64,000 nucleotides of DNA from Candidatus Latescibacterota bacterium (lineage in GTDB: Bacteria > Latescibacterota > UBA2968), in contig OZ242311.1 of NCBI GenBank assembly GCA_965207885.1, positions 224,001 to 288,000 of the forward strand, read 5' to 3'. Made by a program: the position numbers and the translations under genes. Positions 1 to 64,000 of the stretch are shown here, in pieces. The first letter of the stretch is position 1, and each line of letters starts with the position of its first letter. The notes under the pieces are model-generated. The model saw only the letters and a list, made by a program, of their open reading frames with translations, ran no database searches and was not told the origin of the DNA.

Positions 1-23
1 CTATATGGATATCCTAAAAAATT

Positions 24-782
24 TTGAAGAACGTCCAGATCATCTACGATACGCATACACGGGATTTCCAAGCCCGTCTGGTGGTCGAAGTGGATGTTTC
101 TGATAAATCCGGAGAGGCCACCGTTGGTGTAGATATAGGCGAAGATTGGCTCATCGCCGCAGATTTCTGTGACGGCTCTCAGTATCTGGTCTGTGGACGG
201 ATGCTCAAGTCCACACGCCGATATTGGCAGAAGGTCAGAGCAAAGGTCAAACCGCCCAGCCAGGACCGTCCCAAGATGTCGAGGCGCTATCGCCAGATCG
301 CCAGAAAAGAAGCCCGACAAATCACACATGCCCTCCATATCGCCAGCAGACGGTTTGTGGTGGATGCGTATGCCGATAAGGGTGTAGGCACTATCATCCT
401 GGGAGACCTGACCGGCATCCGATCAAGCATCGCTTATGGCAAAAGGATGAATCAACGCCTGCACGCCTGGCCATATGCCAGACTCAGCGCGATGATTGAA
501 TACAAGGCTGCACTGCTTGGCATAAAGGTCAAAGTCGTCTCAGAGAAATATACCTCGCAGACTTGCCCACAATGTAATATAAGAAAGAAATCCAATCGCA
601 AACATCGTGGTTGGTACTCCTGTCATTGCGGCTTTGAAGGTCAAGCGGACCTGGTAGGTGCTTTCAATATCCATCGGCAAGTATCTGGGGTTTCCAGTAG
701 TGGGCGTTCGGCGCGCCCCGTGGTCTTGGTGTATGACCACCATACGGTCCACGAAGTTGCAAGTTCTCGGAAGGCAGCCTGA
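24..782 (+). CDS. tnpB: IS200/IS605-family TnpB, C-terminal RuvC/zinc-finger part (5'-truncated or frameshifted at the window edge)
   Basis: RuvC-I GVDIG, IILGDL, EKYTSQTCPQC...CHCG zinc finger, ADLVGAFNI. An in-frame TAA at 15-17 overlaps an A6 run (16-21), so the N-terminus is out of frame or absent. Confidence 0.85.
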   Translation: MKNVQIIYDTHTRDFQARLVVEVDVSDKSGEATVGVDIGEDWLIAADFCDGSQYLVCGRMLKSTRRYWQKVRAKVKPPSQDRPKMSRRYRQIARKEARQITHALHIASRRFVVDAYADKGVGTIILGDLTGIRSSIAYGKRMNQRLHAWPYARLSAMIEYKAALLGIKVKVVSEKYTSQTCPQCNIRKKSNRKHRGWYSCHCGFEGQADLVGAFNIHRQVSGVSSSGRSARPVVLVYDHHTVHEVASSRKAA

Positions 783-801
783 TAAAGGACAACCTCCGGA
801 A

Positions 802-832
802 TCCCTTGACTTCAGTCAAGGGAGCACGTCGA
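802..832 (+). mobile_element. IS200/IS605 right-end hairpin and 3' end of the omegaRNA scaffold
   Basis: Perfect hairpin TCCCTTGAC-TTCA-GTCAAGGGA followed by GCACGTCGA just after tnpB. The usual terminus is ...GTCAA, so the exact end is uncertain. Confidence 0.75.
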
Positions 833-932
833 GAACGTGGTGCTTTTGTCTTCGACGCTAAGATCAGTGCGGATTTTGGGATTGTCTTTTGTTGCTAAAA
901 TCACACTGGCCCTCATAGCATCCTCTTACCTA

Positions 933-1869
933 GGTAGTGTCTGAAAAGTCGTAAAGTATGTATTTTAGTTGCAGCATACGCCCTAAACCAAGGAGTATGA
1001 TATGCAACGGAGATATGAACTGCGCGACGAGGCTTGGCATCTGATCCAAGACCTGTTCCCACCGCCGAAGAAGATGGGTCGTCCCCGTCGGGATGATCGT
1101 ACATTATTCAACGGGATCTTCTGGATATTGTGTTCAGGTGCAGCTTGGCGCGACCTGCCAGAACGATATGGTCCTTGGCAGACAGCCTTTGACCGATTCT
1201 GCAAATGGAAACAGGATGGCACCTTTGATCGCATTGTAGAAAAGCTACATCTCAAATTGGGTGAAGATGGTCTTTTAGATTATGCGACCTGGATGATGGA
1301 TGCAACCCATATTCGAGCCACACAAGCCGCGGCAGGAGCGAAAAAAAAAGGGCAAAAAGGGTGAAGAAGAGCCCCCAGATCACGCTTTAGGACGCTCTCG
1401 TGGCGGTTTGACCACGAAAATCCATCTTCTTTGCGATGCAGTCGGGCATCCTTTAGCAGTGGATCTTCTCCCTGGTAACCAGTCAGAATCCACACAGGCT
1501 GAAAGGCTACTGTCAAAGGTATGCATACCCACCAAACGAGGGCGTCCAAGAAACCGACCCAAGTATCTGGTAGCTGATAAATCTTATGATGTCTCACGCA
1601 TCAGAGTCTATCTACGCAAACGGGGTATCAAGGCTGCTATCCCAAACAAGGCGATTCCCAAAGGCAGAAAACGGCGTAAGAGAGGACCACGGCCTAAGTG
1701 TGATAAAAGATTATATGCCAAACGCAATATCGTGGAGCGTCTCTTTGGTTGGCTTAAACACTGCCGACGGATTGTGACCCGATTTGAAAAAAAGGCGACT
1801 CATTTTCTCACTATGGTCAAGCTGGCCTGTATCAGACAACTCTTCAAAGCTTACTTTTCAGACACTACC
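933..1869 (+). mobile_element. IS5-family insertion sequence, copy 1 (937 bp)
   Basis: Terminal inverted repeats GGTAGTGTCTGAAAAG / CTTTTCAGACACTACC, TA duplication at 931-932 and 1870-1871, two-ORF DDE transposase. Confidence 0.93.
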
Positions 1870-1872
1870 TAA
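1002..1872 (+). CDS. IS5-family transposase, split in two frames (1002-1364 and up to 1872) at an A9 run (1341-1349)
   Basis: N-part GAAWRDLPERYGPWQT...DATHIR; C-part GRSRGGLTTKIH, LVADKSYD, RNIVERLFGWLK. Confidence 0.9.
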
Positions 1873-3596
1873 TATTCCCTGCACCGATTCGTAATCGGCA
1901 AGCGTCTATCGCGACCGAAAGCGCGGGGCGTGATCTTGATGCCGGGAGGCGCCTGGCGGCGTTTGTATTCGTTGATATCCACCGTGCGGATAACCCGCGT
2001 GACGAGTTCCTCATCATAGCCCAGCGCGATAATATCTTGCAGACTCGTATCGTCCTCCACATACGCTTTGAGAATGGGATCAAGCACAGAATAAGGAGGC
2101 AAACTATCCGTATCTTTCTGATTATCGCGCAACTCCGCCGTAGGCGGTCGTTCAATAATCGAAACGGGAATAACGGGATGATCCGACAGACCATTGCGAT
2201 AATGCGCCAGATCATAGACAAGCGTCTTGTAAATATCTTTAATAACCGCAAACCCACCCGCCATATCGCCGTAAAGCGTCGCATAACCCATACTCAATTC
2301 GCTCTTATTACCCGGCGCCAGCACGAGCGCGCGGAACTTATTGGCAAGCGCCATCAGCAAAGTACCCCGAATACGCGGCTGGATATTCTCCTCCGCAGTA
2401 TCAGAAGGCAAATCGCCAAACTCATCCGCAAGAAGACCGAGATACTGGTCGAACAACGTTTGAATCGGCAACGTCAGAATGCGAATATCGAGATTACCCG
2501 CCATCTGCAGAGCATCGTTAAACGTACCCTCTGACGAGAACTGAGTCGGCATCGTCACACACACCACATTCTCTCTCCCCAGCGCATCATAGGCAACAGC
2601 CGTAACAAGCGCCGAGTCAATCCCGCCAGACAACCCGATAAAAACCTTCTCAAACCCATTCTTCAAAACATAATCGCGCGTACCCAGAACAAGCGCATCG
2701 TAAATATTCTTGAGACGCTCATCTGGACGCGGAAAATCTGGCCTCTCAGACGGAGAAAGACATACAGATTTGGGTTTCAGGTCCGGCAAATCAATGGCGG
2801 TCGGAGCAGAAACATCGCGTTTCTCCTTGCGCCGACGCGAATCGTGCAGGCGATTGCGAAAAACAGCCTCAACATCAACATCCGCCACCAACAGATCTTC
2901 CTCAAACCGGGGCGCCCGCGCAACAACGCGCCCTTCCTGATCGACAATCAGGCTGCCCCCATCAAAAATCAATTCATCCTGCCCGCCGACGAGATTGCAA
3001 AAAGCCAGAACAGCACTATTATCCGTCGCGCGCGTAGCAATCATCTGCTCGCGCAACAACTCTTTGCCATCGTGAAAAGGAGAGGAAGAAATATTGATCA
3101 GCACCTCGGCATCGCCGGCAAGTGCTTGCTCCCGGGCGGGACCGCCGGGATACCAGATATCTTCGCAGATCGTAACCCCAAAAGTAATACCATTGAGACG
3201 ATACACCCCTGCGGTCTTGCCAGATTGGAAATAGCGGTCTTCGTCAAAGACGCCGTAATTGGGCAAATAGGTCTTGTGATAGACATCGATCAAGCGCCCA
3301 TCGCAAGCAATCGCTGCGGCATTGTAGATATCGTCGTGACGATCCACAAAACCGAAAATCGCAGCAACACCCTGCGTCGCCTGAACGAGCTCGTTCAACA
3401 CATCGAGGTTGGATTGGATAAACCGGGGCTTGAAAAGCAAATCTTCGGGCGGATAGCCCGGGATCGCGAGTTCGGGAAAAACGACAACATGCGCCCCCAA
3501 GTCGCGTGCCCTGTGAACATGGTCGAGAATTTTTTCACGGTTGCCCGCAAGATCACCTACGGTGACATTAATTTGCGATAGGGCAAGGCGAATCAC
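1869..3596 (-). CDS. nadE: Glutamine-dependent NAD+ synthetase
   Basis: Nitrilase-like domain (FPEL, K, ICEDIW) plus synthetase domain (GLSGGIDS, NKSE, GYATLYGD, PPTAEL, NEYKRRQAPPG). Confidence 0.97.
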   Translation of the reverse strand: MIRLALSQINVTVGDLAGNREKILDHVHRARDLGAHVVVFPELAIPGYPPEDLLFKPRFIQSNLDVLNELVQATQGVAAIFGFVDRHDDIYNAAAIACDGRLIDVYHKTYLPNYGVFDEDRYFQSGKTAGVYRLNGITFGVTICEDIWYPGGPAREQALAGDAEVLINISSSPFHDGKELLREQMIATRATDNSAVLAFCNLVGGQDELIFDGGSLIVDQEGRVVARAPRFEEDLLVADVDVEAVFRNRLHDSRRRKEKRDVSAPTAIDLPDLKPKSVCLSPSERPDFPRPDERLKNIYDALVLGTRDYVLKNGFEKVFIGLSGGIDSALVTAVAYDALGRENVVCVTMPTQFSSEGTFNDALQMAGNLDIRILTLPIQTLFDQYLGLLADEFGDLPSDTAEENIQPRIRGTLLMALANKFRALVLAPGNKSELSMGYATLYGDMAGGFAVIKDIYKTLVYDLAHYRNGLSDHPVIPVSIIERPPTAELRDNQKDTDSLPPYSVLDPILKAYVEDDTSLQDIIALGYDEELVTRVIRTVDINEYKRRQAPPGIKITPRAFGRDRRLPITNRCREY

Positions 3597-3608
3597 GTGT
3601 CCGGTCCT

Positions 3609-5432
3609 CTAATAATCGGAGTAGAAGAAGTGACGATAATCGACAATATCGGCACTTTCCCGCAAATCGGCAAACCAGGCAGTGAAAACCTCCTGGCGTT
3701 TTTGTGAAAGCACCTGCTGCAATAACGTCCCTTTTGCCGACCCTAAACCCGTTTCATCAACAGATTGTCTTTCCTCCACGCGCAAAATATAAGCCCCGCG
3801 GTCAGTCTTGACGACCTCGCTGGTCTGACCCGTTGACAAACGAAATGCCGCGCCCACAAAAGCGTTGCGACTGCCCACACTGGGAACAAAGCCCGTGCGC
3901 GCAAAAGACTGCGGTGTCTGAACCGTGAGATTGAAAAACTCGGCTGTCTCTTCGAGTGATTTCCCCGTCTTGATCTGCCCCATCACCTCGGCCAACCGAC
4001 CAGCCGCAACCTCGACCTTCTTTTTATTCTTCAAACTCGCCTCAATCTGCGGTTTAACCTCATCCAGAGGTCGGGGACCCGCCTCGCGGATCTCCCGCAA
4101 AGCGAAAACGTGGATACCCTGGTCATTTTCATAAACACTGGAAACATCGCCAGGAGAACCGCGCAAAAATTTGTTGACCAGCCCCGATGTGCTATTGCCC
4201 AGCAGAGGGAAAAAACTGCCAGCGGTAATAAACTCCGAGTCCTGACTTTGCAAATCCCTCTGATTGACAGCCGAGTCAAACCCGACATCCTCGGCTATTT
4301 CTGCAAACTCTTCGACAACCACGCGCAAACTATCGAGCGTATCGCGCCCGGGACGCACCTCAATGAGAATATGCCGCGCGTGAACCTCAAGGCTATCAGC
4401 CGCGCCTCTCGTCTCCTCCACCTTAATAACATGCCAGCCAAACTGCGTCTTGACAGGATCGGATATTTCCCCCGCATTGAGCGCGAAAGCCGCATCTTCA
4501 AAAGGCTTGACCATGCGACCTCGCCCAAAGAAGCCGAGATCGCCACCGCGCGGGCCACTTGGTCCATCGGAATACACCCTGGCGAGTTCGGCAAAATCAT
4601 CACCGGCTTTGGCCTCGGCGAAAACCCGATCAATCTCGGCTTTGGCTTCGGCTTCATCGCGTGCGGTTGCCGTTTTTTGCAACGAAACAAAAGCGACGCG
4701 CACGGCGGCATCTTCCTGGTATTCATCCCGATGCTCTTCGTAATAAGTTTGAATCTCAGCATCCGCGACCAGCGCGAGCGAGTCGGAAATGACGTTGGCA
4801 TCAAACCCGATATAAGATACGCGCACTTTTTCGTTCTGTTCGATATACGCCTGCTCGATCTCCGCATCGGAGACTTTGACCGAACCGACAATAAGGGTCT
4901 CGAGCTTTTGCGAAAGCAACTGGCTTCGCGCATTCTCTTCGGCAAACAGAACAAACTGCTTCATTCGGGGATCGCTGTACGTGCTGGGATCGTCGAGAAA
5001 CTGGTTATATTTAGCCAGATCAAATGTACCGTCAGTCTGGAAAAATTCTTGTTGTTGTATCCACTCAGCGGGTTGTGTGCGGTTGATGTGATCGACCTCA
5101 GCATCGGAAACCGTAATACCGTATTTGTCAATCTGTTGCCCAAACAGGGTTTGCGTAACCACGCGTTCCCACGTCTGAGAAATAATCTGACTGACATCGG
5201 GATCTTCATTACCCCGCGCTTTGGCCTGCTCGAGATCATTTCGGATTTCGGCTTCAAACTGCTTGACAGAAATATCCTGACCATTCACAGAACCGATATT
5301 GTCACCAACAGCGGCAAACCCCCGACTGCTAAAATCAGCCCCCCATTCAAACACCATAAGGCCGACAAAAGCAACCGCAACAATAATCATCATCGCCTTG
5401 ATAAAAGTAGCACTACGCATTTGAGCGAGCAT
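3609..5432 (-). CDS. PpiD/SurA-like peptidyl-prolyl cis-trans isomerase with N-terminal membrane anchor
   Basis: N-terminal TM, SurA-N region, parvulin motif [37 protein letters not shown]. Confidence 0.9.
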
Positions 5433-5609
5433 TGAAACTATTCCTCCGTTATAGAAGCGGTAAAACCAATATAGATAAGGTTAAATAATCTACCTGTTGG
5501 ACTTTGTACTGGCAAGGTTTTTTTATGTAAATGCAAGCAATTCAGCTTCTTGACGAGGGTGGGTAAAAGCCCTATACTCAAGGCGACAAGAGCTAAAATT
5601 ACTCCCATC

Positions 5610-5689
5610 CTGGATGCCTGCTTAAAGCATGCAGGCGTGACGACAGGTATAGCGAGTGTCATCGCGGCAGGCTGTTAGCCGCGATCCAG
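5610..5689. repeat. Inverted pair of REP-like palindromes
   Basis: GTCAC-GCCTGC-atgctttaa-GCAGGC-ATCCAG on the minus strand (5610-5641) and GTCAT-CGCGGC-aggctgtta-GCCGCG-ATCCAG on the plus strand (5658-5689). Confidence 0.75.
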
Positions 5690-5731
5690 AAGGTCTTTAG
5701 CTAACTACCAACCATAGCCCCGAATTTCTTC

Positions 5732-7741
5732 ATGCCTCGCCTATCTACCATAATTTGTATTCTCTTATCCCTCACCATAACTGCACACGCAGAAAATTAT
5801 CACTGGCCCATGGATGCCCCCCCGGCATTGACATCGACCTTTGGTGAATACCGGGGGGGGCGATTGCATGCGGCCATTGACCTGAAAACCTATGGCAAAG
5901 AAGGGTATCCCGTAACAGCGATTGCCGATGGGTACGTCTGGCGGGTCCGCACATCGCCCTGGGGATACGGGCGAGTGGTATATGTACAACTCGACAACGG
6001 CCTGTTCGCGCTCTGGGCGCACTTATCGGGATTTTCCAAACGCATCGAAAAATACGTCCAGCAAGAACAAGATCGCCGCGGAACATACAGCGTAAACCTG
6101 TATTTTCGCCCCGATCAAATCCCCGTCAAACGCGGAGAAGTGCTGGGCTATTCGGGCAGCACGGGCATTGGCGTACCGCATCTGCACTTCGAATTGCGCG
6201 ACGCGAAACACCGCCCCATCAATCCCCTGCTCCATGGATTTGATATCAAAGACACCATACCCCCAACCATACAGGCGATCGGCCTCGTACCCTTAAACGC
6301 AAATGCACGGGTCAAAAGCGGACACAAGCCAGTGTCACATCGCCTCGCCTATCGAACAAAAGAAAAAATCTTCACACATCCCGATACCGTAACCGTCTGG
6401 GGTCCCATCGGCATTGGCCTGAAAGCGTTTGACCGCGCAAATGACTCGCAACTAACAAATCGATTGGCCCCTTATCGCATGCGACTTCTAATAAATGGCG
6501 AAGAGATATTTCAAAAAACCTGTGGGCTATTTGGATACGACGTAACGCGCCACGGAGAACTCGCCTATGACTTTTATATGAGCCGTCGCGGCCTGGGGCG
6601 ATTTCACAGCCTGTATCGCAAACCCGGCAATCGCCTGCCTTTCTACGGCGATTACAAAGTGGGAGCAGGCGTATTATTTGCAGGGACAAAAACCAACGGT
6701 GCGGGACATGAACTCTCGCCGGGCGTACACCGCCTGCAGATCATTGCCGAAGACGTAAAGGGAAATCGCGCAAAAGCAGCCGTATTTTTGCGGGTGCAGA
6801 ACACAAATAGAAAATTTCCCTCAAAAAATTCACCACAACACACCCCAAAAATAACCAGCGAAATATCGTATTTCCCCACCTTTGCAGTTATCCGCATCTC
6901 AGCCAATCGGACACTGTCAGAAATGCCAACCGTCCGAGCACAACTTTCCAAACAATGGACGCGAACCCTCGCAGTTCAACAGACGAGTTCGCAAACATAT
7001 CAGGTTATCATTCCATTTGATGAAAAGTACGCCGACGACATAGACCTGCAAATTGAAACAAACGGACAAACCCAAAAACTGCGAATCATCCAGCAAACCG
7101 TCACACCAGATGGCGGAGAAATGCGCTCGGATGACGGATTGGTGCGGGTGCGATTTGAGAAAGAAGGCGTTTACGAAACCCTATTTGGACGCATAGAGTC
7201 CGAAAGCCAGATAAAGGACAAACGCATGGTGGGAACCGCATTCCGGATAATGCCCGGAGACGTGGCATTCAAAGGGGCAGAAATCGCGTTTATCTACCCT
7301 CCAGATCATCCCAATATAGACAAACTCGGCATCTACAAATGGAATGGAAGAAATAGCTGGACTTTTGTCGATAAGGGACGCGATTCAAAGACAGGTACTA
7401 TAACGGGAAATGTGCGAAACTTTGGTGTATTTGCATTGCTCGCCGACACTGTACCCCCCAGAATTGCCAGCATAACCCCCGCCAACGGCACAGTACTCAC
7501 ACAGCGCCAACCCAGAGTTGCAGCCTCTATATGGGATACATCTTCGGGTATCTGGCGAGATGAGGATATCGTAATGAAAATTAATGGCAAAGCCCTAATT
7601 GTGGAATACGACCCGGAAGAAAATCGCATCTTTGCCAAACCGCGAAAACCCCTGTCCTCCGGATCGCACAAACTGGAAATTATCGTGCGCGACATCTGTG
7701 GTAATGAATCGCGGCGCACCACCACATTCAGGACCAAATAG
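5732..7741 (+). CDS. Secreted M23-family metallopeptidase with C-terminal beta/Ig-like domains
   Basis: Signal peptide, TFGEYR..HAAIDL (HxxxD), AHLS, PHLHFELR (HxH), INPL. Confidence 0.9.
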   Translation: MPRLSTIICILLSLTITAHAENYHWPMDAPPALTSTFGEYRGGRLHAAIDLKTYGKEGYPVTAIADGYVWRVRTSPWGYGRVVYVQLDNGLFALWAHLSGFSKRIEKYVQQEQDRRGTYSVNLYFRPDQIPVKRGEVLGYSGSTGIGVPHLHFELRDAKHRPINPLLHGFDIKDTIPPTIQAIGLVPLNANARVKSGHKPVSHRLAYRTKEKIFTHPDTVTVWGPIGIGLKAFDRANDSQLTNRLAPYRMRLLINGEEIFQKTCGLFGYDVTRHGELAYDFYMSRRGLGRFHSLYRKPGNRLPFYGDYKVGAGVLFAGTKTNGAGHELSPGVHRLQIIAEDVKGNRAKAAVFLRVQNTNRKFPSKNSPQHTPKITSEISYFPTFAVIRISANRTLSEMPTVRAQLSKQWTRTLAVQQTSSQTYQVIIPFDEKYADDIDLQIETNGQTQKLRIIQQTVTPDGGEMRSDDGLVRVRFEKEGVYETLFGRIESESQIKDKRMVGTAFRIMPGDVAFKGAEIAFIYPPDHPNIDKLGIYKWNGRNSWTFVDKGRDSKTGTITGNVRNFGVFALLADTVPPRIASITPANGTVLTQRQPRVAASIWDTSSGIWRDEDIVMKINGKALIVEYDPEENRIFAKPRKPLSSGSHKLEIIVRDICGNESRRTTTFRTK

Positions 7742-7743
7742 CC

Positions 7744-8430
7744 ATGATGATTCCCCTCAAAGACGAACACCCTTCGGGAAGCGTGCCCGTATTGGTGATC
7801 GGCATATTGCTGGCCAATGTGGGCATCTTCGTGTACGCCTGGTTATTGGGCGACATCGGATTTCACGTATTTACCGCACGATATGGGGCGATCCCCTTTG
7901 AAATCATGCACGATGTTGACGCAATCTCTCCCACGCCCATCCCGCTATATCTCACGCTATTATCGTCGATGTTTATGCACGGCGGCATATTACATCTGGG
8001 CGGCAACATGCTGTATTTGTGGATATTTGGGAACAATATAGAAGCCGCGCTGGGACGTGCGCGATTCTTGTTCTTCTATTTATTTTGCGGGATAATAGCA
8101 ACACTATCACATGTGATTTCCGAACCGGAATCCACCATACCAATGGTGGGTGCCAGTGGCGCAATAGCGGGAATATTGGGAGGCTATCTGGCGGCATTTC
8201 CCGGCACGCGAATACTGGTACTCGTATTTTATTTTATCCTTCGCGTACCGGCACTAATCGTACTCGGCGGATGGTTTGTCATTCAGTTGCTCAACGCCTC
8301 AAGTGCCAGCGGCACAAGCGACGTCGCCTGGTTCGCCCACATTGCCGGATTTGTCGTAGGCTATGTGCTCATGCGACAATGGAAAAACAAAATCCCGACC
8401 AAAAGAGTATATGAGCAGTGGGAGTATTGA
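7744..8430 (+). CDS. Rhomboid-family intramembrane serine protease
   Basis: SMFMHGGILHLGGNMLYLWIFG, VGASGA, AHIAGF. Confidence 0.95.
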   Translation: MMIPLKDEHPSGSVPVLVIGILLANVGIFVYAWLLGDIGFHVFTARYGAIPFEIMHDVDAISPTPIPLYLTLLSSMFMHGGILHLGGNMLYLWIFGNNIEAALGRARFLFFYLFCGIIATLSHVISEPESTIPMVGASGAIAGILGGYLAAFPGTRILVLVFYFILRVPALIVLGGWFVIQLLNASSASGTSDVAWFAHIAGFVVGYVLMRQWKNKIPTKRVYEQWEY

Positions 8431-8436
8431 AAGCGA

Positions 8437-10806
8437 TCAAGGCATCGTAGATCCCACACTATCTACATCCCTCGGCGTCGTCCCCAATTTCCATTGGTCT
8501 ATGAGCCTGCGTATATCTTCGGGATTTTCAAGCGGTGGACCCAGGCGGAGCAGGTTTTCAAGCGAAGAAACAGCACGGGTAATGTCACCCGACTCGTAAA
8601 AATGGATAGCCAGCGCGTGATAGTGTGCGCCAACGAGTTGCCAGGTCTCCGGGAAATCGAGCGCGTATGGAGGCACGCGTTTTTCGACTTCCAGGAGAAC
8701 ATCATAAGCCTCTGTGTGCATACCCAGCCGAATGTACGCGCGGACAAGCCCATCAAAGAGAATCAAATAATTGCTGAGCAAACGGCGAGCAACCGGGTCT
8801 TTGTGAACCGTACTATCCGCAACGCCGGTGTACCGATAGACCTCGAGCAAATTGCGCCTGATCTTTTCCTCCTCAAACTGCTCATATCCCCGGGTCCTGA
8901 CCAATTTATACGCCATCCCCTCCATAGACAAATAGGACTTCAAACCCGCCATATTGATATCGGGTACGGTCACGGCAAAATAAATGGGCCGCTTTTCCCA
9001 GTTGTGTTTCACAATGCGCCATATCATCAAAGTATGGGGTTCCAGGACCGGCACCGTCTCTCTGCCTCTGCCCGTGGGATACCCGACTATGGGAAGATCC
9101 CCCCCCTCGAGTTTAAGACCTGCTACTTCTACGCTTCTGTCGTAATCCCAGGGAAGAGCCCCAAGCCATTCTTCAATCTCATCATCCTCCAGGTCAAATT
9201 CAATACCGTGCCTCTTCAGCTGTTTAATGTACCACGAAGTCTTGATAAGACTGAGATTGACAATTTGAATATCGTTTCGCACACCCTCAACGCCCTGCAA
9301 AAACCACAGAGGATACGTATCGTTATCCCCATTCGTAAACAAAATGGCATTCTCCTCGCAGGTAGCCATAATATTATAGGCATAATCATAGGACACAAAA
9401 TCGCCCGTGCGATCGTGTACGTGATAATTTTTCACCAGAATACCCGATGGCACCAGAAGCATGAGAGCCGCCGCGCCCCACGCCAGTGATGGCGTCTTCA
9501 TCCAGGCGATAAGCCCCGCAGCACCAATACCCATCCATACACCGAAAAATGTATAAGCCCCCACAAAGATATATTCGCGCTCGCGGGGTTCCGGGTCGGG
9601 CATATTGAGATAAAGCACAAGCCCCACGCCCATCAGGGCAAACATAGCAAAAAGGGAAGCAAAGCGTTTCCAATCCATACGCAGGTGATACACAGCACCG
9701 CCAATGCCGAGCGCGAGTGTAATCAGAGAATATTGAATGATCTCATATCGACTCATATAAACATCTACGGCACGGCGAAAAGCTGCGGAAATACCATCAA
9801 AAAACGGAAACTGCTGGAGAAAATATTTGATGTGAATATTAAACTGATAAGCCCAGGGTTCGGCGCGGCGTGGAAAAACGAGGTGGATCCCGTATTGCTG
9901 GCGCCCCATAAATGCTTTGAAATTCTCCCAGGTCTCGGGATCGTTCATATCAATCATAGGATTGAGACCCGAACGGATAAAAAGGGCGAAATACGTGGAA
10001 AAACCCAGCGCACCGATAATAATTCCCAAAAGCCAGAATTGGGGATTGCGCCACTCAGGTCTCAAAATGAGCAACCCGATAACAACGGCACCCGTCAGAA
10101 GTGCGGCGACACCAATGGGAAAAACAATAGATAAGAAAGGATAGAGGGTAAGCCCCACGACCACGAGCACCTGATGCTTAAGTGGTCGATCTTCCATCAA
10201 ATCGGTAAAAAGCAGAATGAGAATACCGGGAATGGTGAGCAAACACTGGAGATGTACACCTGCGCCGAGTCCAAAAAGATAGGCAATAAAGAGCAAGAGG
10301 CGATCGCTATTGTGGTCTTTGTGCGCGTCATCCCAGCGCAGAGCCACCCACACCGCCAACATGGTAATACACATCGACAGGCCATAAACTTCGGCTTCGA
10401 TGGCGTTATTCCAAAAAGAAAAAGAGAAAGCCGTGCTGAGGGAGGCAACCACACCCCCAACAAGGATAGCGACTTGTTGGATAGTATCTTCGCGATCCAA
10501 CCAGGTGGAGAGCAAACGGACAGTACACAAATAGATGAGAACAACTGTGGCAATACCAGCAGCAGCCGACAGGAGATTCACGCGAAAAGCGATTTCTCCA
10601 AAAGGCAACATGGAAAAGATACGCCCCAGCAAAGTATAGAACGGCGCGCCGGGGGGATGGGGAATGCCCAGAGTATAAGCAGTGGTGATAAACTCGCCAC
10701 AGTCCCAAAATGCAACAGTAGGTGCCAGTGTCGAGAGATAGATAACAGCCGTGACAAAAAATACCAGACCAGCGACGATCTTATTGCGCTGTCCAAATCC
10801 GTTCAT
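8437..10806 (-). CDS. DUF2723 multi-pass membrane protein (TMEM260-like putative glycosyltransferase)
   Basis: WDCGEFI..LGIPHPPGAP, EAEVY, EPREREY, FTNGDNDTYPLW; helical TPR-like C-terminus. Confidence 0.85.
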   Translation of the reverse strand: MNGFGQRNKIVAGLVFFVTAVIYLSTLAPTVAFWDCGEFITTAYTLGIPHPPGAPFYTLLGRIFSMLPFGEIAFRVNLLSAAAGIATVVLIYLCTVRLLSTWLDREDTIQQVAILVGGVVASLSTAFSFSFWNNAIEAEVYGLSMCITMLAVWVALRWDDAHKDHNSDRLLLFIAYLFGLGAGVHLQCLLTIPGILILLFTDLMEDRPLKHQVLVVVGLTLYPFLSIVFPIGVAALLTGAVVIGLLILRPEWRNPQFWLLGIIIGALGFSTYFALFIRSGLNPMIDMNDPETWENFKAFMGRQQYGIHLVFPRRAEPWAYQFNIHIKYFLQQFPFFDGISAAFRRAVDVYMSRYEIIQYSLITLALGIGGAVYHLRMDWKRFASLFAMFALMGVGLVLYLNMPDPEPREREYIFVGAYTFFGVWMGIGAAGLIAWMKTPSLAWGAAALMLLVPSGILVKNYHVHDRTGDFVSYDYAYNIMATCEENAILFTNGDNDTYPLWFLQGVEGVRNDIQIVNLSLIKTSWYIKQLKRHGIEFDLEDDEIEEWLGALPWDYDRSVEVAGLKLEGGDLPIVGYPTGRGRETVPVLEPHTLMIWRIVKHNWEKRPIYFAVTVPDINMAGLKSYLSMEGMAYKLVRTRGYEQFEEEKIRRNLLEVYRYTGVADSTVHKDPVARRLLSNYLILFDGLVRAYIRLGMHTEAYDVLLEVEKRVPPYALDFPETWQLVGAHYHALAIHFYESGDITRAVSSLENLLRLGPPLENPEDIRRLIDQWKLGTTPRDVDSVGSTMP

Positions 10807-10833
10807 AAAGTTTCTACTCGCATGTATGGGTTC

Positions 10834-11502
10834 TTACTCCGGAAGGTCTTCGGGTCGCTCAATTTCAATATCGACAAATGTGCCATCAACTCTGGCTATA
10901 ACATAAAAAACCTCATTGCCCCGCAAAACCCATACTGAGCTACCTGTACCGTGCATGAGAACGGGTTCTGAGGGACCATAGGTATTGGGAGGCAAGTCTT
11001 CGGGGCCATAAACCTGCACACTCCCATACGTGGGATCCCATTTGAGAAAAAAGAGACTATCGCCCTTCAAAACCCAGGCTCTGGACCCACCACCAGCCAT
11101 CATAACCGGTTCCGACCCATCTGAATCCGGAAGCTCTTCAGGACGCTCTGATTCCAGTCTCACAAACGTACCTTCGCGTTTTGCAGCGACAAAATAGACA
11201 TCGTCACCCCGCAGTATCCACGCAAAATCGCCCGTACTCTGCAAAAGCAGAACTTCTTTGATATCCTCACCACCGATTTCCTGGGGACCGTAAATCTGCG
11301 CCTGTTCAAATTCCCTATCCCATTTGAGATAGTAAAGTTTATTCCCCTTCAAAATCCAGGATGTCACCCCGCTACCGCCTATCATAGCGGGTTCTGGCAC
11401 TTCTTCATCCAGGGCAAAAACAGACGCCGGTTTAGACAGCGGTAAGCTTGTGCAAGCAGTAGAAAGTAAAAACAGAGCATATATGAAACGCCGATTAGAC
11501 AT
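10834..11502 (-). CDS. Hypothetical lipoprotein with four internal ~45-aa beta-rich repeats
   Basis: Lipobox LSTAC; the motif EP/EV...W(I/V)L(K/R)G..(L/V)(Y/F)(Y/F) occurs four times. Confidence 0.75.
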   Translation of the reverse strand: MSNRRFIYALFLLSTACTSLPLSKPASVFALDEEVPEPAMIGGSGVTSWILKGNKLYYLKWDREFEQAQIYGPQEIGGEDIKEVLLLQSTGDFAWILRGDDVYFVAAKREGTFVRLESERPEELPDSDGSEPVMMAGGGSRAWVLKGDSLFFLKWDPTYGSVQVYGPEDLPPNTYGPSEPVLMHGTGSSVWVLRGNEVFYVIARVDGTFVDIEIERPEDLPE

Positions 11503-11579
11503 TTTTGATTCTCCGGTTGAAATAAAAAAATTTTTAGACGGACAAATGTATAGGTTATGGAAGAATCAGTCAAGAGGCG

Positions 11580-11645
11580 GTGAGACGTAAGAAGTGAGAG
11601 GAGGAGCCTTTAACGTCTTACGTTTTACGTCTTACCTTTCACCTT
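11580..11645. repeat. Short tandem heptamer repeats in inverted arrangement
   Basis: GTGAGAC GTAAGAA GTGAGAG ... CTTTAAC GTCTTAC GTTTTAC GTCTTAC CTTTCAC. Confidence 0.7.
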
Positions 11646-11681
11646 TAAACTATACACCCCAGCAAAATAAAAGTTCTACCC

Positions 11682-11726
11682 AAAAAAATAATAGGCCACA
11701 TCGGGCGAACCCGTTTGTGGCCTATT
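11682..11726 (-). terminator. Intrinsic terminator of the sigma-factor gene
   Basis: Stem AATAGGCCACA...TGTGGCCTATT with a T-tract on the minus strand. Confidence 0.8.
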
Positions 11727-11742
11727 GGAATAGCGGACCGTG

Positions 11743-12600
11743 TTAATGCAAATAAGATTTCAGCGGACGGCTACGCGAGGTATGGCGCAATCGCCGAAGG
11801 GCTTTCTCTTTAATCTGACGCACGCGCTCTCGAGTCAATCCAAAACGTTCGCCAATTTCCTCGAGGGTAAGTGGCTGTTCGCGATTGATACCAAAATAAA
11901 GTGTAATAACTTCGGCTTCACGAGGGGTGAGGGTAGCGAGGGCTTTTTCTATTTCTCGTCTGAGTGCGTCATCGAGAAGTGGATCGTCGGGAGGGGGTTG
12001 CATGCCGTCTTCAAGTACATCGAGCAGATTATTGTCTTCGCCATCTTTAAATGGCGCATCCAGTGAAAGATGCCGGCTCGAAATTTTGAGTGTATCGCGC
12101 ACTTCAAAATCATTCATGCCGAGTTCATCGGCAATTTCACCCGGACTGGGTTCGCGACCATACTCCTGTTCGAGACCACTCGATGCCTTGCCAATTTTAT
12201 GGAGCGCGCCAACCCGATTCAGCGGCAGCCGAACAATGCGAGATTGCTCGGCCAGAGCCTGTAAAATCGCCTGACGGATCCACCACACGGCATAAGAAAT
12301 AAATTTAAAACCCTTAGTTTCATCAAAACGTTTGGCAGCTTTGATAAGCCCAAGATTTCCTTCATTTATCAGGTCGCCCATCGAAAGGCCCTGATTCTGG
12401 TATTGTTTGGCGACACTTACCACAAATCTCAGGTTGGCTGTGGTCAATTCTTCCAGGGCACCTTGATCGCCCTTTTTTATTCGTTTGGCCAGCACGACTT
12501 CCTGGTCTGCTGTAAGCAACGCGACTTCGCCAATTTCTTGTAAATACTGATCCAGTGATTCGTCTTCACGAGCATAAGGTCTTTTAGATAGTCTTGGCAC
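11743..12600 (-). CDS. RNA polymerase sigma-70 factor, short RpoD/SigA type (no region 1.1)
   Basis: [57 protein letters not shown] start at 12600 chosen because AAGGAGAGG precedes it (the ORF track starts at 12657). Confidence 0.93.
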
Positions 12601-12805
12601 TTCGTCAACCTCTCCTTCTTTGCACAGGGGATTTGCGCAGGTAGATAACACCTGCAAGGATAAAGGACAAAGGTCTGTGAAACGACAAAGGGAGAATCTT
12701 ACATGAATACCTCCTATCTTTACCCGATTGCCAGTGCTAAATCCCTTCCCTTTCTCGACACGGCAACGGGCTTCTAACTTCTGGTGGGGCCAGAAGAAGT
12801 TTCTA

Positions 12806-13742
12806 GGTAGTGTCTGAAAAGTCGTAAAGTATGTATTTTAGTTGCAGCATACGCCCTAAACCAAGGAGTATGATATGCAACGGAGATATGAACTGCGCGA
12901 CGAGGCTTGGCATCTGATCCAAGACCTGTTCCCACCGCCGAAGAAGATGGGTCGTCCCCGTCGGGATGATCGTACATTATTCAACGGGATCTTCTGGATA
13001 TTGTGTTCAGGTGCAGCTTGGCGCGACCTGCCAGAACGATATGGTCCTTGGCAGACAGCCTTTGACCGATTCTGCAAATGGAAACAGGATGGCACCTTTG
13101 ATCGCATTGTAGAAAAGCTACATCTCAAATTGGGTGAAGATGGTCTTTTAGATTATGCGACCTGGATGATGGATGCAACCCATATTCGAGCCACACAAGC
13201 CGCGGCAGGAGCGAAAAAAAAAGGGCAAAAAGGGTGAAGAAGAGCCCCCAGATCACGCTTTAGGACGCTCTCGTGGCGGTTTGACCACGAAAATCCATCT
13301 TCTTTGCGATGCAGTCGGGCATCCTTTAGCAGTGGATCTTCTCCCTGGTAACCAGTCAGAATCCACACAGGCTGAAAGGCTACTGTCAAAGGTATGCATA
13401 CCCACCAAACGAGGGCGTCCAAGAAACCGACCCAAGTATCTGGTAGCTGATAAATCTTATGATGTCTCACGCATCAGAGTCTATCTACGCAAACGGGGTA
13501 TCAAGGCTGCTATCCCAAACAAGGCGATTCCCAAAGGCAGAAAACGGCGTAAGAGAGGACCACGGCCTAAGTGTGATAAAAGATTATATGCCAAACGCAA
13601 TATCGTGGAGCGTCTCTTTGGTTGGCTTAAACACTGCCGACGGATTGTGACCCGATTTGAAAAAAAGGCGACTCATTTTCTCACTATGGTCAAGCTGGCC
13701 TGTATCAGACAACTCTTCAAAGCTTACTTTTCAGACACTACC
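12806..13742 (+). mobile_element. IS5-family insertion sequence, copy 2 (937 bp, apparently identical to copy 1)
   Basis: Same TIRs, TA duplication at 12804-12805 and 13743-13744, identical translated ORFs. Confidence 0.93.
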
Positions 13743-13745
13743 TAA
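12875..13745 (+). CDS. IS5-family transposase (two frames, A9 slippage site)
   Basis: Translations identical to copy 1. Confidence 0.9.
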
Positions 13746-14059
13746 TCTTCTCTATCTGATTCTTGTAATGTTTTGAATTGCGCTTCCTGGTTTTGCAATT
13801 GCTCTTCGAGCTTGCTAATCGTCGCGATTTGACCTTGAACCGCTTCAGTTTGTGCCTCAATGGCGGCCTCATGGTCTTTGAGTTCTTCGTATATTTGTCC
13901 GCCAAGTTCAGTAAATGCATCGTGAATAGCGTGGCGGGTGCGTGCAATATCGAGGCGTGCGCGGCCGAGTCTGCCCAGATATTCGGCTTTTTCCGCTGCT
14001 GTAGCCGCGCCATCGCGAAGACCTTGCTTAATTTTTTCCCAAAGAGTTTCGGAATTCAT
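13742..14059 (-). CDS. Hypothetical coiled-coil protein
   Basis: 105 aa, heptad-like, GGAG RBS, directly downstream of the BMC gene. Confidence 0.7.
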   Translation of the reverse strand: MNSETLWEKIKQGLRDGAATAAEKAEYLGRLGRARLDIARTRHAIHDAFTELGGQIYEELKDHEAAIEAQTEAVQGQIATISKLEEQLQNQEAQFKTLQESDRED

Positions 14060-14075
14060 TGTGTTTGCTCCAGCA

Positions 14076-14531
14076 TTAAGCGTCAGTTTGATTTCTTTTT
14101 ACACTGCGAAGTTCGGACAGCAATTGCGCTCGATTTGCGCGTGAAATCTCCCGCCCCTGAATATTAATACCCGGGGTTTCACGAGCAATCTGGCGCAGGC
14201 GATGTACCGGCAGATTTTCGAGATCCTCTTCGTTCGCTTCGTCTATTTCATCCTCTTTTTCCACCAACCCAAAAACATCGACGAGATCTTCGTGTGGATT
14301 GGGAATCACGTGATGTGCCACCAGAGTGCCCACCTGTTGCGCAGCCTGTACACCAGCTTCAACCGCAGCCTGCACTGCGCCAACATCGCCTAAAACGCGA
14401 ATCGAAATAATACCACCTTCTATTTGTTCAACAGCAGACAACTCAACAGCCGCTGCTTTGGTTGCTGCATCGGCAGCTTCTGCAACGCCGACAAAACCCA
14501 GCGTTTCAATAAGTCCGAGGGCAGGTTTCAT
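14076..14531 (-). CDS. Bacterial microcompartment hexamer shell protein with C-terminal Rho-N-like extension
   Basis: ALGLIETLG..AADAATKAA..GDVGAVQAAVEAG..HVIPNPH, then an acidic linker and LPVHRLRQIARE..ISRANRAQLL. Confidence 0.88.
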   Translation of the reverse strand: MKPALGLIETLGFVGVAEAADAATKAAAVELSAVEQIEGGIISIRVLGDVGAVQAAVEAGVQAAQQVGTLVAHHVIPNPHEDLVDVFGLVEKEDEIDEANEEDLENLPVHRLRQIARETPGINIQGREISRANRAQLLSELRSVKRNQTDA

Positions 14532-14831
14532 AAATGCTTATTTCCAAACAAAGAAAAGCGGCTACTCAAAACGCCAGGTGCGTATGAACAGCCGCCGAAT
14601 AAATCCATTCAACGGTGTGTATTTTTGGCAGAGAAAATGAAAATAGTTGTGTAATCCAACGGAAGGTTCATTAGACTTGCCAATCTACGAATGTGTTGAT
14701 TTATATGGATACCGCGAGAGTCAAAAGTAACAAATTTGAGGTCAGATGTCACGCATTTTTTTACATGTGAAAGCTATCCTAATGTAGTGTATTGTAATAT
14801 AGTTATATAGCTTATAAAGGGAACTCATGAG

Positions 14832-16274
14832 TCACCATTGAAAACGACTCAGCCCCTCAGCAGTACCAAACCAGACATATCCGCCATCGCGAAGAACAAC
14901 CTGTACCCGCGTGTGTGCAAGCCCATCGTACATCGTGTAATGTGTCCAGAGGTGGCGCGGCACATCTAAAAGAAAAGCTCCTGCGCTCGTGGCAACCCAC
15001 ACCTCATCGCTATTGGCCTCAATTGAGACGCGGTCTCTCCCACCTATCTCGGCGAGGGGATACTCGCGCCAGGTATTATCTCCCGGGCGGTATCGCACGG
15101 CTGCTGATGGGACATTTGTAGCAAGCCACAGATCATTGTTGTGCATAGCCAGCGCGCGTACCTTTCGTTTGGCAATATCATCGGCCACAGGCCGCCAGGT
15201 GCGATCTCCTCGGGCACATTGAAAAAGACCGCTCTCAGTACCTGCCCATATATAATCGGGACCCGCAACCATAGCATTGATAATCGCGTATTCGCTACCC
15301 TGCACATAGTCGAGCGAATCGGCTTTAATATCCAGCATAGCCAAACCGCGTTCCGAACCAATCCAGAGAATGTCGTTATCGCGTGCCAGTGCCTGCACCC
15401 GCCCCCAAAGGCGGGTTTCGCGATAAGTAAACCATTGTCCAGTGCGTCTGTAATACCGCATCAGACCATTGTGGGTGCCAAACCACACATTTTCACCGCC
15501 GGGTAATATCGTGACAATCTGGGGATCGTCGAGACCGATGATGCGGTTGGATTCAAAATACTCCCACGTATTTGTACCAGAGCGATATCGGGTAATACCG
15601 CGCGCAGGTGCGCGATAAGTGTCCGCACCCCCAATCCACAACACATCGCCATCGCGTGCAATAGCAGTGACGTTTTCTTCCAGCGGACCATAAGTGAGAA
15701 ATGAAAGCTGACCATCGAGGAGTTCGGCCTGCCCAACGCCCAGACCCCATGTGGCGATCCAGAGATGACGCCAGGAGTCAATCAACACATCTGTAATCGC
15801 ATAGTTGCGCCGGGGACCTATAACCTGGTGATCATCGACATAATAACCAAAAGGCGGAAAAACCGGTGGAATTTGGGGAACCGACCGCGGATTGTGCAGA
15901 TGTGCAGGAGGCCTACCCCCCTGCATAACGCTCTGCACGCCAGTGAGCCACCGGCCTACACCCGAGGGCGTTTCAAACCACAGGTCACCTGTATCGCTAT
16001 CATAAGCAATCCGCTGTACCCTGTTATCGGGCAAGCCATCGCGAGTTGTCAGCGGAGCCAGCCAGGACTTGGCAAACCGGTCATAGCGGCGAATGCCCCC
16101 GGTCGTCGCCACAAAAATGACCGTCGGGCTTTCCGCTATAGACGTGACGTAATTCATGCTGGTAAAATTTTCCCAGCGATCGCGGTCATACGCGGATGAG
16201 GGCGCAGAGAGCAGAACGGTCAGAAGCGCGATAGAAAATTGCACTGCACGTCGGTGAATAACAAGCTTAAACAT
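14832..16274 (-). CDS. Secreted beta-propeller repeat protein (two-component-regulator-propeller-like)
   Basis: Signal peptide from MFKLVIH (ATG 16274); repeated LW(I/F)(G/A)T..GL motifs, DGLPDNRV. Confidence 0.75.
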   Translation of the reverse strand: MFKLVIHRRAVQFSIALLTVLLSAPSSAYDRDRWENFTSMNYVTSIAESPTVIFVATTGGIRRYDRFAKSWLAPLTTRDGLPDNRVQRIAYDSDTGDLWFETPSGVGRWLTGVQSVMQGGRPPAHLHNPRSVPQIPPVFPPFGYYVDDHQVIGPRRNYAITDVLIDSWRHLWIATWGLGVGQAELLDGQLSFLTYGPLEENVTAIARDGDVLWIGGADTYRAPARGITRYRSGTNTWEYFESNRIIGLDDPQIVTILPGGENVWFGTHNGLMRYYRRTGQWFTYRETRLWGRVQALARDNDILWIGSERGLAMLDIKADSLDYVQGSEYAIINAMVAGPDYIWAGTESGLFQCARGDRTWRPVADDIAKRKVRALAMHNNDLWLATNVPSAAVRYRPGDNTWREYPLAEIGGRDRVSIEANSDEVWVATSAGAFLLDVPRHLWTHYTMYDGLAHTRVQVVLRDGGYVWFGTAEGLSRFQW

Positions 16275-17421
16275 TACGTGGGACCTCAAACATATTCCTC
16301 GCCGCCTCAAATTCGGGTATCGACGTCTTGCCATTGAGGCTGAGTTCAGACAAAATCCGCCCCGTGAGCGGCCCGAACTTAAAACCGTGCCCTGAAAACC
16401 CCGCCCCGATAACCACATTGGGATTATCCGGATGGACATCCAGAATAAAGTCCTCAGTACCCGTATTGGTATAAAGACACGTCTCCCAATCGAGAAACCG
16501 CTCAACCGGCGGAACAAATTGCGCTTTAATAAATACGCGAAGATCCTCAATCGCGTCCTCCGGCATCTGCGTGGGCACATCGTCGGGATCGTCGTCAACC
16601 CCACTGACAATATGTTTGGCCAGCTTGATCCCCTCGCGCCCAAATTGCGGAAGACCGTAATAACTTATATCGCCTTTTCGCAGGAGATAACCCCAAACCG
16701 GAAAAGCCCCGGGTTGAAATTCCTCCCGCGCCCCCTCAAGCTGGAAAAACCCAACCGTCTGGCGCGCCACTGCAACCTGCGAATTGAGAACCGGAAGCAA
16801 GCGAGACACCCAGGGACCAGCCGTCACAATCAGGCGTTCCGTTTCAAAATCCCCCGCAGAAGTCTCCACGCGAATGGGATCCCGGGTAATATCAACGCGC
16901 TGGACAGTCGTATTTTCCCGGATCTCCCCATCCCAACTGCGAATCAGGCGAATAAGAGACTGAACAGCCTGAGCGGCAGCCACAAGCCCGGCCGTGCGGT
17001 CGTACAGAACACCAGCGGCATCTTCAAAGCGAAAGACCGGAAAGCGTTTCCGCCCCTCTTCCGGAGTGAGAGGTTCCACATCCACACCGACCTCTGTCAC
17101 AGCCCTGGCATAGCTCGTGTATTTCCCACCAGGAGGACCAAAAAAACAGCCCGGCGTGGGATAGATGAGTTGAACCTCTGCATCGCGCTCGAGCTGGGGC
17201 CACGACTCACCGTGTGCAATTTGCATAAGACGCACATAATCTGCATTCACATAAGCACTGCGGGTAATACGCGAATCCCCGTGTGAACTGCCCCGGCCAT
17301 GAGCGAGCGCAAACTGTTCAATCAGCCCAACATCGCGAATGCCCTGCCGCAAGAGATGATAGCATGTACACAGGCCATTGATGCCCGCGCCAATGATGAG
17401 TGTATGGTATGTAGAAGACAT
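16267..17421 (-). CDS. Monomeric sarcosine oxidase / N-methyltryptophan oxidase-like flavoprotein
   Basis: IIGAGING, GSSHGDSRITR, CLYTNT (covalent-FAD Cys), FSGHGFKFGP. Confidence 0.9.
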   Translation of the reverse strand: MSSTYHTLIIGAGINGLCTCYHLLRQGIRDVGLIEQFALAHGRGSSHGDSRITRSAYVNADYVRLMQIAHGESWPQLERDAEVQLIYPTPGCFFGPPGGKYTSYARAVTEVGVDVEPLTPEEGRKRFPVFRFEDAAGVLYDRTAGLVAAAQAVQSLIRLIRSWDGEIRENTTVQRVDITRDPIRVETSAGDFETERLIVTAGPWVSRLLPVLNSQVAVARQTVGFFQLEGAREEFQPGAFPVWGYLLRKGDISYYGLPQFGREGIKLAKHIVSGVDDDPDDVPTQMPEDAIEDLRVFIKAQFVPPVERFLDWETCLYTNTGTEDFILDVHPDNPNVVIGAGFSGHGFKFGPLTGRILSELSLNGKTSIPEFEAARNMFEVPRNV

Positions 17422-17471
17422 AGTTGTATGATAAAGGGATTGCTGTAACGCGCCTCAAATGTTGTGATTCA

Positions 17472-19049
17472 TCACATGCCCCAGATATCGATCTCAATTC
17501 CACTGCGCGACGTCTGGCGACGGTGGAATACCTTGTCCGCCCAGCGCCTGCCTTCACGACGGTCAAAGACTACCAGATGCCCCGCTTCTGCAGCGCACCG
17601 ATCCATATATTCCGAGGTCTGTTCCAGGCCATCGGCAATGGTTTGTTCCAGGCCCTTATGGAGAATTTTGCACTCGATCACGATTTTGTGCGTCTGACTG
17701 CCCTGCGGCCAGACGAGCAGCAGATCCGTGCGCATCCGGCCAAGGCCATATTCTCGTTCAATGCGTCCACCGCTGTTGACAATGCGTTGGAGAAAGGCTT
17801 GCAACAGCAACTGTGGACCGGCTTCCCGATACTCGAATCGCGTTACCCAATGCTCTGAGTGCTCGCGGAAGAAGGTCTGGAACGCGGTCATCAGTTTGAC
17901 CACATTCAGGCCACCATCGGCATTGACGTACCAGGTGGTATCCTGGACAAGACCCGCTTGTGCAGCGTAGGTCAGTTCGCGCGGCACGACTTCTGCGTAT
18001 ATGGGGTTGGCGATGCGCAATGGATCGTCTTCGGCGATCAAGCCCAGATCGCGGACGTATTCGAGGTCTCGGGCAGAGAACGCACTCTTTTCTGCCCCGC
18101 TCAAAAGCGGTTCGACAACGCGGCGCACGCGGTCTTCTTGTAATTTGTCCGCCAATTGATCCAGATGCGTCTCTCGGCGCAGGATGAGTTGCTCTTGCGC
18201 TTCGCGGATGTCGTCTGCGGTGATCATACAGAGTCGGTCTGCGGTATCACCGTCCTGGAAGCAGGTCTCGTCAGCCAGTGCATTGACCAGCCACGGCTGT
18301 CCTTGTGTCTGCGTCCAGATCAGTTCCAACGCGTCGGAGGTGAACACCTGTCCCGTATCTTCGGTGTGCTGACCGAGTAATGCATGTACCTGATCCCTTG
18401 AGAAGTCGCCCAGGCGCAATGACTGCGCCTTGATGTTGAACGCACTGCCACCGGCGATGAGCGCGTTCTCTGCTGTTGACTGGATGCGGTAATCGCGCAC
18501 ATCGCGCACGCCGCACAATATCACGCTTTGCGGAAAACTCGCCGGACGCAGATCGTAGCCTGCTCGCAATTGACGCAACACGGACAGGAGCGCGTCGCCA
18601 ATCAGGGCATCGATCTCGTCAATGAGTAGCACCAATGGCTTCGGGTCGGCCATCGCCCAGTGCATCAATGCCTCCTGTAAAGCAGCACCTGGCCCAACCT
18701 CGGCAAGAAGACCAGGCCAGATCCCGGTCAAAAATTCGTCGCCGAGTGTCAAGCGTGCCCGAGACGCCAATCCGGCCAAAATGGTGCGCGTCACCTGTTC
18801 CACATCTTCGCGCCCGGCTTGCCCACCTTCGACATTGACGTACACACAGCGATAGTCGTCCCCCGCATTGAGCAAATCGCGCAGAGCCAGCAGGGCAGAT
18901 GTCTTGCCCGTCTGCCTGGGCGCGTGCAGGACGAAATAGCGTTTGTCTCGGATGAACCTGAGAACCTCGGTGAGGTTGAGCCGTTCTAAGGGCGGGATGC
19001 AATAGTGGTCCGCAGCTACCACTGGTCCACTCGTGTTGAAGAAGCGCAT
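17472..19049 (-). CDS. AAA-type ATPase with C-terminal PD-(D/E)XK-like nuclease domain
   Basis: Walker A APRQTGKT, Walker B LLIDEID, C-terminal REYGLGRMRTDL..VIECK. Confidence 0.85.
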   Translation of the reverse strand: MRFFNTSGPVVAADHYCIPPLERLNLTEVLRFIRDKRYFVLHAPRQTGKTSALLALRDLLNAGDDYRCVYVNVEGGQAGREDVEQVTRTILAGLASRARLTLGDEFLTGIWPGLLAEVGPGAALQEALMHWAMADPKPLVLLIDEIDALIGDALLSVLRQLRAGYDLRPASFPQSVILCGVRDVRDYRIQSTAENALIAGGSAFNIKAQSLRLGDFSRDQVHALLGQHTEDTGQVFTSDALELIWTQTQGQPWLVNALADETCFQDGDTADRLCMITADDIREAQEQLILRRETHLDQLADKLQEDRVRRVVEPLLSGAEKSAFSARDLEYVRDLGLIAEDDPLRIANPIYAEVVPRELTYAAQAGLVQDTTWYVNADGGLNVVKLMTAFQTFFREHSEHWVTRFEYREAGPQLLLQAFLQRIVNSGGRIEREYGLGRMRTDLLLVWPQGSQTHKIVIECKILHKGLEQTIADGLEQTSEYMDRCAAEAGHLVVFDRREGRRWADKVFHRRQTSRSGIEIDIWGM

Positions 19050-19289
19050 CGCTGTGTCTCCCTGTCTGATGCATTAGCTGCCCTGAATATATACAACATT
19101 GAGAGAGAAAGAGAAAAAATTTGGTTCCGCCGCCAATCGGTGAGACGTGAGGGAAATACCACAGAAACATATCGAGGAATAGACACAAGGTCAGGAGGAT
19201 TTCTTGATGCGATCTGAACCACCCTCCAATTTGGACGATGCCAAGCGTTCTCTTGGACGAGAAGTGAGAATGCTTGAGGGATTTGTCGG

Positions 19290-19460
19290 CGTTGGTATTG
19301 GGCACTTGCCGAGAAACTCATAGATCCGGGCAAAGCTTGTGAGTTGTTACAAAAGCCATTGGCAGACATCGAAAAAGGACTGAAAGGACCTGCCAGTGGC
19401 GATGCGGATAGTAGTTAGCGATACGAGTTGCATGATCAATCTGAGGAAGGGCGGTCTGAT
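19290..19460 (+). pseudogene. Remnant of an XRE/ImmA-IrrE-type C-terminus followed by the first ~20 codons of a PIN-domain gene
   Basis: RWYWALAEKLIDPGKACELLQKPLADIEKGLKGP (ends 19418) overlaps MRIVVSDTSCMINLRKGGL (ATG 19402). Confidence 0.55.
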
Positions 19461-19581
19461 AGGGCCGTATTACATTGGTCATCCGACAGCATTGTGCGAA
19501 ATACCAGAGGTCATCCAGCGCGGCTTCTCGAATGCAGTCTCGAAGGGCTTCAATAGCCACATCCAAGCCGATTCTGTTCCG
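19449..19581 (-). pseudogene. C-terminal remnant of a type IV TA AbiEi antitoxin
   Basis: RNRIGLDVAIEALRDC..LDDLWYFAQCCRMTNVIRPYQTAL matches the typical AbiEi C-terminus; no N-terminus present. Confidence 0.7.
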
Positions 19582-19610
19582 GATAAGTCTTTTCTAATGG
19601 GGATAGTCCA

Positions 19611-19639
19611 TTGACAAAACACACTGAATTGGATATGAT
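19611..19639 (+). promoter_or_regulatory. Near-consensus sigma-70 promoter
   Basis: TTGACA-17 bp-TATGAT. Confidence 0.8.
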
Positions 19640-19645
19640 ATTTTT

Positions 19646-19750
19646 GTCACCAAACGTATAAAATATCTTGAAGATTTTTGTGACTATTAAAAGCCCCGGC
19701 GGACAAATTTTCTTCAAGAGAGTTTGGTGAAATCCGTTGGGGCTTTTTTT
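19646..19750 (+). ncRNA. Candidate small RNA or attenuator leader (~105 nt) ending in an intrinsic terminator
   Basis: Starts 7 nt after the -10 box. Hairpin GTCAC..GTGAC, then AAAAGCCCCGGCGGA...TCCGTTGGGGCTTTTTTT; the two hairpins carry mutually complementary segments. Confidence 0.6.
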
Positions 19751-19815
19751 GTTTATACAGGGATGGCTGGCAATTGCAGTACCATCCCACAAAAACGACA
19801 GGAGACGCAACAGAA

Positions 19816-21618
19816 ATGAATAGTGAAATAGTCTGTATTCATGAAGGATTTGTATTGGATGACGCGGGAAACCTGATAACGACGATGTACATTGATCTGC
19901 GGGAAGAAGGCAGCAGAACTCCCATCCCGGCACTGGTCAAGGGATGCAAGCGGGAACATGCGCTCGAGGATGGGGAAACCATACTTATCTCTAAGCCAGC
20001 AAGGTTTCGAGAGTACGGCGAGAAATTGATCCGGGACGTACAAGAAGGGTTGGCGAAAGAAGAGTCCGTGACGGTGATAGCGGAGACAGCAGCCCAAGCA
20101 ACGAGACAACGCGCGATCACGGATTTGAATGAAGCCCGCGAGATCTTGAACGCGCGGATGCGCGGGGTACACAAGGAGACCCACAGCAGCAGGAATACTA
20201 AAAACAAGAGCCTCGAATATGCCAAAGAGTGGTGGATCTTTTGTACGTCAATAGTACCGAAAGATAAAGAATGGGAGGCTTGGAAAGCCACGCTGGACGA
20301 GGAATACGATCATGTATCGGAAATCGGGCAACCAGCGAAGTTCGCGCAGGCGTTGGGGCGCATGGTAACGGAACAGATCGGTCCGCAAGGAAAAGACGAG
20401 TGGAAAAAGAGCACGATCAACGGCGTAGAGAATGCGCGGACGAAACACAGGACCCAATTGGTTATGCATGGACCGGTCATCTACACAGACCGGTTATACG
20501 ACGAACTCACACGCGACTGCGATGAATGGACGAGATTGGTTGCTTCTATCTTCACTAAGAGTACGGAATACGCGGCGCAACGAGAATATCGGTTCGTGGT
20601 TCTAAACAAAGGAGCTGATGAGGAAACCATCAGTCTGCGAATTTCGGGTATGATGAGAGACGCATTGAGACGGATGGAAGGGGGCCTGGTGCGTCCTGCA
20701 CCCTCGTCGGCGGAAATAGTCGGAGAAGACCAGAGTAAGCCATCGCCACGGATTAATGAGACCAGAGTGCCGATTTCTAAGCGGACCACGGTGACAGAAC
20801 GGCTCACAGAACGGAAGGAGAGACGCTGGGAGACAAGAACTCCAGACGGGCAGGTGGTGTCTTCAGACATCGAAGAGTGGGAACAAGCCAAGGAAAGGAC
20901 CGTTACGCAGGACCACGAGCCAGCAGATGGGGATTCACAGAAGAAGCTTCGCACGAATCGAGATGATGATGGAATAGAAGAAAAGTCGGCGGCGAAGTTT
21001 GTACAGAATTCTCGAGAACAGGATCCGGAACACCGCGACGAAGAAGCCGTGCAAGAGCTTGCTAAGGAAGAACGTGGATGGAATGGCGGACGCCAAGAAG
21101 ACAACGATAGATCCATTGTAATACTCAGCGGGGCAGGCCGTTCCTACAAGCCGTTTGAAGAAATGCTTAACGATCCGGCCTTTCCCATAGGCCCAGCGGA
21201 GACGACTTGGCAGGAATCAACGTGTAGCTCGGAGGAGATCGTAAGAGCCTATGGATCAGTTGAAATCTTGTCGATGAAAATTACCCAGGTGAGGATGGAA
21301 AATCGGCAGGATGCGACAAGCGCGTGCTGGCATGCAATGCAGTGTATCCGCAACATCTACACACGGCTGGGTGATATCGTGGAGAGCGTGTGGATAGAGC
21401 GAGAAAAATTCGTCGTCATTCGCATCAAGAATTCGGAAGAATTGAAGGCCACAGGACGGATCGTTATCGCGCCAAGCGGGGCATACGCCTACTGTCTTCA
21501 ACTCCCGCACAAGGAAAACTCAGGTTATGGGGGGATGGAGTGGGGGACGAAATTTTTCCCAATGGGCGATGAAGTCAAAAACTTCGAGACGTTCGGATGG
21601 CCTGGCAAGACAAGCTGA
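19816..21618 (+). CDS. Hypothetical protein (~600 aa): DUF2971-like N-terminal region, charged linker, C-terminal domain
   Basis: AGGAG before ATG 19816; motifs WWIFCTS, GPVIY, FTKSTEYAAQREYRFVV. Confidence 0.7.
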   Translation: MNSEIVCIHEGFVLDDAGNLITTMYIDLREEGSRTPIPALVKGCKREHALEDGETILISKPARFREYGEKLIRDVQEGLAKEESVTVIAETAAQATRQRAITDLNEAREILNARMRGVHKETHSSRNTKNKSLEYAKEWWIFCTSIVPKDKEWEAWKATLDEEYDHVSEIGQPAKFAQALGRMVTEQIGPQGKDEWKKSTINGVENARTKHRTQLVMHGPVIYTDRLYDELTRDCDEWTRLVASIFTKSTEYAAQREYRFVVLNKGADEETISLRISGMMRDALRRMEGGLVRPAPSSAEIVGEDQSKPSPRINETRVPISKRTTVTERLTERKERRWETRTPDGQVVSSDIEEWEQAKERTVTQDHEPADGDSQKKLRTNRDDDGIEEKSAAKFVQNSREQDPEHRDEEAVQELAKEERGWNGGRQEDNDRSIVILSGAGRSYKPFEEMLNDPAFPIGPAETTWQESTCSSEEIVRAYGSVEILSMKITQVRMENRQDATSACWHAMQCIRNIYTRLGDIVESVWIEREKFVVIRIKNSEELKATGRIVIAPSGAYAYCLQLPHKENSGYGGMEWGTKFFPMGDEVKNFETFGWPGKTS

Positions 21619-21793
21619 CACAGTGTTTTCCATCGACGACAACCAATGCGCGGTCTGTAGTGGTCTGAGGATTTTGGCCGTCAAGAGGATAGGTATTGTG
21701 GAAGTGACCAGTGATTGAGGTCGAAAGACTGAAAGGAGCCAAAAGACATGACTGAGAATAAAAGAGAGGGCGTTTCCGAGTCTCCCATCGAGT

Positions 21794-22642
21794 TTGAAAA
21801 AACAAGAAGAAGCAGTGTTGCTGGGCGTTACAAGGATAAGAGAGAGAATCCATGAGGCAATGTGTGATCTCAAACTCGCGATAGACGGAATCGGGATACA
21901 GTTATCGCAGTCAGAGAATCCAGATCAGTTTCAGCAGACAAGTGCTGCTTTTGCTCGTGCTTGTTCCATTTTTCTCAGAAAAATGGTCCTTGGAGATAGG
22001 GATGATCCAAAAACGCGATTACTCGATGATGAGATTGCTCAATCTTTAAATCTGAGGTTTGAGAGGCTCAGAAGAATTTCTCCAAACAGAATTCCTCTGG
22101 AAATTATATGGAAATTGGATGGCGGTGATGCTCAATTTACGAAGTTGGATGACAATACTTTGCAGCCGGAGGCGGTTTACAGTACGCGTATCGCACCGTC
22201 TGAACTCAAGATTTCCATTGAATGGCCGTTGCCCGGAGTCGCTGATTGGACTGAAAATCCGACCTGGGATAAGTTATGGCAAGTAAAAGCAGAAGAATTA
22301 TTTGACACACATTCAAATGATACATTGAGTTGCAATGAGTGGTTAGGACAGCAGTTGGTTATGTTCGACAACAGGGGTATATCCTTGAAAGATGTCATTA
22401 GAACGGTTGTAACGTATGAAGGTGCTCATTCTACCAATGTGTCGCGTCTCTTGCTGACAGAAAATGAGCAGGATCGCACGCCAGCAAATAATCCGGAGCT
22501 GCATATTTTGAACAATATTAAAATCTGTGGAATAAAATATTGTCATATAATCGTCATAGAAACAGCTCTTTATTTGTATAAAAAATTACATAGTACACGA
22601 CAAAACCTAAATCGGGTTAAAATCTGGCGGATTAATCAGTAA
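21794..22642 (+). CDS. Hypothetical protein with possible HEPN-like motif; C-terminus replaced by IS sequence from 22592
   Basis: SIFLRKMV and LKDVIRTVVTYEGAHS; the ORF runs into the IS terminal repeat. Start uncertain (ATG at 21860 is possible). Confidence 0.6.
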   Translation: MKKQEEAVLLGVTRIRERIHEAMCDLKLAIDGIGIQLSQSENPDQFQQTSAAFARACSIFLRKMVLGDRDDPKTRLLDDEIAQSLNLRFERLRRISPNRIPLEIIWKLDGGDAQFTKLDDNTLQPEAVYSTRIAPSELKISIEWPLPGVADWTENPTWDKLWQVKAEELFDTHSNDTLSCNEWLGQQLVMFDNRGISLKDVIRTVVTYEGAHSTNVSRLLLTENEQDRTPANNPELHILNNIKICGIKYCHIIVIETALYLYKKLHSTRQNLNRVKIWRINQ

Positions 22643-23782
22643 ACGAATGCATTTGAGGAACTGCTGGGCTTGTTGGTGTATATTGAGCAGGACATACTGC
22701 AAATAGTCCAACCCATATCGGAAGAGACTTTTTTCCATCCGTCCGTGGTTTTTGACCTTCAAAGGTTTTGTAAGGGCGATCCATTCGCCGATGATATGGG
22801 CCCAGGTGCAGGCAATAGCCAAAAGCGCGATGAGTTTTTCAATGCGATCTTGATGTATAAGGTGGGTCTCTTCCAGATTAAATCCTCGACTTTTCAAATT
22901 TGCAAAAAGGACTTCAATGCCCCAACGTTTTTTATACACCTCCAATGCGACTTGACGTTGTTGGTTGCTTGCAAGAATGAGGTATTGATCCTTCAATCTT
23001 AGCGCAGACATATACACAGGTAGGTCATAAACGCGGCGAGGTCTTTGTAGGCTGACCTGCTGATGGATGTGCAAATTTTCAAAGAGTTTTTTTATGGGTA
23101 TCTCTCTATCTGCCCTTGAGACAAGGGCATTTTCCTTGATGCGGATGACAAAAGGGATGTTTTGTGTGTCTAACCACGCAAACCATTCTCTTCCAATGAA
23201 TTCTCTATCTGCCAATACAACGCGGATATGAGACTTGGGAATGCGCGTAAGCACCTGTTTCATCAAATTGATACGCTCATCACTATTGGAATTGCCTCGT
23301 TTTTTTAACAAGTGCCAACACATAGGAAAGGCGACCCCTTCATAGATAATGCCTGCGGTTAGGATGTTGATATTGAATTTGCCTAACTTCCAATTAGTGC
23401 GATCTATTGAGACTGCAAAATCGGTCTTTATAGGTAATAAGTGCAAGATCAGTCGCGTCACGGCTTCATAAGGAATGTCAAACTCAGCGAAAAAACGCTG
23501 TATCCTGCGGTAATTTGATTGCGGTTTGACCTGTCCATTTAGCGCATTAGCCAATTTGGCGAAGTTGACCCTGCTCAGCTTGACCAAAGACAAGATGAAG
23601 GCCGCTGTGAAAGTGATGCGTGCTTTATGCCACCCAAAATGGCCTTGCAATACATGGTGAAGTTGTATAACTTGACGAGACATAGACCTGTGCCTTGTTG
23701 AGATGAGAAGGTTCGTTTTCACACATTCAAACCTAACTCTTTTTCACGTTTTGCACAGGTCTTTTATTTTTTGTCGTGTACT
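22592..23782 (-). mobile_element. IS4-family insertion sequence without target duplication
   Basis: TIRs AGTACACGACAAAA / TTTTGTCGTGTACT; the flanks are not duplicated. Confidence 0.88.
22607..23722 (-). CDS. IS4-family DDE transposase
   Basis: SIDRTNWK, LADREFIG, YKKRWGIEVLFANLKSRGF (YREK motif). Confidence 0.92.
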   Translation of the reverse strand: MKTNLLISTRHRSMSRQVIQLHHVLQGHFGWHKARITFTAAFILSLVKLSRVNFAKLANALNGQVKPQSNYRRIQRFFAEFDIPYEAVTRLILHLLPIKTDFAVSIDRTNWKLGKFNINILTAGIIYEGVAFPMCWHLLKKRGNSNSDERINLMKQVLTRIPKSHIRVVLADREFIGREWFAWLDTQNIPFVIRIKENALVSRADREIPIKKLFENLHIHQQVSLQRPRRVYDLPVYMSALRLKDQYLILASNQQRQVALEVYKKRWGIEVLFANLKSRGFNLEETHLIHQDRIEKLIALLAIACTWAHIIGEWIALTKPLKVKNHGRMEKSLFRYGLDYLQYVLLNIHQQAQQFLKCIRLLINPPDFNPI

Positions 23783-25948
23783 TTAATAAAACATATAAAA
23801 GGACGAAACGAGCGCGTTCACGGTGTAACACCCGGCCCTCTCGGACCCGCAATAGCAGAAGCATTCCCAGACATGCAAACGGTTCGTTTCACATCTCGCA
23901 CAGGGAAAATTGGAACAGAAAATCGCGTTTTTCAAGCAAAATTGGGTTTTGTTGATCCCAACTTCCTCGACATTTTTTCTTTTCCAATCCTTCGGGGCGA
24001 TCTATCCCATACCCTTCAAGACAAATACTCCGCACTCATAACAGAAAAAACCGCGCAGAAATATTTCAACAAAGCCAACCCCATCGGAGCAGTACTTCCC
24101 ATTGAATACAAAAATGAAATCCAGGATTACACCATCGCGGGCATTGTGAAAAACGCACCTAAAAACTCCACAATTCAATTTGACGTACTACTACCCTTTG
24201 AACAAAGCAAGGTCGAAGACAGATGGAATTCCTACAGCATATTTACTTTCATGATGCTCCCTCCAAATATATCCCCAAATATCCTTGAACAACAATTTCC
24301 CAAATGGACCAAAAACTGGTGGGATGAAAAGCGCGAAAACTTGATCAAACTTCAACCACTCACCGAAATGCACTTCGATCAAACCATGCACGTAAGCCGT
24401 CGTAGTAATCCAGTTTATTCATACATATTATCGGGCATTGCACTCCTCGTCCTGTTTATCGCATGTGTCAACTTCATCACCTTAACCCTCGGACGGCAGG
24501 CAACGCGGGCGCGAGAAGTCGGCTTGCGAAAAGTCGTCGGCGCAAAACGCTCACAAATTGCAAACCAGTTTATCGGCGAATCCCTCTTACTCATCACCAT
24601 CGCGCTCATCGCTGGCATTGCCATCGCAGAACTCGCCTTGCCAACATTCAACGACCTGGCCGGGAAATCCCTATCCTTGACCGACGGTCTCAACCCCACA
24701 ACACTTGCCTTTCTCATTCTGCTGGTCAGCCTCGTCGGCATCACAGCAGGAGGCTATCCCGCCCTTATCCTATCCCGATTGCAGCCGACCCAGATCATAA
24801 CGAGCAGATTGCAAATTAGAACGGGCAATCGTTTTGGCAACGTACTGATCGTCTTTCAGTTTGCCCTATCCATATTCTTCATCATCACCACCCTGATGGT
24901 AGGCAAACAACTCACCTTTTTGAGAACCCAACCCCTGGGATATCAAACCGAACACGTTATCGCCATTTGGACCAGCGATCTAAAAAAAGAAAACAAAACC
25001 ACAGAAACTGTTTTTCGAGATGCCCTGCTGTCTCATCCCTCAGTGATCAGCACGACATGGCTCAACCACCGTCTAAACAACGACATGAGTATGTCAACCT
25101 ACGTAACATATCGTGGAAGCCCGGAGCAACCCGTTGAAGGTATTGGTATCGACTACGATCTGTTCAAAACACTCGACATAAAACTCGCTGCAGGTCGAGA
25201 ATACAACAGAGACTTTCCAACAGATCAAAAGGAAGCGGTCATTGTCAACGAAGCACTCGTCCAAAAATTCGGGATAGAAGACCCAGTTGGCAAAACAATC
25301 ACATACGGCGGCTTATCAAAAGAAAGAACCATCATCGGCGTTGTTCAAAATTTCCATTTTCGCTCCCTGCATCACAAAATCAGACCCGCTGTCCTGCCAC
25401 TCAGCACATACACCGGACGCTTGTTGGTCCGCATTCACCCCGAAAACGTGCCCGGCACCATCGCATTTATAAAAGAACAGTGGGAAGAAATCGCACCCAA
25501 CCAGACATTCAACCTTTCATTCATTGATGAAAACTTGGACAAACAATACAGAAAAGAAGAACGCTGGAATCTCATGATCCAATACGCCACGGGATTCGCC
25601 ATCTTCATCGCTGCACTCGGCGCTTTCGGACTGGCTGCACTCGCCACAACAAGACGCACCAAAGAAATCGGCATTCGCAAAGTCTTAGGCGCATCCCAAG
25701 CTCAAATCCTATCCCTGCTCTCACGAGAATTTATCCTCTACATCGCCCTATCAAGCCTCATCGCATTTCCAATCGCCTATTACGCGACCAATCAATGGTT
25801 ACAAACCTTCGCCTACCGCACCGAATTGGGTATTGTCACCTTCTTACTCGGCAGCCTTGCCATGTTCCTCGTCGTACTCACAACCGTCACCACTCAAGTC
25901 CTCAAAGCCGCACGCGCAAACCCGGCGGATGCATTGAGAGATGAATAG
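23783..25948 (+). pseudogene. MacB/FtsX-like ABC permease, N-terminally truncated by the IS4 element
   Basis: ACVNFITL..RAREVGLRKVVGA, RTKEIGIRKVLGA, NPADALRDE. Lacks the MIKNYL start and first TM seen in its two paralogues. Confidence 0.85.
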
Positions 25949-25970
25949 TGAATAATGAGAGGAAATTCTC

Positions 25971-28400
25971 ATGATCAAAAATTATCTGACCGTTGCGATC
26001 CGCAATTTGATGCGGCACAAATTGTACACCTCCATCAATGTATTGGGACTTGCCATTGGGTTGGCGTGTGGCATTCTGATCCTGTTGTATATCCAACAGG
26101 AATTTGCAGCAGATCGTTTTCACACCCTGGGCGACCGCATTTACAAAGTGATTCGAGAACAACGCGGCAGCACGCGAACAACTTATGGCATCGGTACATC
26201 AGGTACACTCGGTCCTGTGCTGAAAGAAACATTTCCCGAAGTAGAAACAACCGTGCGTATCTGGTGGGGGGGCGTATCTGCACAATACGGCGAGCGCAAG
26301 GGTCGATACTCCTTTGCACTGACAGATGACAACTTTTTGGACGTATTTGATTTTCCCCTCATAAAAGGCGACTTAGAAACCGCGTTTCGGCTGCCCTACT
26401 CTGTGGTCATTACCGACGACATGGCGCAACACTTGTTTGGCGATACAGACCCAATGGGCAAAACATTTTCAATCGACGACAACAGTTTCCCTGGCGAGTA
26501 CACAGTTACCGGCATTGTAAAGGAGCCTCATCTCTCGCCAGAACTTTATTTTCAAATACTCTCAACTACAATACCCCCCGTAGAAGAGACGCAACGGGCG
26601 TGGATGATGTGGCGGCCTTTGCTATCGTGGCGTCCAGTAAACACATACGTACTATTAAAAGCAGGACAAAACGCAGAAACCCTCCAGGCGAAAATGCAGT
26701 CGTTGATCAAACAGTATATGGGGGATGAAGTTGCAGCAAAAAACGCCTACCATCTACAGCCTCTGCACCGCGTGTACCTGTATGGCAAATCCGATTTTGA
26801 CCCGGCTGCCGACAGCCCCATACAACAAATTTACATGTTGGCGGCTATTGGAATGATCGTAGTGGTCATTGCGTGCGTGAACTTTACAAATCTGGCAACT
26901 GCACGCGCTGTCACCCGCAATCGCGAAGTCGGCGTGCGAAAAGTGGTTGGCGCGCATCGCCCACAATTAATGGTCCAGTTTTTGAGCGAATCTCTACTCT
27001 TAACCTCCGCCGCCCTGCTGATTGCCCTTGTACTGGTTGAGTTATTCCTACCCTTATTCAATCAATTTGTGTACAGCGATTTGCACCTCAATGCAGCTAC
27101 AATAATGACCTGTACGCCAGCGGTACTGGCATTCACATTGTTGGTCGGATTACTGGCGGGATGGTATCCAGCATTTTTCCTCTCCTCTTTTCGCCCGGTC
27201 ACAGCGTTAAAAAGTAGCGCGTCTTCCTCCTCGGGTTCTGCATGGTTGAAGAAAGGACTCGTGATTTTTCAATTCGGCATGTCCATTTTGCTGGTAATCT
27301 GCACCCTCGTGGTTTATCAGCAACTGCTGTTTATAGACACCAAAGACATGGGCTTTGCACGTGACCACATTGTGAGTTTACCCATCTTTGCTCACGACCG
27401 TGAGCATGAACTCGACCCACAAAAACGCCTTTCGGCACGCCACCAGATGGTCAAACAGGCATTTCTCGAACACCCCAATATCCTCAGCGCGTCGGCACTG
27501 CGATACGACATCTCGGGATACGGCGGACGACCGCGACTAATCTGGCCCGATAGAGACCGCACAAAAGAACGGACAATTCGCATGAACGAAGTCGATGATT
27601 CGTTCTTTGAAACATTTGACATTCCCGTGCTTCGCGGTCGCGCCTTTTCAGCCAATGTTGCCAGCGATACCTCTCAGGCAATCATTTTGAACGAAACAGC
27701 CGTGCGCCTGCTCGGCTGGGAAGATGACCCGATTGGCAAACAGATCGAGTGGCAGGCATTGATAAATCCAACTCTGACCGTAATTGGCGTTGTGAAAGAC
27801 TACCACAGTTTGACGCTGCGGGAAGAAATCGCACCCATGGGATTCGTGGCTCGCTGGAAGCTATTTTCCTCGCTGGCCCTGCGCATCCGCCCGGAAAACA
27901 CCGCGCAAACCCTGTCCTTTCTCGAAACGCAGTGGAAACGCTTTGTGCCAGATGCGCCTTTTGAATATCACTTTTTGGATGAAATCATACGGTGGTACTA
28001 TTTTGACGAGCAACTCACCGGCAAAATGCTCGGGGTATTTTCACTGCTGGCAATTTTCGTAGCCTGTTTGGGGCTATTCGGACTGGCGGCATTTATGGTT
28101 CAATCTCGCACCAAAGAAATCGGCGTGCGAAAGGTACTGGGCGCATCCACACCGCATCTGGTCATGCTGCTCGCGCGTGAATTTCTATTTCTCGTTCTTC
28201 TCGCCAACGGTATCGCCTGGCCAATCGCCTACCATCTGATGCGCGACTGGCTCTCCGGATTTGCCTATCAGACAGATCTGAATATCTTGCCTTTTATCGC
28301 AAGCGCGATAATGGCATTGATCATCGCCTTTGGAACCGTGAGCATGCAAGCCATTCGCGCAGCGCGTTCCAATCCCATTGATGCGTTGCGATATGAGTGA
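25971..28400 (+). CDS. MacB/FtsX-like ABC transporter permease (duplicated-domain type)
   Basis: MIKNYLTVAIRNL, ACVNFTNL, REVGVRKVVGA, NPIDALRYE. Confidence 0.92.
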   Translation: MIKNYLTVAIRNLMRHKLYTSINVLGLAIGLACGILILLYIQQEFAADRFHTLGDRIYKVIREQRGSTRTTYGIGTSGTLGPVLKETFPEVETTVRIWWGGVSAQYGERKGRYSFALTDDNFLDVFDFPLIKGDLETAFRLPYSVVITDDMAQHLFGDTDPMGKTFSIDDNSFPGEYTVTGIVKEPHLSPELYFQILSTTIPPVEETQRAWMMWRPLLSWRPVNTYVLLKAGQNAETLQAKMQSLIKQYMGDEVAAKNAYHLQPLHRVYLYGKSDFDPAADSPIQQIYMLAAIGMIVVVIACVNFTNLATARAVTRNREVGVRKVVGAHRPQLMVQFLSESLLLTSAALLIALVLVELFLPLFNQFVYSDLHLNAATIMTCTPAVLAFTLLVGLLAGWYPAFFLSSFRPVTALKSSASSSSGSAWLKKGLVIFQFGMSILLVICTLVVYQQLLFIDTKDMGFARDHIVSLPIFAHDREHELDPQKRLSARHQMVKQAFLEHPNILSASALRYDISGYGGRPRLIWPDRDRTKERTIRMNEVDDSFFETFDIPVLRGRAFSANVASDTSQAIILNETAVRLLGWEDDPIGKQIEWQALINPTLTVIGVVKDYHSLTLREEIAPMGFVARWKLFSSLALRIRPENTAQTLSFLETQWKRFVPDAPFEYHFLDEIIRWYYFDEQLTGKMLGVFSLLAIFVACLGLFGLAAFMVQSRTKEIGVRKVLGASTPHLVMLLAREFLFLVLLANGIAWPIAYHLMRDWLSGFAYQTDLNILPFIASAIMALIIAFGTVSMQAIRAARSNPIDALRYE

Positions 28401-29727
28401 CCCATTTCTATGAATACCCCCAATACCCACCCTTCCGCCCAGCCCAAGCCCATTCCAGTATTCAGGGCAGATCGCCTCGGATCCTTCAAACAATTTCTGA
28501 ATCTGATCTGGTTATTGCGCCTCGTCCTGAAAGTGGCACCAGCTCCGGCTCTCTTATGGGCGTTTACGTCCCTCATTCGCAGCCTCGTACTGCCCATCAA
28601 CCTGTGGATTACCAAGTATCTGATCGATGCTGTGGTCGATGTGGTTCGATCCAGCGGATCTCTGAACCCGGTATTTACCTATCTAACCTTCCTCCTCGCG
28701 GGACTTTTTATTCAGCGATTGGTAGGATGGATAGATCCCTGGTTGAGCGGTAAATTCCAACAAGCCGCAGGCAGAGAACTGACCCGCCTCGTCATCGTCA
28801 AAGCCCCTCGCCTCTCATTAGAACAATTCGAGCACACGGGCTATTACGACGAACTCACGCGCGCCATGTCACAAACCGAACAAAAAGGACCTGATATTTT
28901 AGACCAGGTCATGAGCGTCGTCCGCAACCTCTCCAGCCTGATCGGATATGGTGCTGTTCTCTGGGTCATCCACCCATTTATCCTGATGGGCGTAGTGGGA
29001 CTTACAGGGGTGTCTATCTGGATAGCCATGAAAGGTGGCCAAGATGTCTGGTCTGTCTTGAGCCGCCAAACATTTAAGCGGCGTTTGGCAGATTATTACG
29101 GCGCCATAATAGTTGACCGCAATACAGCCAAAGAAGCGCGTCTCTATGATTTGAAACAGTATTTGATCGACAGGTGGACAAAGCTCTATTGGGACTCCAG
29201 AAATGAGTTGCGCCGTGAGGCCATCCGGGTAGATCTCAAACAATTTGGCACGTATGGCATCGCCGTTCTGGCAAGTATCGGTGCCTTATACTATATTGCC
29301 GTCAGTCCGTCTGTAGATGCATCTCCCGGTCTCTATACGATCTTTTTTGAAGCGGTTTCGGGAATACTCGATCCCATGTATTTGATCGTTTTGGCACTTC
29401 GCCAACTGGGAGAATCATCGGGTTATGCGTCAGACCTTCGCCATTTTCTCGACCTGCCCGAATACAGTGCCCCATCTGCTGACCCTACAAAAAATACCAG
29501 ACCATTTCCAAAACCCTTGCGCCAGGGCATCGTCGTAAAAAATGTGACCTATACCTACCCCGGAAGCGAAACCCCTGCGCTCCACAATCTGAACCTCGAA
29601 ATCAAAGCTGGCGAAAAAGTCGCCATTGTCGGCGAAAATGGATCGGGCAAGACAACACTGGTGAAATTACTCATCGGATTATACACTCCCGACGCAGGCG
29701 AAATTTACATGGTAGATGGAGATATGG

Positions 29728-31099
29728 GTGACTACTCCCAACGGTAGAGCAGTTGGGCTTCTTGGCGGTCAATCCGCCTGACGTTGTAGCCCCAACGTCA
29801 ATATGTTTATCGCAGCATTGTGGTCTCTGTCCGTCTTATAGCCACACGCCTTGCAATGATGCACACGATCAGAAAGTGTTTTCTTCTCTCTATGTCCGCA
29901 TGCAGAGCAATCTTGTGACGTATAGTCAGGATCAACGGCCTTGAATCCAATACCAGCTTCTTCCGCTTTGTATTTGAGACAGTGCCGAAACAGGGACCAT
30001 GCTACGTCTGCTATTGATTTAGCCAATCGTCTGTTCTTTTGCATCTCTTGAACGTCCAATTTCTCGACGGCTATGAAACTGTGACGATTGACCATTTTTC
30101 TTGATTCTTGATGAGCAAAGTTATGTCGTTTATTACGGATACGCTCATGCACTCTACCAATGACTTTACGACGCTTTTCTCTTGTGGCGTCTGTCTTAGG
30201 TCTTTTTTTCACCGTATCCCATTTACGCTGTGCTTTGGCAAGAGACTTTTCCTCTTTGCGAAAGAACCTCTGATTCTCTATTTTCTGTCCGTCACTTGTG
30301 ACCGCAAAGGAATTAAGACCCACGTCAATGCCAACAGCAGAGTTAGTGTTTGGTTTCTTATCTTTTTCGCCAATATCGCAAGAGATAGACACAAACCATT
30401 TGCCTGTTGCTGTGCGTGTGATTGTGCAAGACTTAGGGATACCCTCAAGTGGCCTGTGCTGAACAATGCGAATGCAACCAATACTGCCCAATCGCAAGCC
30501 CTTATCGTCCAATCGACATCCATTGGCAAACTGAGGATAGGTGATAGAATCATAGCGATTCTCATTCTTGTATCTGGGAAAGCCAGCTTTCTCGCCAGTC
30601 TTTGACTTCCCTTTGAGACGCCGAAAGAATCCTTTGAATGCCAAATCCACTCTCTGTGATACTTGTTGCAACACCTGACTATACACTTGCTTGAAAGCGG
30701 CGTGTTGTTGTTTTAACAATGGTATTGTTTTGGTCTGGTCATATTGAGAGAGAGACTTATTCTCATTTTTCCATGCTTGTATTCTGGCACAGAGTAGTTG
30801 ATTATAGAGAATACGGCATTCGTCAATATGCGCCAGCAAGATTTGTTCTTGCTTTTTGGTCGGACGCAATCTGTATTTTAATGACTTAACCATAATAAAA
30901 ATATATATTTATGTGTCGTTTATGTCAAGTTGAAAATAGAATAAATCTTGTTGATGAAGTGCTGGCGCACTTGTACACCGCTCCACAGCCGCCGATAGTC
31001 CCTTGAGGACTATCCCATAGGCTAAAGCCGCCCCATAAATTCTAAGCCCTTCGCCATGCGACCCAAGCCTGAAGGACTTGGGTTTTACGGGCTTTTCAG
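29728..31099 (-). mobile_element. tnpA-less IS200/IS605 (IS1341-like) element
   Basis: Left end follows TTTAT on the minus strand, with hairpin ACCCAAGTCCTTCAGGCTTGGGT. Right end ...GGGAGTAGTCAC. No target duplication. Confidence 0.92.
29769..30893 (-). CDS. tnpB: RNA-guided endonuclease TnpB
   Basis: KYRLRPT, GIDVG, IAVEKL, TSQDCSACG..CKACG, DRDHNAAINI; D-E-D triad intact. Confidence 0.95.
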   Translation of the reverse strand: MVKSLKYRLRPTKKQEQILLAHIDECRILYNQLLCARIQAWKNENKSLSQYDQTKTIPLLKQQHAAFKQVYSQVLQQVSQRVDLAFKGFFRRLKGKSKTGEKAGFPRYKNENRYDSITYPQFANGCRLDDKGLRLGSIGCIRIVQHRPLEGIPKSCTITRTATGKWFVSISCDIGEKDKKPNTNSAVGIDVGLNSFAVTSDGQKIENQRFFRKEEKSLAKAQRKWDTVKKRPKTDATREKRRKVIGRVHERIRNKRHNFAHQESRKMVNRHSFIAVEKLDVQEMQKNRRLAKSIADVAWSLFRHCLKYKAEEAGIGFKAVDPDYTSQDCSACGHREKKTLSDRVHHCKACGYKTDRDHNAAINILTLGLQRQAD

Positions 31100-31659
31100 A
31101 TAAACGTCTCCCTGAAGAAGTGCAAAGTCGCGTCGCAGCGGTTTTTCAGGACTATGCAAAATTCGATCTGAAACTCAGAGAAAATATCGGATTCGGACAA
31201 TTGGACGCCATGTTTGACGACACCAGACTCTACGCTGCTGCACATCGAGCGGACATCCTCGATATTCACGCAGACCTGAGCGATGGATGGGATGGATATC
31301 TCGGAAGAAAATTTGGAGACCGCGACCTATCTGGCGGACAGTGGCAAAAAGTAGCACTGGGAAGAGCCTATCTCAAAGATGCGGATCTGGTCGTACTCGA
31401 TGAACCGACATCGGCATTAGACCCCAAAGCAGAACTCGCCCTGTTTGAGCGATTTGTAGATCTGACAGAGAACCGCACAGCACTCATGATATCTCACCGC
31501 CTGGGTGCTGCCCGATTGGCCGACTGCGTCATAGTGATGAAGGATGGCCAAATCATCGAATCCGGCTCTCATGAAGAATTGCTGAAACTCAACGGCGAAT
31601 ATGCCAGACTATTTTCTGCCCAGGCACAATGGTATCAATAAATTTTAAGAGAGTTACTC

Positions 31660-34095
31660 ATGATAAAAAATTATCTAACCGTTGCGGTCCGCAACATCGC
31701 CAGAAATAAGACATTCTCCGCAATCAACATCATCGGGCTTGCAATTGGAATGGCGTGCTGTGTGCTGATTTTTTCGATGATACATCAACAATGGTCTTTT
31801 GATCGGTTTCACAAAAACAGAGATGTGATCTTTCGGGTATTAACGCGGGAAATCACCAAAGAAGGCGAAGTCGCATTTATAGTATTACAGCCGAAGGATC
31901 TCGCAGGCGCATTGAAGGACGCTTTTCCAGAAATCGTTCATACAACGCGACTTGCCAATTCGTTTGTGATTGTCGGGCGTGAGGACAAGCTGTTTCAAGA
32001 ACGCATTTCACTAATAGATCCGCCTTATTTGCAGATGTTTACCTTTCCACTGTTAGCGGGAAATGCAGATTCTGCGCTTGACGATTTGCACAGTGTGGTC
32101 ATCAGCGAGCGCGTGGCGAGAAAATACTTTGGTGAGACAGAAAATTACGCCCATGTGATAGGCCAATCACTGCGTATTAAAGGCTCTCGAGATCCGCAAG
32201 ATTTTGTGGTGACAGGCATTATGAAAACCTTGCCGTTGACCTCGAGTATGCGTGGAAATGATATTCTAATTCCCTTTGAGAATGCATATCGAGATGACAC
32301 ATGGTATTTCAGGACATCGCAGTCCCGGAGTGGAAATGTTGTATCGACTTATATTCAAATCCAAGACGCGAGTCAGGCAACCGCATTAAATGAAAAACTC
32401 GCTTCTTTTACCAGCGAACTTCTGGACAAGCAGCGAAGCAGATGGATCAAGAGCGGACGTATTCAAGATCGTGCCGATGCGTTTCGATTGCACTTGCAAG
32501 CACTCGTAGATATTCATTTTCAAAATGAAGTGCGCGGAGGATACGCACAAAAGATCAGCCCGATGTTTGCTTATGTCTTATCAGCCATTGGTATGGCGGT
32601 GTTGCTGATCGCCTGTATCAATTTTACAACCCTGTCACTGGGACAATCGACGCAGCGGTCATTGGAAGTGGGCATGCGCAAGGTGTTAGGCGCACATCGC
32701 GGTAATTTGATGCGGCAATTTTGGGGTGAAACTCTGCTGATGAGTTTGCTGGCTCTGCTGTTGGGAATGGCACTTGTCGAGTTATTTTTACCGGTATTTA
32801 ACAACATGATTGGCGGGGCAGTGGCGATTGTGCCGAGTTGGGAATTGGTCGTTGCGCTGATGGGTATTCTCGTATTTGTAGGGCTTGTCGCAGGCAGTTA
32901 TCCAGCACTAATACTGTCAAAATTTCAACCCATATCCGTATTTAAGGGCAACACGCGGACAAGACGGCGCAAACCCTTCACAAGCGCCCTCGTGGTAGTG
33001 CAATATGCCTTGTCGATTGTTTTGATGATCGGCACGGGCATTATGGCGCAACAACTGGATTATTTGCAGTCGAAAAGTTTGGGATATACCAGCGAACAGG
33101 TGGTGGTTCTGGACAAGGCGACGCGGGAAACGCCCCAACGCTTGCGCGATGCTTTACGCGGTCATGATCGCATTGTAAATATTGCTGGCGGGGGCTATTC
33201 ATTTGTAAATAGTCAAGAACAAAGAGGCCATAGATTGCCCAATGGCAAGTCAATCAATATCTGGACCATGTGGATTGATGATGCCTATCTGAAAACACTG
33301 AATATTGGCCTGAAGATGGGACGAAACTTTTCCAAAGATTTTCCGAGCGATTCTCAGCGGGCTGTAATTGTGAACGAGACACTGGTAGATATTTTGGGAT
33401 GGGACGATCCAATTGGACAACCATTTCCCGTACTAAATAAAAAAGAGCCACATCAGGTGATTGGGGTGGTAAAGAATTTTCATTTTCAGTCGCTTCACAA
33501 TGAAATCGAGCCGATTGCATTTTATAACTCGATAGGCGACTCGCCAGGTGATCGCGGCCCAGGCGTGATTCTCGTGCGTATTCGTCCAGAAGACATAAAC
33601 GGCAGTATTGAATTGCTGCGAGAAACCTGGAAAAAAATAGAACCAACGCGTCCATTTTCAATCGCATTCCTGGATCAACAGGTCAACGAGCAATACCGCA
33701 AAGAACAGCACTGGCTCCAAATTGTCTGGTACGCATCGGGATTTGGCATCTTAATCGCGTGTCTGGGTTTATTTGGCCTCGCATCGCTATCTGTTTCGCA
33801 GCGCACAAAAGAAATTGGTATCCGCAAGGTATTGGGTGCATCAGTAAGTGAAATCACCGCGCTCCTATCCCGAGAATTTGTGCTCCTCCTCACCATCGCC
33901 AATCTCATTGCCTGGCCCATAGCCTACTGGACAATGAGACAATGGCTCAACGGCTTTGCGTATCGCATCGAACCCGGTGTAAAAACATATCTTCTGTGTA
34001 GCCTATTAGCCGTTGTCATCGCCCTGTGTACCATAAGCCTTCAAGCCATCCGCGCTGCGCGTTCCAATCCCGTGGACGCCCTGCGATATGAATAA
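31660..34095 (+). CDS. MacB/FtsX-like ABC transporter permease
   Basis: MIKNYLTVAVRNI, ACINFTTL, EVGMRKVLGA, NPVDALRYE. Confidence 0.92.
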   Translation: MIKNYLTVAVRNIARNKTFSAINIIGLAIGMACCVLIFSMIHQQWSFDRFHKNRDVIFRVLTREITKEGEVAFIVLQPKDLAGALKDAFPEIVHTTRLANSFVIVGREDKLFQERISLIDPPYLQMFTFPLLAGNADSALDDLHSVVISERVARKYFGETENYAHVIGQSLRIKGSRDPQDFVVTGIMKTLPLTSSMRGNDILIPFENAYRDDTWYFRTSQSRSGNVVSTYIQIQDASQATALNEKLASFTSELLDKQRSRWIKSGRIQDRADAFRLHLQALVDIHFQNEVRGGYAQKISPMFAYVLSAIGMAVLLIACINFTTLSLGQSTQRSLEVGMRKVLGAHRGNLMRQFWGETLLMSLLALLLGMALVELFLPVFNNMIGGAVAIVPSWELVVALMGILVFVGLVAGSYPALILSKFQPISVFKGNTRTRRRKPFTSALVVVQYALSIVLMIGTGIMAQQLDYLQSKSLGYTSEQVVVLDKATRETPQRLRDALRGHDRIVNIAGGGYSFVNSQEQRGHRLPNGKSINIWTMWIDDAYLKTLNIGLKMGRNFSKDFPSDSQRAVIVNETLVDILGWDDPIGQPFPVLNKKEPHQVIGVVKNFHFQSLHNEIEPIAFYNSIGDSPGDRGPGVILVRIRPEDINGSIELLRETWKKIEPTRPFSIAFLDQQVNEQYRKEQHWLQIVWYASGFGILIACLGLFGLASLSVSQRTKEIGIRKVLGASVSEITALLSREFVLLLTIANLIAWPIAYWTMRQWLNGFAYRIEPGVKTYLLCSLLAVVIALCTISLQAIRAARSNPVDALRYE

Positions 34096-34116
34096 GCTAC
34101 TCAGGTGTGACTTTAT

Positions 34117-35601
34117 CTTACAGCCCGTAAGACCCACTCGCAGAGAGCTTTAGCGTTGGGTCGCATGGCGAAGGGCTTCCGAATCCCTGCTTTCGCAGGG
34201 ACATGCTTATGGTGCGGTGCTTCCGTGTAAAATCATCACGGAACATGCTTAGCATGGTGGCACATTGCTCAAGGCAATGTGGGCGGTGGAGCGGTGTACA
34301 AGTGCGCCAGCACTTCATTGACCAAAATCATCCGTTCACTGACTACATAAAACTTGCATAAATTACTGTTTTTATGTATATTTACATTATGGAATACTTA
34401 ACATACAAATACAAAATGTATAGTCTCTGTGACCGCAATAAGTATCTGCACTATGAGATAGACGCTTTTGCTGAGGTGTATAATCATTTCATTGCCTTGC
34501 ACAAGCGATACTATCGGCGTTTTGGCAAGTATCCCAGTAAGTTCACAATGATTAACCATTTGGCAAAGCTGAAAAGAACAACACGCTTTGCACATTGGCG
34601 TTTGTTGCCGTCACAGGCATTGCAAAATGTGATTGAGCGCATAGACTTTGGCTATCAGAAATTCTTTGCCAGAGATAATAAGCGTCCGCCCACATTCAGG
34701 TCTCGCTTTCGGTATCAGTCCTATACGCTGAAGCAAGCAGGATACAAATTCCTTGAGCGTAACAAGGTGCGTATTGGCAAGCGTATATTCAGATACCATA
34801 AGAGCAGAAAGTTCGATGTAGAGCGTATCAAGACGGTCACAATCAAACGTGACCGCGTAGGCGATTTGTGGCTATGTGTTGTTGCAAAGGCTGAGGGTAT
34901 CAAGTCATTCATGATCAAGAACGGTAAAACCGCAGGTTTTGATTTTGGCTTGCAAACATATCTAACAGCCTCAGACAGCACAAGGACACAATCGCCATTG
35001 TTCTTCAATCGTAATTCAAGGAAAGTCAAAAAGGCTAATCGCAATCTTTCTCGTAAAAAGAAAGGTAGCCATAACCGTCATAGAGCCAGAGTAAGTCTTG
35101 CCAGAGTGCATAGGCGCGTTGCTAATCAGCGCAGAGACTATCATTGGCAACTTGCCTATCAACTCTGTAAAGAATATGACGTAATGTATTTTGAAACGCT
35201 GAATATCGACGCCATGAAAGCGTTGTGGGGCAGAAAGATTAGCGATTTGGGCTTCTCAGACTTTTTGAACATTCTCAAGTATGTTGCCAAAAAGACGGGC
35301 AAAGTTGTCAAACAAATTGACCAATGGCTGCCGTCGTCAAAGACATGCTCTGCTTGTGGCACAGTCAAAGAGGACCTCGAATTGCGAGAGAGAACATTCC
35401 ATTGTTGCGAGTGTGGTCTTGAGATAGACAGAGACCTCAACGCGGCGATAAACATTCACAGGTGGGGGCGTCCACCTATGGCGGAGGTAGCGTAAGACTT
35501 GCCGAACTTCGGGGAAGCAAGCATCTACTGTTGATCCCACAATCCCTGCTGAAGCAACAAGATTCTATAATCCCAATGCTTTAGATTTCGGAGTACGTCA
35601 A
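34117..35601 (+). mobile_element. tnpA-less IS200/IS605 (IS1341-like) element
   Basis: Begins after TTTAT (34112-34116); left end homologous to the 29.7-31.1 kb element; ends GGAGTACGTCAA. Confidence 0.88.
34389..35495 (+). CDS. tnpB: RNA-guided endonuclease TnpB
   Basis: GFDFG, YFETL, SSKTCSACG..CCECG, DRDLNAAINI. TTGCAT-17-TATATT lies directly before ATG 34389. Confidence 0.94.
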   Translation: MEYLTYKYKMYSLCDRNKYLHYEIDAFAEVYNHFIALHKRYYRRFGKYPSKFTMINHLAKLKRTTRFAHWRLLPSQALQNVIERIDFGYQKFFARDNKRPPTFRSRFRYQSYTLKQAGYKFLERNKVRIGKRIFRYHKSRKFDVERIKTVTIKRDRVGDLWLCVVAKAEGIKSFMIKNGKTAGFDFGLQTYLTASDSTRTQSPLFFNRNSRKVKKANRNLSRKKKGSHNRHRARVSLARVHRRVANQRRDYHWQLAYQLCKEYDVMYFETLNIDAMKALWGRKISDLGFSDFLNILKYVAKKTGKVVKQIDQWLPSSKTCSACGTVKEDLELRERTFHCCECGLEIDRDLNAAINIHRWGRPPMAEVA

Positions 35602-35710
35602 CAACTGATATGGGAAACCGATGGTCTAAGACCAAACACAACTTGCAGCTTGTAAAAAAAAGGCTATATTCACCATAATGACTGCACATTTTCTGAGTGG
35701 AGAAAAAGCA

Positions 35711-35974
35711 ATGCCAAAAGTAGAACTGGAATACCTGGGTAGTGATCTTATCATCTCTAAACAAACCGCAGAGCAAGAATTGGGACTCCACCCAGGAGAT
35801 CGTATTGAAATCAGACCCAAAGCCGATTTTGAACCTGAAGAACAATCCTTCGAAAAATCCAGGCTTCTCACTGAATCTCTCGAAAACCTCCGAGAAGCTT
35901 TCAAACCCTCGGATCTGGACGATTGGGAGACTCAAAGAAATCAACTGTGGTCAAAATGGCAACTTCCCACTTGA
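35711..35974 (+). CDS. AbrB/MazE-like antitoxin
   Basis: GGAG RBS, ELGLHPGDRIEI motif, overlaps the downstream PIN gene. Confidence 0.7.
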   Translation: MPKVELEYLGSDLIISKQTAEQELGLHPGDRIEIRPKADFEPEEQSFEKSRLLTESLENLREAFKPSDLDDWETQRNQLWSKWQLPT

Positions 35975-36360
35975 TCGTTGATACCGATATCATTATTGAC
36001 TTCTTAAGACGCCAGTCAGAAATCTTGCTCCAGGTTGCAAGCCAATATCGCTGCCATATAACAGCCATCTCGCTCTTTGAATTGCAGATCGGGGCAATTC
36101 GATCAGAGCAACAAAATCAACGATTTTCTCAAGCGCTCTCGCATTTTTCTATTCTACCATTCGACGCCAACGCTGCGCACCATGCATCGACACTTGGTCG
36201 TCAGCTTCAGCAATCAGGCCAAATGATTGGCCTGCCCGATACAATGATTGCAGGTATTTGCCTCTCCCAAGACCTTCCACTGCTCACCCGCAATACCCGA
36301 CACTATACAAGAGTAGCGGGCCTTCAGATTTTTACGCCAGACAATTTGCCCCTCACCTGA
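35956..36360 (+). CDS. vapC: VapC-family PIN-domain toxin
   Basis: IVDTDIIIDFLR, SLFEL, IGLPDTMIAG, LLTRNTRHY. Confidence 0.9.
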   Translation: MATSHLIVDTDIIIDFLRRQSEILLQVASQYRCHITAISLFELQIGAIRSEQQNQRFSQALSHFSILPFDANAAHHASTLGRQLQQSGQMIGLPDTMIAGICLSQDLPLLTRNTRHYTRVAGLQIFTPDNLPLT

Positions 36361-36418
36361 GCATACTAAAAATACACCCGCCGTACGCGAGAAGGCACTT
36401 TGTAAAAAGGAGTACCTG

Positions 36419-36826
36419 ATGGCTGACATACTCGATTTCACCAAACCTCATGTATTGAGAAACGAAGAAGAATACGATTGTGCTGTCGCTGAAATCGATA
36501 CCCTTCTCGATACAGATCCCCAGCCTGGATCAGAAGCGTATGAGCGACTGGAGTTTCTGTCTATACTGGTGCAGGCTTATGAAGACACGCATTTGCCTGC
36601 CTACGAACAATCGACACCTCAGGAAGTGGTTGATTTTATGCTGGAGCAGAAGGGACTTTGCCGGGACGATTTGGCAAAGTGGCTGGGTAGTAGTCGCCAG
36701 ACAGCGGAATTTTTTGAAGGAACCCGGTCACTCTCTATTGAACAAATTGGCGCATTGCGAACGCATCTGGGCATTCCAGCGGATTTACTGATAGAGGTTG
36801 ATCCCGAATGGACTTCTGAGAAGTAG
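36419..36826 (+). CDS. HigA-like HTH antitoxin/regulator (no adjacent higB)
   Basis: RNEEEYD..LEFLSILVQAYE..FMLEQKGL..LGIPADLLI. Confidence 0.8.
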   Translation: MADILDFTKPHVLRNEEEYDCAVAEIDTLLDTDPQPGSEAYERLEFLSILVQAYEDTHLPAYEQSTPQEVVDFMLEQKGLCRDDLAKWLGSSRQTAEFFEGTRSLSIEQIGALRTHLGIPADLLIEVDPEWTSEK

Positions 36827-36843
36827 CACAATGGAGGTCTGGG

Positions 36844-37085
36844 ATGAATATCTCGACAATTGATATGCCACAGGCTGAGCGCGTGGAAGTAAGCGAGGAT
36901 ACGCTGACGGCGGTACTCTCTGATGGGCGAACCATCTCTGTGCCCCTGAAAGTGAAAGGAATCTTCAAGTTGGTAATCCTGGATACCAATATCGTTTCAT
37001 ACATCTTCAATAAAGATACCAGAGCACTGTAGTACCAGAACCAGATTCAAGGCCAACGCGTGCTCATCTCATTCCAGACATTTGA
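36844..37085 (+). pseudogene. Chimera of a DUF2442 N-terminus and a PIN-domain N-terminus with an internal stop
   Basis: VEVSEDTLTAVLSDGRTISVPL, then VILDTNIVSYIFNKDTRAL*YQNQIQGQRVLISFQT. Confidence 0.7.
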
Positions 37086-37098
37086 ATCCACCCATTAG

Positions 37099-37890
37099 CT
37101 ATACCTCGGAAACCACACCGGGATACCGATTTTCAATCCACCAATCCGCGTGTGGCATCCCGCTCTCTCGCGTTTTTCTCACCAGCAAATCGATATCTAT
37201 CAGCACGCGGCGTAACTCGATCTGAAGGCTCCTATTCTCCCACGCAATAACACCATATTCTGCCCAGGGAGGATATCCCCTATCATCCGGATTACCCAAT
37301 GGATCTCGAAGAACCCGGCGTATCCGATCCTGTGCGGGAACAGGCGCACCAACACTTCCGGGATTAACGATCGTGCTATCTGCATAATAACGAACCATCT
37401 GCGTATGCGTATGTCCCCCAGCCAACACCATCGCGTGATAACCAGACAGCATGCGTTCCATCTCCTCATCTGGCGTGTAAGAAGCGATGGCATCTTCATT
37501 AGACCGTGGAGAACCGTGATAGCAAAGAAGATTGGTAGTCGCATCCAGAGGTATCTCGACCATTGCCTGGAACGTCCGCATATAGTCCAGATCATCAGGT
37601 GAAAGCTTACGAACATCCCAGAATCGAACTTCATTTCCTCGCCTGGTGTTCTCGCTCTTTCCCGTACCAGGACGTGGATCAAGACACCACACATCCATAT
37701 TCCCCATAACAACAGAACCATTCAGAGATTTCAACTGAGCAATAACCTCACATGGTTGGGGACCGTCAGAGATGGTATCACCCAGACACACAATGTGATC
37801 AATGGATTCTGTTTTGAGATCGTTCAAAACAGCTTCTAAAGCCACTGCATTTCCATGAATATCAGAGATGATGGCGATTCGCATATTCAT
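37099..37890 (-). CDS. Calcineurin-like metallophosphoesterase
   Basis: SDIHGN, LGD, GNMD, HGSP, GHTH, NPGSVG. Confidence 0.92.
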   Translation of the reverse strand: MNMRIAIISDIHGNAVALEAVLNDLKTESIDHIVCLGDTISDGPQPCEVIAQLKSLNGSVVMGNMDVWCLDPRPGTGKSENTRRGNEVRFWDVRKLSPDDLDYMRTFQAMVEIPLDATTNLLCYHGSPRSNEDAIASYTPDEEMERMLSGYHAMVLAGGHTHTQMVRYYADSTIVNPGSVGAPVPAQDRIRRVLRDPLGNPDDRGYPPWAEYGVIAWENRSLQIELRRVLIDIDLLVRKTRESGMPHADWWIENRYPGVVSEV

Positions 37891-37948
37891 ACCTCTGGAA
37901 TATTAGCTATTCTCACTCTAAAAGCCCCGTATCCAGCACGTCCATTGA

Positions 37949-37978
37949 ACCGTTCACCAGCCTGTTAAACCGCTTATC
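37949..37978 (+). promoter_or_regulatory. Candidate LytTR direct-repeat binding site
   Basis: ACCGTTCACC and ACCGCTTATC, 20 bp start to start, resemble the AlgR-type ACCGTTCGTC box and lie upstream of an operon encoding a LytTR regulator. Confidence 0.5.
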
Positions 37979-38054
37979 ATCTTTTGCTTCTTAAAACGCA
38001 ATTGATGCCTACCTTTTGATTGAGAAAATTACTCACCATCAAAAGGAGGATATC

Positions 38055-38972
38055 ATGTCAAAACGGAAACACGTCATATTGCAAATCAGTGCAATCTTCA
38101 TCGCGCTTTTAACATCGATTCCCGCATCTACACAGACAGATAATCCGCAGCCTTTCAAAGTACAAATAACGGGATCTGGACATCCGATGATCTTAATTCC
38201 CGGTCTAAGTAGCTCTGGAGACGTTTGGCGCGAAACAGTCAACCGATACCAGAACAGCTTTGAATGCCATGTCTTTACACTGGCGGGATTTGCCGGACAG
38301 CCACCTGTGCAAACAGACCATTATTTGCAAACCATGAGAGACGCCCTTATTGCATACATCCAGGAAAACGATCTAAAAAAACCAATCCTTGCAGGACACA
38401 GTTTGGGTGGTTTTCTATCGTTGTGGGTTGCTGCAAGCATACCCGAAAGCGTGGGAGTGCTTATTATTGTCGATGCCGTGCCCTTTTTACCCGCACTACA
38501 AAACCCGGCAGCAACAGTTGAATTTATGCGCACGCCAGCAGAACAAACACGCGCCTGGATACGCTCTCAAACACCTGAACAAAGAGAAAAAGCAATGCCA
38601 TCTATGCTCAAAATGATGATCACAGACCCCGCAAAAATAGATACGGCTGTCGTGTGGAGTCTATCTTCGGACCCAAACACAGTTGCCCAGGCAATGTACG
38701 AAATGTTTTTGACAGACCTGCGAACCGAGATAAAGAACATACAAACACCTGTTCTGGTATTGGGAGCCTGGGTCTCGGGTCAATCTCAGGGCGCAACGCG
38801 AGAAAGCTCACTGGCCGCGTATCAAAAACAGTATGCTCATGTTGAGAATTGCGAAATATGGATGACGAACACGGGCAAACACTTTATTATGTGGGACGAC
38901 CCCGAGGGCTACTTTACGACCATTGATGCGTTCCTCTCTCGCAAGACAATCACCCTCCCTGTTCCCAGATGA
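38055..38972 (+). CDS. Secreted alpha/beta hydrolase
   Basis: AGGAGG RBS, signal peptide, LIPGL, GHSLGG nucleophile elbow, HFIMWD. Confidence 0.9.
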   Translation: MSKRKHVILQISAIFIALLTSIPASTQTDNPQPFKVQITGSGHPMILIPGLSSSGDVWRETVNRYQNSFECHVFTLAGFAGQPPVQTDHYLQTMRDALIAYIQENDLKKPILAGHSLGGFLSLWVAASIPESVGVLIIVDAVPFLPALQNPAATVEFMRTPAEQTRAWIRSQTPEQREKAMPSMLKMMITDPAKIDTAVVWSLSSDPNTVAQAMYEMFLTDLRTEIKNIQTPVLVLGAWVSGQSQGATRESSLAAYQKQYAHVENCEIWMTNTGKHFIMWDDPEGYFTTIDAFLSRKTITLPVPR

Positions 38973-39967
38973 GCAATATGTCCGAGATCAAAAACCACAA
39001 CAAAGCGTATTGGACCTGTCAGATTTTGGGATGGGGAATATACGGCCTGCTCAACACACTTTTTTTATCTGCTTTTCAGACCATTACGGCACAAAATTTG
39101 GGAATCACCGTTTTTGGATCTGTACAGCTTTTGTTGTGGACACACCTGCTCAGAACCATATTCAAAAAGCGGTATTGGGTCACACTGCCTTTATGGAAAC
39201 TCTTTATCCGAGTATTGATAGCCGATCTTATCATCGCGATTATCAGCCAGAGCATTCAGATCTTTGGTTATCTTTATATAGACGACACGCTTACGATTGA
39301 ACAATTCCGTTGGAAACTGTATGGCCTGCAAATACTCAACACGAACTTTATCCTCTGGATATGGTCGCTGTTATATGTCGTGTTCCACATGTTTGACATA
39401 ACCAAACGCGGAGAACGCGAAAAATGGGAATTACAAACAGCGGTTAAAGAAGCCGAATTGATGGCACTAAAAGCCCAGATAAATCCCCATTTTCTTTTTA
39501 ACAGCCTCAACAATATCCGTGCACTGGTCATTGAAAACCCCGCACGAGCACGGGACATGATCTCAAAACTGTCTGAACTATTTCGATACGCGCTACAGGT
39601 CAGCAACACCAGAAGTGTGCTGTTGAAAGAGGAATTGGCAATGGTGAAAAACTATCTCCAACTCGAAGCCACCCAGTTGGAAGACAGGTTGCGTTATCGG
39701 TTTGACATCGCGCCAGAAACACGACAAGTCGAGATTCCACCGATGACCGTACAGACCCTGGTCGAAAATGCCATCCGGCACGGCATTGCACAGCATCCAG
39801 ATGGTGGCGAAATCTCAATTCGGACAACCCTTCAGCAAACTGCTATGGTGGTCTGCATTGTAAACACCGGCCAAATGAAAAACAACGCAACACCTGACGG
39901 CATTGGCCTACAAAATACCAGAGAACGTCTGCGCCTGTTATTTGGGGAAGCCGCGCAATTAACGGTT

Positions 39968-41806
39968 GACAGGACGGCAAAAAGTCTTGAAAACAAGGGA
40001 GAAAGCCACCTGCAATCCCTTGTCGTGAGAGCTTCAAATCGTCTGTTCATACTCTCTGGTATAGGTTTGTACGGCCCAAGAACCCGTTGATGACATCGCA
40101 AGGCCTCAAAAGCCTACCAAAAAGTTTTTGAGGGTAAAATGACCCCCTATAGGCAGCGACACGATGGATATTGAGACCCAATGCGCGTAGCAATACCCGA
40201 TATTGAACTGCACCTTGCCCACGCACCCGTAGGTGAGCCAGTCCCATTTGATGCTTTAGACGCGATATGGTCCCTTCGATGCCTGCTCGCCAACGATATC
40301 GGTCACGGAAGGCGTCAGACTGTTCAGACAGACGCCGGGCACGCTGCTTGACGCGTTCGTGGGTATATTGGAGACGATCTTTTCCCTTGATCGGACAGCG
40401 CGCTTGCAAGGGACATTGGTCACACACATCTATAGCAAATCGAACCTGGAGGCGTTTCTTGCTCACAGACATCTCAAGGGGCGCGTGACCCGCTGGACAT
40501 CGCTGGATATACCCAGAGGCATTTAGGTCAAAGTCCTCCAATGTCAATTTGCCCTGACCTTTGCCCTTCGGGGACATCGCCAGAGCCAACAGGGTGACAC
40601 CTTTGGCTTTGGCATGAGCTATACATTTTGTCGAACCGTAGTGCGTATCGGCCACCATATGCTCAGGTGCCACACCACGCGCTTTTGTATCCTCTATGGC
40701 CGGTAAGAGGGCTTTACTGTCATGGACGGTCATCTTGCCCACAGCCATATGCGTGATCAGGTCTGGCTTGGCAACTTTAGACACTGCTGATGTGACTTCC
40801 TCTGTCTGATCGTCTTTGTCGGCATCCTCCGAGAAGGTCTCCATGACCTGTACGAGATAGCCTACCCCCCGACGCTTGTTATAGCTGGCGTCGGGATCGG
40901 CCGGATTAAGGATATTGTCACACGAGATCGCATTGGGATCCCGCATCTTTATGCTGTCTTGACCGGATGCCATACAGATGCGTTCGCACTGTTCTTTAAG
41001 AACACGTTCCAACACACGGTAGCTGTGCAACTGCGCCGCCTCAGTTGCACAAAACTGCCTCAGCAGTGCATCTATATCAGCGGCGGCTTCTGGCAATCGA
41101 CACTTTGACTGGCTCGGCGTGGTTAAGGCGAAACACCCATCGCCTGTTCGGGCAACATACTTGCGCCATAGTTCAGGATCCAGTTCCTGATACAACAAAG
41201 GGTAGGTTCGACGCAACTCGCGCAAGAATTTACTCATGGACTCGACCAGAATGCCCAAGCGCGTCAAGTTGCGCATAAAGCTGCGAACACCCGTCGAGTC
41301 GATCCGCTGCTTGCGGGTATTAACCCCAACCGAAGCAATGAGCTTGTCGGTCAGGCTTTGGAAGAGCACCTCATCCATATGATGCTGAATCACCAAACGA
41401 CGATAGGTGCGAAGCGTTCGCTCACAAAAATAACAGTCGGCTTCACTGCGCACATCAAGGGCATACTGCCAGGCCAGATTAAATGCAATGGCTTCCACTG
41501 TCTGAGCATCGGTCAAATCATGCAGTTGTTGCAATACCAGTGCCCCGAGCACAACGTGGAGGTCTTTACTGGGGCGTCCAAAGTCTTTGCTAAAATGGGG
41601 TGCCAGTTCCCCAACAGGCAGTTCCGAAAGCAGATACTCTCGGAAGACACCAGCCCAGGAACGATCAAGGAGTTGTTTGCGTTTGGCCCCAAGCTGTATC
41701 CAAAAATCTGGTGGGGCAGCCGAATCGCGGTCTCGTAAGGTAAGCATAAACGAAAGATAGCTCACCATACACTTCGTGACAATCTCTGACTTTTTGCCGT
41801 CCTGTC
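39968..41806 (-). mobile_element. Insertion sequence (~1.84 kb) with large DDE transposase, IS1182/ISNCY-like
   Basis: TIRs GACAGGACGGCAAAAAGTC / GACTTTTTGCCGTCCTGTC; target duplication AACGGTT (39961-39967, 41807-41813). Confidence 0.9.
40047..41768 (-). CDS. DDE transposase
   Basis: FGRPS, RIDST, DPDASY, VADTHYG, CPAGH..CDQCPLQARC, YRWRAGIEGTISRLK. Confidence 0.9.
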   Translation of the reverse strand: MVSYLSFMLTLRDRDSAAPPDFWIQLGAKRKQLLDRSWAGVFREYLLSELPVGELAPHFSKDFGRPSKDLHVVLGALVLQQLHDLTDAQTVEAIAFNLAWQYALDVRSEADCYFCERTLRTYRRLVIQHHMDEVLFQSLTDKLIASVGVNTRKQRIDSTGVRSFMRNLTRLGILVESMSKFLRELRRTYPLLYQELDPELWRKYVARTGDGCFALTTPSQSKCRLPEAAADIDALLRQFCATEAAQLHSYRVLERVLKEQCERICMASGQDSIKMRDPNAISCDNILNPADPDASYNKRRGVGYLVQVMETFSEDADKDDQTEEVTSAVSKVAKPDLITHMAVGKMTVHDSKALLPAIEDTKARGVAPEHMVADTHYGSTKCIAHAKAKGVTLLALAMSPKGKGQGKLTLEDFDLNASGYIQRCPAGHAPLEMSVSKKRLQVRFAIDVCDQCPLQARCPIKGKDRLQYTHERVKQRARRLSEQSDAFRDRYRWRAGIEGTISRLKHQMGLAHLRVRGQGAVQYRVLLRALGLNIHRVAAYRGSFYPQKLFGRLLRPCDVINGFLGRTNLYQRV

Positions 41807-41875
41807 AACGGTTGAAAATACTTCTCAAAATCAGGTTTGTGCAAAGTTTCAGGTACCGCTCACTGGACAACAAAT

Positions 41876-42589
41876 ATGAATGCATTGATTGTCGATGATT
41901 CCCGACTTGCCCGTCAGGAATTAAAACACTTACTCAAAGCTTTTGAGGCCATCACTGTCGCAGGTGAAGCCGCAAATGCAGATACTGCCCGTCAGCAACT
42001 CAAAAGATTATCTGTCGATGTGATCTTCCTCGATATTCAGATGCCTGGGCAAGACGGTTTTGAATTGCTCGAAACCCTTGACCAGGTACCACAGGTGATC
42101 TTTACAACCGCCTACGACGAATATGCCATTCGGGCATTTGAAGTAAACGCGCTCGACTACTTGCTAAAACCCATTCAACCTGAACGCCTTGCAAGCGCGA
42201 TTGAAAAACTACAAGCCCAAACCCTTTCTCCCGATGAAGCTGTTACACCGGTATTGACAGATTCGAGTCGGGTCTTTGTAAAAGATGGTGATCAGTGCTG
42301 GTTTATCACACTCTCAGACATTCAATTATTCGAAGTCTCTGGCAATTACACGCGGGTCTATTTTCAAAAATTCAAACCCCTTATTCCGCGCACCCTCAAC
42401 CACCTTGAAGAGCGTCTGGACAAACGCATATTTTTTCGTGTCAATCGCCAACAAATTATCAATTTACAGTATATCGAAAAAATTGAGCCCTATTTTCAAG
42501 GCAGCCTGAAAGTATTTTTGAAAGGGGGCTATGAAATAGAAATTTCCCGACGTCAGACACAAAAATTCCGAGAACGCCTGAGTCTTTAA
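41876..42589 (+). CDS. LytTR-family response regulator
   Basis: LIVDD, FLDIQMPG, TTAYDEYA, DYLLKP, FFRVNRQQIIN, ISRR. Confidence 0.95.
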   Translation: MNALIVDDSRLARQELKHLLKAFEAITVAGEAANADTARQQLKRLSVDVIFLDIQMPGQDGFELLETLDQVPQVIFTTAYDEYAIRAFEVNALDYLLKPIQPERLASAIEKLQAQTLSPDEAVTPVLTDSSRVFVKDGDQCWFITLSDIQLFEVSGNYTRVYFQKFKPLIPRTLNHLEERLDKRIFFRVNRQQIINLQYIEKIEPYFQGSLKVFLKGGYEIEISRRQTQKFRERLSL

Positions 42590-42621
42590 TCTGTGCGACC
42601 CAGCGCACGACCAATGGGGCA

Positions 42622-43347
42622 GTGATGAAATTTCAAGCAATAATTTTCGACTTGTTTGGAACGCTGGTTGATAATTTTAGCAAAAAAGAGCACGACAAAG
42701 TACATGCATTGATGGCCGAAACTTTGTCGGCGCCGTATGAAGCGTTTAGACAAGCATTCGGCTCTTCTTATTCTGACCGATGTATTGGGAAATTCAGGTC
42801 AATAGAAGAGACTATCGCTGTATGTTGCGCTCAAATTGGTCTATCCCCAGACGATTGCAAAATTAACACTGCCGCGCAATATCGATACGACTTCACAATG
42901 AGAACACTCAAACCAAAAGATGAAGTCCTGCTTACGCTTCAAAACCTGAAAAATGATGGTTATAAAATTGGACTGATAACAAACTGTGGTCCAGATGTCC
43001 CTCTACTCTGGCACACTACTCCTTTATTAGAGCATATCGATTTACCGCTTTTTTCTTGCACAGAAAAAATACAAAAGCCCGCTATTGAAATCTATAAACG
43101 GGCACATGAACAGTTGGGACTTCCGTCAAATGTCTGTATTTATGTGGGCGATGGTAGCAGCCGGGAAATGACAGGTGCGAAAGAAATAGGTTTCTTACCC
43201 GTGCTAAAGCGAGTCGATTTAGAAGATGTATATGATGACGCAAGACCAGACATAATTGGATGGCGAGGGTTATCAATTGCTGAAATTGAGGAACTGCCAG
43301 AATTACTCGCACGCATCAATAGCCCGGATCAGAAGCAAAGGAACTAA
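42622..43347 (+). CDS. HAD-family hydrolase
   Basis: IFDLFGTLVD, ITN, KP, YVGD. Confidence 0.9.
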   Translation: MMKFQAIIFDLFGTLVDNFSKKEHDKVHALMAETLSAPYEAFRQAFGSSYSDRCIGKFRSIEETIAVCCAQIGLSPDDCKINTAAQYRYDFTMRTLKPKDEVLLTLQNLKNDGYKIGLITNCGPDVPLLWHTTPLLEHIDLPLFSCTEKIQKPAIEIYKRAHEQLGLPSNVCIYVGDGSSREMTGAKEIGFLPVLKRVDLEDVYDDARPDIIGWRGLSIAEIEELPELLARINSPDQKQRN

Positions 43348-44519
43348 ACAGCAACGACCCGATCCGTACTCTTCATCGCCCACTGTTGCTTCTTCTCTCT
43401 CATCTCCGCATTTAACGTCACCTCGCGATGCGGCGTCTGATTCGCGCTATCCTGAACCCACTCACCCTCGCGCGATTTCTCCACGGGCTGTCGCTGTGCC
43501 ACATCTATAATCCCAAATGGGCGATGCGGCTCCTTTTGATACCAATAAGCCACAGACGCCATCTCATTCGCCAGATGATTCCCGTGCCCGTGCTCAATCG
43601 TCACCTTAATCTCCTTTTCAAACCGCACCGGATTGGTCAAATGAAACACATAAGACGTCTGATACCCTCCCGTATTCCGCTCGTAAATCGACGACCCATT
43701 CATCAAAAACGCATTATCCTGCATCCCCCACGCTTGATTGAGATAATCTTCGCTACCTGTACCGTGCAACTCCGGCGGCCACTTGTACCCATCCACCCAG
43801 ATCATATCATCGCCCTCGCCCCACCACGTCCCCTGAAAATTCGTCACCGACAAATTGCACCCGATATAATGTCCGACCCCTGTCGCCTCCAGAATCGCGT
43901 AATTGCCATCCCACGCCTGCCGCTCAACATTGACAATATTCGCCTCTGGCGTATTGACCCGAATCTCGTGTCCCCAACCATCGCACGGATTTTCCCTGTG
44001 AAATTGCGCGTGAAAATACGCCGTATCTTCTCCCCAGGGATCGTCGTACAACTCGTAATCCACATAAAAATATTGCCGATAGGACTCATCGCCCTCATTC
44101 GTCACCTCAACGCGCGCAGAAAGATTAAACGGCATAAGCAAATAGCAATTCAGCGCGGCATTGGGCACAAACTGATTCTCGCGCTGGGCATTCGCAGACG
44201 CGGAAAAGGGCAGCGACTGAAAAGACGCGGAAATACCGTGCCCCAAACAAAAGAAATCTCCCAACGGCACCTCGACACTCGGATCGTCTTCACCATCCCA
44301 AAACATCTTCAAAACCACATTGCGAAAAGCACCCTCCCCGCTTTGCGTCATCCAGATATGCGTAATACAACCCGGTCCCTTGAGATCGGCCAACACGCGC
44401 GTCTCACCGCCCTCAATAACCCATGCATCGCCATTGCGTCCACTGTTATCCCATGACGATGCCCGCAGTGTCCTGGCCTTTTTGGTCTGTGTAAGTGAAG
44501 CGAGCAAATGAGCGTCCAT
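43344..44519 (-). CDS. DUF2961 / glycoside hydrolase family 172-like protein
   Basis: GPGCITHIWMT, VPLGDFF, WWGEGDDM, GTGSEDY, TIEHGH, SVAYWYQ. Confidence 0.88.
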   Translation of the reverse strand: MDAHLLASLTQTKKARTLRASSWDNSGRNGDAWVIEGGETRVLADLKGPGCITHIWMTQSGEGAFRNVVLKMFWDGEDDPSVEVPLGDFFCLGHGISASFQSLPFSASANAQRENQFVPNAALNCYLLMPFNLSARVEVTNEGDESYRQYFYVDYELYDDPWGEDTAYFHAQFHRENPCDGWGHEIRVNTPEANIVNVERQAWDGNYAILEATGVGHYIGCNLSVTNFQGTWWGEGDDMIWVDGYKWPPELHGTGSEDYLNQAWGMQDNAFLMNGSSIYERNTGGYQTSYVFHLTNPVRFEKEIKVTIEHGHGNHLANEMASVAYWYQKEPHRPFGIIDVAQRQPVEKSREGEWVQDSANQTPHREVTLNAEMREKKQQWAMKSTDRVVAV

Positions 44520-44766
44520 TTTTCCTCCTCGTTAGCAATTAGCAGTTAGCAGTCAACGCCCAGAATATTCGGCATTTTACCCACCGCGTCAAAGGGTTTT
44601 TTTTCAGAAAAAACAATACGCGAAAAAAATCTATTGTTTCCCTGTCGTGCATGCGAAATTCGTTTCCTCCAGTCTCCGCTTTTTTGCTCTAAATCTCGCA
44701 TATACAGACAATTGGACGCACGTACAACACAATACTGCTAAAACTACAATTTACGCACATTTGGTA

Positions 44767-44799
44767 TTGACTTTTTTCATAGACCACCATATATTGTGC
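44767..44799 (+). promoter_or_regulatory. nrdA promoter with an NrdR box overlapping the -10 element
   Basis: TTGACT-17-TATATT; CCACCATATATTGTGC (44784-44799) matches the NrdR consensus. Confidence 0.75.
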
Positions 44800-45115
44800 T
44801 TGCAGTTGTTAGTGAAAATTTATCTACTCTCCCCCTTTAACCATTTTTTGTAAACTCAAACAAATCATTACAACTGCGTAAGTTATTATTATTTTCGGGA
44901 AAACAAATCCATTATTCGCGGTCTCTCCCCTCCTCTGCGATTGGGATTTCCAACCTCATGTTTTCCCGATTTGTTGTCTTAAAACACATCCCCAGACTCA
45001 TCTTTTCAACCCTCCCCGTTGTGATCTTTGTGCAGCGGTTACGGGTTTATTTTTTCTGCCGAAACGTGCGGGAGCTGGCTCTTATTGGTTCTCGATTGGC
45101 ATTTGGGAGGCATGC

Positions 45116-48007
45116 ATGGCCGAAATAGTTGACACTTTACTGGAAGCGGTTGATTTTGCGGTTCGCAAACGCGATGGTCGGGTCGTGGATTTTGACCGCG
45201 CGCGCATTGAACGCGCGATTGAGGCGGCATTTAGAGCCGAGTTGGGCTTGTCCAACGATCATTCATTGCCGCCCAAAATTGGAACCGACGTGTCGGAACT
45301 CACCGACGCTGTTATTTCTGAAATTGAAGGGGAACTGCATGAGCCGGATGACAGCGTAGATGTCGAACGCATTCAGGACAAAGTCGAAATCCAATTAATG
45401 CGTGCAGGCCACTTTGCGGTCGCGCGACGCTACATCGTCTATCGAGAAGACCACAAAAAAGCCCGCGTACTCAGCGGCAAAGAAGAACCCCAGGACCCCA
45501 ACGCGCCCAAACTGCGCGTACAAACAGCCGACGGCAAGCGCGAACCCCTCGACGCCAACCGCATTCGCACCGAAGTATTTGCCGTTTGCGATGACGAGGT
45601 AGATCCCCAGGCCCTGCTCGACGAGATATATCGCTCCCTCTACGACGACATCAAACCCGACGATATCGAACGCGCCATGATATTGGCAGCGCGCAGCCGC
45701 GTGGAAAAAGAACCCGCCTATAGCAAAGTCGCAATGCGGTTGCTCCTCAACGTGATCTATCGCCACGCCCTGGGATTCAAACCCGCGATAGAAGACAGGG
45801 ACACAGCCTGTCGGCAGGGATTTGCAAAATTTATTGAAACGGGCATTGAAAACGATCGTTTAGATCCCAAATTGCGCGTATTTGACCTGGAGCGTCTATC
45901 CGCGGCATTAAAACCCGAGCGCGATGAAGACTTTGAATACCTGGGCGTACAAACCATTTTTGACCGCTATTTGCTCCACGTCAACGAGCGCCGCATTGAA
46001 ACCCCGCAGTTCTTCTGGATGCGCGTGGCCATGGGCCTGTCCTGGGACGAAGAAGACAAAGAGGCGCGCGCCATTCAATTTTACGAAGTACTCTCTTCCT
46101 TCCGATTTGTCTCTGCCACACCCACCCTGTTCAACGCCGGCACCCTGCATCCGCAGTTGTCCTCGTGTTATCTATCAACTGCGCAAGATGACCTGGAACA
46201 CATATTCAAAATGGTATCCGACAATGCCAAATTATCCAAATGGGCGGGCGGTCTGGGCAATGACTGGACAAATGTGCGCGCCACAAATTCCTATATCCGC
46301 GGCACAAACGGCAAAAGCCAGGGCGTCATTCCATTTTTGAAAGTCGTGAACGACACAGCAGTTGCCGTCAACCAGGGCGGAAAACGCAAAGGGGCGGTAT
46401 GCTCCTATCTGGAAACCTGGCATCTGGACATCGAAGATTTTATGGAGTTGCGCAAAAACACGGGCGATGACCGCCGCCGCACACACGATATGAACACGGC
46501 CAACTGGATCCCCGACCTGTTTATGAAGCGCGTCATGGAAAAGGGATCCTGGACCCTGTTCAGCCCGGATGAAGTCCCCGACCTGCACGATCTGTACGGC
46601 AAAGCCTTTGAAGAGAAATACCTCGCCTATGAACAAAAGGCCGAAGCCGGTGAACTGCAACAATCTCGCCAGATCGACGCCGTGCAATTGTGGCGAAAAA
46701 TGTTGTCCATGCTCTTTGAAACCGGGCATCCGTGGATCACATTTAAAGACCCGTCCAACATCCGCTCTCCGCAGGATCACGCGGGCGTTGTCCACAGCTC
46801 GAACCTGTGTACTGAAATTTTGTTGAACACGAGCCGCGAAGAAACCGCGGTATGCAACCTCGGCTCCGTAAACCTCGTGGCGCACATCACACCCACGGGC
46901 CTCAACCGAGAATTGCTGGAAGACACGGTATCGACCGCGCTTCGAATGCTGGACAACGTGATAGACATCAATTTCTATCCCACAGAAGAAGCCGCCACAT
47001 CCAACAAACGCCACCGCCCCGTGGGCCTGGGCGTGATGGGATTTCAGGACGCGCTCTACCTGTTGAATTTGCCCTACGCTTCGCAAGGCGCAGTTGACTT
47101 TGCCGACATAAGCATGGAAATGATCTCGTATTACGCGATCCTCGCCTCAACGCACCTGGCCGAAGAACGCGGCACATACCATTCCTACATCGGTTCAAAA
47201 TGGGACCGCGGTATATTGCCCATCGATACCCTGACCGTGTTGGGACAGGAACGCGGGGCGTACCTCGAAGTCGATACATCCGCGCGACTGGAATGGAATG
47301 TGGTGCGCGAAGCAGTCGCCAAACACGGCATGCGAAACAGCAACGTGATGGCCATTGCCCCGACCGCCACCATATCGAACATCTCGGGCGTGACGCAATC
47401 CATCGAGCCGATGTATCGCAACCTGTATGTAAAAGCAAATCTATCCGGTGACTTTACCGTATTAAATCCCTACATGGTCGATGCCTTAAAAGCGCGCGAC
47501 CTGTGGGACGACCAGATGGTAGATGATCTGAAATACTACGACGGCTCAGTCCAGGAAATCGACCGCATCCCACAAGACATAAAAGACCTCTACAAAACCG
47601 CGTTTGAAGTGGCACCCGAATGGCTCATTGAATGCGCCAGCCGCCGGCAAAAGTGGATCGACATGGGCCAATCGCTAAATCTGTACATCGCAGCCCCCAG
47701 CGGCAAAGCACTGGACGACATGTACAAACTCGCCTGGGTGCGCGGGCTGAAAACCACGTACTACTTGCGCTCACTCGCTGCGACCCAGATCGAAAAATCC
47801 ACCATGGACATCAACAAACGCGGTGTCCAACCCCGGTGGATGCAGTCCAAATCCGCTTCGAGCGATGTGCAAGTACAACGCGAAGATGCTCCTGTTGAAA
47901 CAGACGCGTCTCTCAACGGGCAGGTACACCAACAGGCCCCTGCTACACCAGCACCAACGGCTGAGGCCTGCGATATTACAGACGGCTCCTGTGAGGCGTG
48001 TCAATAG
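45116..48007 (+). CDS. nrdA: Class I ribonucleotide reductase alpha subunit with N-terminal ATP-cone(s)
   Basis: [12 protein letters not shown] cone, [36 protein letters not shown]-terminal CEACQ. Confidence 0.97.
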
Positions 48008-48073
48008 ATCGATTCGTTCTGTCTTTTTGCGAGGGTATCTTCATGTAAAATAAAGAGCCTGTTTATAAATAAA

Positions 48074-48109
48074 TGAAGGTCGTGTCTTTTGGGGAAACAC
48101 GACCTTCAA
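48074..48109. terminator. Hairpin/terminator downstream of nrdA
   Basis: TGAAGGTCGTGT...ACACGACCTTCA. Confidence 0.7.
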
Positions 48110-48264
48110 AAACCTAATATATGTACTGACTGCATCAGTTGGCTGAATTTATGAAAATTCTAATTTCCTGACAAGTGTAAAATCAAGCGGTTTGGTGTAA
48201 AAACAACAAGGTAGATAATTTTTTTCTCCTCTAAACACTAACAGTCGGAAGGAGGTGAATATAA

Positions 48265-48402
48265 ATGAGAATCAAGACAACAACAAGAAGGCCGATAATT
48301 CGGCGGGGACCAAGAGTTCCGGTGACCTTTAAGATCAAAACCACCGTGAAGTGTGGTAGTAGAACCACCACAAGAACCAGAAGGATTACGCGGCATATAT
48401 AG
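48265..48402 (+). CDS. Unannotated 45-aa Arg/Thr-rich basic micro-protein
   Basis: AAGGAGGTGA Shine-Dalgarno 6 nt before the ATG; MRIKTTTRRPIIRRGPRVPVTFKIKTTVKCGSRTTTRTRRITRHI. Confidence 0.65.
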   Translation: MRIKTTTRRPIIRRGPRVPVTFKIKTTVKCGSRTTTRTRRITRHI

Positions 48403-48668
48403 CTCGATCCGGAAACAAAAAATAAAGCCCGCCGGAGCGGTCAACTCACGACGGGCGAAGTCACTATCCACCTTGCAGCAAGAGGATGGCTATAAGTTAA
48501 TACTAACCATCCTCTTGTCAAATCATTTTAGGGAGGGCTTAGTCATGTAGCAATTTACGTTTCAAATTCCGCCACCAAACAGTGACCTTGACATATGTAC
48601 CTGTTCCGGGGTAGGCGAGTATAATTTCCTCAATAGGTCCACCGACACCTCTTTCCAAGGAGGACACA

Positions 48669-48881
48669 ATGGTGTCACGTTTTGAAATCTACCAAGACAA
48701 TATAGGAGAATGGCGTTGGCGATTTAGAGCAGCAAACCACAAGATTATCGCCGTTTCCAGTGAAGGATATAGTAGCAAACAAGCGTGTCTTGACTCAATT
48801 GACTTGATCAAGACGACCGCTGGTAGTGCTCCCGTGTATGAATACGATAGTATTACATCAACATGGCGACGACGCCAGTAG
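48669..48881 (+). CDS. YegP / DUF1508 family protein
   Basis: AGGAGG RBS; FEIYQD..GEWRWRFRAANHKIIAVSSEGYSSKQAC. Confidence 0.9.
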   Translation: MVSRFEIYQDNIGEWRWRFRAANHKIIAVSSEGYSSKQACLDSIDLIKTTAGSAPVYEYDSITSTWRRRQ

Positions 48882-49042
48882 TGAGTGCCCATCGCGTGCT
48901 TGGGCAGATCGCGCTGGTGGGCACTGACATTTTTTATGCGAAACACACACCTATTCAAGTATCTCTGCAGGTGTTTTTTGATCAGGGATGATGTGGGTGA
49001 GATACTGGTCCAAGATACAGATATATTTTTCGGAGGATTCAA

Positions 49043-50194
49043 ATGTCTTCAAAAATCTCTTTTTTTCCCGTTGGCAATGGTGACATGACTCTGATTGAGA
49101 CAGAGTCCGGGCGAAAGATCCTGATTGATATGAATATTCGGGCAGCAGCAGATGATCCTGACGACGAAACCCCTGATGTTGCCAAGATGCTTAGAGAACG
49201 TCTCGGACGCGATTCTGAGGGTAGACTATATGTGGATGCCTTGCTGATCAGTCATCCCGACCAAGATCACTGCAATGGCCTTTCCAAACACTTTTATCTC
49301 GGTCCTCCTGACAAATGGTCCAAAACATCTGACAAGGTGTTTATTCGAGAGATATGGTCCTCGCCTATGGTGTTTCGACGTGCATCTCGGAACCATGTTC
49401 TTTGTGACGACGCTAAAGCTTTCAATACCGAAGCACGCCGACGTGTTCAGGAATTCCGTGATAACGGTAGTGAGGTTGACGACGGCGACCGCATCCGCAT
49501 CCTCGGTGAAGACGAGAACGGTAAGACTGACGATCTCGATGAAATCCTTGTTCGGGTGGATGAAACCTTCTCATCCATCAATGGCCAAGACGATTGGTCA
49601 ATGACAGCAAGGCTGCTCGGGCCACTCCCGAAGTCAGATGATGACGACGAAGATATTTTGTCGAAGAACAATTCCAGTACCATTCTTAAGTTCTCTTTAG
49701 CAGGTGGGGGAAGTTCCGATAAATGTCGATTTCTGACTGGCGGGGACGCTGAAGTTGCGATATGGGAAAAGCTCTGGCAACGTCACGATTGGCGGTCAGA
49801 ATGGTTATCCTACGACATCTTGCTGGTACCTCATCATTGCTCATGGCATAGCTTGTCTTACGACAGTTGGAGTGATTTAGGCGAAGATGCCGAGGTTTGC
49901 GAGGACGCACGCAATGCTCTTTCACAGGCCCGCACTGGCGCGATGTTTGTGGCGAGTAGCGACCCGATCAAGGATGATGACAACGATCCTCCCTGTATTC
50001 GAGCGAAACGCGAGTATGTGAGTATAGAGAACGATACCGATGCTTTTAAATGCACCGGCGAGTACCCTTCAGAGAAGTCACCTGACGTGCTTGAGTTTGA
50101 AATAGGTAGTGATGGACCACGCCTACTGACAGCACTTATGGTAGGAGGTACTGCTCCGGGAATCATAGGCCAGCAGCCACTGTCTCACGGTTGA
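49043..50194 (+). CDS. Metallo-beta-lactamase-fold hydrolase with C-terminal Gly tail
   Basis: FFPVGNGDMTLI, SHPDQDHCNG, NNSS, GGDAE, PHHCS; ends GIIGQQPLSHG. Confidence 0.9.
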   Translation: MSSKISFFPVGNGDMTLIETESGRKILIDMNIRAAADDPDDETPDVAKMLRERLGRDSEGRLYVDALLISHPDQDHCNGLSKHFYLGPPDKWSKTSDKVFIREIWSSPMVFRRASRNHVLCDDAKAFNTEARRRVQEFRDNGSEVDDGDRIRILGEDENGKTDDLDEILVRVDETFSSINGQDDWSMTARLLGPLPKSDDDDEDILSKNNSSTILKFSLAGGGSSDKCRFLTGGDAEVAIWEKLWQRHDWRSEWLSYDILLVPHHCSWHSLSYDSWSDLGEDAEVCEDARNALSQARTGAMFVASSDPIKDDDNDPPCIRAKREYVSIENDTDAFKCTGEYPSEKSPDVLEFEIGSDGPRLLTALMVGGTAPGIIGQQPLSHG

Positions 50195-52482
50195 GGTTGA
50201 CAATGGTAGAAGTCAAAATCAGCAAAGCTATCAGGCGTGCATTGACTTTGATGGAGGGCCATCCGGCTATTTGTCATGTGGCAATTTCATCTTTTGATAA
50301 AGCCATGAGGACAACCAGCGTCAATGCGACGTTTGATGTTAGTTTGCCGAATGCGTGGAGGTCCTCCGGAGAAAGTCCTTCAGGTGTCAGGCTCAAAGAA
50401 GAGGTACGTTTCGATTTCCCTAACGACTTTCCTTTCAGCCCTCCACGTATATCATTACGCAGGGATTTCAATCGCAATCTGCCTCACATGCAGCCGTATT
50501 TGCTTTCCGGGCGACCGGTTCCCTGTATCTACGATGGTGATATTACCGAACTTCTTCACCAAGAAAGATTGGTCGGCATTCTCAATCAGGTCTCTGTTTG
50601 GCTTGATCGCGCTGCTACGCTTACCCTTATGGATCCAGAACAAGGGTGGGAACCCGTCCGTCGCGACACGTTTGAGTCATATATTGTCGCTGACGCCGAC
50701 AAATTCCGTGGATTGGTAAACCGCAGAGGTGGATACAAATTCTTTGAGTTTGAATATCTGAGGAATACCACTAATGGCTATAAAGGCTTTGTTCGCGGAC
50801 TAATTTCTCCCTCGGTACTCAAAGTAAACTATAATGCAGTACCCAAAATATATAAGGAGAAACCGTTAGATCCGCCTCTTCGTTACGGCAAATCACTGGC
50901 GTTGCTCGTCTGGCCGGGTAAGCTCCCGTCAGGTAAGTTGATTGTCGCGGACTCGTACCTTCCCGAAACTGTGAGTAATGTTGATAGCCTTAAGGAACGC
51001 GCTAAATCGTACGGTTGTCTCAAGGAACTTGACTCTGGTCTCAATTGGCTGAAGCGATGCCTATCGCGAGATGTAGAAGCCGGTCCACTCACCATAGCAA
51101 TTGTACTCATGGCACGTCGTCCGTTCAAGGTAATTGGAAGTCAAAGCTGTATTGAGTTATGTCCATATATTGTGGACATTTACACCCCTGATTTATTCTT
51201 GGAAGGTGGGGAAACAGCAGTGCGACCAGCCATACATCTCCAAACAGTAAGCCGTTCCCTCCTCGCTCAATTGTCAGGCGGTACAGCACAATCGGAACGA
51301 CCGTACTGGACACTTGTCGGTGCAGGTAGTCTGGGATCAAAGTTGGCCCTTCATCTTGCGCGAGCTGGATATGCACCTGAAATCGTTCTGGATAAGTCGC
51401 CAATGTTACCGCACAATGCGGCGCGGCATGCACTTATTCCTCCGACAGGCGGTCCGCAACTTCTTGGGATGGATGCCAAGGCCAGAAGGCTGTGTGATGC
51501 ACTGAGCGGATTGGATCAGAAAGCAACACCGATCATAGAAAATGTTGTCAGCATATTAAAATCCAAAACTAAGGTGCGACGTGTCTGTTCAAAGGATTCA
51601 TGGGCGATTGTAAACGCAACAGCCTCTTTGGCTGTCCGTCAAGCTTTTGCATTGACCGAATCGCTGACCACGCGGGTTATTGAGACTTCCTTATTTGCAG
51701 GTGGCATTGTCGGAATAATTACGACCGAGGGGCCAGACCGAAATCCAAACACCGCCGATCTGATAGCTGAATGCTACGGAATCCTGCGAGAAGATCCAGA
51801 CTTAGCGCATATCGTATTCAGAAGTGATGACGCGATGTCACGCCAAAGCATTGGTCAAGGTTGCGGCTCTCTGACGATGACTATGTCGGATGGACGCTTG
51901 TCACTATTTGCCGCTGGAATGTCTGAATACTTGCTGGCAAAGCAGCGCAATGGATTGCCCAGTGCCGGTGGTGAAATTCTTATAGGTCGGTTATCCGCAG
52001 ATGGGCTTGGTCTAGAATGGTGTGTTCACCAAATTTCGCCAGCGACAGTCGTGAATACAATAAACGGGGGAAAATGGCGCGTTCACATTCATCCGCGAGC
52101 AGTGGCGAAGATTGAGCAAGAAAGAATATGCCACCCGAAGGTCGAGACAGGTGGCGTACTTATGGGCCGAATTTCGGAGGCGTCCCAAATTATTAATGTT
52201 GTTGACGTTTTGGGTGCGCCAGAGGATAGCACACGATCGGCAACTGAATTTGTTCTTGGTACCAAAGGATTAAGTAGCCAGATGAGGACCTACTCAGAGT
52301 CAGTCGGTGGGTCGCTCTACTGTCTCGGCACTTGGCACAGCCATATTTCCGTAAGTGGCCCATCCTCGACAGACCGGGCAACCGCAAAGGCAATTGACCT
52401 ATCACGTCTTTGCCCATCGGTTCTCTTGATAAGCACTCCTGTAGGTTTTCAAGCACTTTTGGCTGACGAGGTAGGTAAATGA
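50191..52482 (+). CDS. Prokaryotic E2-E1(ThiF)-JAB fusion protein
   Basis: E2 (FPNDFPFSPP..PH..PCIY), E1 (GAGSLGS, HNAARH, GQGCGS), JAB (ETGG..WHSH..PSSTD). Confidence 0.92.
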   Translation: MRLTMVEVKISKAIRRALTLMEGHPAICHVAISSFDKAMRTTSVNATFDVSLPNAWRSSGESPSGVRLKEEVRFDFPNDFPFSPPRISLRRDFNRNLPHMQPYLLSGRPVPCIYDGDITELLHQERLVGILNQVSVWLDRAATLTLMDPEQGWEPVRRDTFESYIVADADKFRGLVNRRGGYKFFEFEYLRNTTNGYKGFVRGLISPSVLKVNYNAVPKIYKEKPLDPPLRYGKSLALLVWPGKLPSGKLIVADSYLPETVSNVDSLKERAKSYGCLKELDSGLNWLKRCLSRDVEAGPLTIAIVLMARRPFKVIGSQSCIELCPYIVDIYTPDLFLEGGETAVRPAIHLQTVSRSLLAQLSGGTAQSERPYWTLVGAGSLGSKLALHLARAGYAPEIVLDKSPMLPHNAARHALIPPTGGPQLLGMDAKARRLCDALSGLDQKATPIIENVVSILKSKTKVRRVCSKDSWAIVNATASLAVRQAFALTESLTTRVIETSLFAGGIVGIITTEGPDRNPNTADLIAECYGILREDPDLAHIVFRSDDAMSRQSIGQGCGSLTMTMSDGRLSLFAAGMSEYLLAKQRNGLPSAGGEILIGRLSADGLGLEWCVHQISPATVVNTINGGKWRVHIHPRAVAKIEQERICHPKVETGGVLMGRISEASQIINVVDVLGAPEDSTRSATEFVLGTKGLSSQMRTYSESVGGSLYCLGTWHSHISVSGPSSTDRATAKAIDLSRLCPSVLLISTPVGFQALLADEVGK

Positions 52483-53231
52483 ATAATATTAGTATGCTAA
52501 TTAGCGATCCGTATGACCGAAAAGCTCGGCTAAAACCTGCGCTTTTGGCTCTACTTCCCCTTATTTTTTTGTGTATATCTCTATTTCCTGAGATTCAATC
52601 AATATGGTCCACTGTGGGAGGAATAGTGGTATATTGCGGTAGCACAATGTTGCTCATTCAGTTTGGTCGTAACTGGGGGAAACTACTTGAACCATCACTT
52701 TTTCGAGCATGGGGTGGTAAACCTTCAGTAGCTATGCTGCGGCATTGCGACACGCGCCTCTCCCAAGATCAGAAAAATCGGTATCGAGCCTTCTTAGAGC
52801 GAAATGTTCCGAAGTTGAAGTTAGCATCCCCGGAGGAGGAAGAAAAAAGTCTTACTCAAGCCGATGATGGATATGAGAGTGCTACCGCTTGGTTATTGAC
52901 TCGGACAACAGATCACGAACGTTTTAAACTGATTTTTGAGGAGAATATCAATTACGGATTTCGTCGAAATATAAGAGGTCTTAAGCCCATAGCGATTATT
53001 TTGGATATTATCGTCATCACAATCTTCTTGATTTGGTACAGTTCGCTATGGACAGGCGAAATTCTTTCTACCCTGAATTCTATCGATATATACGGACAGA
53101 TCACTGGGATACTTGTCATTCTCCACTTGTTTTCTTTTTTATTTTTTATCACGCGAGACTGGATACGCCCATCGGCTGAGGCTTATGCTCGACAATTGCT
53201 TGCTGCATGCGACCATTTAGAACAGTCTTAA
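52479..53231 (+). CDS. Membrane protein (~4 TM), last gene of the MBL/E2-E1-JAB operon
   Basis: ATGA overlap with the previous gene; hydrophobic segments; YDRKARLKPA, WGGKPS, ENINYGFRRN. Confidence 0.8.
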   Translation: MNNISMLISDPYDRKARLKPALLALLPLIFLCISLFPEIQSIWSTVGGIVVYCGSTMLLIQFGRNWGKLLEPSLFRAWGGKPSVAMLRHCDTRLSQDQKNRYRAFLERNVPKLKLASPEEEEKSLTQADDGYESATAWLLTRTTDHERFKLIFEENINYGFRRNIRGLKPIAIILDIIVITIFLIWYSSLWTGEILSTLNSIDIYGQITGILVILHLFSFLFFITRDWIRPSAEAYARQLLAACDHLEQS

Positions 53232-53324
53232 TCAAATCAGTAAACAGAATTGAAGCACGGTTTGGCGAAGGCCCAAACAAAGACACAACGACTATATAGC
53301 AAGTTGAAGAGGCTAATAGCGAAT

Positions 53325-53362
53325 AAGGGGAGCGGATTAAGTCCACTCCCTTTTTCTTTTTT
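53325..53362 (+). terminator. Intrinsic terminator closing the MBL operon
   Basis: AAGGGGAGCGGA-TTAAG-TCCACTCCCTTT followed by a T-tract. Confidence 0.75.
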
Positions 53363-53430
53363 AGCCCAGAGGATAATTATGTATTGTGCTGTACTTGATT
53401 ATTGGGTAATATAATCAGTAAATTTTTTTG

Positions 53431-53519
53431 TTGACTATCCGAAATTTATGACTGATAATAAGCAAGTTTTTACCACAACATTTTGTGCTCTTTTTTCGTT
53501 AATGACAAAATATTGTGTC
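53431..53519 (+). promoter_or_regulatory. Sigma-70 promoter followed by tandem NrdR boxes
   Basis: TTGACT-17-GATAAT; CCACAACATTTTGTGC (53473-53488) and GACAAAATATTGTGTC (53504-53519), 31 bp apart. Confidence 0.72.
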
Positions 53520-53675
53520 ATAAATAAAAGGTCTGCAATAATTTAAAGCGATTCCCCAATCGCTTTAAGACCATTTCCTCTCCCTTCCATTTCTCCCTCT
53601 GTCGTCTCCTTGCGACTCATCGCACTGGCGACCTTATTTTTTTAGATAGATTCGACGCAATCATCATTCGGCAAA

Positions 53676-53828
53676 ATGACCCGATTGCTCATCCATGTCG
53701 AGGGCGAAACCGAAGAAACTTTTGTAAACGAGATACTCGGACCGCATCTTTACGCCTGTGGCTATACGATGGTCAGTGCTCGTCTGGATAGACGATTCAC
53801 CTCGCACCGTACACTCCAAGCGTTATGA
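53676..53828 (+). pseudogene. N-terminal fragment of a second DUF4276-type TOPRIM gene (50 codons)
   Basis: MTRLLIHVEGETEETFVNEILGPHLYACGYTMVSARL...; its stop overlaps the ATPase start (ATGA). Confidence 0.7.
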
Positions 53829-55099
53829 ATTTATCTATCTCACAACCACGCCCTCCAGCACGTATCGAATACCTGAAGGTGCAGAACTTTCGTGCTTTGC
53901 GAGAGGTTGAATTCAAGGAATTGACACCGCTGACTGTGTTACTCGGTCCCAATGGCAGCGGCAAATCAACAGTATTTGACGTATTTGCGTTTCTATCTGA
54001 ATGCTTTGAGGTGGGTTTGCGCCGCGCCTGGGATCAGCGTGGACGCGCCAAAGAACTGCGGACGCGGGGCAACATCAATCCCGTTGTCATCGAACTCAAG
54101 TACCGCGAACGACCAGGCACACCTCTGATCACTTATCACTTGGCTATTGACGAAGACCGCAATCGTCCCGTTGTAATGGAGGAGTGGTTACAATGGCGGC
54201 GCGGACAACGTGGCAGACCATTCCGATTCCTCGATTATCGCGAGGGACAGGGCAGGGCGATCAGCGGTGAGCAACCAGACGACGAATTGGACATGCACAA
54301 CGAGGGAATGATCCAATTAGACCCGCGCAACGAAGTACCGCTCCAATCGCCCGATCTGCTGGCAGTCAATGCCTTGGGACAACTTGCCGCTCACCCGCAC
54401 GTAGCAGCACTGCGCGACTTCATTACCGGATGGCATGTGTCATACCTATCGGCAAACAGCGCACGGGGTCAGCCTGAAGCAGGACCGCAGGAGCGACTGT
54501 CAAGAAGCGGCGACAATCTTGCCAATGTTATACAGCACCTCGCAGAGCAACATCCCGACCGGCTTAACCAGATCTTTGAGGTGCTACGCCAGCGCGTGCC
54601 GCGTATTGAGCGCGTGCTATCAGATATCATGCCCGATGGCCGTCTATTGTTGCAGATCAAGGACGCGCCATTCAGCAACCCGGTGTTGGCGCGATTCGCT
54701 TCTGATGGCACATTGAAAATATTGGCTTATCTGGTACTGTTATACGACCCCGAACCACCACCCTTCATCGGCATTGAAGAACCGGAAAACTTCTTGCACC
54801 CTCGATTGCTTTCGGAACTTGCCGAAGAATGCCGTGCGGCCTGCGAACGCACACAGTTATTGGCGACCACGCATTCGCCGTTTTTCCTGAACGCACTGCG
54901 CCCCGAAGAGGTACGCGTTCTCTGGCGCGACGAGCAAGGGTACACACAAACAAGCCGCGTCGCAGATATACCTGGCATACCGGAATTTGTCGAAGAGGGT
55001 GCATATCTCGGCCATCTATGGATGGAAGGATATTTCAACCTAGGAGACCCGCTGGACAGACATGGTGAACCGACTTCTCCTCTGGGGGGACGCGGGTAA
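53825..55099 (+). CDS. ABC-fold (AAA_21/SMC-like) ATPase
   Basis: [20 protein letters not shown] signature, [15 protein letters not shown]. Confidence 0.92.
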
Positions 55100-55716
55100 T
55101 GACGGCACAACATCTGGAATTACTCGTCGAAGAACCCTCAATGGAGGCCTTCTTGCGAGAGTTGTTGCCGCGTATGCTGTCCGCGGAATGCACATTCAAA
55201 ATTCATCCGTTTCAGGGGAAGCCAGACCTATTGGACAAGTTGCAAAATCGTCTGCAAGCCTATGCAAAATGGTTACCCAACAACTATCGCATCTTCGTAG
55301 TCGTTGACTGCGATAACGACGACTGCGAACAATTAAAACAAAAACTGGAAAACATTGCTTCTCGGACTCAGTTGCTCACCCGCTCACAGGCCCGTGGTCG
55401 CCCATGGCAACTGGTCAACCGCATTGCCATTGAAGAACTGGAGGCATGGTACTTCGGCGACTGGCAGGCGGTGTGTAATGCTTATCCGAGGGTTTCAAAA
55501 AAAATTCCCAATCAAGCACGCTATCGCCACCCCGATGCAATCCGCGGAGGCACCTGGGAAGCTTTCGAACGCATCTTGAAGCGACATGGCTACTTTAAAA
55601 CTGGACTACGCAAGACGGAGGCTGCCAGAGATGTTGGTATTCATATCGATTCTAATCGTAGCCGTTCGCACAGTTTCGTGAAATTTCGCGAAGCCATTAT
55701 TGAGGCAACTGCTTGA
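55099..55716 (+). CDS. DUF4276-family TOPRIM-like protein
   Basis: LLVEEPSME, VVVDCD (DxD), IEELEAWYFGD, SHSF; TAATG coupling to the ATPase. Confidence 0.85.
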   Translation: MTAQHLELLVEEPSMEAFLRELLPRMLSAECTFKIHPFQGKPDLLDKLQNRLQAYAKWLPNNYRIFVVVDCDNDDCEQLKQKLENIASRTQLLTRSQARGRPWQLVNRIAIEELEAWYFGDWQAVCNAYPRVSKKIPNQARYRHPDAIRGGTWEAFERILKRHGYFKTGLRKTEAARDVGIHIDSNRSRSHSFVKFREAIIEATA

Positions 55717-55755
55717 ACCATTATTATATTTCATTTTTTTTAAAGGAGTTGTGAT

Positions 55756-56943
55756 ATGGCTAAGCTCATATTTGAAGACGAAGATGTTGAAAGTCATGCA
55801 AATATGGACTACCAAAACGGTGGTCACGCGCAGCAAAACGGTATTCATGCACCCGTTGAAGCGGATAACACTGACGTGCCATCCGCGCTGTGTTGTGGTG
55901 CCACTGGCGAAGCGTATGACCTGACCAAGCGCATCAACCCGGAAGACAAGCGATTGCTCAACTGCCGGCAGGTAGATGTGAACCAGTTGATGCCTCTCAA
56001 ATACGAATGGGCATGGGAGCACTATCTCAACGGATGTGCCAATCACTGGATGCCGACAGAAGTGCCCATGCAGCGCGACATAGAACTCTGGCGTTCAAAT
56101 GCACTGAACGACGCCGAGCGAAAAGTCATCTTGCGAAACCTCGGATTCTTCAGCACGGGCGAAAGCCTCGTCGGCAACAACATCGTACTCGCCATCTTCA
56201 AACACATCACAAACTCCGAAGCCCGGCAATACCTCTTGCGCCAGGCATTTGAAGAAGCCATACACACGCACACATTCCACTACATCGTCGAATCCCTGGG
56301 GCTAAACGCGCGCGAAGTATTCAACATGTATCACGAAGTCGCCTCCATTGAAGGCAAAGACAAATTCGTGATGGAACTAACCGAAGATGTACTGGACCCC
56401 AATTTTACAACACAAAGCATTGAAGGCATACAGAAATTCGTGAAAAATCTCATCGGCTTTTACGTCATCATGGAAGGCATCTTCTTTTACAGCGGCTTTG
56501 TAATGATCCTCTCCTTCCATCGGCAAAACCGCATGACCGGCATCGGCGAACAATTCCAGTACATCCTGCGCGACGAAACCATACATCTGAATTTTGGCAT
56601 CGACCTGATCAACACCATAAAACTCGAAAATCCAGAAATATGGACAACGGAACTGCAGCGCGACATCTACGACCTCATCCACGAAGCCGTGGAATACGAA
56701 GTCATCTATTCACGGGATTGTGTGCCCGACGGCGTACTGGGCCTCAATGAAGACTTATTCCGCGAATACGTGCAATTCATCGCCGACCGCCGATTGGAAC
56801 GAATCGGCCTACAAAGCGTATATGGATCGAAAAATCCATTCCCGTGGATGGGAGAAACCATTGACATCGCAAAAGAAAAGAACTTCTTTGAAACGCGCGT
56901 CACGGATTATCAAAGCGCGGGATCCTTACAGTGGGATGATTAA
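55756..56943 (+). CDS. nrdB: Ribonucleotide reductase beta subunit with class Ic (Mn/Fe) signature
   Basis: [49 protein letters not shown]. Confidence 0.96.
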
Positions 56944-57008
56944 ACCTGAAACTTGAACAATAAATACATCTATTCAGGCTGACGGGGGAAGGGAAATCAG
57001 AGCCTGAT

Positions 57009-57046
57009 ACGGGGTGGAAGACAAAAATCTTCCACCCTGTTTTTTT
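57009..57046 (+). terminator. Intrinsic terminator between convergent nrdB and epmA
   Basis: GGGTGGAAGA-CAAAAA-TCTTCCACCC followed by a T-tract. Confidence 0.8.
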
Positions 57047-58298
57047 ATTGATCAGCCATGGGAAAAGCCATAACCTCGCTTATAGAAGACGCCCCAGTAA
57101 GAAGCATAATGAGACGATCCACCCCAAGCGCAACACCGCCAGAAGGCGGCATCCCGTATTCGAGCGCCGCGAGAAAACGCTCGTCAATCGGATAAGCCGG
57201 ATTCCCCTCCCTCACGCGCTGGGCGGCCTCCTCTTCCAACCGCTGGCGTTGCTCATCCGGATCATTCAACTCTGTAAACGCATTGCACAACTCCACCCCC
57301 GCAATATAAACCTCAAAACGCTCAGCCAGATCTGGCGCACTGGACTTGCGTTTGGCAAGCGCCGCCATCGGCGCGGGATAATCGTACAAAATCGCTGGCT
57401 TCTGCACACCCAGATGTGGTTCAACCCGATCGAGAAAAACCTTGAAAAACGCGACATCTGGCGGATCGTCTCTATCAACCGTCGAAAGTCCCGCCTGCCT
57501 GATAAACGCAGCCGTCTCCGAATAGGGATCAGCAGTGATACCAGCATAGCGCAACATCGCCTCCCGCACAGAAAGACGCTCCCACGGCGGCGTCAGATCA
57601 ACCGCGCATTGATCCGTCCGCACAACAGGCACTCCACATAAATCTGTCGCCAGTTCGGCAATCAAATATTCGGTATCCACCATAATATCGGTATAATCCG
57701 CGAACGCGCGATACCACTCCAGCATCGTAAACTCCGGCGTATGCATCCTCCCAACAGGCTCGTGCCGAAACACCTTGCAAACCTGGTATATCCGTTCAAA
57801 CCCAGCCGCCAGCAGGCGTTTCATCGCATACTCGGGCGACGTATGCAGATAAAACTGACGCATCTCATACATCGTCTGAAACGCCTCGAGATGCGGCTCC
57901 ATACCCGGTTGCGGCACCATCAGAGAGGTCTCAACCTCAACAAAATCCTTCTCATCAAAAAAGCGGCGAATCCCCGAGATAATTTTGGCGCGCTTGCGCA
58001 AATTGGCCTGCACACTCTGGGATAAAGCCCCCGCGCCACCACGCGACGGCACCAGCACCCGTAGCCCCGTAACAGAAAAACCATTGTCTTCAAAACGACC
58101 CTCAACCTCCACAATATTCCCCGCCCGTCCCGCATCCGCAGTATTAAAACCCAGACGCACCGTCCCCGTCTCATCGGACAACGTATCGCTATCTACAAGC
58201 CGGCCGGCCAAAACTGCAAACGCACCCGCCTGAAGTTCACAGATCCGATGCGTACGCTTACACCGTGCGGGATATTGGGGGGATGGATAATCGCGCAT
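57045..58298 (-). CDS. epmA: EF-P lysine aminoacylase (EpmA/GenX) with N-terminal extension
   Basis: [62 protein letters not shown]. Confidence 0.9.
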
Positions 58299-58405
58299 AT
58301 TTTCCTCATCTCTCGATTGACGGTCAAATCCAATGTCATATATTACGTGTTATCGCCTTCTTAACGCAAAAAATTTAATCCCCTACAATCACAAAAGGAA
58401 CCACC

Positions 58406-59251
58406 ATGCGCCCGTACATCTGTTGTCACAACCACATCGGACGAACAATTAACCGCGCACCCACCGTCGGGCAAAATGCCCAGATGTGCTTATCCCGCTT
58501 TGCCGAAACCGACATTTACGCAGCCATATCAATGCCAACAGCCGTGGGCAGCCCGATCACCCGGGGAATACAGGACATAAGGGAACAAAACGAAGCCATT
58601 GCCCGCGCCTGCAAAAAATTTCCCCACGTATTTCCCATAGGCATGGCACTCATCGAGCCGCGATTCGGCGAACTCGGCATCGAAGAAGCCGAAAAAGCCA
58701 TGGACGACCTGGGCCTCGTCGGAATCGCCGGACATCCCCCGATGAAAGAAGAAATCCTCCCCATGGTAGAAGTCGCAGCCGCGCGAAACGGACTGTGCAA
58801 CCTGCACTGGCACGACAGCTTGATGGACCGCACCGCCCGAACATTTCCAAACGCACAATTTATCGTACACGCCAGCACCTGGGCTGCGGAAAACCTATCA
58901 CAGCACGACAACATCTGGTTCGAAGTCGTACAATACCCCGATGGACGGGGATCCACATGGGACTTCAAATGGTTCGCCGATAAAGTCGGACGCGAGCGAC
59001 TCATCTTTGGCGCAGACCTGCCGTATTACGACTACCGCTTCCTCCAGCGCGTAATAGAAGAAGCCGACTGCGACGACGACTTGAAAGATCGAATCGCCCA
59101 TCAAAATGTCCTGGCCCTGATCAAACAATACAAACCCGACTGGACATTGCCGACGCAGCCGCCTCAAGCCCCCCGTGTGTACGATCCAGACAGACTCTGG
59201 GCTTGCAGCCCGGATCAGACAGATCGGTTGACCGTAGATATCTTGCCTTGA
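58406..59251 (+). CDS. Amidohydrolase-family protein
   Basis: CHNHIG, GHP, LH, IVHA, RLIFGADLPY. Confidence 0.8.
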   Translation: MRPYICCHNHIGRTINRAPTVGQNAQMCLSRFAETDIYAAISMPTAVGSPITRGIQDIREQNEAIARACKKFPHVFPIGMALIEPRFGELGIEEAEKAMDDLGLVGIAGHPPMKEEILPMVEVAAARNGLCNLHWHDSLMDRTARTFPNAQFIVHASTWAAENLSQHDNIWFEVVQYPDGRGSTWDFKWFADKVGRERLIFGADLPYYDYRFLQRVIEEADCDDDLKDRIAHQNVLALIKQYKPDWTLPTQPPQAPRVYDPDRLWACSPDQTDRLTVDILP

Positions 59252-59260
59252 GGAACAAAA

Positions 59261-60634
59261 ATGATCGGCAAACAACCAAACATAATCGTATTTCTAACCG
59301 ACGACCAGGGCTATGGCGACCTGGGCATCTACGGAAACCCGGACCTGGACACGCCCCACATCGACCGCATCGGCCAGGAAGGCCTGTGCCTGAACCAGCA
59401 CTACACCGCATCCCCAATCTGTGCGCCAGCCCGCGCCGCTTTTTTAACCGGACGCTACAATCACCGCGTAGGCGCACTGAGCGTAGAGTCAAACCGCGGA
59501 CTGGACCGAATCGCACTCGGCGAATCCACAATCGCGGATCTATTCAAAGCAAACGGCTATGCAACGGGAATGGTGGGAAAATGGCACAATGGACTACACG
59601 ACATGCGGTATCATCCGAACAACCGGGGCTTCGATGAATTCGCGGGATTCTTGAACGGAGGGATGAATTACTGGAACTGGATCATCGAATACAACGGACA
59701 GCCGAAATGGTCAGACGGCCGGTATCTCACCGACGTATTCACACAGGACGCCATTGAATTTATCAAACGGCACAAAACAGAGCCGTTCTTTCTCTACATA
59801 GCCTACAATGCGCCGCACGGACCACTCGAAGCGCCAGAAGAAGACATCCGCCCCTTTGAAGAAATGGAAAAATTCACCCGCGCTGTGTGCCTCACCTACG
59901 GAATGATCCGGCGGATGGACACCGGAATCGGACAAATCCTGGACACACTCGAACAACACGGCCTGGCGGAAGACACCATCGTACTGTACACCAGCGACAA
60001 CGGACCGGTCCACCTCGGCAAAGGAGAAAACAACCAGACCCGCTACAACGGGCCATTTCGGGGGATGAAATATGATGTACTCGAAGGCGGAATCCGCGTA
60101 CCGGGCCTGATCCGCTGGCCAGCGGGCTTGCCGCAAGGCGAGACATATGACGGCATGCTGCATTTTACAGACTGGATGCCCACGCTATTACAGGCCTGCA
60201 GAATTGACATGCAGACGCCTTCTGATGGGATGGATGTCATCCCCGCATTACAGGGTGAACCCGAAAAACTACCGACCAAACGATTCTGGCAATTCAACCG
60301 CTACGATCCCATCGGCACATGCAATGCCGCGATGCGGGATGGGGAATGGAAACTCTACTGGCCTCGCATTGAAGAAGCCATGCAAAAAATGAGATCGGAC
60401 AATCCACCATTCCAGAAAAATCTCGAAGTCCCGCATTTTCTCATGAACGTGGAAAACCCACCCGTGGAGCGGACACTATCACCACCAGGCGACCCAGAAC
60501 TCTACAATATTGGCAACGACCCGCACGAAAACATCAACCTCGCCCAACAACAGCCAAACCGCGTACACCGCATGAAACGCGAACTGGAAACGTGGTTTGA
60601 AGCCGTAGAAGCAGATCGGCGGCGCATCGTTTAA
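59261..60634 (+). CDS. Arylsulfatase-family (formylglycine) sulfatase
   Basis: PNIIVFLTDDQGYGD, CAPARAAFLTGR (CxPxR), GKWH, SDNG, EGGIRVP. Confidence 0.93.
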   Translation: MIGKQPNIIVFLTDDQGYGDLGIYGNPDLDTPHIDRIGQEGLCLNQHYTASPICAPARAAFLTGRYNHRVGALSVESNRGLDRIALGESTIADLFKANGYATGMVGKWHNGLHDMRYHPNNRGFDEFAGFLNGGMNYWNWIIEYNGQPKWSDGRYLTDVFTQDAIEFIKRHKTEPFFLYIAYNAPHGPLEAPEEDIRPFEEMEKFTRAVCLTYGMIRRMDTGIGQILDTLEQHGLAEDTIVLYTSDNGPVHLGKGENNQTRYNGPFRGMKYDVLEGGIRVPGLIRWPAGLPQGETYDGMLHFTDWMPTLLQACRIDMQTPSDGMDVIPALQGEPEKLPTKRFWQFNRYDPIGTCNAAMRDGEWKLYWPRIEEAMQKMRSDNPPFQKNLEVPHFLMNVENPPVERTLSPPGDPELYNIGNDPHENINLAQQQPNRVHRMKRELETWFEAVEADRRRIV

Positions 60635-60697
60635 TCAAGTCCTCTATAAACCTGTAATCGGTACAAATCTCAAGTTTAACTTGAAATATGTACCGAT

Positions 60698-61906
60698 TTG
60701 TTTATTTTATCCATGAGTTTACGCCAAACGCTAACAAGGATCAGCACCGTGATTTTACGACAAATCGCCAGAGAATTGGCCGCGACGGCAAACGAATTTC
60801 CCGTAGTGACAATCATCGGTCCACGGCAGGCGGGAAAAACCACATTGGCACGCATGCAATTTCCCAACCACGCTTATGCGAACCTGGAAGCACCCGATAT
60901 ACGCATGCTTGCGACAAGCGATCCCCACGCTTTCTTCTCACAATTTCCCCCACCCGTTATCATCGACGAAATTCAGCGCGTCCCCGAACTGCTCTCAACC
61001 ATCCAAGTCCTCGCTGACAGCAGCCCTCAACGCGGGCAATATATACTCACGGGCAGTCATCAGTTGCGCCTTCAAGAAGCCGTTGCCCAATCCCTGGCCG
61101 GACGCACCGCCCTCTTGCGCCTGCTGCCCCTGTCGATATCAGAACTCAAAGCAACCGGTATCACACACACGCGCGACGAATTTATCTACCAAGGCTTTAT
61201 GCCCCGGCTTTACAACGAAAAAATCAATCCAACTCGCCTGTACCGAAATTACTGTCAAACCTATATCGAGCGCGACATCAGACAAATGATCAACCTCAGA
61301 CGCCTGATAGATTTTGAGAACTTCATGCGCCTGCTGGCCGGACGCGTCGGTCAGATTTTGAATCTGAGTTCTCTATCTAACGACGTGGGTGTGTCGAGTA
61401 CCACGCTAAAAGAATGGCTCTCCGTACTCGAAGCATCGCACACCATTTTCAGGTTGAATCCCTATTTTGAAAACTTTGGTAAACGCATCATCAAATCGCC
61501 AAAAATCTATTTTACCGATGTCGGACTCGCTTCCTACTTGCTCGGCATTGAATCGCCCGCACTCGCTACCCGGGATCCACTAATCGGCAATCTCTTTGAA
61601 AACATGGTCGTCATCGAAGCCCTGAAAGCCAGACTCAACGCGGGAAAAGAGCCTGAACTCTACTTTTACCGCGACAACAAAGGCAACGAAGTAGATCTGT
61701 TATTCAGGCAAAACAGGCAGTTAATCCCCATTGAAATCAAATCGGCTATGACCTTTAATCCAGAATTTGCAAAAGGCATCGCACAATTCCAAAAAATCGC
61801 GTCCTTCGCGCAAAAAGGCCACATCATCTACGCAGGCAATCTCACACCCGAACTGTCCCATGCCAGCGTACTGCATTTTACCGACGTGGATTACATCTTT
61901 CTATAA
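60698..61906 (+). CDS. AAA+ ATPase with DUF4143 domain
   Basis: GPRQAGKTT, IIDEIQ, LTGS, KSPKIYFTDVG, EVDL..IEIKS; true start may be GTG at 60749. Confidence 0.9.
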   Translation: MFILSMSLRQTLTRISTVILRQIARELAATANEFPVVTIIGPRQAGKTTLARMQFPNHAYANLEAPDIRMLATSDPHAFFSQFPPPVIIDEIQRVPELLSTIQVLADSSPQRGQYILTGSHQLRLQEAVAQSLAGRTALLRLLPLSISELKATGITHTRDEFIYQGFMPRLYNEKINPTRLYRNYCQTYIERDIRQMINLRRLIDFENFMRLLAGRVGQILNLSSLSNDVGVSSTTLKEWLSVLEASHTIFRLNPYFENFGKRIIKSPKIYFTDVGLASYLLGIESPALATRDPLIGNLFENMVVIEALKARLNAGKEPELYFYRDNKGNEVDLLFRQNRQLIPIEIKSAMTFNPEFAKGIAQFQKIASFAQKGHIIYAGNLTPELSHASVLHFTDVDYIFL

Positions 61907-61917
61907 TCGGAGCCGAT

Positions 61918-62655
61918 CTATTCGACCGCAAACAACCGGTTGCGCGCTGGCAGGCTGACAATCTTCGAGAAATGGTAGATCTGCAAATCGGGGTGGTCGG
62001 GATCGACCGTGGTGGGCACTTCGATCACGAAATCGGCAAAATGAGGGACATTAAAAGCCACAAAGGCCAGCATCAGGCAATCGATGAGCCGTTCGGGACG
62101 CCTCGAAAGATCCGGAAAGGCAATCGGACCCGTATCGACCTGGTAGCGGTCGTCGTCACGGCGGGTATTCATCGTCTTAACCGGACATTCAATCAGTGCC
62201 CGAAGGCCGGTATCGTCGTTGCGGATCTCCGTCTGAGAAACCAGCGGCGCAAAGCGATACGTCTCCTCGCGAATCGCCGAGTTCGTCGGCAACTCGCGAA
62301 TCGTCGTGCCTTCCACAAGGTGCAGGTCGTAACCGCCGAACATCTCCGTGTACGGGCGCGTTTCCCTGTAGCGATCGCTGAGATAGGCATGGCGCCTGAA
62401 AATGAGACCAAATCCGGCGCTAAATATCGGCAAGAAATCGTAGTTGTCCTGTATAAACAGATCCTGCTCGTGAAAGGTATTCTCGCTCTTGCATGAGGCT
62501 GTCTGGTAGAAATCCTCACAAATCCCCCGCCTGTCGTCAATGATGCGGGTGCGCGACTCGCTCCAGAAGCGCGCCTCATTGGCGTGCCCCTTCCCGACCA
62601 GGAACGAACGCCCGTAATCCAGTGGGGTCATGTCGATTTGCGTATTGTCACTCAT
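61918..62655 (-). CDS. Hypothetical protein
   Basis: GGAGGAAG before ATG 62655 (MSDNTQ..PLDYGRSF..CKSE..DNYDFLPIF). Confidence 0.7.
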   Translation of the reverse strand: MSDNTQIDMTPLDYGRSFLVGKGHANEARFWSESRTRIIDDRRGICEDFYQTASCKSENTFHEQDLFIQDNYDFLPIFSAGFGLIFRRHAYLSDRYRETRPYTEMFGGYDLHLVEGTTIRELPTNSAIREETYRFAPLVSQTEIRNDDTGLRALIECPVKTMNTRRDDDRYQVDTGPIAFPDLSRRPERLIDCLMLAFVAFNVPHFADFVIEVPTTVDPDHPDLQIYHFSKIVSLPARNRLFAVE

Positions 62656-62771
62656 AGGTCTTCCTCCGCCAGCGAAGCGCGCCGCTCGTCCGCCATATCC
62701 GCATTCCACACCTCAATAACAATATCCTCACAGCGTCGGAATACGAATCTCTCCATTTCACACTTCCTACT

Positions 62772-63770
62772 TCACACTTCACCCTTCAAAAACCCCTGAA
62801 CCCGCGGGTGATCAAGCACATCGGTATTCAGCACATCTCTGGGCGTACGACCTTCAAGCGCGTCAATAATTTGCTCCACACAACACTCGTCAAGCCGAAT
62901 AGCGGATTCCACAGTAATGCCCGCGTTGTGATTGGTACAGATAATGCGGGGGTGGTCTTTGTGAATCGCACGCGTCTGATTAACCGGATCATCGACGAGA
63001 TAATAATAGAGTCGCTCCTCTTTAATCGCCCGGTTCACCGCCTCGTCATCCACCAGATTGCCACGCGAGGGATTGATCACTGAAGCATGGGGTTTCATCG
63101 CGCAGAGCAAATCGTAGGTCACGACCGTATCATCGCCCGAAAGATGCAGAGAAATCGCATCGCATTCCTCAAAAAGGACGCGGGGATCATCTACCACCTC
63201 GGCATCGTACTGCGCGGCGACCTCGTCAATATCCGGACGGATATCATAGACCAGCAAGCGCCCAGAAGCGCCCAGAAGCGGACGCGCGCGCTCCGCCATC
63301 GCCTGACCGATCCGCCCCAAACCCCAAATACCCAGCGTAGAACCTTCCGCGTCATAAGTCCTGATAATCTCAAAATTCCCCGCATGGCTATTTCGGTTCA
63401 ACGTATAAACGCGCTTCAGCGCGGCCATCCACTGCGCGATCGCAAACTCGGCAACCGTAACCATATGCACGGGAGCAACCGTAACAAGAACACCGCAATC
63501 GGTCGCGCGCGGCACATCCACCTTTTCAAACCCCACACCCCACCGCGCAACAATGCGCAAATCGCGCGCCATCGCGTAAAACTCGGGCGAGAACACAACC
63601 GAATCCGCCAAAACACCCACCACACCCTCGGCGTGTTCAGCACCAAATTCGGACTCAGCGTAAAATTCCACCTCGGCGTAATCGCGCAATCTGTCAATCG
63701 CCCTTGTCCGCTCCTCAGATGCAAACTCGGGACCCTGTAATTTATCTGTAATGAGAATTCTTTGAGCCAT
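62772..63770 (-). CDS. D-isomer-specific 2-hydroxyacid dehydrogenase family protein
   Basis: RWGVGFEKVD, VAEF, GIWGLGRIG, INPSRGNLVD, NHNAG. Confidence 0.9.
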   Translation of the reverse strand: MAQRILITDKLQGPEFASEERTRAIDRLRDYAEVEFYAESEFGAEHAEGVVGVLADSVVFSPEFYAMARDLRIVARWGVGFEKVDVPRATDCGVLVTVAPVHMVTVAEFAIAQWMAALKRVYTLNRNSHAGNFEIIRTYDAEGSTLGIWGLGRIGQAMAERARPLLGASGRLLVYDIRPDIDEVAAQYDAEVVDDPRVLFEECDAISLHLSGDDTVVTYDLLCAMKPHASVINPSRGNLVDDEAVNRAIKEERLYYYLVDDPVNQTRAIHKDHPRIICTNHNAGITVESAIRLDECCVEQIIDALEGRTPRDVLNTDVLDHPRVQGFLKGEV

Positions 63771-63799
63771 AGTACTTGTCCTTAAAATAAAATTTGCCC

Positions 63800-64000
63800 C
63801 TATCCAATCAGCGGCAACAACGTCTCAGCGGTTTTCTCCACCAGAAAAGTGTAAAATTCCTCACTTAACAGACTACTCCCGTGATCCTGAATAAATTTGA
63901 GTTCCTCGGGTGTAATATCAACGGGATTGGTCTCCACCGCATTGGGATATTCATTCGCAGGCGTTCGGTCAATTGGCGCGACAAATTCCACCGTCAGCGC
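63800..64000 (-). CDS. C-terminal part of a protein that begins beyond the window
   Basis: Open frame running off the window end, co-oriented with the dehydrogenase. Confidence 0.5.
   Translation of the reverse strand, partial: ALTVEFVAPIDRTPANEYPNAVETNPVDITPEELKFIQDHGSSLLSEEFYTFLVEKTAETLLPLIG

Follow-up and report, generated by a model that had tools for sequence, protein, structure and literature searches.

The stretch of DNA analysed here (the window, 64,000 nucleotides of contig OZ242311.1 from a Candidatus Latescibacterota bacterium) carries, at 49043-53231, three translationally coupled genes that encode an MBL, an E2-E1-JAB fusion and a four-helix membrane protein. The open reading frames that a preliminary description had placed at 48265-53231 were all recovered at those positions, and with the features around them they read as follows:

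48265-48402, + strand: micro-ORF of 45 aa, basic, with a GGAGG ribosome-binding site
48408..48646, no strand applicable: conserved non-coding leader block, upstream of the operon
48669-48881, + strand: yegP-like gene, 70 aa, with a single DUF1508 domain
49043-50194, + strand: MBL gene, the 6A-MBL enzyme, 383 aa, NCBIfam NF058524
50191-52482, + strand: E2-E1-JAB gene, the cap2_3 fusion, 763 aa, NCBIfam NF058523
52479-53231, + strand: membrane-protein gene, 250 aa, unnamed family
53327..53362, + strand: hairpin with T-run, a likely intrinsic terminator as read from the sequence

The coupling takes the form of two 4-nt overlaps. At the first (50191-50194), the MBL frame closes with cac ggt tga and the E2-E1-JAB frame opens at a TTG start; at the second, aaa tga overlaps the ATG of the membrane-protein gene. 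These overlaps, together with the invariant catalytic residues set out below, bear out the original description of three overlapping genes with intact motifs. The MBL and ligase genes are adjacent and co-oriented, and the same order is found in 32 further loci. Downstream, the hairpin and T-run at 53327-53362 probably end the operon: the fold has a z of -4.0 and none of 200 shuffles was equally stable, while the list given by a terminator pattern scan does not include it.

The 6A-MBL core

The core of this operon is known, in that both of its proteins are named 6A-MBL by NCBIfam well above the respective cut-offs. The MBL protein matches NF058524.1 ('6A-MBL_enzyme') over residues 7-358 with an E of 2.2e-133 and 444.7 bits (cut-off 220), and the fusion matches NF058523.1 ('6A-MBL_cap2_3') with an E of 9.9e-173 and 576.2 bits (cut-off 320); the names of both models denote an anti-phage system. 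Operon type 6a, an MBL with an E2-E1-JAB protein, is described in a passage of Iyer, Burroughs and Aravind (2006), and passages of three further sources (PMC13276650, PMC13700489, 10.1101/2025.09.30.679545) credit 6A-MBL with an anti-phage function. The assignment of the operon to the 6a, or 6A-MBL, type is upheld by these two models and by the 2006 operon description, and 49043-53231 is confirmed, at the level of sequence, as an ordinary member of the known 6A-MBL anti-phage system. As in that system, one E2-E1-JAB polypeptide is encoded directly after the MBL, both proteins lie above curated cut-offs with all motifs present, and nothing in the MBL and ligase core of the window differs.

Within the fusion, Pfam recognizes Prok-E2_A (9.2e-24, residues 39-173) and Prok-JAB (1.1e-06, residues 647-749), and the PADLOC E1-E2 and JAB models match at 5e-17 to 3e-13. 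Among solved structures, Cap2 (7to3, E 2.8e-9) is the best relative of the ligase profile; the E1 region matches it, and the JAB region matches 9ild (E 7.2e-8). Invariant in a 13-sequence alignment are the E2 residues C112 (in PCIY) and H99, the E1 residues G377/G379/G382-S383-K384 and C558 (in GQGCGS), and the JAB/JAMM residues E652, H716, H718, S725 and D728. Across alignments that include an archaeal copy, the catalytic residues of E2, E1, JAMM and MBL are likewise invariant.

The MBL carries its metal motif, HPDQDH, at residues 71-76, and in an alignment of 63 sequences H71, D75, H76, D235, H264 and H265 are invariant and G383 is at least 90% conserved. Its AF2 model has a pLDDT of 92.6, with a low-confidence tail (362-383, read as disordered) that runs out to ...QQPLSHG. 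By fold it comes closest to the ComEC MBL domain 9ic4 (Foldseek E 1.6e-12, TM 0.71 on target), which is also its best match by sequence (E 8.8e-4); the leading hits by fold and by sequence together comprise the ComEC nuclease domain, Pce phosphodiesterase and beta-CASP RNases. The HxDxDH variant of the motif is common to the C-terminal MBL nuclease domain of ComEC and the window MBL; on the other hand, the two share 15% identity, and the window MBL is soluble, is 117 residues longer, has an extra C-terminal sheet as well as the tail, and has a membrane partner that is the product of a separate gene. A complete metal site and a closest likeness to ComEC-type nucleases and phosphodiesterases lead us to predict, from sequence and model, that the MBL is an active hydrolase.

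In agreement with the preliminary description, neither a CD-NTase nor a ubiquitin-like protein was found. PADLOC gave no CD-NTase match among the seven listed ORFs scanned (48265-55716) and Pfam gave none, while among the nine proteins scanned with Pfam no ubiquitin-like family was matched, the only small genes being the DUF1508 gene and the micro-ORF. Membership in the Bil or Bub systems was rejected, as the Pfam scan of the same nine proteins gave no separate beta-grasp ubiquitin-like protein.

The MBL tail and the membrane partner

How the MBL ends varies with what stands beside it. When the ligase gene is next door, 29 of 34 MBLs end in [H/Y/F][G/A] and three more in [H/Y]G plus a short extension, so that the tail motif, extension allowed, is present in 32 of 34 MBLs with an E2-E1-JAB neighbour versus 2 of 38 without one, counts that, like the others given here, are drawn from related sequences and not from independent events. 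PFYxQVE is the ending in 19 of the 38 MBLs that have no ligase neighbour. The tails in 16 genome loci comprise 12 HG, one YG, two HG followed by 4 aa, and one FA. Of the 150 representatives listed, 85 are full-length (335-460 aa); G is the last residue in 46 of these and A in 16 (HG 25, YG 15, YA 12), and many of the others have HG or YG and then a short extension. The terminal glycine to which the preliminary description drew attention is conserved family-wide, and its presence is tied to that of the ligase gene. A passage of Ye et al. (2024) states that MBL pathways conjugate their enzyme, and calls the targets of Cap2-type conjugation unknown. The former statement and the tail-ligase association both fit the MBL as the protein that the ligase would conjugate, a role that is in this way supported indirectly.

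The third gene belongs to an unnamed family. Its product has hydrophobic segments at about residues 15-60 and 164-229 and, centrally (about 63-165), a conserved domain with the invariant motif ENINYGFRRN; its AF2 model is all-helical (pLDDT 89.5). A structural search with this model gave no match above Z 5.6, Pfam and PADLOC gave none, the sole NCBIfam row scores 20.2 bits against a cut-off of 124, and among 357 homologues found none is named; no known second-messenger sensor domain was seen with Pfam or the structural search. The neighbourhoods of this family are nevertheless informative. In 70 loci anchored on it, each with at least 600 nt of upstream sequence, it adjoins MBL-fold genes in 66: the ligase lies directly upstream in 30, an MBL alone directly upstream in 24, an MBL directly downstream in 8, and a convergent MBL-ligase operon abuts it in 4, leaving 4 with none. 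Because the family also pairs with ligase-free MBLs, the membrane protein would seem to be a partner of the MBL and not of the ligase.

Viewed from the operon, the picture is similar. Among the genome loci, 12 operons are complete and have sequence downstream, and in every one of them the third gene encodes a membrane protein as predicted by hydropathy (the window's family in 6, PDC-M48A in 1, a weakly Csx27-like protein in 1, another family in 4). In a random draw the ligase was found above cut-off in 10 of 401 Pseudomonadota genomes, and in 8 of these 10 operons a gene for a hydropathy-predicted membrane protein lies downstream of the ligase, once after a second MBL gene; of the two exceptions, one has a 126-aa ORF in which no membrane segment is predicted and the other a 399-aa protein with just one, weak segment. 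An Acinetobacter plasmid has a second MBL in place of the membrane third gene. By gene neighbourhood, then, the membrane protein is a genuine conserved partner, and these data suggest that the usual third component of 6A-MBL is a membrane protein from interchangeable families. Of the preliminary description's proposal that it is the effector, the partnership stands and the effector role is only plausible. The third-gene families have no detectable homology to one another (hhalign probability at most 1.6%), which is awkward for a common activation mechanism. Moreover, the operon description in Iyer, Burroughs and Aravind (2006), as far as the passage goes, and NCBIfam list two genes, whereas the window's operon and most relatives add a translationally coupled membrane gene; that NCBIfam defines 6A-MBL by two proteins only counts against a three-gene reading.

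The same neighbourhoods lead to the PADLOC candidate PDC-M48, made up of a small membrane protein (A) and an MBL (B). The window's membrane family directly follows MBLs that match PDC-M48B, the ligase-free MBL partners doing so at 1e-84 to 1e-129; L005, a 6A-MBL operon, has PDC-M48A as its third gene (1.9e-64); and 6A-type and PDC-M48B-like MBLs occur together in L050, L108 and a Burkholderia glumae plasmid. On the other hand, the window MBL matches four PDC-M48B models only at 1.3e-5 to 1.1e-4, the window membrane protein has no PADLOC match, and its family aligns with a PDC-M48A member at an hhalign probability of 0.2%. PDC-M48 also has no ligase, and its MBLs are without the [H/Y]G tail, commonly ending in the PFYxQVE seen in half of the ligase-free set.

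Proposed mechanism and the division of roles

The observations made here, namely membership in the family, intact motifs, the association of tail with ligase, and partnership by neighbourhood, invite comparison with type II CBASS (CD-NTase, Cap2 E1-E2, Cap3 JAB and effector). Common to both are a Cap2-like ligase and a JAB peptidase, a partner enzyme with a disordered, Gly- or Ala-ended tail that sometimes bears a removable extension, and a variable downstream gene where the effector gene would stand; two plasmid copies of 6A-MBL, too, are preceded by CapH/CapP-like or WYL regulator genes. The window's operon differs in that the seven ORFs scanned gave no CD-NTase match, in a candidate conjugated enzyme with a hydrolase fold instead of a nucleotidyltransferase, in the fusion of Cap2 with Cap3, and in a membrane protein that shows no known second-messenger sensor domain.

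By homology with Cap2 and Cap3, the E1 domain of cap2_3 would adenylate the free C-terminal Gly383 of the MBL, which would be handed as a thioester from E1 Cys558 to E2 Cys112 and then ligated to an amine target, priming the enzyme. The fused JAB peptidase would reverse the conjugate and, in relatives with residues beyond the glycine, would trim these first. The membrane protein would most likely serve as the membrane-acting downstream effector of an abortive-infection response. What we infer in this scheme is conjugation itself and its target, the substrate of the MBL, and the order in which the MBL and the membrane protein act.

This last point matters, as the roles may be the reverse: the MBL could be the terminal, ComEC-like DNase effector, inactive until conjugation, with the membrane protein not a killer but a sensor, an anchor or a conjugation target through which the nuclease reaches the membrane. 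In ComEC, too, an MBL nuclease is coupled with a channel in the membrane. The nucleases and the phosphodiesterase named above as best matches of the MBL speak for such an arrangement, as do weak matches to the Avs1a, LmuA and RTasMBL models of PADLOC and NCBIfam (for Avs1a, 7.7e-4 in PADLOC and 4e-5 in NCBIfam). In trypsin-MBL modules, with which the window's operon shares an MBL fold in a defence context and, as in Avs1a, weak profile matches, the MBLs are autoinhibited DNases activated by proteolytic cleavage of inhibitory loops, according to a passage of 10.1101/2025.09.03.673762; in the window the regulator would instead be a ubiquitin-type ligase/peptidase acting on the C-terminus. With nucleases as its nearest folds, and related defence MBLs described in that source as themselves the killing DNase, the MBL and not the membrane protein may be the effector. 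Residue 99 of the membrane protein is Lys in 90% of 31 ligase-linked copies versus 21% of 24 ligase-free copies, which counts in favour of the reversed roles, but this is a contrast between two clades that may be pure phylogeny, and K99 is not invariant. Unrelated membrane families, furthermore, fill the same slot, a pattern more usual for swappable effectors. We consider the reversed assignment possible but doubtful.

The leader, the hotspot and the wider family

Upstream of the operon, the leader block (48408-48646) is single-copy in the genome and contains an 11-bp perfect inverted repeat at 48479-48517 as well as a stretch that resembles a promoter, TTGACA...TATAAT; an Rfam scan of the block gave no match. 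Its identity is 89% in L001 and 85% in L018, with differing flanks. The adjoining yegP product matches Pfam PF07411 (DUF1508) as a single domain (3.7e-18, 65.6 bits, cut-off 22). The preliminary description had offered YegP, the basic micro-peptide, or both, as accessory sensors or substrates of the conjugation system. In favour of this, yegP has the promoter-like stretch on one side and the MBL gene on the other, no terminator being predicted between these two, and so may be co-transcribed; excerpts from the literature, too, report DUF1508 in fusion with ubiquitin-like proteins (7 Ubls of Bub operons) and, as a proposed sensor, N-terminally in Menshen NsnA.

The distribution of the two genes speaks strongly the other way. 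A tblastn search detected yegP in none of the 24 genome loci and in none of the 80 metagenome loci; a DUF1508 profile run on six-frame translations hit 0 of 104 related loci (best E outside the window 0.98), and the domain occurs in 0 of 13 same-genus hotspot regions. L001 and L139, from the same genus, have the operon at 88-92% protein identity without yegP, which is absent from L018 also, and in L001 and L018 the conserved leader reaches the very point where yegP is missing or replaced: the gene is an indel between near-identical relatives. Nor does YegP (...RRRQ) or the micro-ORF product end in Gly, and YegP relatives are present in 34 phage records. On these comparisons, yegP is a strain-specific insertion in the operon leader and not a conserved part of the system. 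The micro-ORF, putatively coding, is kept only in L018/L151 (with an in-frame 6-nt indel), where the operon has been deleted, and partly in L140, while it is missing from L001 and L139, whose operon is intact; as judged from sequence, it is unlinked to 6A-MBL. In the loci compared, yegP does not co-occur with such operons, by which, on the preliminary description's own terms, the accessory role is close to refuted; we hold it to be very improbable.

The hotspot that holds the operon is variable and lies between nrdA and nrdB; a separate HEC-01 system is the operon's neighbour there. The operon is present in 3 of 21 genus genomes; in L018/L151 a deletion fuses MBL residues 1-172 to membrane-protein residues 188-250. 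Across phyla 6A-MBL is patchy, with some copies on plasmids. That the operon is a decaying or silent hotspot passenger, or a housekeeping operon, rather than an immune one, would accord with its dispensability in L018/L151 and its rarity in the genus but is scarcely credible, since none of the window's three genes is truncated or has lost a catalytic residue, and patchiness across phyla, plasmids and a defence-rich hotspot are typical of defence cargo.

We therefore favour, as fairly probable, an intact 6A-MBL operon carried as hotspot cargo, with the MBL conjugated, the membrane protein its partner and likely effector, and yegP and the micro-ORF as passengers. At the locus itself there is little new beyond the correct call of a known defence system. 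For the family, the link between MBL and membrane protein is a modest lead: the neighbourhoods suggest that the two-gene definition of 6A-MBL (in NCBIfam and in the passage of Iyer, Burroughs and Aravind, 2006) omits the usual membrane third component, and they tie 6A-MBL to the uncharacterised candidate PDC-M48. The tail rule provides a simple sequence marker of which MBLs are candidate ligase substrates, namely [H/Y/F][G/A], sometimes with a short extension, where a ligase gene is present, and commonly PFYxQVE where it is not. Ligase-bearing and ligase-free loci offer a natural comparison, like that of type II with type I CBASS, for what conjugation adds, and the operon-encoded membrane partner is a concrete candidate for the conjugation target. 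One can imagine, though we think it unlikely, that 6A-MBL arose as a three-part system from an older killing pair of MBL hydrolase and membrane protein, similar to PDC-M48, when a Cap2-Cap3 fusion was inserted between the two and the PFYxQVE docking tail gave way to a conjugatable [H/Y]G, activation then being the covalent attachment of a ComEC-like hydrolase to the membrane protein it is paired with, for which Lys99 in the cytoplasmic domain would be the candidate site. If true, this would be the first bacterial ubiquitin-type ligase with a dedicated, operon-encoded acceptor protein.

The operon and its insertion between nrdA and nrdB

The ribonucleotide reductase genes nrdA and nrdB are separated in the window by an insert of about 7.75 kb (48008-55755), over which G+C drops from ~0.54 in nrdA to 0.41-0.49. 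The insert holds a three-gene operon, for an MBL-fold enzyme, an E2-E1-JAB fusion (the ligase, or cap2_3) and a membrane protein, together with the other features listed here.

Features of the nrdA-nrdB interval (positions in the window)
45116-48007, nrdA
48265-48402, micro-ORF, 45 aa, basic
48408-48646, conserved non-coding leader block
48669-48881, DUF1508/YegP gene, 70 aa
49043-50194, MBL-fold gene
50191-52482, E2-E1-JAB fusion gene
52479-53231, membrane-protein gene
53327-53362, hairpin with T-run
53825-55099, AAA_21/AAA_15 ATPase (PADLOC HEC-01A, 1.4e-162)
55099-55716, DUF4276 protein (PADLOC HEC-01B, 4e-86)
55756-56943, nrdB

All of the features singled out in the preliminary description, among them the overlapping genes, the catalytic motifs and the MBL tail, are present. 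The MBL stop overlaps the ligase start (ggTTGa) and the ligase stop the membrane-gene start (aATGa). Pfam places Prok-E2_A and Prok-JAB on the fusion and DUF1508 on yegP, and has no family for the MBL or for the membrane protein. In an alignment of 13 fusion sequences, one of them archaeal (Methanoregula), the invariant columns comprise Cys112 (PCIY) and His99 of the E2 domain, the loop G377-x-G-x-x-G-S-K and Cys558 (GQGCGS) of the E1 domain, and E652, H716, H718, S725 and D728 of the JAMM site. No variation is seen across 63 aligned MBL sequences at H71, D75 and H76 (HPDQDH), D235, H264 or H265, and conservation of the C-terminal residue, Gly383, is at least 90%.

That the core is an already-known system, as had been proposed, follows from dedicated models, earlier literature and structural homology. 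The NCBIfam release 20 equivalogs "anti-phage 6A-MBL system MBL-fold protein" and "anti-phage 6A-MBL system cap2_3 protein" are matched by the MBL at 444.7 bits (cut-off 220) and by the ligase at 576.2 bits (cut-off 320). The operon type first appears in the literature as row 6a of Iyer, Burroughs and Aravind (2006); three later papers credit its anti-phage activity to van den Berg et al. (2024), and one of these three counts it among Pseudomonas aeruginosa jumbo-phage defences. Searched against solved structures as a single sequence, the ligase gave nothing at E 0.01; in a profile search the best solved relative is Cap2 (7to3, E 2.8e-9), and the JAB peptidase 9ild is found at 7.2e-8. The window locus thus belongs to the described 6A-MBL type, and its copy is intact. 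One further candidate, a Polaromonas locus (L016), was considered but not counted as 6A-MBL, its ligase lying under the NCBIfam cut-off and its JAB being a separate gene.

The insertion site is itself variable. Both nrd genes could be placed in 19 genus genomes, whose nrdA-nrdB gaps measure 28-33 bp in four (G406, G409, G410 and G413), 468 bp in one and 1.4-9.7 kb in 14, among them the window at 7,751 bp. The 6A-MBL ligase is found in 3 of 21 genus genomes, always within this gap (the window, G408 = locus L001, and G411 = locus L139), and a HEC-01-like pair, whole or partial, occupies 8 of the 15 filled gaps examined; other genes are found there as well. The gap is therefore a variable defence-cargo hotspot in the genus. 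The HEC-01 pair (53825-55716), a candidate defence pair, is a system distinct from the 6A-MBL operon, occurring in relatives that lack 6A-MBL and being absent from L001, which has it. In L001, the closest relative, the place of the window's HEC-01 is taken by other cargo (L001:11203-14161): small membrane ORFs, a protein with a SocA/Panacea antitoxin domain (1.4e-16) and another, of 335 aa, that weakly resembles nucleoside 2-deoxyribosyltransferases (E 0.0023). Just upstream of the window's pair, a 50-aa ORF (53676-53828, plus strand), starting MTRLLIHVEGETEETF..., resembles by eye the N-terminus of a DUF4276 protein, and may be the remnant of a former HEC-01B-like gene.

The glycine tail of the MBL

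The AlphaFold2 model of the MBL has a mean pLDDT of 92.6, falling to 52-65 over residues 362-383, which are thus predicted to form a flexible tail. The preliminary description had taken the MBL to be the conjugated modifier and looked to its terminal glycine for evidence; this residue is indeed kept across relatives. The MBLs of 16 related genome loci finish in HG (12 of them), YG (one), HG plus four residues (two) or FA (one, from a divergent Polaromonas operon). Among the 150 representatives listed (clusters at 50% identity) are 85 full-length MBLs (335-460 aa). G is the last residue in 46 of these and A in 16 (HG 25, YG 15, YA 12); in many of the remainder a short extension comes after HG or YG, the same pattern as in ubiquitin-like precursors trimmed by a JAB peptidase. 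Four longer relatives depart from these forms: P0146 (631 aa) reads ...RPHG and then ~220 more residues; P0147 (1166 aa) looks like an MBL reading through into a ligase, possibly via a frameshift; and P0123 and P0168 (504 and 532 aa) bear an additional C-terminal domain without a Gly tail.

The tail can also be compared between MBL-fold ORFs with and without an E2-E1-JAB gene directly downstream, over all fetched loci. With a downstream ligase, 29 of 34 MBLs end in [H/Y/F][G/A], three have [H/Y]G plus an extension, and two fit neither form. Without one, a single MBL of 38 ends in [H/Y/F][G/A], 19 end in PFYxQVE and 17 otherwise; the one left over, from L005, has [H/Y]G with an extension, and here tblastn does detect a ligase that ORF calling had overlooked. 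These counts come from related sequences and are not independent events; the contrast spans bacterial phyla and one archaeon. From such sequence comparisons we consider it likely that the MBL is conjugated through Gly383. According to Ye et al. (2024), it is the enzyme of the MBL pathways that becomes conjugated.

The PFYxQVE endings belong to MBL partners that lack a ligase and match PDC-M48B, the MBL-fold component of the PADLOC candidate system PDC-M48. In these proteins an acidic, conserved C-terminal ...(L/V)PFYxQVE(A/E/D) replaces the [H/Y]G tail, and may be a non-covalent docking motif. Such MBLs are encoded directly upstream of the membrane gene at L048, L050, L052, L062, L064, L070, L074, L076, L080, L083, L085, L087-L090, L092, L098, L102 and L105.

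Upstream genes and the leader

The preliminary description had also offered yegP and the basic micro-ORF as possible accessories; here the interpretation fails, and both lie outside the 6A-MBL system. By tblastn yegP was not found in 24 genome or 80 metagenome loci, and searching these 104 loci, translated in six frames, with a DUF1508 profile returned the window copy only (next best E 0.98), the profile being a narrow one, built from 9 homologues, that a very divergent DUF1508 could escape. The gene is absent from L001 and L139 despite the operon, and in L001, as in L018, a same-genus deletion derivative, the conserved leader continues as far as the spot at which yegP is lacking or something else stands in its place. 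Single-domain genes of the YegP type are found in 34 phage records. We keep a very slight chance that yegP may have a local role in the window operon, on account of a faint published precedent: 7 Bub Ubls are fusions of DUF1508 with a ubiquitin-like protein, and the domain is also present N-terminally in Menshen NsnA.

A good ribosome-binding site precedes the micro-ORF, which L018/L151 retains apart from an in-frame 6-nt indel and L140 retains in part. It is kept in L018/L151, where the operon is lost, and missing from two relatives with an intact operon; between two copies of this putative ORF most substitutions alter the amino acid, as judged from translations read by eye. The deletion in question (L018:7001-7698 = L151:791-1488) joins MBL residues 1-172 to membrane-protein residues 188-250 and removes the whole ligase, the adjacent HEC-01 pair remaining intact.

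The leader block (48408-48646) is single-copy in the genome, which rules it out as a repeat, and Rfam has no match up to E 1 over 47900-49200. The minus strand of 48400-48530 is predicted to fold (z -4.35; none of 200 shuffles as stable) into a pair of strong hairpins, and a U-run after the second gives it the look of a terminator. These hairpins lie inside the leader block conserved in L001 and L018, and could act as an operator and terminator, or else belong to a small RNA with an antisense or regulatory role. Antisense to the micro-ORF is a very hydrophobic putative ORF of 46 aa (48231-48371, minus strand), with a terminator-like hairpin of 14-bp stem downstream of it (48074-48108, minus strand).

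Two plasmid copies of the operon have divergent regulator genes upstream: HTH plus ImmA/IrrE metallopeptidase, CapH/CapP-like, in Methylocystis heyeri (L152:9-1216), and a WYL-domain protein in Acinetobacter (L155:205-1107). Regulators of both types are also reported for CBASS. The window lacks a gene of this kind and has only the conserved leader, in which there is an 11-bp inverted repeat.

The membrane partner and a proposed mechanism

The membrane protein, the other part of the preliminary interpretation to stand, is a genuine partner of the system. It has about four hydrophobic helices, with both termini and a central domain on the positive, presumably cytoplasmic, side; W78, R88, E121, N156, Y159, F161, R163 and N164 are invariant in that domain. 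It has no Pfam or PADLOC match, a sole, sub-threshold NCBIfam row (20.2 bits, cut-off 124) and only unnamed clusters in the ESM Atlas. Its best fold match among ~48,000 solved chains has a Z of 5.6 (GPCR-like helical bundles), under the level that is meaningful for helical proteins, and a complex prediction with the MBL, run without controls, scored 0.00 (mark 0.32), which counts neither for nor against such a complex.

Twelve related genome loci hold a complete operon and extend beyond it, and in all of them the third gene encodes a hydropathy-predicted membrane protein: of the window-type family in six, including the archaeal copy (28% identity), of PDC-M48A in one (1.9e-64), weakly Csx27-like in one (1.8e-6), and of a further family in four. 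By hhalign the window family has no detectable homology with the three others (probabilities 0.2%, 0.15% and 1.6%). Of 401 Pseudomonadota genomes drawn independently and evenly, 10 carry a ligase above cut-off, and eight of these 10 have a hydropathy-predicted membrane-protein gene downstream (four of the window family, one of these after an intervening second MBL gene, and four others); the remaining two have a 126-aa ORF and a 399-aa protein. The plasmids of Methylocystis heyeri and a Sagittula sp. carry the window-type family in the operon, that of Burkholderia glumae a different membrane protein plus a second MBL, and that of Acinetobacter baumannii a second MBL only. These surveys suggest that a third, membrane component is usual in 6A-MBL. 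Such a component is absent from the NCBIfam models and from the accessible parts of Iyer et al. (2006) and of the citing papers; other papers of 2023-2024 may already report it.

A metagenome search anchored on the membrane protein gave 80 loci. Adding the genome loci brings those with a homologue to 87, and 70 of these include at least 600 nt upstream. In these 70 the ligase lies directly upstream of the membrane gene in 30, an MBL-fold gene alone in 24, an MBL-fold gene directly downstream in eight, and a convergent, abutting MBL-ligase operon in four, with none of these arrangements in the last four. The membrane protein therefore travels with the MBL, ligase present or not. PDC-M48B is matched at 1e-84 to 1e-129 by the ligase-free MBL partners, whose genes often show translational coupling with the membrane gene, and the pairs without and with a ligase parallel type I and type II CBASS. 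In L050, L108 and B. glumae a Gly-tailed MBL plus ligase stands alongside a PDC-M48B-like MBL plus membrane protein. A speculative lead comes from membrane-protein Lys99, which is K in 90% of 31 ligase-linked copies versus 21% of 24 ligase-free copies, a contrast that may be no more than clade history.

As to the MBL itself, the only solved sequence relatives are ComEC MBL nuclease domains (E 8.8e-4 and 5.5e-3), and the top fold matches are the ComEC domain (Foldseek E 1.6e-12), the pneumococcal phosphorylcholine esterase Pce and beta-CASP RNases. Because its metal site is invariant, the MBL is predicted to be an active phosphodiesterase-type hydrolase, most simply a nuclease.

From homology and gene neighbourhood we infer the entire mechanism as follows. 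The cap2_3 fusion would adenylate MBL Gly383, and the MBL would be handed on through Cys558 and then Cys112 and ligated to an acceptor, the enzyme being thereby primed; the JAB domain would trim precursors and reverse conjugates. The primed hydrolase and its membrane partner would then abort infection. We tentatively favor the membrane protein as the last-acting effector, at somewhat short of even chances, because unrelated membrane families swap in its slot, as effectors usually do. Nearly as likely, if still doubtful, is a reversal of roles in which the MBL nuclease would be the killer and the membrane protein an anchor, sensor or acceptor; in another defence-MBL family the protein is reported to be an autoinhibited DNase (10.1101/2025.09.03.673762). 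Whether the membrane protein acts last, as we prefer, or serves the MBL, the third, membrane component and its tie to PDC-M48 constitute a modestly interesting lead at the level of the family, one that is possibly already published.
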